Shown here: positions 1-29,997 of the stretch, in pieces
How positions within the stretch are numbered: position 1 is the first letter of the stretch
Layout of the letters: every line of letters starts with the position of its first letter
DNA from: Candidatus Odinarchaeota archaeon
Lineage (GTDB): Archaea; Asgardarchaeota; Odinarchaeia; Odinarchaeales; Odinarchaeaceae
Direction of reading: 5' to 3'
Assembly: GCA_038826135.1 (NCBI GenBank)
Contig: JAWBON010000008.1
Span: 1 to 29,997 of the forward strand
Length of the DNA stretch: 29,997 bases
Program-made: the position numbers and the translations under genes
Notes under the pieces: generated by a model
Databases searched by the model: none
The model's input: the letters and a program-made list of their open reading frames with translations, nothing else
What the model was told of the DNA's origin: nothing

Positions 1-2
1 CA

Positions 3-74
3 AATAAAACAGATAAGGAACTGGTTTTCGACCCGTCTCGTGTAGGTGTGCTGGCTTTTAAACCGTTAAGATAA
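3..74 (+). CDS. Possible 3' end of an upstream gene (partial)
   Basis: Frame 3 is open from the window edge (NKTDKELVFDPSRVGVLAFKPLR*) to TAA at 72-74 and is followed by T-rich runs. It is too short to identify. Confidence 0.3.
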   Translation, partial: NKTDKELVFDPSRVGVLAFKPLR

Positions 75-180
75 TTATGTTTTTAACCTCTTTTTTTTGT
101 ATAAAATTTAAAAAAATACAGCTTATTTTGCGATATTATTAAATAGGTTTGTGATAAAATCATAATGTAGAGGAATAACT

Positions 181-714
181 ATGCCGCTCGATAAAATAGA
201 CCTCCAGATACTAAAAATACTACAAGAAGACTCTAGAACACCGTTTACAAAAATCGCGGATGATATATCTAAAACACTCGGAGAAAAAGGTTTAACCCAT
301 GAAGGTCAGAAAATCCCGGACACGACAATACACTTCCGCGTGAAAAAATTAAAAGAAAGCGGCGTGATTAAAAGATTCTCTATAAATATAAGTCCTAGAA
401 TCTTAGGTTTTGAAACAATAGCTATTATTAAAGTCAATGTAGGTGGCCACATTCTTAAAAAAATAAGTTTAAACAGAGCTGAGCGAATCTCAATACAGCT
501 CTCCCAGTCTCCTAACACTGTTTTCATCGGTATAGGACAGGACGGTGTTACAATACATGCACTGCTCATAGCAAGGGATAGAAACGAGCTTTTAAACCTT
601 GTAGAGAATCTTAGAAAAAACCCTGATATTGACTCAATAGAATACAATATATTTTCCGATATTAAAAAAGGGGAGGAAGTGCTTAACCCACTTCCCATAG
701 GGGAGGAGCTATAA
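181..714 (+). CDS. Lrp/AsnC family transcriptional regulator
   Basis: N-terminal LDKIDLQILKILQEDSRTPFTKIA...TIHFRVKKLKESGVIKRF is an Lrp HTH, followed by a RAM-like C-terminal domain. SD-like GAGG lies upstream of the ATG. Confidence 0.88.
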   Translation: MPLDKIDLQILKILQEDSRTPFTKIADDISKTLGEKGLTHEGQKIPDTTIHFRVKKLKESGVIKRFSINISPRILGFETIAIIKVNVGGHILKKISLNRAERISIQLSQSPNTVFIGIGQDGVTIHALLIARDRNELLNLVENLRKNPDIDSIEYNIFSDIKKGEEVLNPLPIGEEL

Positions 715-1455
715 TTGGAAGATGAAATAACATTTAACCGTGTTAAAACTGGTATACCTGGATTAGACGGTATTCTACACGGAGGCTTCATAAGAGGTAA
801 TAATATTCTAGTATCAGGCTCAGCTGGAACAGGTAAAACCATACTATGCCTTCAATACCTCGTCTCCGGAATAATAAACTATAATGAACCAGGCGTTTTC
901 GTCACCTCGGAAGAATTACCCTCTGAACTGAGGCGTGAAGCTCTTCAATTCGGCTGGGATTTAAAAAAATTAGAGGAAGAAGGCAGGTTAATAATAATAG
1001 ACGCAGCCTCCGCTAAAGCAGGTCTGCCGACTGATGAGAAATTCGCTATAAAAAGAGGCCTTGACATAAATGAACTGGCAGAACAAATATACACGGCAGT
1101 CAACCAGATAAAGGCTAAAAGACTGGTGGTAGACTCACTCTCAGGATTAGATATAAAGATTAACGACCCTCAGGCTTTGAGAATAGCTATATTCAAGATA
1201 AGCGCTCTACTGCGAGAGCTGGGTGTAACCTCAATAATGACGAGTGAAATGATAGAGGAGTTCTCGTTCAGTAGATACGGGGTTGAAGAATTCATCGCTC
1301 AAGGCGTTATACTACTCTACTTGAAGGAGCAAGACGGTGAGTTAAGGCGCAGTCTTATAGTTCTCAAAATGCGATCAACCGCTCATTCACTAAGACGTTA
1401 CCCGTTTGAAATCACCAGTCTCGGCCTAGTTGTAATGCCTGGAGAGGAGATTTAA
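715..1455 (+). CDS. Single-domain KaiC/RecA-superfamily ATPase (archaeal KaiC-like)
   Basis: KTGIPGLDGILHGG, Walker A GSAGTGKT, the TSEE acidic pair, Walker B LVVDS, and LIVLKMR with the arginine finger. The TTG start directly abuts the Lrp stop codon. Confidence 0.9.
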   Translation: MEDEITFNRVKTGIPGLDGILHGGFIRGNNILVSGSAGTGKTILCLQYLVSGIINYNEPGVFVTSEELPSELRREALQFGWDLKKLEEEGRLIIIDAASAKAGLPTDEKFAIKRGLDINELAEQIYTAVNQIKAKRLVVDSLSGLDIKINDPQALRIAIFKISALLRELGVTSIMTSEMIEEFSFSRYGVEEFIAQGVILLYLKEQDGELRRSLIVLKMRSTAHSLRRYPFEITSLGLVVMPGEEI

Positions 1456-1501
1456 ATAACTGGTATAATAGAAATTAAGGGGTTTAAACATAAACTCTAT
1501 A

Positions 1502-2167
1502 TTGACGATCATATTAATCCTAACACTAACAGCCGCTTCTCTTCAGGATATATATAGAAGAGTCGTTAACGACCTGATTTGGTTTTTCGGCATATTTTCG
1601 GGGTTACTAGTTAATTTACTACAAGGCTTGAACCCGTTTACATGGGTTATCTCAATCCTTTCAGGATTAGCCTTAGCCTCCCTCAGTTTCAGAACAGGTT
1701 TCACATCGGGCGGTGACGGTAAAGCGATAATAACTGTAAGCGCTATTCAAACATCCAGTAACCAGCATCTCCTATTATATTTCGATATTTTGCCTCCAAT
1801 CTTCGAAATCTATGTTCTATTTTTATTCTCGGCAAGCTCTCTCACTTTATCAATATTAATTTCCAATTTAGCCGCGAATAATTATACCGATTTAGCTGGA
1901 ATCAAATTATCTCAAAAAATTAAAATCCTACTCTCCTGTGTCAAAATAAATATTTCACGAATAGATTATAATAAACACCTGGTGATTGAAAAAATAATTG
2001 ATAACCGGAAAATAATAAGCTTAACCCGCGCGCCGTCACCGGATACAGATATTGAAAAATTAAAAAACTATAAGCAACTTAGAGGGGAAGAGTTTAAAGT
2101 ATGGATTTATAATAAATGGCCGCTTATACCGTTAATCCTTCTATCATCGGTTATAAGCATCTTATAA
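1502..2167 (+). CDS. A24-family prepilin/preflagellin peptidase (FlaK/PibD-like)
   Basis: Hydrophobic protein with the two catalytic aspartate motifs (SLQD and GGDGK) and a C-terminal W..KWPLIPLI segment typical of archaeal A24 peptidases. The start could be ATA at 1490. Confidence 0.8.
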   Translation: MTIILILTLTAASLQDIYRRVVNDLIWFFGIFSGLLVNLLQGLNPFTWVISILSGLALASLSFRTGFTSGGDGKAIITVSAIQTSSNQHLLLYFDILPPIFEIYVLFLFSASSLTLSILISNLAANNYTDLAGIKLSQKIKILLSCVKINISRIDYNKHLVIEKIIDNRKIISLTRAPSPDTDIEKLKNYKQLRGEEFKVWIYNKWPLIPLILLSSVISIL

Positions 2168-2195
2168 TATTCTAAAGTTTAATCTCCATGAAAGT

Positions 2196-2477
2196 TCAAA
2201 CTGTGATGATAAAAGTGTATATAAGTATCCAAACAGCGAGCCAAAGCAGAAAGTATTGGAGTAAACCATTAGTTAAAAGCTTCCGTTTACCACCAACGCT
2301 CTCAGGTTTAATCTTAAACAAATATAAGCAGATAGGGTATGTGGCGAACATTACCCCTAATCCTATTCCAACACCAAGCCAGCCGACCACTCTTAGAATA
2401 CCTAATATGAATCCAACTATAATGCCTAAAAGCACCTTTATCCAAAAAACTTTATTCAAATCCTCCATCTGGAACAC
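2196..2477 (-). CDS. Small three-TM protein, Rab5ip/EMC6/OPTI-like
   Basis: VFWIKVLLGIIVGFILGIL.VVGWLG...ESVGGKRKLLTNG..YFLLWLAVWILIYT matches the recalled pattern of the RAB5IF(OPTI)/EMC6 family. The start may be ATG at 2468. Confidence 0.72.
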   Translation of the reverse strand: MFQMEDLNKVFWIKVLLGIIVGFILGILRVVGWLGVGIGLGVMFATYPICLYLFKIKPESVGGKRKLLTNGLLQYFLLWLAVWILIYTFIITV

Positions 2478-2591
2478 CGGTAAACCCCTATCGTAGTTTG
2501 TGCTTCAACCATTTAAATATGTTTTTAAATATACTCCCATTGTTCCTTATAATTTATATGTTTCACTTTTTAAACATACTCTTGGAAATAC

Positions 2592-4616
2592 ATGGTGTTA
2601 TCGATGCTACCTGTTAAAGACGGGATGTCAAATATAGATGTAAACGCGTTAATTCCACAGTTAAAAATAAAGCTGCTAGGCGCGTGGTTGAATAATATCT
2701 ATCAGCTTAACAGTATTTTCCTATTCAAATTCCGATCTGTAAACGGCGAAAACCTTACACTACTAGTGGAATACGGTAAGCGCATTCATTTAACAAGTTT
2801 TAAACGACCAACTCCTAAAACACCCTCACAGTTTACAATGATGCTGCGAACTAAAGTAAAAAACGCCAAGGTTACTGAGATTAACCAGTATGATTTAGAC
2901 CGGATAGTTTATCTTAAACTGGATAAGGGCGATGAACAATACACTTTAATATTCGAATTATTCGGCGATGGTAACATCCTTCTTTTAAACCGTTTTAATC
3001 AAATTTTATACGCTTTAAAGTATGTTAAAATGAGAGATCGAGCTATTCTACCTAAAAAAACCTATGATTACCCACCGCTGAGAGGTAAAAACCCTTTTGA
3101 AATAACGGTTGATGAACTTAAAGAAATATTAAGAAACTCCTCTAAAGACATTATTCACACGTTAATATCAAATTTAAATTTAGCCGCTGACTACGCTGAA
3201 GAGATTCTTATAAACTCTAATATAGATTTTAAAACACCTGCAAAAGAGGTGGACACAGAACTCGTAAACACGTTGATGAGCAACTTAAACAATCTACTGA
3301 ATAAGATTAAATCAGGTGAACTGGATCCTTGTATATTTTCTGATAGCGCTGGTAAAATGGTGAATGTGGCTCCTTTCAATTTAGTGAAGTACTCCGTTCT
3401 TAACAGGAAAGAGTTCAGTGACTTCAATGAAGCTCTAGACGTATTCTTCACAGAGTACGAGGCTAAAGCTATTACCACAACCTCCGAGGCTGAATTCAAG
3501 TCTAAAGCAGCTTCTCTTCAAAGAATTAAAGAGGAACAGGAGGCGGCGGCGGCTCTTCTTCAAAGCAAGGTTAAACTTCACAAAACAATAGGTGACTTAA
3601 TCTACTCGAATTATATGGTTATAGATGAACTTCTAAGAACAATTCAAGAAGCTAGAAAAAAGAAAATAGAGTGGTCGGTGATAATAGATAAGTTGAATAA
3701 AGCTAGAGAAATGAATATCCCATCCGCATTAATCTTTAAAACTCTGAAGCCGGATCAAGCTATATTAGTCGTTGAAGTTAACGGCGTCGAATTTAATCTA
3801 GACTTCAGGAAATCCCTAACCTGGAACGCTGACCAATATTATCAACTCTCAAAGAGAGAGGAGAATAAGCTTAAAGGCGCACTATCAGCTTTAGAGAAAA
3901 CAATCTCCAAGTTAAAACAGTTAGAAGGTGAATCTAAAGAGTATTCTAAACCTGAACCAATTAAAAAAACTAGGAAGAAAGAATGGTATGAGAGATTCAG
4001 ATGGTTTATAACCTCAGATAATTTCTTAGTGGTCGGAGGTAGAGATGCTAAGTCGAACGAGACACTTATAAAAAAATTCACGGAGAAAAATGATATTGTT
4101 TTTCATGCAGACATTCACGGAGCGCCTATAGTGGTTCTTAAATCAGGAGGTAAAAACCCTTCTGAAACAGCGTTAAAAGAAGCAGCTCAATTCGCAGCCT
4201 CGTATTCAAGTGCTTGGAGTAAAGGCGCCGGTGGTGTGGACGTTTATTATATCAAGCCGGAGCAAATATCCTTCTCCCCGCCTAGTGGACAGTACCTGCC
4301 AAAAGGTTCATTCATCATAAACGGGCCTAGAAACTATGTTCGAAATCAGCCGCTTAACCTTATGCTCGGTATCATCTTTAAAGACGGACATCCTATTCCA
4401 GTCTGCGGGCCTCCCACAGCTATTATGAAATTAACTAAAATAAATGTCCCCCTGAGAATCGGTGACTTATCAACCGGTAAAATAGCTAAAAAAATAAAAG
4501 AATATATTACGCGCATAGCAAGCGAGGAGGAACGGATGATTATTGAAGAACTATCCTTAGACGAAATTCAAAATATTTTACCACCAGGAGGCAGTGATAT
4601 CGCTGTTAAAATTTAA
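2592..4616 (+). CDS. rqcH: Ribosome quality-control factor Rqc2/RqcH (NFACT family)
   Basis: NFACT-N with a DLDRIV (DR) motif and IFELFGDGNILL, a coiled coil, and the NFACT-R signature KKEWYERFRWFITSDNFLVVGGRDAKSNE...FHADIHGAP. Confidence 0.92.
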   Translation: MVLSMLPVKDGMSNIDVNALIPQLKIKLLGAWLNNIYQLNSIFLFKFRSVNGENLTLLVEYGKRIHLTSFKRPTPKTPSQFTMMLRTKVKNAKVTEINQYDLDRIVYLKLDKGDEQYTLIFELFGDGNILLLNRFNQILYALKYVKMRDRAILPKKTYDYPPLRGKNPFEITVDELKEILRNSSKDIIHTLISNLNLAADYAEEILINSNIDFKTPAKEVDTELVNTLMSNLNNLLNKIKSGELDPCIFSDSAGKMVNVAPFNLVKYSVLNRKEFSDFNEALDVFFTEYEAKAITTTSEAEFKSKAASLQRIKEEQEAAAALLQSKVKLHKTIGDLIYSNYMVIDELLRTIQEARKKKIEWSVIIDKLNKAREMNIPSALIFKTLKPDQAILVVEVNGVEFNLDFRKSLTWNADQYYQLSKREENKLKGALSALEKTISKLKQLEGESKEYSKPEPIKKTRKKEWYERFRWFITSDNFLVVGGRDAKSNETLIKKFTEKNDIVFHADIHGAPIVVLKSGGKNPSETALKEAAQFAASYSSAWSKGAGGVDVYYIKPEQISFSPPSGQYLPKGSFIINGPRNYVRNQPLNLMLGIIFKDGHPIPVCGPPTAIMKLTKINVPLRIGDLSTGKIAKKIKEYITRIASEEERMIIEELSLDEIQNILPPGGSDIAVKI

Positions 4617-4716
4617 TAAACAAAGCCGCCAAATATTTTGAACAAACTATTCTTATGCGAAATCCATATAGCAAAGTTATAAATCAAGCCTAACCTATAA
4701 TTCTAAATGTTAAAGA

Positions 4717-5592
4717 GTGGTTGAAATGAAGATTAATGAAATTATGAAAACACCCGTGATTGTATGTGGGGAAAATGATACTTTAGCCAGAGTTCGAAAT
4801 CTAATGTTGAAACAAGGTGTAAGCCGTATAATAATTGTCGACGCTGAGTCTAAACCCGTCGGGCTCATCACTCAGAAGGATATTATAAGAATTTTAAATA
4901 AGAGTACGCCTGTTTGGAGAAGGAGGAGTTTAGACAGTATTACTGTTAAAAACTATATGTCTAAAAATCTGGTGACTGAAACCCCTGAAACTGATGTGAT
5001 GCGCGCCGCGTTGAAACTTAAGGAAACAGGCTACTCTACTCTACCTATAGTTAGCGAAAATAAATTAGTTGGTATAATATCAAAAACAGATATTGTTAGA
5101 GCTCTGCCGTCTCTAATAGATTCTAAAATCCGTGTGAAAGAGTTTATGAAAACCCCTGTAATCACCGCTAAAAAAACCCATAGTATAATGCATGTTTACG
5201 ATTTAATGGTTGAAAACAATATTTCAAGAGTGGTAATTGCTGAAAAAGGCATTCCAGTCGGCATTATAACAGCGATGGATCTTGTATTCTTAAGGCAGCG
5301 GGAGTTTATAACCGGTTTAACTAGTAAGGGGGAATCTTTAAGAGCGCCTGAGAAAATAAAACGCACGCTCTCTAAAAACCCTAGCACTGTTTTTGTATTA
5401 GCTGAGGAGGTTATGAGCCGGGATCCTATAACAGTGTCTCAAAATCAGAGCGTGATTAAAGCCGCTGAATATATGACCTCTTATAACATCGGCGGGCTGC
5501 CTGTTGTAGAAGGCGACACAGATAAGCGGCTTATAGGTATAATAACTAAGCGGGATATAATCAACCATATGGTGGAGGTTGAAGCTAGATGA
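4717..5592 (+). CDS. CBS domain protein (four CBS repeats)
   Basis: Repeated M..PVI / GIIT..DI motifs. The real start may be ATG at 4726. Confidence 0.88.
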   Translation: MVEMKINEIMKTPVIVCGENDTLARVRNLMLKQGVSRIIIVDAESKPVGLITQKDIIRILNKSTPVWRRRSLDSITVKNYMSKNLVTETPETDVMRAALKLKETGYSTLPIVSENKLVGIISKTDIVRALPSLIDSKIRVKEFMKTPVITAKKTHSIMHVYDLMVENNISRVVIAEKGIPVGIITAMDLVFLRQREFITGLTSKGESLRAPEKIKRTLSKNPSTVFVLAEEVMSRDPITVSQNQSVIKAAEYMTSYNIGGLPVVEGDTDKRLIGIITKRDIINHMVEVEAR

Positions 5593-6386
5593 AGGTCACG
5601 GAGATTATGAATCCGTTGATATCTGTTGATAAAGACGCTCTTGTTAGCGAAGCTTTGAATCTGATGGATAAGCATGGATTAACCCATATATTAGTGACTG
5701 AAAAAAACAAGGTTATAGGTTATTGCTCAGACTTAAATATAGCGGACCGTTTAGGTTCAAGCAGGCTAGGCTCATTCTCAACTAAAAGCATTCACGTCTC
5801 CTCGGTTATGGCTTCCTTCAACCTCTTTATAGACAGCTCAACACCTGTTAACACAGTAGCTGATAGAATGATATGTGAGAGTAGAACAGTATATCCGGTT
5901 GGCGGGGGAGATAAAACTTTAGGATTTATTACAATGCATGATTTTGCAAAAATATGTGAGGCTTTAACAAGGGTAAAAATAAGTAAGGTCTACTCGACTA
6001 TAGATATCTTCGCAAAACCCGATGATAGACTTGTTAATTTAAGAAATATTTTAATTGAAAACAATTTTGTTAATGCAGCTCCTGTACTGGAGGGGTCTAC
6101 ACTAGTAGGTTTAGCTGACATCCGTATGATCGCTAGGAAACTATCCGTTTTCAGAAACACGGTTCCGGGAAAGCATCAGGAGGAAAGTATACGAAGACTG
6201 TTAGTGTTCGACGCTATGATGCAGAATCCGCCCACGCTTACCCCAAACTCTTCTATAGCGGAAGCCGCTAAGATATTCACGACTAAATTAATCTACGGTA
6301 TACCCGTATTGGAGAATGGTAATTTACTGGGTGTTTTACAAATATCTGACCTTGTGAAATGGGTTCGGAGAGAAATCAAATTTTGA
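5589..6386 (+). CDS. CBS domain protein (four CBS repeats)
   Basis: MKVTEIMNP..., LPV/IPV...G.L...D motifs. An ATGA overlap with the previous CBS gene suggests translational coupling. Confidence 0.85.
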   Translation: MKVTEIMNPLISVDKDALVSEALNLMDKHGLTHILVTEKNKVIGYCSDLNIADRLGSSRLGSFSTKSIHVSSVMASFNLFIDSSTPVNTVADRMICESRTVYPVGGGDKTLGFITMHDFAKICEALTRVKISKVYSTIDIFAKPDDRLVNLRNILIENNFVNAAPVLEGSTLVGLADIRMIARKLSVFRNTVPGKHQEESIRRLLVFDAMMQNPPTLTPNSSIAEAAKIFTTKLIYGIPVLENGNLLGVLQISDLVKWVRREIKF

Positions 6387-6391
6387 AAGTG

Positions 6392-7741
6392 ATGCTCGTG
6401 GTCTCAGATCTTTGCATTATGAACGCTAAAATAGCAACTGATCAAGGTTTAATAGAGGGCGGGTTAAACATCTCGAACGGGGTGATAACGAAAATCTCCT
6501 CAAACTCTAAGCTTGAAAAAGCCGTCTACACAATAAACGCGCATAAAATGATTCTCATCCCCGGAATGATCGACGCGCACGTTCATCTAAGAGATTTAAA
6601 GCAATCGAATAAGGAAACGTTTAGAACAGGCACAGCAGCTGCAGCTGCAGGTGGTGTAACCTCACTTATAGATATGCCGAATAATATACCCCCAACCAAC
6701 ACTTTAAACGCTTTGAAGAATAAGTTCACCACTTGCATGAAGGATATGCTTGTCAACGTGGGATTCTACAGCGGCCTGCCCGAGAATATTGAGGAGATTG
6801 GAGAAATCGTTAAAGCCGGCGTCTTCGGATTTAAAATATATCTTAACAATCCACCTGCAGAGATTAAAATATTAGATAAACAGGTTTTAAAAAATATAGC
6901 GAGAAAGATAGCGGCCAGTAAAAGTCGACTGCTTTTTCACGCTGAAATAATAAATGAAGAAGCAACCTCCCCCCCAGCTTCAACCAGTTTAGCAGACACC
7001 AAGATCGCAGATTTCTTGAAAACACATGATTCTGCAGCTGAAATAAAAGCGGTTAAATATATTTTAGATGCTGTAAGAGGGTTAGAACTTAAAGTTCACC
7101 TCTGTCACATTACACTCTCCGACTCGATTGAAATAATCAAAAATTCGTCTCATAGAAATTTTTACTCTATAGAAGTAACCCCTCATCACCTGCTCTTAGA
7201 CTCTGATAGAATTTATAAAATGGGCTCTATTGCTAAAACACTGCCGCCTTTAAGAAGCCGAAGCCAAGTTAACGCTTTATGGAAAACCGCAATCGACTAT
7301 GAGAACGCTGACATTATAGCTTCAGACCACGCTCCCCACGAAATCATGGAGAAGAACGTGGATTTTAAGGACGCTCCCGCTGGCATACCAGGATTGGAAA
7401 CAACCATACCCTTGTTATTTACAGAAGTATTAGAGGGCCGGCTGGCATTAAATAAATTATTGAAATTAATATGTTATAACCCGGCTGAAATCATGAATAT
7501 AAATAGGCGTGGTAGAATTCGCGAGGGGTATTTCGCAGATATAGTGCTACTTGACTGTGAAAAAGAATCCCGGATAAAACCGGATTTTTTCCTAACTAAA
7601 GCTAAATACTCTCCTTTTGAAGGGTTTAAAATTAAATGTAGAGTTGATAAAACTATTGTAAACGGTAAAATAGTTTATGAAGCTGACACTGGTGTTATTG
7701 ACAATGAGAGCGCTGTTATATTAAAGCCGGCTACTATATGA
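6392..7741 (+). CDS. pyrC: Dihydroorotase (amidohydrolase superfamily)
   Basis: PGMIDAHVHLR, AAAAGGVT...DMPN, FKIY, FHAE, HLCHI, EVTPHHL, ASDHAPH, and GIPGLET. The start is uncertain (6389, 6392 or 6398; the ORF track gives 6359). Confidence 0.88.
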   Translation: MLVVSDLCIMNAKIATDQGLIEGGLNISNGVITKISSNSKLEKAVYTINAHKMILIPGMIDAHVHLRDLKQSNKETFRTGTAAAAAGGVTSLIDMPNNIPPTNTLNALKNKFTTCMKDMLVNVGFYSGLPENIEEIGEIVKAGVFGFKIYLNNPPAEIKILDKQVLKNIARKIAASKSRLLFHAEIINEEATSPPASTSLADTKIADFLKTHDSAAEIKAVKYILDAVRGLELKVHLCHITLSDSIEIIKNSSHRNFYSIEVTPHHLLLDSDRIYKMGSIAKTLPPLRSRSQVNALWKTAIDYENADIIASDHAPHEIMEKNVDFKDAPAGIPGLETTIPLLFTEVLEGRLALNKLLKLICYNPAEIMNINRRGRIREGYFADIVLLDCEKESRIKPDFFLTKAKYSPFEGFKIKCRVDKTIVNGKIVYEADTGVIDNESAVILKPATI

Positions 7742-7751
7742 GAGTGATTAT

Positions 7752-8621
7752 ATGGTTGATGAAGGAGAGTTTTTAAAAGCTGTTAAAGAAACTATTAAAA
7801 AATCTGTTTTAGAATTGCCTATTGACGTTGTAAACGCTTTGAAAACAGCGTATGAGAAGGAGGATTCCCCTGTTGGCCGCACTATTCTTAACTCTATCTT
7901 AAATAATATAGAACTTGCTAAAAATCTCCGTAAACCGATATGCCAAGACACAGGTCTACCGTTATTTATAGTTGAGATCGGGAGAAGCTTCAGCGATTGT
8001 AAATTAGATTATGAGAGGATTTTAACAGAGGCGGTTAGAGAAGCTACGGTGGAGGTGCCTTTAAGACCTAACTGTGTTGATCCTTTAACTGATAAAAACA
8101 CTGGGGATAATACAGGTAAACTGGCGCCTTCTATAATCTATGAGTTTAACAACACGGACAGATTAACTATAACGTACTTCCCTAAAGGCGCGGGTAGTGA
8201 AAATCAAACAGGCTTATACATGTTACCCCCGTCAGCGTCTTTTAGTGATATTAAAAAAATTATTCTAAACCATGTTGTTGAAAAAGCCTCATTCTCCTGT
8301 CCGCCTGTGATAGTGGGCGTGGGTTTAGGTGGAGGAGCTGATATAGCGCTTACTCTTGCTAAAAAAGCTCTTACAAGACCTATCGGTTTAAAAAACCCTG
8401 AGCTAAAGCTCGCTGACATGGAAATTCAACTTTTAACATTAATTAATAAAACCGGGATCGGTCCGATGGGGTTAGGTGGATCCACAACAGCTTTATCCGT
8501 CCATATAGATTACGCATGCCGGCATACTGCTAGTTTACCTGTAGCTGTATCACTATTATGCTGGGCTGCTAGAAGAGCTCAACTAATTATTGATGGTAAA
8601 CATCGTTATAAAATAGTTTAA
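7752..8621 (+). CDS. Class I fumarate hydratase / tartrate dehydratase, alpha subunit (Fe-S)
   Basis: PICQDTG, KGAGSEN, CPPVIVGVGLGG, and HTASLPVAV..LCWAARR. Confidence 0.9.
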   Translation: MVDEGEFLKAVKETIKKSVLELPIDVVNALKTAYEKEDSPVGRTILNSILNNIELAKNLRKPICQDTGLPLFIVEIGRSFSDCKLDYERILTEAVREATVEVPLRPNCVDPLTDKNTGDNTGKLAPSIIYEFNNTDRLTITYFPKGAGSENQTGLYMLPPSASFSDIKKIILNHVVEKASFSCPPVIVGVGLGGGADIALTLAKKALTRPIGLKNPELKLADMEIQLLTLINKTGIGPMGLGGSTTALSVHIDYACRHTASLPVAVSLLCWAARRAQLIIDGKHRYKIV

Positions 8622-8627
8622 GAGGCT

Positions 8628-9215
8628 TTGAAAATGGAGTACTATTTGAAAACGCCTTTAGATGAGAAAACTGTTAGAGCGCTTAAAATAGGGGATATAG
8701 TTTATTTAACAGGAATTATTGTAGCGATGCGGGATAAGGCGCATGCTCGAGCTCTAGAATTGGATAGGGAGAGAAAACAGCTCCCCGTATCAATTTCTAA
8801 TGGTGTAATATACCACTGCGGCCCGGTTGTGAAAAAATTAAAAGAAGGATGGGAGATTCTCTCATGCGGCCCTACAACTAGTTATAGAATGGAGCTGTAT
8901 GAAGCGGAAGTGATCGCAAAATATAATATTAGAATGATCATAGGAAAAGGTGGTATGGGTGCCAGAACAGTTGAGGCGCTTGAAAAAACAGGCTGCGTTT
9001 ACACAACTTTCACAGGGGGGGCCGGCGTCCTAGCAGCTCAGCGCATTGTAAAAGTTGAAGAAGTTCACTGGCTTGATCTAGGGGTTCCAGAAGCGCTCTG
9101 GGTGTTTAAAGTTAACGATTTCGGACCTCTCATAGTTACAATAGATACTAAAAAAGGTAATATTCACAGTAAAATACAAAATAAAGCAGTTGAAAAACTC
9201 CGGGAACTACTATAA
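8628..9215 (+). CDS. Class I fumarate hydratase / tartrate dehydratase, beta subunit
   Basis: L..GD.VYLTG, RDKAH, YHCGP, GPTTSYRME, IGKGGMG, and LGVPEALW. It follows the alpha subunit directly. Confidence 0.9.
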   Translation: MKMEYYLKTPLDEKTVRALKIGDIVYLTGIIVAMRDKAHARALELDRERKQLPVSISNGVIYHCGPVVKKLKEGWEILSCGPTTSYRMELYEAEVIAKYNIRMIIGKGGMGARTVEALEKTGCVYTTFTGGAGVLAAQRIVKVEEVHWLDLGVPEALWVFKVNDFGPLIVTIDTKKGNIHSKIQNKAVEKLRELL

Positions 9216-9261
9216 ACCTTTAGTTATATACTTTAAATATTATTGATTCGTTTCATAAATT

Positions 9262-9714
9262 ATGGAAAACCAGAGATATGATCGAATACTCACTACACTA
9301 TGGAAGAATGATATTAAAAATATAAATGAGCATCTTCCTCAAAACCAGAAGTATTTTACAGAGCTAATTCGTGAAAAAGACCCCTCTGTTAAAAGCAGGA
9401 GCGGTGATAAAATCATATTTGATAAAAACGATTTGTTAAATTTAGATAAAATCTTAGATGAGGAGGAGAAAAACACTCTGAAACTACCTATCATATTAAT
9501 TAGGCGAATAGACTTAGGAACTGGTGTATACTCAGTGTCCGGCGGCGGCGTGGAAATACATGTTTTAAATAAAATGTTAAAAGATGTAGGGGAGCATTAT
9601 ATGCTGGAGGGTCAGCGCCCATATTTATATAAGCCATCAGTCTATAGTTTGAAAAGAAAATATAGAACTTGTATAGTTTTAGGTTTCGGGGGGTTACCAA
9701 CCAGCGAAATATAG
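9262..9714 (+). CDS. DUF61 (UPF0216) family protein
   Basis: INEHLP..K...EL..E..P...RSG......DL......LKLPIIL matches the recalled pattern of this archaeal family. Confidence 0.7.
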   Translation: MENQRYDRILTTLWKNDIKNINEHLPQNQKYFTELIREKDPSVKSRSGDKIIFDKNDLLNLDKILDEEEKNTLKLPIILIRRIDLGTGVYSVSGGGVEIHVLNKMLKDVGEHYMLEGQRPYLYKPSVYSLKRKYRTCIVLGFGGLPTSEI

Positions 9715-9755
9715 AACGTTGGTAAAAGTCATCGATTACATATAAACATATAAAA

Positions 9756-10763
9756 ATGAAGATGAGTAATCAGTTATTAAGTGTTTTTAGCAGGGGCAGG
9801 CGAGGACCTATGGAAACCCGATTAGATGAGCTTACACAGAAAACCATTAACGTATTGAAGGAAAAAGGTTACATGGTATGCCAGCAGCTTGAAAACAAGA
9901 GTTTCTGTTTCGATATAGTGGCTAGGAAAAATAATGTCGCGATTCTTATAAAAGTGTTAATTGACATAGACAATTTCCAGGAAATCCAGGCGAATGATCT
10001 GAAAATACTTTCAAAAATACTGTTTACAAAACCTTTCATCATGGGGGAGAGAACTAGAGCGGGGTTAATGGAGGATGGTGTTGTTTATCAACGTTTCAAT
10101 ATACCTGCCATAAATCTTCGGACACTTCACCATATATTAAAAGAGAATCTTTGGCCTTTAGTCTACGCTAAAAGAGGCGGCTACTATGTTAAACTAAACT
10201 CAGAGACTCTGAAGAAAATAAGAGAGACTCGTCAATTATCCTTAAAAGATATAGCTGACCTGCTGGGGGTTTCCAGAAAAGCAGTGTATGAATATGAGCG
10301 GGGGTCAATGGATACTACCCTAGAGACCGCCTCAAAACTTGAAGACGCACTTGGACTACCATTAGCTTTACCGATTGATATTATAAACTGGGAGATAGGT
10401 GAACTGCCAGAGTTTAAAAAAATCTTTAAAAACGAGTTTCAAATAATGGTTGAGAGGATTCTGAGCCGTTTAGGTCTTCACACTTTTCACGTTCAAACAG
10501 CACCCTTTGATATTCTCGCGTCATATGAAATATTTAAGCTTTTAACTAGTTTAAGCGATTCGTCTAGTCGGCAAAACCAGCAAACTATTCAAATTCTAAA
10601 CTCTCTTTCGAAACTGCTAGACTCTAATTTTATTATCGTAGTTGATGAAAACAAGGAGTCTGAGAGCGTTAACGGGGCTCCTATTATAAGCAGCGATGAA
10701 CTTAAGAAGTTTAGGAAAGCCCGTGATCTTCTTAAGAGAATAGAAGAATTAACCGGGATTTAG
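9756..10763 (+). CDS. Archaeal Cro/C1-type HTH transcriptional regulator (COG1395-like)
   Basis: N-terminal FCFDIVARK...IKVL.DID, P.IMGERTR..LMEDGVVYQRF, central HTH LKDIADLLGVSRKAVYEYERG, and a C-terminal APFD repeat domain. The start may be the ATG at 9810. Confidence 0.82.
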   Translation: MKMSNQLLSVFSRGRRGPMETRLDELTQKTINVLKEKGYMVCQQLENKSFCFDIVARKNNVAILIKVLIDIDNFQEIQANDLKILSKILFTKPFIMGERTRAGLMEDGVVYQRFNIPAINLRTLHHILKENLWPLVYAKRGGYYVKLNSETLKKIRETRQLSLKDIADLLGVSRKAVYEYERGSMDTTLETASKLEDALGLPLALPIDIINWEIGELPEFKKIFKNEFQIMVERILSRLGLHTFHVQTAPFDILASYEIFKLLTSLSDSSSRQNQQTIQILNSLSKLLDSNFIIVVDENKESESVNGAPIISSDELKKFRKARDLLKRIEELTGI

Positions 10764-10788
10764 AATCGGTAAATATGTTAGTGGTTTT

Positions 10789-11973
10789 ATGCCAGTTGAA
10801 CCTGTATTTTTCAGAGAGGGGAAAACAATTTTCCAATCTTATCCTCCTGAAAAAGCTGATAAAGGTTTTGTCCCCACTAATCTAAGAGTCTTCTACAACC
10901 CTAACATGGTATCTAACCGTGATCTAAGTATAATGGTTTGCGCGTCTCTTAGAAGAAAACTGGGTAGGCCGATCTCTGCTCTTGAACCTCTCAGCGGATG
11001 CGGTGTTAGAGGGATTAGATTAGGTAATGAATTAAAAGATTATTTTCAAAGTATTCTGTTAAATGATATTAACCCTGCAGCTTACTCGCTTATTCAAAGT
11101 AATATTCAGATTAACAGGCTGAGAAGTATCGCTTATGCTTTCAACGATGACGCTAACTCTATAATGAGATTGTTCAGCTATAGAGATTGGAGAGTAGATT
11201 ACATTGATATCGATCCGTTCGGCTCCCCTGCCCCGTATATTAATTCAGCTATAAGCGTGGCGAAAATAGGTTCCTCAATTCTAGCTTTCACCGCCACCGA
11301 TATGTCTGTTCTATGCGGATTATATCCGGCTAAAGCTTTTTCAAAATACGGTGGGGTATCGTTGAGAACAGACGACTCTCATGAAACCGCGTTGAGAATG
11401 CTATTATATAATATTAGTTTGGTAGCTGGTGGCTGTGAACTATCAGTAAAGCCGCTTATATCTTACTATGCAGACCACTATGTGAGGGTTTATCTATCTG
11501 TGGTTAAAGGACCGTTGGATATTAAGAGTAAAACAGGTTATATTGAATATTGTTTAAAATGTTTATACAAGTCTTTAATTCCTGTGATAGAAAATTTTAA
11601 TAGAAACTGTCCTTTATGCGGCGCCAGACTTGCCTATTCAGGCCCTGTTTGGACTGGTCAAATATGTGATGAAGAATTTGTAAAAGATGTTTTAACCATG
11701 GAGGGTTTAAATTATCTACCGAGTTTTAATCGCGTAAGAAATATTTTAGCAACATTAATAATGGAAAACAATATGCCACCATACCATTACGATGTTCATG
11801 TTCTATGCGATCTAATGCAGGTTAAAATCCCTAAACTTAACGCTCTACTTAAAAATCTTTCAGATAACGGTTACAGGGCTACTGGAACCCATTTCACTAA
11901 AATAGGAATCAAAACAGATGCGCCTATAAATATTATAAAAAAGTTTCTATCCTCCTCTCCCCCTGAATCTTAA
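10789..11973 (+). CDS. trm1: tRNA (guanine-26-N2,N2)-dimethyltransferase
   Basis: VFYNPNMVSNRDLS, EPLSGCGVRGIR, DIDPFGSPAPY, TATD..VLCG, HYVRV, a CxxC...CxxC zinc site, and GP.WTG. Confidence 0.93.
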   Translation: MPVEPVFFREGKTIFQSYPPEKADKGFVPTNLRVFYNPNMVSNRDLSIMVCASLRRKLGRPISALEPLSGCGVRGIRLGNELKDYFQSILLNDINPAAYSLIQSNIQINRLRSIAYAFNDDANSIMRLFSYRDWRVDYIDIDPFGSPAPYINSAISVAKIGSSILAFTATDMSVLCGLYPAKAFSKYGGVSLRTDDSHETALRMLLYNISLVAGGCELSVKPLISYYADHYVRVYLSVVKGPLDIKSKTGYIEYCLKCLYKSLIPVIENFNRNCPLCGARLAYSGPVWTGQICDEEFVKDVLTMEGLNYLPSFNRVRNILATLIMENNMPPYHYDVHVLCDLMQVKIPKLNALLKNLSDNGYRATGTHFTKIGIKTDAPINIIKKFLSSSPPES

Positions 11974-12555
11974 ACCGATAACGTAAACCTCTGAGCTGGC
12001 GCGTCTGGACGCCTCCGGCTTTGTTATAATAACTTTAAAGAACATGTTGTTCATTTTATTTATGTACTCTTTGAATAACTCTCCTTGGAAAACTTTTACT
12101 ATGAATGATCCCTCAGTTTTTAAAACTTTTGAAGCTATTTCTAATGATTTTTCAGCTAGGTAGATTTGTCTAGCGTGATCAAGCTCCCAGTTACCGCTCA
12201 CATTAGGACTGCAATCTGATGTTACAACATCAAACTCGTTGCAAATATTTCTAATTCTTTCAACAGTATCCGACTCGGTTATATCGCCTAAGATAAACTT
12301 AACTTTTTCAATCTCAGCTATCGGTTGAATGTCAACTCCTACGAGTAAGCCGCTTGCCCCTATGATATCTTTTATTGAAAGCAACCATCCGCCTGGCGCT
12401 GAGCCGAGGTCTAACACCCGGTCGCCGGATTTTATAATATTATATTTCTCGTTTAACTGTTTTATTTTAAAAGCTGCTCTTGAACGCAGATTCTCTTTTT
12501 TAGCAAGTTTATAGTAGCGTTCTCTTCTCCTCTCTTTAAGCCACCTTCTAGTCAC
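11947..12555 (-). CDS. rlmE: 23S rRNA (U2552-2'-O)-methyltransferase RlmE/FtsJ
   Basis: YYKLAKKENLRSRAAFKI, VLDLGSAPGGW, SDCSPNVSG, FIVKVFQG, and KPEASRRASSEVY. Confidence 0.93.
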   Translation of the reverse strand: MTRRWLKERRRERYYKLAKKENLRSRAAFKIKQLNEKYNIIKSGDRVLDLGSAPGGWLLSIKDIIGASGLLVGVDIQPIAEIEKVKFILGDITESDTVERIRNICNEFDVVTSDCSPNVSGNWELDHARQIYLAEKSLEIASKVLKTEGSFIVKVFQGELFKEYINKMNNMFFKVIITKPEASRRASSEVYVIGLRFRGRGG

Positions 12556-12577
12556 CGGATCACCGTTTCATGTTTAG

Positions 12578-13447
12578 CTATCTAAAATAAGTTTTTTCAA
12601 CTCTGCATAAATAGTCTGCTATTTTATCACCTACCTTTTCGAATGCGCCTTTGAATCCGAAGAATGGGTTAGCTTCTAAAAAATAGGTTTCACCGTCCGC
12701 GCCTGGAAGGGTGTCAACCCCGCACATTTCTAACCCCAGTACTGTTTTAATCTTTTTAGCAATGTTTTCAGACTCTTTAAAGAAGCGTGAAGCTGAAGGA
12801 TTATTAGCTATAAAATCGCTTCTAGAGCAGGATATACCTCCTAAATGTATATTATACCGGAAATCTTTAGCGTTCATTCGCGCATACTGGGAGACAACAT
12901 CTTCACCGATTATAACTGTTCTTATATCGTATCCTAAGTTTTCTATGAATTTCTGAATTAAAACGTAGCCGTCTGTCTTTAACCGGTTTTTAATCAGCTT
13001 CATAGAGCCGGCTTTAATTTTGAAAACGCCTCTACCCCCACCGCCTATAAGCGGTTTGCACACAACCGTCTTATGATAGTCTATAAATCTTTTGATTTCG
13101 TTCTCGTTAGATGTTAATATCGTAGGCGCTATTTTAACGCTGGGCTCTCTCTTTTTAATTAGAGAATACAAGGTTAACTTATCACATTTTCTAAGGCTTT
13201 CAGATGATGGTATAACTTTCAACCCCTGCTCCTCCGCCTCCTCAATTAATGTTAATAGGAGAATAGGCATGTCCTTAAATCTCAGCGGCGGAGGTGTTCT
13301 AATAATCATAAGCTTGTATTCACTGTAATCCATTGGTTGGCGGATCTGACTCCAGGATAAAAAATTGAAAACTGCTTTTTTAATTCTTAAATATTTTATT
13401 ATTTCCTTTGACTCGAATGTTTCAGGTTTTCCAACTAATAACATCAA
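12578..13447 (-). CDS. RimK/LysX-family ATP-grasp ligase
   Basis: KP..GGGGRGV, LIQKFI, DIRTVII, FRYNIHLGG, GVD, and FLEANP. Confidence 0.82.
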   Translation of the reverse strand: MMLLVGKPETFESKEIIKYLRIKKAVFNFLSWSQIRQPMDYSEYKLMIIRTPPPLRFKDMPILLLTLIEEAEEQGLKVIPSSESLRKCDKLTLYSLIKKREPSVKIAPTILTSNENEIKRFIDYHKTVVCKPLIGGGGRGVFKIKAGSMKLIKNRLKTDGYVLIQKFIENLGYDIRTVIIGEDVVSQYARMNAKDFRYNIHLGGISCSRSDFIANNPSASRFFKESENIAKKIKTVLGLEMCGVDTLPGADGETYFLEANPFFGFKGAFEKVGDKIADYLCRVEKTYFR

Positions 13448-15741
13448 TCTGTAAAGCTCTCCCTCGTATTTTTTAGAAGCAGGTACCCGACAGATTGACC
13501 GAAAGATAAACCCCCATCCCCTGGTGGTGTGAATCTATGTGTAACCAGTTTAAGCCCCTCTCTCTCAATATTTCTTTTAATAATTTTTGAAATAATCTCA
13601 TTGTATGCCACCCCGCCTGATAATCCTACCGTGTCAATATTTTTTTCAAAGCAGTATCTTACAGCTAACTCTGATAATCCCTCCCCCAGGTAATTCATAG
13701 CAGTGTACGCTAAATCCGCTTTTCTATGTTTATCTCTTTCCCTGAATATTTCTCTAATAAATTCAGTTATTTTTAACTTATCTCGATCAATAACCGGTTT
13801 AAAGTCAATCACCGTCTTACCCTTATACCCTGCTGACTCAAGTTTTATAGCAGGCTCCCCCTCATAGCTTCTATAATAGCAGATTCCAAGTATCGCTGAC
13901 ACACAGTCTAAGAATCGACCTGCGGAGGATGTTTTCAAAATTTTACTCGAGTTTAACATTTTATGAATTGTATTCACCTCAGCTAAACCATAGGGGAATT
14001 TTTCAACATGTTCCCCTATCCAGCTCTCATAACCCTTCTCCCCGAATAGGATCCCCATAGCTATTCTTAAAGGAAATTTTGTAGCTGCATCCCCTCCCGG
14101 GAGAGGGAACTCTTCAATATGGCCGAGTCTTTTAAACCCGTCTTCCTGGAATGTCACAATCTCCCCGCCCCAAGCTTCACCGTTATCGCCTAAACCGAAC
14201 CCGTCTATTATAATACCTACCATCGGTTTCAACTCATTTTCACCCATCAAACCCGCTAGGTGCGCGTAATGGTGCTGCACTCTGAGTAGTGGAATATTTA
14301 ACTCGTCTGCTAAGCGTTGAGCATAAAGACTGGTATTGAAACCGGTGTGAAGGTCGCATGTTACTGCTTGAAAATCTGTTTTTAAAATTTTTTTAAAATG
14401 CTCTAAACTATCCATGTAGAACTTGAATGTCTCGTATTTCTGGGTTTTCCCTATATATTGAGATAGGAAGGCTTTACCATCCTTTATGATACAGAAGGTT
14501 ACATTCTCCTCACCACCGCATCCTAAAATAATCGGTGTTTTTTCACTCAACCATGAAAGTTCAATAGGCTGCGGAACGTAACCTCTAGATCTCCTTAACA
14601 GGAAGGGTTTATCATAATGATATCTAACCACAGAGTCGTCAGCTCTTTGAACTATCTCCCTGTTATGAAGTATAAAATAGTCTACGTACCTACCGAGTTT
14701 TGATATAGCGGATTCGTTATCGATGGCTATAGGCTCATCCTGCGGATTAGCGCTCGTCATAACTATAGCAGGTTCACTGCATGTTTTGAAAATTAGGTAG
14801 TGTAAACCAGTGTAGGGGAGCATAACCCCTATATTGTGAAGACCGGGTGCGATTTCCTCCGATAAGTAGAAGTCGTCTCTCTTATTTAAGAGAACTATTG
14901 GTCGAATATATGATTGTAGAAGCGTCTGCTCGTGCTCTGACACTTGAGCATAGCTTCTGATCTTTTCAATATTAGGCGACATTACCGCGAACGGCTTAGA
15001 TGGACGGCGCTTTCTCTCTCTTAACCTTAATATCGGCTCAGAGTTAATAGTTGAGGTTGAAAAATGAAAGCCCCCGTTACCTTTCACTCCGAGTATGTAA
15101 CCCTCCTCTATGAGTTTTACAGCTTCAACAACAGGGTCCTCGCAATCTATTAACTCACCGTGTCTGTCGGTTAAATAAACTTTAGGACCGCAATCAGGAC
15201 AGGCGATGGTTTGAGCGTGGTATCTCCTATTTAAAGGATCCTTGTATTCCTGTAAGCACTTATCACACATTGGGAAATTCCGCATAGAAGTTCTAGGCCT
15301 ATCATAGGGCAGGGCGTGTATGATTGTGAATCTGGGACCGCAGTGAGTGCAAGTTATAAAAAAATAGTTTCTTCTCCTATTATTTTCTTCAAATAATTCG
15401 TTTAAGCATTCACTGCATATAGAGATGTCCGGTGGAATTATAGAGCTGCCGCTTCTCTCATCCTCAGAGCTGGATAATATCTTGAAATCACTGTAATCGG
15501 ATTCTCTCTCAATTTTCTCCACAGTTATTTTCTCGATCTCACATATCGGCGGTTTTTCAACTTTGAGCTTAGAGATAAACTCGTCTATTTTTGTTTTAGA
15601 GCCTGCTGTGTAAATTTCCACGGTTCCATTACCCAGATTCTTCACATACCCGTTTAAGCCTAGTGCTTTAGCCAACCTGTATACGTAAGGTCGGAAACCA
15701 ACTCCCTGTACTGTCCCAGACACTATTATTTTAACATCCAA
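13444..15741 (-). CDS. hypF: [NiFe]-hydrogenase maturation carbamoyltransferase HypF
   Basis: Acylphosphatase domain (VSGTVQGVGFRP), two zinc fingers (C..C...CTHCGPR; C..C...ACPDCGP), KG.GGFH, QHHYAH, and PPGDGGLSFGQ. Confidence 0.95.
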   Translation of the reverse strand: MDVKIIVSGTVQGVGFRPYVYRLAKALGLNGYVKNLGNGTVEIYTAGSKTKIDEFISKLKVEKPPICEIEKITVEKIERESDYSDFKILSSSEDERSGSSIIPPDISICSECLNELFEENNRRRNYFFITCTHCGPRFTIIHALPYDRPRTSMRNFPMCDKCLQEYKDPLNRRYHAQTIACPDCGPKVYLTDRHGELIDCEDPVVEAVKLIEEGYILGVKGNGGFHFSTSTINSEPILRLRERKRRPSKPFAVMSPNIEKIRSYAQVSEHEQTLLQSYIRPIVLLNKRDDFYLSEEIAPGLHNIGVMLPYTGLHYLIFKTCSEPAIVMTSANPQDEPIAIDNESAISKLGRYVDYFILHNREIVQRADDSVVRYHYDKPFLLRRSRGYVPQPIELSWLSEKTPIILGCGGEENVTFCIIKDGKAFLSQYIGKTQKYETFKFYMDSLEHFKKILKTDFQAVTCDLHTGFNTSLYAQRLADELNIPLLRVQHHYAHLAGLMGENELKPMVGIIIDGFGLGDNGEAWGGEIVTFQEDGFKRLGHIEEFPLPGGDAATKFPLRIAMGILFGEKGYESWIGEHVEKFPYGLAEVNTIHKMLNSSKILKTSSAGRFLDCVSAILGICYYRSYEGEPAIKLESAGYKGKTVIDFKPVIDRDKLKITEFIREIFRERDKHRKADLAYTAMNYLGEGLSELAVRYCFEKNIDTVGLSGGVAYNEIISKIIKRNIEREGLKLVTHRFTPPGDGGLSFGQSVGYLLLKNTRESFTD

Positions 15742-15806
15742 GCAACTACACCCAGAGACTAAATATTTTTAGAAACGGTTAAAGCAGGTTTCTGCTAAAT
15801 AAGTGT

Positions 15807-17225
15807 TTATGTGAAGGAGGGGCGGGAGGATAGCAGGGCTGGTAAAGGTGTTTTTTTAAACGGTTTACCAGCGGTTTCATTTTTAATTATATTGATAAGT
15901 TCTTCTAAAGACAGTTCTACTATGGTAGGCTCCCTCTCAGTTGATAATAACCTGTTTCTCACAGTGAGTTTACCTTTTTCAGCCTCTTTATCCCCTAATA
16001 TAACTATGTAGGGCGCCCAGTCTCTTCTCTCAGCGTCCATTATTTTTTTACCTATACTTTTATCCCTGTCATCTATATCCGCTCGTATATTATTCGCCTC
16101 TAAACTCTGCTGTATTTTTTTAGCGAAGTCTATATGCCTGTCAGCTACTGGTATTAGTCTAACCTGGGTTGGTGACAACCATAATGGTAGTGTGGGGAGT
16201 TTTGAATTCATCTTATTTTTAAGAGCTGTTTCGAGAAGAGCGTATATCACTCTCTCAATGCTACCCATAGAGCTATGAAGTATTATACACCCTTTTTTCC
16301 CCCCGTCTTCATCAGCGTATCTTATTCCATATCTCTCAGCATCTTCAACGTCTAATTGAACTGTTGATAGCTGAGCGTTCCCGCCTACACTGTCAATCAC
16401 CTGGTATTCTGATTTAAGAGCCCAGTAATGTTTCATAGATGGTATTATCTCAACCAGCGCTCTCTTACCGATCAGGCTGATGAGGTTTTTAAGAAATAAT
16501 TTCTGTTCTTCAAAGTATTTTTTAACAACCCTGAAAACTAGCACGTAGCTGATACTTAAACCAGTAAGGAGATTGTGATAGAATTTTGTTAAGTTAATAT
16601 ATTCTTCAAGTCCCTGTTTGAAATCTCTGCAGAAACAGTGTAGGTCTGGCATGGTAAATGATCTCAGCCTTCTTAAACCAACACACTCCCCTCTTTTTTC
16701 TAATCTGAATGAGGGGGATAGTTCGAAAATCCTGACAGGCATCTGTTTATAACTGATTTGAGTGTCTCTCATCATCTTGAATAATCCGAAATCCCCAGCA
16801 AACCTGAGGAGCAGTGTCTTATTCCCTATTTTTAATCTATAATCTTTTTCAACGAATTTATCCGCCTGCTCTTTTATATCAGGCTCATCGTACCTGTACA
16901 TTATAGGTGTTTCAATCCTGATTGCGTTAAGCCATTCAGTAGCTGCCCATGCAGCATAATCTTCTATAAGTGATTTTAGGAATGCTCCTTTAGGGTACCA
17001 TCTGAAATGGCCTACATCACTAGCGGGTTCATAATCGACTAATTCTAGTTGTCTAAGATACTGGATGTGTTTAGGCGGCTCTGTGCAGAGACCGCCTATT
17101 TCCTCACTTATAATATACTGTCTTAGTTCAGGATCGTTCTTAACAGGCGGGCACTCATCTATGTTTTTTAAGTCTAGTTTAAACTCTCCTCCACTAGGCT
17201 CTATGATTAAGTGTCTGCTAGGCAT
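15807..17225 (-). CDS. thrS: Threonine--tRNA ligase, archaeal type, lacking the N-terminal editing domain
   Basis: ELVDYEP.SD.G..RWYPKG, motif 2 FRLEKRGEC.GLRRLRSFTMPDLH, LHSSMGSIER, and an anticodon-binding domain (WLSPTQVRLIPV). It is only 472 aa and has an in-frame TGA four codons upstream of the ATG. Confidence 0.92.
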   Translation of the reverse strand: MPSRHLIIEPSGGEFKLDLKNIDECPPVKNDPELRQYIISEEIGGLCTEPPKHIQYLRQLELVDYEPASDVGHFRWYPKGAFLKSLIEDYAAWAATEWLNAIRIETPIMYRYDEPDIKEQADKFVEKDYRLKIGNKTLLLRFAGDFGLFKMMRDTQISYKQMPVRIFELSPSFRLEKRGECVGLRRLRSFTMPDLHCFCRDFKQGLEEYINLTKFYHNLLTGLSISYVLVFRVVKKYFEEQKLFLKNLISLIGKRALVEIIPSMKHYWALKSEYQVIDSVGGNAQLSTVQLDVEDAERYGIRYADEDGGKKGCIILHSSMGSIERVIYALLETALKNKMNSKLPTLPLWLSPTQVRLIPVADRHIDFAKKIQQSLEANNIRADIDDRDKSIGKKIMDAERRDWAPYIVILGDKEAEKGKLTVRNRLLSTEREPTIVELSLEELINIIKNETAGKPFKKTPLPALLSSRPSFT

Positions 17226-17420
17226 ACTCTCATCTCATATTAGGCTGTCAAAGCGTTTAAACAAGGTAAACTCTTCAACTATTTTAATTTTTTCAAAAAA
17301 CATCTTGATTTTTCACAATTGAATATTCTTGTATAAATATATCAAATAGTTTTTATACAACTTGATATGAAAATAGTAAAATAATATTTTTATGGAATAA
17401 AATTATTAGGAGTGGTTTTA

Positions 17421-17600
17421 ATGGCAGATAGTTTAATAGTTAAAGCAGCTGTTAAGGAATTAATAAATAAGCATGATATGAAAGCATCATCAGACGTCAT
17501 AGACGCGGCTTTAAATAAGGCCGTTGAAGCCCACATAATGAAGGCTATTGAGAGAGCTAAAGCGAATAACAGGAAGACTGTTCTACCACAAGATCTCTGA
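17421..17600 (+). CDS. Short histone-fold protein (Bd0055/face-to-face type)
   Basis: MADSLIVKAAVKELI...AIERAKANNRKTVLPQDL*, with the RKT(x4)D histone L2 motif. SD-like AGGAGTGG precedes the ATG at 17421 (59 aa). Confidence 0.85.
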   Translation: MADSLIVKAAVKELINKHDMKASSDVIDAALNKAVEAHIMKAIERAKANNRKTVLPQDL

Positions 17601-17654
17601 AAATCTTTTTACCGTTCTTATTTTTTTAAATTTTTTATGGTGCGCCCGGTGAGA

Positions 17655-17676
17655 CTTTCGAAAAGCAGTGCTTTTT
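17655..17676 (-). other. Non-canonical T-loop (59/60) tRNA intron (22 nt)
   Basis: AAAAAGCACTGCTTTTCGAAAG. It forms a strict BHB: central helix UUCG/CGAA, bulges AA|A and AG|U, inner helix AAAAGC/GCUUUU. Removal restores the T-loop TTCGAAT. Confidence 0.88.
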
Positions 17677-17698
17677 TTCGAACTCACGGCTTCGGCCT

Positions 17699-17714
17699 AT
17701 CTGTGAATGAATCA
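17699..17714 (-). other. Canonical 37/38 tRNA intron (16 nt)
   Basis: TGATTCATTCACAGAT lies between G37 and A38. It forms a relaxed BHB with one C.A mismatch in the central helix. Confidence 0.85.
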
Positions 17715-17858
17715 CCGCAGGGCCGCGCAATATCCTGGCTATGCCACGGGCGCGTTTCAAAACCACTAGTTAACTATCAATAAACATTATTTAACTCTTA
17801 TTTTAGAGTGTTTAAACATTGGAAACGGTTTTAACCAGTTATCGATAAATATAATTTC

Positions 17859-18677
17859 ATGGTATTCTTATCCGATATTATAGAGGTTGTGGAGAGATTA
17901 GCTCCTACGCAATTAGCTTTACCCGACGATGAAATTGGAATGCAGGTTGGCGATGTTAAAAGAGATGAATGGGGGAGGAAAAATATAAGAAGCGTGGTTG
18001 TAGCGTTGGACCCGTCTATAACTGTTATTCAACACGCGGTTGATGTTAAAGCCCAGCTGTTAATCACACATCACCCTATATTCCATAACAGTTTAAGCGA
18101 ACTATCCGGAGGGCTGCTTCAAAAAATAAGAGCGTTAACCTCAAACTACATTTCACTATATGTGGCTCACACCAACTGGGATTCTGCAGAGAACGGGGTT
18201 AATGATACCCTAATTGATTTACTAGGACTTGTTAAAACAGGTGTGGTTACTGTTAAAAGCAGCTCTGGGTTTGAACAACCTTTAGGCAGGCTCTGCGCCC
18301 CTACAGGTGGTTTAATGTCTCTAAAACTACTTTTAGAAATAATAAAGGATAAATTAAAGTCTCAGGTAATAACATACACTGGTGAACTTGATAGTGAGGT
18401 TAAGAAAATAATTGTTTGCAGCGGGGCTGGTGATGATATTTCTCTTCTAAGAAATGCGTGTAATATGGGTGTTGACACATACATAACCGGCTCAGCGTCA
18501 CACCACGCCCTGTTATACTCTAAAGAAAATAATTTGAAACTTGTTGCCGCCGGCCATTATGAAACAGAGAACCCTGGAATGAAACGTTTATCTCAAATAC
18601 TCCAAGTTGAATTGCCCGAGGTTAAAATCCGATTCTTCGACTCTCAACCTCCCGGATACTGCTACACCGGGGTATAG
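17859..18677 (+). CDS. Nif3/YbgI-like dinuclear metal-centre protein
   Basis: D.IGMQVG, LLITHHPIF, HTNWD, GVND, and AGHYETE. Confidence 0.9.
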   Translation: MVFLSDIIEVVERLAPTQLALPDDEIGMQVGDVKRDEWGRKNIRSVVVALDPSITVIQHAVDVKAQLLITHHPIFHNSLSELSGGLLQKIRALTSNYISLYVAHTNWDSAENGVNDTLIDLLGLVKTGVVTVKSSSGFEQPLGRLCAPTGGLMSLKLLLEIIKDKLKSQVITYTGELDSEVKKIIVCSGAGDDISLLRNACNMGVDTYITGSASHHALLYSKENNLKLVAAGHYETENPGMKRLSQILQVELPEVKIRFFDSQPPGYCYTGV

Positions 18678-18894
18678 TCAATGAATAGTTAATAGAGGGG
18701 AGATTTACTTATCTTTTACGAGAATGCTTCTCTAAAAGGGGGTGAATTAGGAAACTCTTTTAAATATGTTTTCACATCTTGTTTTAGGCGCTTAGCCTCA
18801 CCAGCTCTTTAAGCGATAAATGTTAACTTTATCCAAAGGCTGGAAACTATTATTGTAATGTTAAAATATTGAATTAAGCTTCTATGTGGTTTAA

Positions 18895-19599
18895 ATGGTT
18901 AAAATACTTAATAAAATGGCTATTATAGCAGCTGTTCTTGGCATAGTTCCTGTTGGACTGCCTTTTATAACTATAAATTTCACGAAGATAAGTACAGGTG
19001 ACACCACTATTGTATCCATATACCCTTGGGGGCTGTTAGGTGGCAGTGAAGCTGTCTTCCTGCCTATAATCAATCTAATACTTTTTATGTTACCTGTGAT
19101 CGCAGCCCCGCTTTTAGCAATTTACGGGTCGACTAAAATTGTGGGCGGTAAAACATTAATAGGCTTAGCCGGCTTTATCTCAGCCTTCGGGGTCCTACAA
19201 TGGTTTATGCAATTAGGCGCATTTATAGGTTCGGGAAGTGATATACCGTCAGACCTATCTTGGGTGGGTGGTTTAAACTTCGGATTCTATATATCAATAG
19301 CTGCTACAGTGCTTCTATTCGCTTCGATTTTCACTCATCCTAAACCTAGCTTGATCACGCCTGATCTTGAACTGCTTCAGCCGTATCAACTCGACGAAAA
19401 ACAAACATCTATAGCTGAGGGTGTTAAAGGTGAAGAATATAAGTTCTGCCAGTATTGCGGTGAGAAAATACCTTTCGAAGCGGTTTTCTGCCCTAAATGT
19501 GGTTCATCTTTAAGTGAAAGCCCCCGGGATTCAGTTGAAAGCGGAGAATACAATATTCGGATAGAGGGTGATGAGGAGAAACCATCCGATAATATTTAA
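18895..19599 (+). CDS. Four-TM membrane protein with a C-terminal zinc ribbon
   Basis: Four hydrophobic segments in the first ~150 aa, then CQYCGEKIPFEAVFCPKCG and an acidic tail. Confidence 0.75.
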   Translation: MVKILNKMAIIAAVLGIVPVGLPFITINFTKISTGDTTIVSIYPWGLLGGSEAVFLPIINLILFMLPVIAAPLLAIYGSTKIVGGKTLIGLAGFISAFGVLQWFMQLGAFIGSGSDIPSDLSWVGGLNFGFYISIAATVLLFASIFTHPKPSLITPDLELLQPYQLDEKQTSIAEGVKGEEYKFCQYCGEKIPFEAVFCPKCGSSLSESPRDSVESGEYNIRIEGDEEKPSDNI

Positions 19600-19673
19600 T
19601 TTTTTTTAAAATATAATAATACTTTTTACATTAATATGCTTCTTTTAATTTTAGAAATAATTATTTGCCTGAT

Positions 19674-19816
19674 GGACTATTTTGAGGAGGCTCCGCCTTC
19701 TTCTTTTTCAAGAAGAGGAGGCAAATCTAGAGGGGGGAGAGGGGGAGAAGCAAATTCCTGCCGGCGGAGCCTTTTCCTCACATATCCAGTTAAAGGATTA
19801 CCCCCCTGTAATTCCT
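19674..19816 (+). ncRNA. Candidate structured non-coding RNA (unassigned; strand tentative)
   Basis: GC-rich island in an AT-rich intergenic region, with a long stem (GGCTCCGCC/GGCGGAGCC plus TGAGGA/TCCTCA), an internal hairpin, a second hairpin with a CCCCCT loop, and a downstream T-run. Confidence 0.45.
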
Positions 19817-19985
19817 CCACATATTTCTAGATGCTTTTTTATTATAAATAATTATCTTTTGTAAGCGTTTACCGAGCTAAAATAACTTACTAGATTTATA
19901 AACTTTTCTCGGGGCTGCTAGCCTTTTCGCTGATTAATTTAACCCTTAATGATATTGATTCCATGTTTAACAGACGAGTGATTAC

Positions 19986-19999
19986 GAAACATAAATATA
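19986..19999 (+). promoter_or_regulatory. Putative BRE/TATA promoter for a leaderless hypC-hypD transcript
   Basis: GAAAC-ATAAATATA lies about 25-33 nt upstream of the hypC ATG, and hypC has no SD motif. Confidence 0.35.
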
Positions 20000-20023
20000 T
20001 TCAATTTATTAACCTTTAATATT

Positions 20024-20245
20024 ATGTGTCTTGCTATACCCGGTAGGATTCTGGAAGTAAACGGTGATATTGCTAAAACAGACTTCGGTGAGGGTACGAC
20101 TAGGAACGTGAATATTTCACTAGTTAAAGCAAAAAAAGGTGATTATATTATAGTACACGCAGGGTTTGCAATTCAAATTTTAGATGAAAAAGAGGCTAGG
20201 AAGACCATTAAAATGTTTAAAGAGTTGTTAAAAGCTGAGTTATAG
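20024..20245 (+). CDS. hypC: Hydrogenase maturation chaperone HypC
   Basis: MCLAIPG N-terminus and GDYIIVHAGFAI. Confidence 0.95.
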   Translation: MCLAIPGRILEVNGDIAKTDFGEGTTRNVNISLVKAKKGDYIIVHAGFAIQILDEKEARKTIKMFKELLKAEL

Positions 20246-20246
20246 A

Positions 20247-21368
20247 TTGGTGAATTATTCAATGTTTAAATTCAAAGATAATCAGCTTGCCGCTCGGATT
20301 ATAGCGAAACTTAAAAAAATGAATTTAAGCATTCGCTTAATGCATGCTTGTGGAACACATCAAGACACTCTTATTAAATCCGGTTTAAACAGTATCTTCA
20401 AAGAGCTTGGTGTTGAGATAAGGCAGGGTCCGGGATGTCCAATTTGTGTAACACCGTCTGATGAAATAGAGGAGGCTATAGTATTGGCTGAGCACGGTGT
20501 TAAACTAGCAGTCTTCGGGGACGCGATGCGTGTGACAGGCTTCTCGAAATCGCTTTACGATGTGAGAGCTGAAGGGGCTGATGTTAATATAGTGTATAGT
20601 ATAAGTGACGCGGTTAAACTTGCTGAAACCCACCCTGATAAAAACATTGTATTCTTAGCTATCGGTTTTGAGACAACAGCTCCCGCTACCGCTTCAACAC
20701 TACTTCATGGGGTGCCTGAAAACTTCTATGTTTTATCCAGTCATAGGTATTTTCCACCCGCCCTAGATGTTTTACTATCTTTAGGTGAGATTAGATTAGA
20801 TGGTTTAATTCAACCAGGTCATGTAAGTGTTATAACAGGCTTGTCACCATACTATGAGCTGCTGAAAAAGTATAATATACCTCAAGTTATAGCCGGTTTC
20901 GAGCCTTTAGATCTACTGTTAGCTGTTTACTCCCTAAGCCAGCAGATTACAGCTAAGTCACCTCGGGTTGAAAATGAATATACGCGGGCGGTTAGTGAGG
21001 AAGGGAATGTTTTAGCTCAAAAATATTTGAGGCAAGTATTTGAACCCCGCGATGTTGTTTGGCGCGGTTTTCCTCTTATACGAGCCTCCGGTATGTGTTT
21101 AAAAAAAGAGTTCAGTTCTCATGATGCTCGAATATTTTTCGAGGATATTATTACAGAAGCGTCTGTGAAGCATTATGAGGAGCCTAAAGGATGTAGGTGT
21201 AATGAAATTCTAAGAGGACTTGTGGACTCGTTTGATTGCCCGCTTTTCGGTAATAAATGTACACCGGATCACCCTGTCGGGCCGTGTATGGTCTCAATTG
21301 AAGGAAACTGTAATATTAATTATAGATATACTGGTGGGAAGCGGGCTAAGAATTTTAACAGATTCTAG
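20247..21368 (+). CDS. hypD: Hydrogenase maturation protein HypD
   Basis: CGTH, GPGCPIC, GFETT, PGHVS, and C-terminal Fe-S cysteines (CRC...CPLFG..CTP..PVGPCMVS.EG.C). The likely start is the ATG at 20262 after GGTGA. Confidence 0.95.
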   Translation: MVNYSMFKFKDNQLAARIIAKLKKMNLSIRLMHACGTHQDTLIKSGLNSIFKELGVEIRQGPGCPICVTPSDEIEEAIVLAEHGVKLAVFGDAMRVTGFSKSLYDVRAEGADVNIVYSISDAVKLAETHPDKNIVFLAIGFETTAPATASTLLHGVPENFYVLSSHRYFPPALDVLLSLGEIRLDGLIQPGHVSVITGLSPYYELLKKYNIPQVIAGFEPLDLLLAVYSLSQQITAKSPRVENEYTRAVSEEGNVLAQKYLRQVFEPRDVVWRGFPLIRASGMCLKKEFSSHDARIFFEDIITEASVKHYEEPKGCRCNEILRGLVDSFDCPLFGNKCTPDHPVGPCMVSIEGNCNINYRYTGGKRAKNFNRF

Positions 21369-22416
21369 GAACGGGATCCCCTAATGGTGGGGGAATAACC
21401 CTCCTCCCTCCAAGTTCTGTTTCGAGTACAACACCCTGAACCTGCCGGGTAGCCTCCCCTATTATCTCAGCGTCTCGACCATACTTGTTTCTTCTTATAG
21501 CTGTTAATACGTCTTCAGCTTTCTCCTTGACGGTGGCGATGATCATCTTACCTTCGTTACCTATCTCCAGCGGGTCTATTCCAAGCATGTCGCAAGCCGC
21601 TTTCACACTGTCTCTGATAGGGATCTTCTCCTCATAGACTTTTATTCCTATTTTAGATTTTTCAGCCCATTCATTAAGAAGGTTCGCCAGCCCTCCTCTG
21701 GTAGGATCCTTCATAGCTACCACGCCTCCGGCTTTAAGCGCGTTTTCAACAAGTTTATTGAGCGGGGCGGTATCTGATTTCACACTGCTTTCAAACCCGT
21801 ATCCCTCCCTGAATGATAATAAGGCTACACCGTGGTCTCCGATATATCCGGATGAGATTATTAAATCACCATCTCTAATATTTGAGTCAAGCAGCCATCT
21901 TGAAGTGAATTCCCTTGAGGAGCGGACAATTTCTATATTACTCTCCAAGTATCTGCTTCTTTTACCTATCCCGGCGATGTTTACGACAAACTTGTCTAAA
22001 CCGCCTTTTTCAATAACCTTAGTGTCACCTGTTACAACGTATACGCCGGCTTCCTCGCATGTCTCTTTAATACTATCAACTATTTTATCAAAATCCGATA
22101 AAGGTAGACCCTCCTCTATAATAAAGCCTGCAGCTAAGGCTGTAGGCTCGCCTCCTAGAGCTGATATGTCATTAACTGTTCCGCTTACAGCGAGGCGTCC
22201 TAAATCGCCTCCTGGAAAGAATATCGGTTTAACAGTGTGATTATCCGATTTTAAGATAACCCCGTCAACAACCGCGGCATCGTCTAAAAATTCAAGCGGG
22301 ACTTCCACTCCGCTTCCTCCGAGTTTATTAACGATGTGTTTTTTAATAAACTCCTGCATGATGCTTCCGCCGGCTCCATGCGCCATCATTACATGATCCA
22401 TAGAATCACCTTTCAA
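21355..22416 (-). CDS. hypE: Hydrogenase maturation protein HypE
   Basis: MAHGAGG, DDAA, GTVNDIS, GDTKV, MKDPTRGGL, NEGK, and a C-terminal PRIC. The likely start is the ATG at 22401 after GGTGAT. Confidence 0.95.
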   Translation of the reverse strand: MKGDSMDHVMMAHGAGGSIMQEFIKKHIVNKLGGSGVEVPLEFLDDAAVVDGVILKSDNHTVKPIFFPGGDLGRLAVSGTVNDISALGGEPTALAAGFIIEEGLPLSDFDKIVDSIKETCEEAGVYVVTGDTKVIEKGGLDKFVVNIAGIGKRSRYLESNIEIVRSSREFTSRWLLDSNIRDGDLIISSGYIGDHGVALLSFREGYGFESSVKSDTAPLNKLVENALKAGGVVAMKDPTRGGLANLLNEWAEKSKIGIKVYEEKIPIRDSVKAACDMLGIDPLEIGNEGKMIIATVKEKAEDVLTAIRRNKYGRDAEIIGEATRQVQGVVLETELGGRRVIPPPLGDPVPRIC

Positions 22417-22568
22417 ATATTAAGATTATAAACATGTTTTTCACTTTACGCATCATAAAATTTCACTTTCACTGTACCTGTTTACAGCTTTAAATACATG
22501 CACACTGTATCGCTAATATTCTTTTATAAAAAAACAATTTTATATTTTAAAGAAGTGATATTATTTTT

Positions 22569-23738
22569 ATGGTTAATGGGTTTAAATGTCTCCTTATTTT
22601 TTTACCGATAATGTTTTTAACTATATTCCCATTTCCTTCAATTCAACAGCCATCGGATTCCTCTGAGGGTGCTGTTATACGCTATTATGATGTCAATTAC
22701 ATTGTTACCTTCAATATAACGTTTATTAATGGGGGTTCTTCTCCTATAAGCGGCCTTGAAATATGGGTGAGTGTGATTGGTAATAGGACTGGTGGCGGGC
22801 GATACGACACCCCTGTTCAGAACTCGTATATAATTAGTATAACACCGCCTCCTGTAGCTACTCTCCGCGATGTTAATAATCTTGATAATGAAATTCTTTA
22901 TTTCAACACTTCCATACCAGCTAACTCAACCTATATGATAAGTATGATTTACAATATTTCCTCATTTGAAAAAGCATGGCTTATTAACCCTTCCTTAATT
23001 GAAAACTATAATACTACTAGTGAAATATATTTGAACTATACTAAACCTGAAAATCTTATCGAATCTGATAATCCGTTGATTATAAGTTTTGCACATCAAC
23101 TCGCAGGTGACTTGGAAAATCCGCTTCTGGTTGTTCAGAAATTTTATGAATGGGTTTCTTCAAATATTCAATACCAGGTTCAAACCGTTGAGAGAGGGGC
23201 GCTTTGGGCTCTGGAAAATATGGTAGGAGACTGTTCAGAGTATAGTGATCTATTCATCGCTTTGTGCAGGGCTTACGGTATTCCTGCTAGGAAAGTTTTA
23301 GGTTGGGCTTTCTCAGATCCTGTTAACTATATGGCTCTGGGTAGCTATCAATATCATAATTATTCAGCTCACGCTTGGGTGGAGGTGTATTTTGAAGAAT
23401 ACGGTTGGATAGCCTTCGACCCTACTTGGGGAAATTCAGGCTACTATTATTCTGGGAGGATGGATCCATTCCACTTAGTTACTATAGTAGGTCAGAATGT
23501 TTCAACCACAGATTTTGAAGCCATTGAGTTTAGTTTCATAGGCTACCGGGTAAGCGGCACAGGTGATCTTTCCTATAGTACTGAGATAAGTTTAGATATT
23601 ATCAAAATATCCTCTATTACTGCATCTTACAGTGTTGAATTTGCTTCTCTGGTGATAGTGGTGTTGACTGTTATATTACTCGTTGCAGGGGTTGTTTCAA
23701 AGCGAACTTTTAAAAAAAGTTTAAGCTCTGTTAAATAG
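22569..23738 (+). CDS. Secreted, membrane-anchored transglutaminase-like protein
   Basis: Signal peptide, Cys-His-Asp triad (GDCSEYS, HAWVEVY, FDPTW), many N-x-S/T sequons, and a C-terminal TM helix with a basic tail. Confidence 0.88.
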   Translation: MVNGFKCLLIFLPIMFLTIFPFPSIQQPSDSSEGAVIRYYDVNYIVTFNITFINGGSSPISGLEIWVSVIGNRTGGGRYDTPVQNSYIISITPPPVATLRDVNNLDNEILYFNTSIPANSTYMISMIYNISSFEKAWLINPSLIENYNTTSEIYLNYTKPENLIESDNPLIISFAHQLAGDLENPLLVVQKFYEWVSSNIQYQVQTVERGALWALENMVGDCSEYSDLFIALCRAYGIPARKVLGWAFSDPVNYMALGSYQYHNYSAHAWVEVYFEEYGWIAFDPTWGNSGYYYSGRMDPFHLVTIVGQNVSTTDFEAIEFSFIGYRVSGTGDLSYSTEISLDIIKISSITASYSVEFASLVIVVLTVILLVAGVVSKRTFKKSLSSVK

Positions 23739-23745
23739 TTCTAGG

Positions 23746-24651
23746 CTATTTATAGTAGGGTTCTCTTAATCTAATCGCGCTTCTGAATATTTCTAGAAGT
23801 TCCTGCTCACCAGCCCCTCTTCTAAGCGGCGTTAATATATCTTGAAGGTTGTCGTCTCTCATAAGACAAGGCTTCAAGTAACCGTTACTTGTCACTCTTA
23901 GCCGTGTACAGTTAGAGCAAAACTCACTGTTATGGACAGGTCTTACAACTTCAACCTCACCGTTAGGATGTAAATAGTATTTTCTCCGTTTCTGCATTTC
24001 TCTTTCAACAATCCGGGTGGATGTTTTTTGCAGTTTTTCTTCGATGTTTTTCAAATCCACATGGTATTCTTCATACAATCTGCCTAGGGGGATTAACTCT
24101 ATTATCTGTAAAACTACGCGGGTTTCCTGAGCCCATTTAATCATTGAATCAATTTCATCACTGTTTACATCTTTTAATATGACCATGTTAATTTTAACAG
24201 GGTTAAGACCAACCTGGATTGCTCTCTCTATTCCTTTCAGAACTTTATCTAAAGCGTCTACGCCGGTTATATCTTTATATTTATCATAATTGACTGTGTC
24301 TAAACTTACATTCACTCTGTCCAAGCCGGCTTTTTTTATTTCCGAAGCTTTCTGGTTTAATAGGGTTCCATTAGTTGTCATTGAGACCTCTGTTATGCCT
24401 TTAACATGCTTGATTTTTCTTATGATTTCGGCTATGTCGGGTCTAAGAAGAGGCTCACCGCCGGTGATTTTAATTTTTCTGACTCCAAGCTTAGCGCCTA
24501 AACTTGTGATTTTAGCTATTTCATCAGGAGTCATATACTCTTTCTTAATATCTCTCTCCCCTTCATGATGACAATACTGGCATCTTAGGTTGCAGCGCTG
24601 AGTGACGGATATTCGAAGATTTGTTACATCTCTTCCGAAGGAATCTTTTAT
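23746..24651 (-). CDS. moaA: GTP 3',8-cyclase MoaA (radical SAM); probable ATA start
   Basis: The frame extends upstream of the 24534 ATG through KDSFGRDVTNLRISVTQRCNLRCQYCHHEG. Also present: ITGGEPLLR, SLDT, and C-terminal CSNCTRLR...KPCL. An in-frame TAA sits at 24664-24666. Confidence 0.9.
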   Translation of the reverse strand: MKDSFGRDVTNLRISVTQRCNLRCQYCHHEGERDIKKEYMTPDEIAKITSLGAKLGVRKIKITGGEPLLRPDIAEIIRKIKHVKGITEVSMTTNGTLLNQKASEIKKAGLDRVNVSLDTVNYDKYKDITGVDALDKVLKGIERAIQVGLNPVKINMVILKDVNSDEIDSMIKWAQETRVVLQIIELIPLGRLYEEYHVDLKNIEEKLQKTSTRIVEREMQKRRKYYLHPNGEVEVVRPVHNSEFCSNCTRLRVTSNGYLKPCLMRDDNLQDILTPLRRGAGEQELLEIFRSAIRLREPYYK

Positions 24652-24844
24652 GTTTATTCCCCCTTATTACTACTCACCGTCGTGTAGTAGGCTTTTATAG
24701 TTTATTAGTTGAATCCTGTTTAGTTACTCGGATGTTTATTCAATTCTATATTTTAGACTTGTGAGGTTTGATTTTTATCTGTTGAATATTTACTCATAAT
24801 TTAGTAGCTACTTTTATATATTTAATCCGTTAGGAATCTAAACC

Positions 24845-25450
24845 ATGTCTTCATTAAACCAGAAGAACATCGCTGTTAAAACAGCAGGAGGAGCTGTTTT
24901 CTCAGCGATATCAATAGGCTTCGCAGTCTCCCTGTCACCTATTGTCCCCAGAATACCAGGCTGGGGTATAGCGATTATAGACCCTGTCTCTATAATCTGG
25001 GTTCTATGCTTCCTAATATTTGGCGTATTTGCAGGTTTAATATGCGCGCTTGCAGGTTTCACAGCGCTTTTCTATGTTGATCCGTTTATTCCATGGGGGC
25101 CCCTCTTCAAATTAGCCGCCACCCTCCCGTTGATTATTATCCCATATATTTTAGTGAAATATTTTAGAAATCAGAGTTTTCAAAAACTTGGTTTAAAGTT
25201 TGAGAAACCCTCAACTTATCTAATGGCAGGACTGCCCGCGGTGGCTGTAAGATGCGCGATCATGGGTGTATTTAATATTCTATTTTTTATGTTTATTTTA
25301 GGTGAGGGTGCTATAACAGCTGTAGGCGGGTTGCAAACGGTACTTATTATAGCGATTGCTATAAACGCGGAGCAGAGTTTTTGGGATCTGGGTTTACCGT
25401 GGCTTATAACTTATCCGACAGGCATATATAGAATCTACAAATTATGGTAG
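24845..25450 (+). CDS. Integral membrane protein, probable ECF transporter S-component
   Basis: About six TM helices, an N-terminal A..A.FSAI helix, and ID-P..I...L.FG...G.I motifs typical of S-components. The substrate is unknown. Confidence 0.6.
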   Translation: MSSLNQKNIAVKTAGGAVFSAISIGFAVSLSPIVPRIPGWGIAIIDPVSIIWVLCFLIFGVFAGLICALAGFTALFYVDPFIPWGPLFKLAATLPLIIIPYILVKYFRNQSFQKLGLKFEKPSTYLMAGLPAVAVRCAIMGVFNILFFMFILGEGAITAVGGLQTVLIIAIAINAEQSFWDLGLPWLITYPTGIYRIYKLW

Positions 25451-25604
25451 AAATACCGTTTTCACAAGAAGTATCTGCAATAAAATTAAAATTTATAGTT
25501 TTTTATTTCAGAAAATTTTATTAAAGCTGATTCACTAGGTAAAATTGATAATTCTATTACACCTTTACAGGCTAATATTTATGGTAAAATCTTAGGTTGT
25601 GTAA

Positions 25605-27500
25605 TTGATGAGTGTCAGCTCATTAGTATTCGACTCTAACTTTTTTATAACAGGGTTTAAAGACAACCCTGAAGCTTTAGAGAGTTTTAAACTAATATGT
25701 GAAAAACACGGTTACCAGATATATACTTCTCTTAAAGTGTTTCAAGAATTGGATTGGCGTATCCGGCGCAGCCTCCTAAATAAGATGAAAGTTATAAGTA
25801 TTGATAAAAAAGAAGTGGATGAGTTTATAAATAAGAATAAGGATAAACTTTACATTCCACCCCAGCGTCCGGACATAACCTTACTGATTCTTGTCAACAG
25901 ATTGAATGGCGCTGTATTAGTGTCCAGTGATTTGAACCTTGTTCAAACCGTTAACCTGCTTAATAATAACAGTAATAGAGCGATTATGGGGAGCGCGTTT
26001 CTTCTTAAAATGATGGAGGAGGAAACTGATGGTAAACTGAAATATCAATTATGGCAGCTTAGAGAGAAAATCTATAATGAAGAGATAAGGTACAGTATAC
26101 AGAGACGCGCTTTTTATGATCCTGTAACGCGTATTAAACTCATAGAGCAACAGTCTCTTGATATTATAAAGAACCTATCCCCTGTTGAGAACTATGAGTG
26201 GTCGACTCCGGAAATCAACCAACTTATAGAGCTTCTTAACAATCTTAAAGAAGACTACGCTCGCTTCATAGACGAGATCGCGGAGGGGAAGTATGAATCC
26301 CTCATAAACTCTTTTAACAATATTAGAAGAGAGATCTATAATACTCTGCTGCTTTTAAACTGGCAAATAGAGAGGGTTGAAGGCGAGAAGCTGATGAGGG
26401 TTGTAGCCCCGGAGCTTGCTTTACTAAATTATTTAACCGCTATCTGCTATATTTATCTAGGAACTAAAGAGAACCTGTATAATGCTTTTAAAAGATTGGA
26501 GAGCGCAAGCGGTATACTGATGCTCAGCCCGATACCATCAAAATTATATAAGACTCTGATGATCTCAATCCATCAGCTTCGAATGATAGTATTGATACTT
26601 TTAAAACGGTATGATGAAGCTATATTTTATTTCTCATTATTTGAGAGAAAATGTGATGAGTGGGGGTTCCATAAACAATACGAGTTCTCTAAAGGCATAT
26701 ACTACGCTCTTATAAATTTGAACGGCGGGCAGCTTATAGATAAAATTTCAGATACAAAATACGTTAAACCTGCTTTAAGATTCCTATTAGACTTGGCGCA
26801 TCACTTATTTACATTAAACCAGGTTAACGAGATGAAAATTATTCTGAACCAAGCGTTCATATTAAACACGGAGTTAAAGGATGAAAAACATTTTCAAGAA
26901 ATAGTGAATCTTGCTCTATTATTATATTACTCCACTGACAGGACTGACATTCTACTTGATTTGATAAAATTTACTGAAGCGGCTACAAAAATCTTAGCGC
27001 CCACTAAACCGATTGAACATTTCGAACTTATTTTAGACGAGATCCGGTATAGAAAGATTCCTTTACTACCGGAAGTTTCTAACAGGGCTGTTCAGATGAG
27101 CAGTCTACCCGCGCCATTCTTAGAGTGGATGACAATATATAAAATAACTGACATAAATCCTAAAGATGGAAAAGTAAATATTCTTTGCAGAAACTGGAAG
27201 CTGGGAATAAACATTTCCATAAACATATCTGAGGATAGTTTAACCCGCCCTCTAAATCAAGGTGATAGTCTAAGGATAGGCGAAGGCTTCTATAAGATTT
27301 TTAAGAGCAAAAAAGAAATAAACCAGAGGTTTAATACATCATTAGAAATAATACCGGATAAAAATAATTCTAAACTTTACATTCAGGGTTCACAGGGATT
27401 TAAATGCATAGACTTGTGCGGTAGCTCAATACTGGAATTAAGCACGTCTCCTGGGCGTAAAGGTATTACCGGTGTAATAAAGAGTAAATTACATTTATGA
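25605..27500 (+). CDS. PIN-domain protein with helical/TPR-like middle region and beta-rich C-terminus
   Basis: The N-terminal ~130 aa carry the four PIN acidic positions (VFDSN, VFQEL, RPDITL, SSDLNL). TPR-like helices follow (NYLTAICYIYLG; LLKRYDEAIFYF). Confidence 0.7.
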   Translation: MMSVSSLVFDSNFFITGFKDNPEALESFKLICEKHGYQIYTSLKVFQELDWRIRRSLLNKMKVISIDKKEVDEFINKNKDKLYIPPQRPDITLLILVNRLNGAVLVSSDLNLVQTVNLLNNNSNRAIMGSAFLLKMMEEETDGKLKYQLWQLREKIYNEEIRYSIQRRAFYDPVTRIKLIEQQSLDIIKNLSPVENYEWSTPEINQLIELLNNLKEDYARFIDEIAEGKYESLINSFNNIRREIYNTLLLLNWQIERVEGEKLMRVVAPELALLNYLTAICYIYLGTKENLYNAFKRLESASGILMLSPIPSKLYKTLMISIHQLRMIVLILLKRYDEAIFYFSLFERKCDEWGFHKQYEFSKGIYYALINLNGGQLIDKISDTKYVKPALRFLLDLAHHLFTLNQVNEMKIILNQAFILNTELKDEKHFQEIVNLALLLYYSTDRTDILLDLIKFTEAATKILAPTKPIEHFELILDEIRYRKIPLLPEVSNRAVQMSSLPAPFLEWMTIYKITDINPKDGKVNILCRNWKLGINISINISEDSLTRPLNQGDSLRIGEGFYKIFKSKKEINQRFNTSLEIIPDKNNSKLYIQGSQGFKCIDLCGSSILELSTSPGRKGITGVIKSKLHL

Positions 27501-27541
27501 TCACTGCGCTAAGCATATACGTCTGAAAACTAATCTGCAGG

Positions 27542-27628
27542 GCGGGGGTAGCCTAGTGGTATGGCGCAGGCCTGCTAAGCCTGTGGCGCGTATGCGTCGC
27601 GCGGGTTCGAATCCCGCCCCCCGCGCCA
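27542..27628 (+). tRNA. tRNA-Ser(GCT); no intron; CCA encoded
   Basis: Acceptor GCGGGGG/CCCCCGC, anticodon arm CAGGC-CTGCTAA-GCCTG, long variable arm, T-arm GCGGG-TTCGAAT-CCCGC, then G73-CCA. Confidence 0.96.
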
Positions 27629-27709
27629 TTGGAATTTATATTAAATTTTTAACATCTCTAACACTAATATACTTAAACAATTATTATATGTTTAATTACT
27701 GGTGATCTC

Positions 27710-28774
27710 ATGTATAAGACTGGTATTGTAATCAGCCATAATTATATGAATCATAATCCTGGGGCAGGTCATCCTGAATCTCCGGATAGGATTAAGGTAA
27801 TCTATGACTCACTTCAACATAGATCTCTTTTAAATAATGTGAATGTTAAATTATATGAACCGTTAATCGCCTTGATTCCTGAGGTTAAACTAATTCACTC
27901 TGAAGAATATATTAACAGGATTAAATCTCTATGCGAATCAGGCGGGGGTCCTATGGACTTAGACACGGTAGCCTCGCCTGATACTTATAAAACAGCTCTT
28001 CTAGCTGTTGGAGGCGGTTTAACCGCTGCTAATAAAGTTTTAGACGGCGAGGTAAAGAACGCTTTTGCGTTTGTTAGGCCGCCGGGTCACCACGCTGGTT
28101 TTGCAAGAGCACGCGGCTTCTGCTTCTTTAACAATATCGCTGTTTTAGCTGAATATTTGAATAAGATTAAACGGTTTAATAGAATCATGATTATCGACTT
28201 AGATGTCCACCACGGTAACGGAACCCAAGAGATCTTTTACTCTTCACCCTACGTGGTGTATTTAAGTCTTCACCAAGACGGTAGAACATTATATCCCGGG
28301 ACTGGTTTTCCATTCGAGACCGGCGTCGCCGAGGGTAAGGGTCATATAATTAACGTTCCCCTCCCACCAGGTACTGGTGATAAAACATATTTATTTGCGT
28401 TAAAGCAGCTTCTTTACCCCTTAACTGATATATTTAAACCTGAGATTCTATTAGTTTCATGGGGGTTTGACACATATTATAAGGATAGTATAGCCGCTTT
28501 CAAGTTAACACCACAAGCTTATACTGAAATAGCTAATGTTATTTTAAACGCTGCCTCCAAGCATAGTGATGATCGTGTAGTAATACTTTTAGAGGGGGGT
28601 TATAACCTCTCATCGCTTGGGAACCTTACTTCCAACGTAGTTGCAGCGCTAGCGGGTATAGATGACGTGTACCGGGAGGCTGGTGTTGAAGAGGATCCTG
28701 ATGTTGAAAAATATGTTAAAAAATTAATCAACGCTGTAAAAGCCGAGCTTAAACCTGTTTGGGGAGAGCTTTAA
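27710..28774 (+). CDS. Histone deacetylase family (AcuC/HDAC class II-like) Zn-dependent deacetylase
   Basis: HPESPDRI, RPPGHHA, GFCFFNN, DLDVHHGNGTQ, GFD, and LEGGY. The catalytic residues are intact, and SD GGTGAT precedes the start. Confidence 0.93.
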   Translation: MYKTGIVISHNYMNHNPGAGHPESPDRIKVIYDSLQHRSLLNNVNVKLYEPLIALIPEVKLIHSEEYINRIKSLCESGGGPMDLDTVASPDTYKTALLAVGGGLTAANKVLDGEVKNAFAFVRPPGHHAGFARARGFCFFNNIAVLAEYLNKIKRFNRIMIIDLDVHHGNGTQEIFYSSPYVVYLSLHQDGRTLYPGTGFPFETGVAEGKGHIINVPLPPGTGDKTYLFALKQLLYPLTDIFKPEILLVSWGFDTYYKDSIAAFKLTPQAYTEIANVILNAASKHSDDRVVILLEGGYNLSSLGNLTSNVVAALAGIDDVYREAGVEEDPDVEKYVKKLINAVKAELKPVWGEL

Positions 28775-28807
28775 TATGGTGGGTCGGGTGGGATTTGAAC
28801 CCACGAA

Positions 28808-28826
28808 TTTGCGAGTAAACCTACTT
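28808..28826 (-). other. Probable non-canonical variable-region tRNA intron (~19 nt, near 45/46)
   Basis: There are 24 nt between G43 and G49 instead of about 5. The insert contains an AGTA/TACT hairpin and a CTCGC that is complementary to GCGAG at the 3' side of the anticodon stem. The exact boundaries are ambiguous by 1-2 nt. Confidence 0.7.
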
Positions 28827-28834
28827 CTCGCGCG

Positions 28835-28851
28835 ATCCGGCTTCTCCAAGA
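28835..28851 (-). other. Canonical 37/38 tRNA intron (17 nt)
   Basis: TCTTGGAGAAGCCGGAT forms a BHB: central helix CUGG/CCGG, bulges GG|U and AU|C, inner helix CUU/AAG. Confidence 0.9.
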
Positions 28852-29014
28852 CCCCAGGCGCGGATCCTAATCCAAGCTAGACCACCGACCCGGCTTCACC
28901 GGTAATTTAGTAGGTGTTAAAGCATTTTATATATGCTTACCTTTTAACTTTATCGGCGTCTAACACGCTGGCTGAAACACGCGTTTCAATAGTATTAAAC
29001 TCTATTTCAAATTA

Positions 29015-29997
29015 TTAAGCGATTTCAGGATTCAACATCTCTGTTAAGAATTTTGCGAACTGTTTATTCTCCATGTAGTTACTTAGAATCTCCTCCTCAA
29101 CTAATATTTTACTGTCTGATTTAAGAGCGGTTCTTATGTGTTTTCCCAGGCTGATTCTTGTGTAGTCGATGTTTTCTAAAAAATCTTTTATATGCTCTTC
29201 ACCTCTTTTGATTAAAACCATCCATCTCCCATCTTCAACATACAGTTTTTTCACGTATTTATTGTTTTCATATTTTTCAAGAAATTTTTTTTCACCATCG
29301 CTTTTCACAGGCGGTCCTAGTTTTTTTTCAAACCCGCTTCTGAACAGTGACTCCAGCTTTAAAATGAATATAACCTCTCTCCTCTCATCTGTCCAAACAC
29401 TTGCAGAATGAATTTTAAAATCGTTTAATTCTAGGAATTTTTTAAACCCGTTTAGCGAACGGTGTAATTGACCCCATAGATTGTCAACGGGGATATTAGG
29501 GGCTTTTGTGAGAATGAAAAGTGTGTTCTTCACTTTCAGTTTCATCCTATCAGGTTTTAGAGGAGTTATCTCTTCAGGGAAAAAGAATTTTTCACTCGGA
29601 TTCTTTAAAAAGTTTTTAACGCTTTTAATAAATTTTTGAAGTGTCTCCCCGCTGACAGGTGAAGCTACATTCCTTTTATGGTCGACCGGGTCTATTACTA
29701 TTAGAGGATCTGTGAACTCTCTAATATTATTTACAGCAACTTCTTCAAGGATTATTGTCTCTTTATCACGCCAGTTCAAGCACTGTTCAAGAAGGTTTAA
29801 GAATGTTTTATAGTGAATTATAAGGAGCTCGCATAAATACCCTGAGAAGCCTTTAGTTTTAATCTCCGCCCCGTATAGTCTCTGGCCTATTAGGAAACAT
29901 TTTAATAACCGGATTTCAGCTATGAGATTTTGATCAATCTTCGAGAGCACATATATTGTATGTAACGGGCTCCTGTCAACAGCGGTTACCTTCTCGC
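29015..29997 (-). CDS. cca: Archaeal class I CCA-adding enzyme (5' end outside the window)
   Basis: The frame is open to the window edge: AVDRSPLHT.Y, EIRLLK.FL...LYGAE...GFSGYLCELLIIHY..F, L.VIDPVD.KRNVAS, and GPP. Confidence 0.93.
   Translation of the reverse strand, partial: EKVTAVDRSPLHTIYVLSKIDQNLIAEIRLLKCFLIGQRLYGAEIKTKGFSGYLCELLIIHYKTFLNLLEQCLNWRDKETIILEEVAVNNIREFTDPLIVIDPVDHKRNVASPVSGETLQKFIKSVKNFLKNPSEKFFFPEEITPLKPDRMKLKVKNTLFILTKAPNIPVDNLWGQLHRSLNGFKKFLELNDFKIHSASVWTDERREVIFILKLESLFRSGFEKKLGPPVKSDGEKKFLEKYENNKYVKKLYVEDGRWMVLIKRGEEHIKDFLENIDYTRISLGKHIRTALKSDSKILVEEEILSNYMENKQFAKFLTEMLNPEIA

Follow-up and report, generated by a model that had tools for sequence, protein, structure and literature searches.

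Does a locus in which standard tRNA detection finds nothing, and whose T-loop is split by an insertion, encode a working tRNA, and does the organism depend on it? The locus lies in a window of 29,997 nt (the whole stretch of DNA analyzed) from a hot-spring archaeon of the class Odinarchaeia, represented by a metagenome-assembled genome (MAG) of 1.26 Mb, 38% G+C, and 93% completeness. Parsing of the sequence places a 116-nt pre-tRNA-Arg(GCG) on the minus strand, running from 17753 to 17638, with one insertion in the anticodon loop and another in the T-loop. A first-pass annotation, made from the sequence alone, gave the interval 17638-17753 without a strand and proposed two introns. The interval stands once assigned to the minus strand and both introns are present, with the correction that the bulge-helix-bulge (BHB) of the intron at 37/38 is relaxed in this genome. 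We put at roughly 90% the probability that this is the sole tRNA-Arg(GCG) gene of the archaeon and that it is interrupted by two introns removed by protein enzymes.

The gene (17638..17753, minus strand, as are all its parts) consists of three exons. Exon 1 (tRNA positions 1-37; 17715..17753) comprises the 5' strand of the acceptor stem, the D arm, the 5' strand of the anticodon stem, and C32 U33 G34 C35 G36 G37, with the anticodon GCG at 17716-17718. It is followed by intron 1, 16 nt at the canonical position 37/38 (17699..17714). Exon 2 (positions 38-59; 17677..17698) comprises A38, the 3' strand of the anticodon stem, the variable loop AAGCC, the T stem 5' strand GUGAG, and U54 U55 C56 G57 A58 A59. 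Intron 2, 22 nt at position 59/60 in the T-loop (17655..17676), separates it from exon 3 (positions 60-76; 17638..17654), which comprises U60, the T stem 3' strand CUCAC, the acceptor 3' strand CGGGCGC, A73, and a CCA end that is encoded at 17638-17640. In pre-tRNA numbering, the acceptor stem pairs 1-7 with 106-112, the D arm 10-13 with 24-27, the anticodon stem 29-33 with 57-61, and the T stem 67-71 with 101-105; the anticodon loop reads CUGCGG, intron (40-55), A, and the T-loop reads UUCGAA, intron (78-99), U. The acceptor stem is G/C-rich and 7 bp long, the variable loop has 5 nt, and the discriminator is A. Read directly from the spliced sequence, the universal nucleotides U8, A14, G18G19, A21, U33, G53, U54U55C56, A58, and C61 are all present, as are A20, C35, and G36, known arginine identity elements.

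The T-loop insertion has the structure of a spliceable intron. It forms a strict BHB (hBHBh', with H=4, h=5, h'=6 by the archaeal definition), as the first-pass annotation had read from the letters. The 4-bp central helix UUCG/CGAA joins U54-A, U55-A, C56-G, and G57-C; it is flanked by the 3-nt bulges AA/A and AG/U (slashes mark the cuts), the outer helix is the 5-bp T stem itself, and the inner helix has 6 bp and a 3-nt loop. Only 4e-5 of 200,000 shuffles of the 22 nt match this quality, and no second BHB as strict (H=4, h>=5, h'>=6) occurs on either strand of the 30-kb window. The BHB at 59/60 is beyond chance. Its geometry, together with that at 37/38, fixes the predicted cuts at the G37/A38 and A59/U60 junctions. 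Cutting at these places restores a canonical tRNA with the universal 7-nt UUCGAAU loop.

The minimum-energy fold gives a different picture of the T arm. In this fold the A/U run is slid by three with the same pair count (z = -3.4) and the T arm forms a long continuous hairpin, consistent with a tRNA that keeps the 22-nt insert, or loses it by a route other than EndA, and works with an extended T arm. Nevertheless, it is the BHB register alone that runs on into the T stem and yields a 7-nt T-loop. The alternative intron register 79-98 was rejected because it leaves a 9-nt T-loop, a U.U at the outer junction, and a broken outer helix. The exactness of the BHB, the restored universal loop, the recurrence of this geometry in many Asgard families and, within this genome, in at least four other tRNA genes, and the presence of a broad-specificity type of EndA (below) also speak against retention, and we consider it very improbable that the mature tRNA carries the insert or loses it in another way.

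The intron at 37/38 is less regular in this genome. Its central helix consists of C32-G, U33-A, and G34-C with a C35.A mismatch, its inner helix has 2 bp, and its bulges are GG/U and AU/A. In three relatives the intron is 15 nt long and the central helix is a perfect CUGC/GCAG, with a C-G pair in place of the mismatch.

Both introns bear on detection, as the first-pass annotation had anticipated in warning that standard pipelines may miss the gene. From the raw DNA of 17638-17753, ARAGORN calls no tRNA, and its search of the whole window returns tRNA-Ser(GCT) alone. Rfam likewise gives no RF00005 match to the raw DNA of 17638-17753, either at the gathering threshold or at E<=10; this comparison scored the raw gene, not the spliced form, and the miss is expected because the T-loop is split by an intron. 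Across the window, Rfam matches tRNA at the tRNA-Ser(GCT) gene and at one gene at 28780-28891. A permissive Rfam search around tRNA-Arg(GCG) finds no tRNA and returns matches at chance level only (CRISPR-DR40 at E 0.76, snoRNA-like, and others). When both introns are removed in silico (pre-tRNA 40-55 and 78-99), ARAGORN calls a 78-nt tRNA-Arg(gcg) with the T-loop TTCGAAT, the very loop that excision had been proposed to restore, in a cloverleaf with a 7-bp acceptor stem, a D arm, a 5-bp anticodon stem with a 7-nt loop, and a 5-bp T stem with a 7-nt loop. Removal of the T-loop intron alone again gives tRNA-Arg(gcg), now with a 16-nt intron in the anticodon loop, whereas removal of the 37/38 intron alone gives no call. 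It is therefore the T-loop intron that conceals the gene. An alternative ARAGORN call, tRNA-Ala(tgc) with 39-56 removed, was rejected: the acceptor stem carries G3-C70 instead of G3.U70, and the cut is at odds with the BHB.

From an annotation resting on ARAGORN and Rfam, the organism would seem to lack the capacity to read CGU and CGC. The same risk applies to at least eight other tRNA genes of the genome, to which ARAGORN and Rfam are blind without BHB-aware splicing. A noncanonical intron routine is available in tRNAscan-SE 2.0, trained on Crenarchaeota, Euryarchaeota, and Thaumarchaeota (PMC8450103).

A gene that two programs fail to recognize, with a C.A mismatch in its 37/38 BHB, could be a pseudogene in decay, with a T-loop broken by an insertion and CGY codons left to another tRNA. 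Patterns of substitution argue otherwise. Orthologues were found by DNA search in three other species-level genomes of the genus, at 89-91% identity, one of these genomes being a single 1.4-Mb contig (G002). Across the four genomes, all exon bases are invariant, and every substitution or indel falls in an intron or in the 5' and 3' flanks. The alignment shows strong purifying selection on the exons, with introns that drift yet keep their helices. Identical exons in public Odinarchaeia/Odinarchaeota genomes also bear out the earlier guess, made from the letters, that the genome is Asgard-like.

Changes within the T-loop intron are of a kind that preserves pairing. The sixth pair of the inner helix is C-G here and U-A in the relatives, and in one relative an additional A and an additional U, paired with each other, lengthen the inner helix. 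The 3' bulge is free to vary at its second base, which is G, U, or A. Over the four genomes, 99.3% of cells pair in the structure given above versus 28-46% when partners are slid by one to three columns. Two pairs of the inner helix are altered on both sides in the comparison of the four close orthologues and two from a second family. In a shuffle control, pairs changed on both sides are obtained in 53 of 500 cases, a weak statistic for four sequences. The covariation is real but thin.

The second family of Odinarchaeia (f2; G004 and G006) bears on the history of the two introns. Its orthologue was found with R1, a covariance model built from the four-genome alignment of tRNA-Arg(GCG). The orthologue lacks a 37/38 intron and has a 25-nt intron at 59/60, unrelated in sequence, that again forms a UUCG/CGAA helix. 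Therefore, the T-loop intron is common to both families examined, whereas the anticodon-loop intron is seen only in the genus. Two points are new: an intron at 59/60 of tRNA-Arg(GCG) is present in both Odinarchaeia families examined, and one at 37/38 is seen only in this genus. They add a small piece of intron history, of a T-loop intron that is class-wide and of one in the anticodon loop that is restricted to a single genus. Arg(GCG) of three other Asgard families (L013, L062, and L069) has an intact T-loop and introns located elsewhere. The gene of L013 (G014) has inserts in the D arm and variable region and intact anticodon and T-loops; its different layout indicates that intron positions of one isoacceptor differ between Asgard families.

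A pseudogene is also hard to reconcile with these comparisons, in which four species share every exon base but differ in introns and flanks, the intron helix is kept by compensatory changes, and a second family has, at the same position, an insert that likewise forms a BHB. The public sequencing runs that contain the locus are hot-spring metagenomes, and DNA contigs of these runs at the locus include no intron-less form. Two runs labeled metatranscriptomic, which are probably DNA, do not cover the stretch and are silent on expression.

Copy number and codon usage weigh on the same question. The first-pass annotation had named an intact second tRNA-Arg(GCG), with this copy not transcribed, as evidence against it; no second gene was found in this 93%-complete MAG, where the DNA search, an envelope scan, and R1 each return one gene, or in the single-contig relative, where only one of five Arg-like R1 hits is a GCG gene. 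The other Arg genes of the genome have the anticodons TCT, CCT, TCG, and CCG. In long ORFs, CGT and CGC make up 16% of Arg codons, or 7.4 per 1000 codons, and tRNA-Arg(GCG) is therefore needed. With CGY codons in regular use and no other gene found to read them, including in the single-contig relative, the gene is very probably essential, and we give the notion of a decaying pseudogene very little credence.

Upstream of the gene, an A/T-rich, promoter-like stretch (17779..17794, minus strand) has TTAAATA at -41..-35 and TTTATT at -31..-26 relative to the mature 5' end. Boxes similar to TTAAATA lie at similar upstream distances in many other tRNA genes of the genome, and the stretch of tRNA-Arg(GCG) is kept in the three relatives. 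Such a box may be a TATA box. An A/T-rich inverted repeat (17789-17817, plus strand) lies between the tRNA and a divergently oriented gene of the NIF3 family and overlaps the promoter-like box; its match to CRISPR-DR40 (E 0.76) is at chance level.

The part of tRNA genes between the T-loop and the 3' end is a classic target of integration, raising the possibility that a mobile element or an integrase left the insert behind at the T-loop as an att-like duplication that only mimics a BHB. The heptamer TTCGAAA does occur twice, once at the 5' junction and again close to where the insert ends on its 3' side. Yet TTCGAA is its own reverse complement, and the repeat follows because pairing is required and the sequence is self-complementary. 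In tRNAs with a UUCAAA loop, the intron carries UGAA, as pairing demands, and not a direct repeat. The neighbors are a class II aminoacyl-tRNA synthetase (aaRS), a small ORF, and the NIF3-family gene, with no integrase among them, and the insert is only 22 nt long and has been maintained with compensatory changes. An origin as an integration scar therefore seems most unlikely. The class II aaRS ORF (15807-17225, minus strand; 472 aa) has only core and anticodon-binding Pfam domains.

For a gene interrupted by two BHB introns, a maturation pathway can be proposed. Transcription would start from the upstream A/T-rich box, and the pre-tRNA-Arg(GCG) would be processed at its ends. EndA would cut both BHBs, yielding three exons and two excised introns, and ligation of the exons by RtcB would produce a 78-nt tRNA for the codons CGU and CGC. 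Before excision at 59/60, U54-G57 would be locked in the central helix, and the T-loop could therefore not take its normal fold until splicing. In this state it would presumably be unable to dock on the D-loop or to receive its loop modifications.

The genome encodes the enzymes that such a pathway calls for. Two paralogous EndA genes are present here and in G001 and G002. EndA alpha (188 aa) aligns end to end with the catalytic subunit of Aeropyrum pernix EndA (3P1Z_B; E 1e-43), with no gap through the Crenarchaea-specific loop (CSL) and with the catalytic His included. It has the motifs GIDHSP and VRKKF and the Tyr/His/Lys triad. Its segment GKPVGIRKPKVPEFDRP aligns without gaps to the CSL region of 3P1Z_B and has the loop with the conserved Lys, and the same loop is found in this genome's own alpha fragment (P0001). 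Here the alpha gene is divided over the contig ends C48:1-435 (minus strand) and C72:2-274 (plus strand), which overlap by 42 identical residues; we therefore treat the division as an assembly break and reject a split gene. EndA beta (185 aa) is full length and has Ala where the EndA of Methanocaldococcus jannaschii has His. By homology, the genome clearly appears to encode an EndA of (alpha-beta)2 type with the L1 (Crenarchaea-type) loop, the subunit typing on which the first-pass annotation had wanted its proposal checked. RtcB is encoded as well. Its gene (C16:2586-5357, plus strand) gives two matches, to profile positions 1-50 and 49-426, that lie about 1.4 kb apart in a 995-aa open frame, and apparently contains an intein.

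Multi-intron tRNA genes and noncanonical BHB introns were reportedly described from Thermoproteales and other Crenarchaeota by Marck and Grosjean in 2003 and Sugahara in 2008. The gene shares with the tRNA genes of these organisms short BHB introns, several per gene, at 37/38 and at noncanonical sites (PMC4090602), and the genome shares with them an (alpha-beta)2 EndA with the Crenarchaea-specific loop. The host, however, is an Asgard archaeon (Odinarchaeia) and not a member of Thermoproteota. Position 59/60 is among the known noncanonical intron positions (Yoshihisa 2014; PMC4090602), and BHB introns in T-loops are mentioned in PMC3241643. In that study, A. pernix EndA needed no other factors to cleave a BHB intron located away from the anticodon loop (Hirata et al. 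2011; PMC3241643). The odinarchaeal alpha subunit aligns with that enzyme over its full length, including the CSL, but the substrate there was a D-loop rather than a T-loop intron, and the odinarchaeal enzyme is known from its sequence.

Likewise, the extension of this architecture to Asgard archaea, which the first-pass annotation had offered as the novelty, was already published (Kaneta et al. 2018, PMC5829648; Valentin-Alvarado et al. 2024, PMC11291895). The former study (PMC5829648) mapped multi-intron genes among the tRNAs predicted from four Asgard genomes, one of them Odinarchaeota LCB_4. Its authors also linked an Asgard (alpha-beta)2 EndA with an L1 loop to a broad substrate range and took incomplete Asgard tRNA sets to point to undetected disrupted genes. 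In Atabeyarchaeia and Freyarchaeia, 92-95% of tRNA genes have introns, often noncanonical and multiple (Valentin-Alvarado et al. 2024; PMC11291895). The genome studied here resembles these Asgard sets (PMC5829648, PMC11291895) in that most tRNA genes are interrupted, often at noncanonical positions and more than once, and resembles the Asgard archaea of PMC5829648 in its (alpha-beta)2 EndA with the L1 loop. The gene is thus a clean example of an architecture already reported for Asgard, with no new mechanism or kind of system, and adds a well-supported case of the dependence of Asgard archaea on EndA/RtcB splicing for most tRNAs. Neither of the two publications, in its main text, gives an account of this gene or of its history at the level of intron position. 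Its added value is a curated hidden gene, a position-level history of two introns, and the recurrence of 59/60 introns in Asgard tRNAs.

That recurrence is evident first within the genome. Hidden tRNAs were sought by a scan for envelopes of acceptor stem plus CCA, followed by enumeration of BHBs and ARAGORN, and the scan recovers further tRNA genes that ARAGORN and Rfam miss or misread. A scan for GC-rich islands was dropped because its 678 islands were too unspecific. The genome has a BHB intron at 59/60 in at least four other tRNA genes, among them those at C5:24247-24377, C16:9622-9741, and C29:12159-12271, and probably in a fifth (C5:12805-12986). Also among the four is a paralogue, tRNA-Arg(CCG) (locus L030, C15:5973-6078, plus strand; orthologues L028, L029, and L031), which has the same two intron positions as tRNA-Arg(GCG); its intron at 37/38 is 12 nt long and that at 59/60 is 16 nt long. 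ARAGORN mislabels it Trp(cca) once its T-loop is spliced. By eye, the 59/60 introns of different tRNAs here have no mutual sequence similarity and therefore give no sign of recent intron transposition, unlike those Thermoproteales in which such transposition has been described.

Across 101 genomes of the phylum, a 59/60 insert is present in 16 of the 24 best-scoring loci outside Odinarchaeia, a sample that is biased because the search model itself contains a 59/60 intron. Fourteen of the 16 inserts, from at least ten families, have the full 4-bp central helix, and in tRNAs with a UUCAAA loop the partner strand is UGAA. This recurrence of 59/60 introns across the phylum is also new. The near-invariant T-loop UUCRAAU would itself supply one strand of the BHB, and therefore any hairpin ending in YGAA plus two bases could become a spliceable intron in any tRNA. 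A wider view can be offered only tentatively, and we consider it somewhat less probable than its opposite: position 59/60 may be a hot spot throughout the Asgard phylum, the intron there in the sole Arg(GCG) gene of Odinarchaeia may predate the split of the two families, and splicing of the T-loop may be obligatory for reading CGU and CGC and may gate its folding and modification.

Other tRNA genes of the genome vary in how they are interrupted. Judged by length, about 6 of 32 Rfam-detected tRNA genes are intron-free. The commonest type of intron is in the variable region (45/46-like), and two genes have an intron at 53/54 (C11:12319-12452 and C66:2348-2479). An ARAGORN call of Arg(gcg) at C72:5241-5341 is an artifact; in the Rfam alignment this gene is Val(TAC). 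Within the window, tRNA-Pro(GGG) (28777-28891, minus strand) has two inserts, a strict BHB intron of 17 nt at 37/38 and a variable-region insert of about 19 nt with approximate junctions; Rfam scores the gene at only 37 bits. Nearly all other tRNA genes of the genome encode CCA, whereas tRNA-Arg(TCT) and tRNA-Arg(CCT) (C58:5260-5334 and C36:11121-11195) are intron-free and have no encoded CCA.

Follow-up and report, generated by a model that had tools for sequence, protein, structure and literature searches.

A class-wide, single-copy gene for a small folded RNA in Odinarchaeia and the start site that it may address

The stretch of DNA analysed here (29,997 nt, referred to as the window) belongs to an Odinarchaeia genome of 1.26 Mb with 38% G+C and an estimated completeness of 93%; the HypD most similar to its own is that of Candidatus Odinarchaeum yellowstonii. 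Just upstream of hypC, it carries a short element whose parts are collected in Table 1. The stems, the two AGGGGG copies, the ORF and the T-run that a preliminary description had listed were all found again where it had placed them, as were its two repeats, GAGGAGGC and GCAAAT, each of which is present twice in the element. In all seven genomes that have the element, hypC lies downstream of it on the purine strand.

Table 1. Positions of the element, its parts and the neighbouring promoter-like boxes in the window
Feature	Positions	Strand	Basis
Core domain, three-way junction closed by P1	19683..19780	- (favoured strand)	88-91% identity in three same-genus genomes; minus-strand folds
P1 arm, TGAGGA (19683-88) and GGCTCCGCC (19689-97) on plus	19683..19697	-	pairs with 19763-19780
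P1 other arm, GGCGGAGCC (19763-71, complement of GGCTCCGCC), TTT bulge and TCCTCA (19775-80, pairs with TGAGGA)	19763..19780	-	pairing with 19683-19697
P2 hairpin, CTTCTT (19697-702)/AAGAAG (19710-15)	19697..19715	-	sequence; length and sequence altered in G003
Conserved 8-mer AAGAGGAG (CUCCUCUU on minus), beside P3	19713..19720	-	identical in 7/7 genomes
P3 arm GGCAAAT, closing the conserved loop	19720..19726	-	pairs with 19754-56 and 19759-62
P3 arm ATT(CC)TGCC	19754..19762	-	pairing with 19720-19726
27-nt loop, proposed seed for the start site of the 78-aa ORF; AGGGGG copies at 19731-36 and 19740-45	19727..19753	-	duplex and conservation
Invariant core of 21 nt, rich in purines on plus and in C/U on minus	19729-19749	-	0 mismatches in 7/7 class genomes
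Variable-stem hairpin (AGGATTAC/GTAATTCCT, 19794-19816) with conserved C-run loop (CCCCCT), then CCTCC (g1 only); on the minus strand, a G-run 5' leader	19794..19818	+	stems differ in all g1 genomes
T6 run after the 3' hairpin, possible plus-strand terminator	19835..19840	+	sequence
Proximal TATA-like box TTATTTAT with A-rich BRE-like AAGATAA	19844..19858	-	sequence; predicts a minus-strand start near 19821
BRE/TATA module GAGAAAAG-TTTATAAA, oriented towards the element	19895..19910	-	16-17-nt block common with G003
BRE/TATA of hypC itself, CGAAAC-ATAAATAT	19985..19998	+	25 nt before ATG 20024
52-aa ORF, ATG 19672 to TAG 19828-30 (64 aa from ATG 19636), not a gene	19672..19830	+	starts and frames vary among homologues

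The element is present once in its own genome (BLAST) and once in each of the seven Odinarchaeia genomes compared, always upstream of hypC. These genomes fall into two genera, g1 with the window genome (G000) and G001 to G003, and the sister genus g2 with G004 to G006; the near-identical strain L086 was used in addition. In the three g1 relatives, the element is retained at 88-91% identity over 19678-19805, and conservation of the sequence begins exactly at TGAGGAGG and stops at CCTCC. The three g2 genomes have only a 43-nt block in common with the window element. The 21-mer at its core is found exactly once in every genome of the class, and its G-runs never vary among the genomes compared. 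The BLASTn search that the preliminary description had proposed for further copies and orthologues gave no second copy in the genome and orthologues in six relatives. Its suggestion of a MITE-like element is refuted by this count of a single copy per genome, in the window genome and the six relatives alike.

In 393 other genomes of the phylum, the 21-mer was recovered with two mismatches in five genomes of one genus, g82, and nowhere else except for two chance matches inside coding sequence. Outside the Asgard archaea, its exact matches in species-representative genomes are purine repeats only, mostly of cyanobacteria, and a pattern scan of metagenomes returned 44 false matches to purine repeats and one true match, strain L086. 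The g82 elements (family f6, one copy per genome) carry AGAGGAGGGAGAGGGGGAGGA. They resemble the Odinarchaeia element in 19 of the 21 core bases, in a strong outer stem and in an inner hairpin, but their tract has no closing stem of its own. They show no synteny with hypC, and no match to a start site was found for them. Judged by these features, homology of the g82 and Odinarchaeia elements is plausible at most, since the tract is of low complexity.

The stems of the element have been replaced between the two genera, with pairing kept. The conserved loop is closed by GGCAAAU/AUUUGCC in g1 and by CCAUCUC/GAGAUGG in g2, that is, all seven pairs have changed on both sides. The outer stem P1 is GAGGA-GGCUCCGC in g1 versus GGUG-GGCAA in g2, where GGTG..GGCAA pairs with TTGCC..CACC in the same place as P1 of g1. 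Furthermore, the P2 hairpin beside the 8-mer AAGAGGAG is rebuilt in g2 as a CTCC/GGAG hairpin. In our view, stems that turned over with pairing retained are strong evidence, drawn from few independent events in two clades, that a single strand has been selected for its fold. MAFFT puts the non-homologous stems of g1 and g2 in different columns, and therefore, no single consensus structure can be given on the alignment. By energy alone, the plus strand (176 nt) is not unusual (MFE z = −0.84), and its MFE structure is not the one outlined in the preliminary description: the purine tract is paired with other segments and joined to the C-run and CCUCC. For the stem-enclosed domain, the minus strand has MFE z-scores of −3.0 in the window and −2.5 to −5.9 in the relatives (against shuffles), compared to −1.0 to −2.1 for the plus strand in the seven Odinarchaeia sequences. 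In the minus-strand ensemble the loop is unpaired with a probability of 0.7-0.9, whereas the plus strand buries the tract. The C-rich 3' hairpin is present in g1 only, is weak (−2.5 to −5 kcal/mol) and is disrupted in L086. It would be one partner of the kissing loops suggested by the preliminary description, the other being the invariant G-runs. Since the element is single-copy in all seven genomes, invariant in its core and built of stems that were replaced yet still pair, it is real beyond chance. We conclude that it is a single-copy gene for a small folded non-coding RNA, class-wide in Odinarchaeia.

This gene could not be assigned to a known family. With Rfam 15, no family reached the gathering threshold over the element, and only two tRNAs pass in the window; in E-value mode, the best match over the element was snoR111 with 17.9 bits (E = 1.4). 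The element loci of the relatives had no Rfam match either. Hence, the Rfam scan suggested by the preliminary description gave no known family, and the novel small RNA that it had considered is supported by this result together with covarying stems that are conserved across the class. The description had also failed to recognise RNase P RNA or SRP RNA in the element, rightly so: the genuine copies are present elsewhere in the genome, at C25 (191.5 bits) and C9 (163.5 bits), and both identities were rejected. An H/ACA guide was considered and rejected as well. ACA follows both window hairpins (…CCTCACATAT, …CCTCCACATAT) and is unconserved, its position being occupied by CATATC in G001, CACTCA in G002 and CACGTA in G003, and no K-turn was seen in the element. 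A C/D box sRNA was rejected in the same way; the TGATGG at 19670 is not part of the conserved block, and the relatives do not have it.

We favour, with some reserve, transcription of the minus strand, on which the invariant tract is rich in C and U. The preliminary description had read the element on the plus strand, with a purine loop, and this is probably wrong in view of the minus-strand z-scores, the promoter geometry and the antisense logic described below, although the plus-strand T-run and the G·U pairs of the 3' hairpin oppose such a revision. Candidate BRE/TATA boxes for the minus strand are present in all genomes and resemble the promoters of the SRP RNA and of hypC in this genome, which also supplied the spacing rule for the start predicted in Table 1. 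In g1, several modules of an A-rich BRE and a TATA box are directed at the element. The TATA-like box TTATTTAT is kept in strain L086, the GAGAAAAG-TTTATAAA module recurs in G003 within a spacer that cannot be aligned apart from it, and G001 and G002 have analogous modules of an A-rich BRE and TTTAATTA. In G001, the C/U strand has a tandem duplication of a BRE/TATA-like ATATGAAAACT-TTTAT-AT immediately before the element (L009, about 1420-1470). In g2 and g82, the minus strand has a BRE/TATA 23-28 nt before the outer stem and T-runs after the stem; in g1, no oligo-T is seen on this strand for at least 60 nt after P1. A promoter weight matrix built from 877 upstream regions gave a motif too weak to orient the gene. 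C·A oppositions that become G·U on the minus strand are found in P3 of g2 and in the outer stem of G375.

A candidate partner for the loop was found elsewhere in the genome. The purine version of the loop is nearly a copy of the ribosome binding site (RBS) and start codon of a 78-aa ORF (G000:C12:16753-16790). The site reads UAGAGGGG-uuuu-GGAGA-U-GGGGGAGAAGCA, with UAG as the stop codon of the upstream gene; in the AUG of the 78-aa ORF, the A is the final base of GGAGA, the U is the inserted base and the G opens the G-run. All 25 loop bases (UAGAGGGGGGAGAGGGGGAGAAGCA) occur in order at this site, with two insertions of 4 nt and 1 nt on the mRNA side, and the match is confined to the loop. The site, which BLAST had picked up as a weak match of the element on contig C12, is an internal RBS directly after the upstream stop, where the first gene of a three-gene cluster meets the second, and the 78-aa protein encoded by the middle gene starts with MGEKQL. 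The cluster (about 100, 78 and 98 aa; G000:C12:16450-17350, or L002 1196-2099) adjoins rps7, and its proteins have no Pfam match. An orthologous cluster lies in L170 (1190-2088), and the cluster is conserved in both genera of Odinarchaeia.

In g1, the pattern AGAGGGG..GGAG..GGGGGAG matches only the element and the C12 start site; a reversed control gave 0 matches. When all G-rich windows of the genome were paired with the minus-strand loop, the locus itself gave −68.5, the C12 start site −48.5 and a poly-G contig end −47.7 kcal/mol, followed by the next non-repetitive site at −36.6 over a background of −16.4 ± 5.1. The best duplex of twelve shuffled loops was −41.2. In all four g1 species, the cognate duplexes range from −48.5 to −49.9, and the variable spacer of their start sites (uuuu, uc, caua or uuuc) falls in the predicted bulge. 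Furthermore, the start site is the longest invariant run of the 890-nt cluster in the four g1 species (17 nt versus 9 nt for the next), and it includes the third positions of GGG, GAG and AAG, three synonymous G in an AT-rich genome, at a protein identity of 60-63% among these species. Thus, a predicted unpaired loop is complementary, beyond the genome background, to a distant RBS and start codon, and the target site is constrained at the nucleotide level in the four g1 species, which was not seen in G006. Broad targeting of start sites was rejected; among the top 30 duplex matches, 3 lie at gene starts (background, 9%), with no enrichment. The scan points to one outstanding candidate target in this genome. 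Two other places in the genome came up along the way. The end of contig C11 is a run of GGGGGGGGGGGGAAAAAAGGGGGGGGGG, probably an assembly or sequencing artefact, that inflates scans for G-rich targets. A short G+C-rich hairpin (…CGAAGGGGGAAACGGGGGAGACC…CCCCGTTCTCTC) in an AT-rich spacer at G000:C15:18905-18965, which surfaced in both duplex scans, may be a further small RNA.

The sister genus complicates this picture. A profile of four proteins located the orthologous cluster in G006, the sole g2 genome in which it was detected, and it again adjoins rps7. With the start site found there, UAGGAGAGAAUUCUAUGGAAAG, the g2 loop forms only a weak duplex (−13.7 kcal/mol), and the gapped pattern gave nothing in g2 beyond the element. 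A second g2 site with GGGGGAGAAACA was rejected, as it lies inside a coding region and such sites occur at chance rate. The start-site match would therefore have arisen, or survived, only in g1. Since the loop is equally invariant in g2 without such a match, the 78-aa gene cannot explain the invariance of the loop, and since the loop was fixed before the genera split, the RNA must have another, older partner. One may go further and regard the tract as the working end of an old Asgard RNA, common to Odinarchaeia and at least one other family, whose partner is the translation machinery or a conserved protein, with the 78-aa match as a recent add-on; we consider this improbable. The partner may, for example, be reached by mimicry of the anti-Shine-Dalgarno sequence, in competition with 16S rRNA at many starts, or may be the G-rich 16S segment GGGGGUGGGAGAGG. 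Neither pre-rRNA flanks nor 16S rRNA was accepted as a partner: the purine loop pairs at background level (−26.9), and the C/U loop reaches −36.4 against a G-rich 16S segment through a match of 8 nt, which was treated as chance. The G000 MAG yielded no 3' end of 16S rRNA; G001 and G002 supplied the anti-Shine-Dalgarno end, GGAUCACCUCCU.

The most serious alternative to a minus-strand RNA is a purine-rich RNA of about 150 nt from the plus strand that ends at the C-loop hairpin, CCUCC and the U-run and whose loop copies the 78-aa start site, acting as a decoy or a fold switch. In a variant, the RNA could switch between the three-way junction and a state that joins the G-runs to the C-rich 3' hairpin by pairing, as the MFE structure with its pairing of the purine tract to the C-run and CCUCC would allow. 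The limits of conservation, TGAGGAGG and CCTCC, fit such a transcript. Oligo-T follows the conserved unit in all five g1 sequences on this strand only, as TTTT or T6-T7, with the TTTT of G001 to G003 directly after CCTCC; the g82 elements, however, have no plus-strand T-run within 80 nt, and internal runs of T5-T6 (19704-08 in the window, also in G001 and G002) should end archaeal transcription early. The stems of the 3' hairpin differ within g1 and contain G·U pairs that are valid on the plus strand only (G001 to G003), and one G·U each in the 3' hairpin of G005 (g2) and in the inner hairpin of g82 also fits this strand, so that the wobble evidence is split between strands; the C-rich hairpin itself, however, is absent in g2. 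In addition, the plus strand folds no better than its shuffled versions (z = −0.8 to −2.1), the candidate TATA boxes of G001 to G003 are too close and have no BRE, and the candidate box of the window is lost in the near-identical L086. A decoy with deletions of 4 nt and 1 nt would also mimic the start site poorly for a protein, whereas a duplex tolerates bulges. Taken together, a plus-strand RNA is possible, but we hold it to be less probable than a minus-strand one.

Other explanations fare worse. The constant neighbourhood of hypC and, in g1, the hairpin and U-run that precede it invite the view that the element is a cis-acting leader or attenuator, similar to a riboswitch, of the hydrogenase-maturation genes hypC-hypD. 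However, a BRE/TATA that belongs to hypC itself is found 25 nt ahead of its start codon, both in the window and in G003 (L011), where the layout from BRE/TATA to ATG is the same as in window 19985-20026, and the hypC mRNA appears to be leaderless. As far as the sequence allows a judgement, the element does not lie inside the 5' UTR of hypC. In g2, the element is separated from hypC by two unrelated genes (181 and 138 aa) and by a BRE/TATA; no riboswitch family matches, and the g82 elements are not beside hypC. Because hypC has its own promoter and genes intervene in g2, a role as leader or riboswitch is very unlikely, and the linkage to hypC would be conserved synteny only. The g2 locus (L018 263-2810 in G004, and the same in G005 and G006) has the element between a divergent gene of the Fer4_22 type, similar to the beta subunit of sulfhydrogenase, and the two inserted genes. 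One of these encodes a coiled-coil protein of 181 aa with a weak match to a winged helix like that of TFIIE-alpha, and the other a protein of 138 aa. A hydrogenase link through this hydB-like gene was rejected; it adjoins the element in g2, and its orthologue lies about 100 kb away in g1. A coding function was suggested by the 52-aa ORF with its RGG motif in the preliminary description, and both strands of the window have open frames of 47-64 codons, so that an RGG peptide (plus strand) or a Pro/Leu-rich peptide (minus strand) might be read from them. The ORF, however, was refuted by its homologues, 5 of 8 of which have no start codon, with frame-shifted tails: in its frame, G001, G003 and all three g2 genomes contain a stop and lack a start codon before the core. 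The three frames of the minus strand are equally inconsistent, and the ORF has no Pfam match. Together with the single copy per genome, this makes a small protein or a MITE scarcely credible. Finally, the element might act as DNA, as a protein-binding site, or descend, as a fixed remnant without RNA function, from a copy of the C12 start site; gene conversion could in principle account for the similarity. Against this stand the stems, which change across genera with pairing kept and so point to a folded single strand, the core, which is older than the split of g1 and g2 while the start-site match is found in g1 only, and the restriction of the match to the loop. We regard an action as DNA or a remnant as highly improbable.

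Returning to the minus strand, our model is as follows. An RNA of about 110-150 nt would be transcribed from this strand and would fold into a three-way junction of P1, P2 and P3 that displays the invariant C/U-rich loop of 21-27 nt. In g1, the loop would pair with the internal RBS and AUG of the middle gene in the three-gene cluster beside rps7, and this pairing may block initiation of translation or alter the stability of the mRNA. The RNA is thus probably a switch for the 78-aa gene, as suggested by the predicted duplex. From the genomic record we infer that a transcript exists, which strand it comes from, where it starts and ends, and how it would act in regulation. For the whole of this model, a stand-alone ncRNA gene specific to Odinarchaeia that acts as a minus-strand antisense switch, we see about an even chance.

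Asgard archaea are the closest prokaryotic relatives of eukaryotes, and to our knowledge, next to nothing has been described of their regulatory RNAs. The element adds a clean, class-wide RNA gene that is absent from Rfam. Its concrete and falsifiable prediction, namely that one RNA forms a 25-nt duplex, interrupted by two bulges, with one start site, is amenable to tests in vitro without culture. The element also poses a puzzle, since the loop stays unchanged even where its predicted target is missing.

Pairing of C-rich loops with translation start regions is known from other organisms. In AT-rich Firmicutes, sRNAs of the RsaE/RoxS type have C-rich seeds, unpaired motifs that pair with the G-rich Shine-Dalgarno sequence. 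These bacterial RNAs use short UCCC seeds, repeated in several loops, for many targets, whereas the element described here has one long invariant C/U tract in a three-way junction, and the Rfam scan gave no match of the element to families of this type. Closer in mode of action are two sRNAs of Methanosarcina mazei. The intergenic sRNA41 is proposed to repress translation by masking RBSs in polycistronic mRNAs (Buddeweg et al. 2017, as summarised in PMC5867862). As in sRNA41, the site matched here is an internal RBS in a gene cluster; unlike sRNA41, the element comes from another phylum, has no likeness to it in sequence or structure, and has a longer match (25 nt, two bulges) to a single outstanding predicted target. 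In sRNA154, loop 2 is described as an anti-RBS in a stable stem-loop that masks the RBS of a trans-encoded mRNA (Prasse et al. 2017, as summarised in PMC5867862), and the sRNA also stabilises other targets. The element, read on the minus strand, is predicted to resemble it in carrying an anti-RBS tract in a loop, although the sequences are unrelated. If the minus-strand reading is true, masking of internal RBSs by sRNAs, so far described from methanogens, extends to Asgard archaea. In sum, the element appears to represent a new RNA family that has neither sequence nor fold in common with sRNA41 and sRNA154, and for which we propose a mode of action like theirs.

Follow-up and report, generated by a model that had tools for sequence, protein, structure and literature searches.

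How would a tRNA be completed when its gene is interrupted both at the canonical intron site and in the variable region, and where would the second interruption be cut? The question is raised by the tRNA-Pro(GGG) gene of an Odinarchaeota archaeon, contained in a stretch of 29,997 nt that was analysed as a whole (the window). An earlier reading of this DNA (the original prediction) had proposed two introns, competing splice motifs, and a probably fixed order of splicing. The gene is very probably functional, with two protein-spliced introns, the second of which lies in a relaxed HBh' motif. The sole unusual point is a conflict of two bases between the geometry of this motif and the size of the variable loop.

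The gene and its intron at 37/38

The tRNA-Pro(GGG) gene lies at 28891..28777 on the minus strand, exactly where it had been placed, as both Rfam and ARAGORN with its intron option report (Table 1). In the alignment to the Rfam tRNA model, the anticodon loop shows a 21-nt gap and the variable region an insertion of the same length. ARAGORN does not call tRNA-Pro(GGG) at default settings; with the intron option it returns Pro(ggg) i(41,17), a 17-nt intron from nt 41. Standard finders thus under-call such genes, ARAGORN missing this one and Rfam scoring it just above threshold. All four stems (acceptor, D, anticodon, and T) are paired, A73 and G37 are in place, and no other Pro gene with a GGG anticodon was found in the genome. 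The TATA-like box upstream is a candidate archaeal promoter, judging by its sequence.

The surroundings are compact. A CCA-adding enzyme gene (PF09249, PF21133) lies directly upstream on the same strand (29015-29997, minus), with its N-terminus beyond the window; 40 of the 42 tRNA genes found, tRNA-Pro(GGG) among them, encode CCA despite the presence of this gene. On the other side, a convergent gene of the histone-deacetylase family (27710-28774, plus) ends 2 nt from the 3' end of the tRNA, so there is no space for a separate terminator.

Table 1. Features of the tRNA-Pro(GGG) locus and of related genes. Positions are those of the window unless a contig of G000 (the window's own genome) is named; nt numbers follow the precursor, ^ marks a cut, and intron and exon limits are predicted.
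Feature	Positions	Strand	Basis or remark
tRNA-Pro(GGG) gene, 115 nt including encoded CCA; introns at 37/38 and in the variable loop	28777..28891	-	Rfam RF00005, 37.1 bits; ARAGORN -i
Encoded CCA	28779-28777	-	direct reading; gene 5' end = 28891
TATA-like AT-rich box ATATATAAAA	28925..28934	-	direct reading; 34 nt upstream of mature 5' end
Exon 1, nt 1-40 (positions 1-37, anticodon GGG, G37)	28852..28891	-	direct reading
Intron 1, nt 41-57, 17 nt, canonical 37/38	28851-28835	-	strict hBHBh'
Exon 2, nt 58-66 (C38, G39-G43, A44, G45, A66)	28826..28834	-	invariant in 7/7 sequences
Exon 2 end in the 19-nt intron reading, nt 65	28827	-	
Variable region, nt 64-87, 24 nt between G43 and G49	28828-28805	-	
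Intron 2, strict register (+1), nt 67-83, 17 nt	28809-28825	-	cuts GA^A and AA^A; loop AGAAUUC
Intron 2, alternative register (0), nt 66-84, 19 nt	28808-28826	-	cuts AG^A and AA^U; loop AGUUC
Intron-2 central helix, 5' strand G41 C42 G43 A44	28828..28831	-	
Intron-2 central helix, 3' strand UCGC, nt 78-81	28811..28814	-	
Intron-2 3' bulge AAA, after the UCGC strand	28808-28810	-	
Exon 3 (variable-loop end, T arm, acceptor 3' strand, A73, CCA), from nt 84 in the strict register	28777..28808	-	direct reading
Exon 3 start in the alternative register, nt 85	28807	-	
Contig coverage of the gene region	X2 28650-28978; X3 28792-28981; X9 28687-28958		DNA contigs, other samples
Predicted splice-junction word, 7-nt loop			GCGCGAGAATTCGTGGG
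Predicted splice-junction word, AGUUC loop			GCGCGAGTTCGTGGG
Predicted splice-junction word, AGAUC loop			GCGCGAGATCGTGGG
tRNA-Pro(UGG)	G000 C5:24247-24377	+	introns at 45/46 and in the T-loop
tRNA-Pro(CGG)	G000 C29:12159-12271	-	introns in the D-loop and T-loop
Variable-loop introns at 45/46			Ala(GGC), Val(UAC), Val(CAC), Pro(UGG)
Variable-loop introns at 46/47			Thr(CGU), Thr(GGU), Thr(UGU)

The 17-nt BHB intron claimed at 37/38 proves to be a strict hBHBh' motif, with every element of the BHB definition (two 3-nt bulges on opposite strands of a 4-bp helix, with flanking helices). In the central helix, C32-G35 (CUGG) pairs with CCGG at all four positions, between the bulges GG^U and AU^C. 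The inner helix has 3 bp (CUU/AAG around GGAG), and the anticodon stem with its five G-C pairs serves as the outer helix. Among seven aligned sequences, 100% of the cells of this motif are paired, and one pair has changed in a compensatory manner (U-A to C-G). Removal of the 17 nt joins CUGGGG to C and restores a standard 7-nt anticodon loop (CUGGGGC).

A low-coverage contig from run X9 (depth 4.4) has G for A on the plus strand at 28823 and 28848. These changes correspond to U69C and U44C in the RNA, and each disrupts one inner-helix pair of an intron; they may be a strain variant or an error.

Conserved pairing in the variable region

The second claim concerned about 19 extra nt between the anticodon and T arms. 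This is borne out by a variable region of 24 nt where 5 are expected; the other class-I tRNAs parsed in the genome have 5 nt in every case. An assembly artefact or a decaying pseudogene might be suspected in a 105-contig draft genome, from a gene that scores only 37 bits with Rfam. However, contigs of three other runs cross the gene without a gap, every stem is intact in seven sequences from two families, and no other GGG-anticodon Pro gene turned up, which makes this explanation extremely unlikely.

The seven aligned sequences comprise the window, three congeners, one metagenome contig, and two genomes of a second family, the class Odinarchaeia being represented by seven genomes in the collection compared. 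In this survey of relatives, which the original prediction had proposed, all six orthologues retain both insertions at the same places. Exon 1 is identical or nearly identical across the six, and exon 3 is invariant among the seven except at U86 (C in G002) and U85 (C in G005). The flanks of the variable region are invariant as well (GCGCG-AGAA ... C-AAA-YYC), while the interior differs in sequence and in length (23, 24, 25, or 34 nt). Both introns thus show, across seven sequences and two families, the BHB hallmark of pairing that is kept while the intron interior drifts. As it is common to two families of Odinarchaeia, the variable-loop intron of tRNA-Pro(GGG) is old.

The extra sequence had been drawn as a GCGAG/CUCGC pairing around an AGUA-GGUU-UACU hairpin. 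Both elements exist, but they share C77 and U78 and cannot both form fully. The choice is rather between two registers of a single bulged stem, slipped against each other. In the strict register (+1), G41 C42 G43 A44 pairs with UCGC, giving four Watson-Crick pairs out of four, and the inner helix is 3 bp (GUA/UAC). In the alternative register (0), C40-G43 (CGCG) faces CGCA, so that three of four positions pair and C40.A is a mismatch, with an inner helix of 4 bp (AGUA/UACU). G41-G43 also form the 3' strand of the anticodon stem. The insertion satisfies the relaxed HBh' definition (central helix 4/4, 3-nt 5' bulge, 3-bp inner helix); it lacks an outer helix closing the 3' site and therefore takes the relaxed form only. 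In the window, the 3' end of intron 1 could also pair with AUUCG over 5 bp to give an outer helix, but this helix is not kept in the congeners and is taken as chance.

A chance origin of the intron-2 motif itself is unlikely, since it is rare in shuffled inserts. A helix with four Watson-Crick pairs plus an inner helix of at least 3 bp occurs in 0.15% of 20,000 insert shuffles, and the register-0 pattern (3/4 helix, 4-bp inner helix, 5-nt loop) in 1%. Conservation also distinguishes the registers: across the seven sequences, 92.9% of the cells of the central helix are paired in register +1 and 67.9% in register 0, where C40 and A82 pair in none of the seven. When the 3' partners are shifted along the alignment by one, two, or three columns, pairing falls from 93% to 12-39%, and RNAalifold recovers the GCGA(G)/(C)UCGC helix unaided. 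All five sequences from the window's family have UCGC as the 3' strand, and those of the second family have UCAC or UUAC; in the latter, the central helix has three of four pairs in register +1 and two of four in register 0. Three pairs of the inner helix have changed on both sides between the families.

The orthologues of the second family (L060:2304-2456 and L061:5835-5986, both on the minus strand) are interrupted a third time, by an intron of about 30 nt in the T-loop, and their 34-nt variable region has a different inner stem (CARA/UUUG). A nested 16-nt intron can be drawn within their insert (central helix GAUG/UGUC versus AACG/UGUU, with one compensatory pair). This candidate was rejected: once it is removed, 18 nt remain that contain no other motif, and a single 27-nt HBh' intron homologous to intron 2 of the window accounts for the same bases.

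Sister genes and the second junction

Acceptor-stem/CCA scanning combined with Rfam yields 42 tRNA genes in the genome. Intron load was counted from gene length and hand parsing; removal of BHB motifs followed by ARAGORN gave many alternative products and was dropped because ARAGORN accepts almost anything. On this basis, excess length amounts to 10 nt or more in 36 of the 42 genes and to 36 nt or more in 21, in keeping with the genome-wide proliferation of introns that had been proposed. The tRNA-Arg(GCG) gene of the window (17638-17753) does have two insertions, as claimed. All three Pro isoacceptors have two introns each, at different places. No copies of intron 1 or intron 2 were found elsewhere in the genome.

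At least seven other tRNA genes of this genome contain variable-loop introns of a single design (Table 1). In each, anticodon-stem positions 40-43 or 41-44 form the central helix and AG^N or GG^N the 5' bulge; predicted cleavage on the 3' side comes two bases past the helix (mostly AA^), and a 5-nt loop results. Predicted splicing of Ala(GGC) and Val(UAC) gives AGGCC and AGGUC, respectively, which are the loops of the intron-free Ala(CGC) and Val(GAC). Together with the conserved pairing, this shared design makes a second, non-canonical protein-spliced intron, as first proposed, the best reading of the extra sequence in tRNA-Pro(GGG). The tRNA-Val(CAC) gene (G000 C42:8027-8148, plus) has two abutting introns at 45/46 that use one shared CCGC strand; its predicted doubly spliced loop, AGUUC, equals the register-0 product of Pro(GGG).

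The insertion might instead be retained, so that the mature tRNA-Pro would have a long variable arm like that of class II tRNAs. ARAGORN accepts the form lacking intron 1 as a 98-nt tRNA-Pro, and the insert of the window contains a 4-bp hairpin. However, class II tRNAs have a self-contained, conserved stem-loop in the variable arm, and this hairpin is not conserved: it is reduced to 2 bp with a 7-nt loop in the three congeners, and a different stem takes its place in the second family. Insert length ranges from 23 to 34 nt among the orthologues, the pairing that is conserved involves the anticodon stem rather than the inside of an arm, and all other Asgard Pro tRNAs seen have 5-nt loops. Moreover, the similarly built Ala and Val inserts must be removed to match their intron-free isoacceptors. 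Retention is therefore very unlikely, and excision of the insert remains the preferred reading.

Where the cuts would fall is less certain. The two junctions originally offered fare differently: AGUUC corresponds to register 0, with only a 3/4 helix and the C40.A mismatch, and no BHB can be drawn for AGAUC. The 7-nt loop AGAAUUC, the product of the only perfect register, was absent from that proposal. A further junction, AAUUC (cuts after nt 63 or 64), was rejected, as it has just a 3/4 helix and no inner helix.

Motif and loop size point in different directions. The perfect registers of the seven sister genes give 5-nt loops, whereas that of Pro(GGG) gives 7 nt, a size seen in no other tRNA examined here; a literature search for variable loops of 6 or 7 nt found no paper. 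The paralogues would have AGAUC (Pro(UGG)) and AGGUC (Pro(CGG)), and five other Asgard Pro tRNAs have 5-nt loops of the form NGRUC. Val(UAC) and Thr(UGU), too, offer slipped 4/4 registers with a 7-nt product, so perfect pairing in such a register is by itself no proof that the enzyme uses it. In seven of seven other variable-loop introns, however, the cut lies two bases beyond the last pair, a rule that points to AA^AUUC in Pro(GGG). From motif and loop comparison, the strict register with its 7-nt loop comes close to an even chance of being the one used; the slipped register with the C40.A mismatch is a serious candidate that falls short of an even chance; and any other junction, including AGAUC, is unlikely. 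Two runs labelled metatranscriptomic gave contigs, a form of data that cannot show splicing, with the unspliced gene or short words shared among tRNAs and no joints.

The junction matters because motif geometry and tRNA architecture differ by two bases, and its position would show which rule EndA obeys. It is tentatively proposed that EndA follows the perfect register and that the mature tRNA-Pro(GGG) of all sampled Odinarchaeia may have the 7-nt loop AGAAYYC. A class-I tRNA would then have two bases more than usual in its variable loop and would have retained them since the two families diverged. If the loop is instead 5 nt, EndA would routinely tolerate a C.A mismatch at the end of the central helix across which it measures the cut, and in the second family that helix would contain two such mismatches.

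Splicing order, related systems, and enzymes

The two motifs were expected to compete for nt 39-43 and thereby to force an order of splicing. They do overlap, sharing nt 41-43, but this is not special to tRNA-Pro: for any intron at 45/46 or 46/47, one strand of the central helix has to come from positions 40-43 or 41-44, so the overlap is inherent to the position and recurs in Ala(GGC), Val(UAC), Val(CAC), Pro(UGG), and the three Thr genes. Under an obligatory order, one intron would leave first and the RNA would refold before the second cut. This would suit a strict intron 1 that uses the full anticodon stem as outer helix, with intron 2 taking G41-G43 (and A44), and it has a counterpart in C. 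merolae, where processing order follows motif stability and in connection with which nested archaeal introns are cited (Soma et al., PMC3728597). However, tRNA-Pro(GGG) is not nested in that sense, as neither motif depends on prior removal of the other intron in order to form. A single structure accommodates both if intron 1 takes the HBh' form and 2 bp of the anticodon stem are kept. In the unspliced RNA, the cloverleaf with motif 1 and the insert hairpin has -35.5 kcal/mol and the structure with both motifs -31.0; after removal of intron 1, the values are -31.3 kcal/mol without motif 2 and -26.8 with it. The conformer with the intron-2 motif is thus about 4.5 kcal/mol less stable than the cloverleaf either way, and this equal penalty indicates that neither motif needs the other intron gone. 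Broad-specificity EndA, moreover, needs no outer helix (PMC3241643, PMC5829648). Given also that every 45/46 or 46/47 intron of the genome shows the same overlap, an obligatory order is doubtful and the forced order originally thought probable is not supported, although a kinetic preference for the more stable motif 1 is plausible. In the minimum-free-energy fold of the entire precursor the 5' half is misfolded, and the structure gives no useful information.

Multi-intron tRNA genes with non-canonical introns are said to have been described in Thermoproteales and other Crenarchaeota by Marck and Grosjean in 2003 and by Sugahara in 2007 and 2008. Those of Crenarchaeota with non-canonical BHB or HBh' introns have been reviewed (PMC4033280, PMC4090602). 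The tRNA-Pro(GGG) gene resembles them in having a canonical and an ectopic intron, both small and of the protein-spliced kind, a relaxed motif devoid of an outer helix, and a host with an (alpha-beta)2-type EndA containing the specific loop. It differs in that its host is an Asgard archaeon (Odinarchaeia), and, unlike the transposed intron families of Thermoproteales, its introns have no copies elsewhere in the genome. Variable-region introns are noted in the introduction of PMC3241643, and those in the variable arm of Aeropyrum pernix tRNA-Lys have been confirmed by cDNA sequencing (Watanabe et al. 2015, PMC4307357). There, too, the intron lies in the variable region of a class-I tRNA, with cut sites set by a BHB-like structure. 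However, predicted and observed borders coincide in A. pernix tRNA-Lys, whereas in Pro(GGG), known from DNA, the best motif and the 5-nt loop differ by 2 nt.

Asgard tRNA genes are heavily interrupted, and their variable-region insertions have been catalogued (Goswami et al. 2026, bioRxiv 10.64898/2026.10.13.758758). Like tRNA-Pro(GGG), the published cases come from Asgard hosts with two EndA paralogues, and they include multiple introns in one gene and insertions in the variable region. The 2026 census is centred on Freyrarchaeaceae and Jordiarchaeaceae, and its main text does not mention Odin. The tRNA genes of Odinarchaeota LCB_4 have been predicted by Kaneta (2018, PMC5829648), the available part of which describes no individual gene. 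tRNA-Pro(GGG) is thus one more multi-intron tRNA gene of a kind known from Crenarchaeota and reported for Asgard archaea, and its two-base conflict may be of some value to students of EndA.

The genome contains the broad-specificity endonuclease and RNA ligase genes expected of a host of BHB introns. Three PF01974 matches represent two EndA genes, as the alpha gene is split over the ends of two contigs. The best solved relative of the catalytic alpha subunit is A. pernix 3P1Z_B, to which it aligns without gaps through the crenarchaeal specific loop; the second gene encodes a 185-aa paralogue lacking the catalytic histidine. The A. pernix enzyme, with the same loop, cuts both non-canonical BHL introns and introns located at non-standard positions (PMC3241643), and broad-specificity EndA cleaves HBh' and BHL motifs without an outer helix (PMC3241643, PMC5829648). 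Asgard archaea are reported to have (alpha-beta)2 EndA with an L1 loop (PMC5829648), and the pair found here agrees with this. The two pieces of the alpha gene, C48:1-420 (minus, L067) and C72:2-274 (plus, L065), share an identical overlap of 42 residues (KLVVYLDL...SPFLVH), which means that the two contigs can probably be joined.

With these components, intron 1 would be excised from its textbook hBHBh' motif at 37/38. For intron 2, the UCGC of its 3' part would pair with G41-A44 to form the 4-bp central helix, with the 3-nt bulge and then the short intron hairpin on the 5' strand, completing an HBh' that lacks an outer helix. Three base pairs of the anticodon stem would have to open transiently for the cut. 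A heterotetramer-type EndA, made up of the alpha subunit with the crenarchaeal specific loop and the beta-like paralogue, would cut both motifs, and RtcB, found in the genome with 494.6 bits, would ligate the exons. The RtcB gene is a single open frame of 995 aa (C16:2586-5357, L068/L069) in which the segments matching Pfam positions 1-50 and 49-426 lie about 1.4 kb apart, which suggests an intein-like insert.
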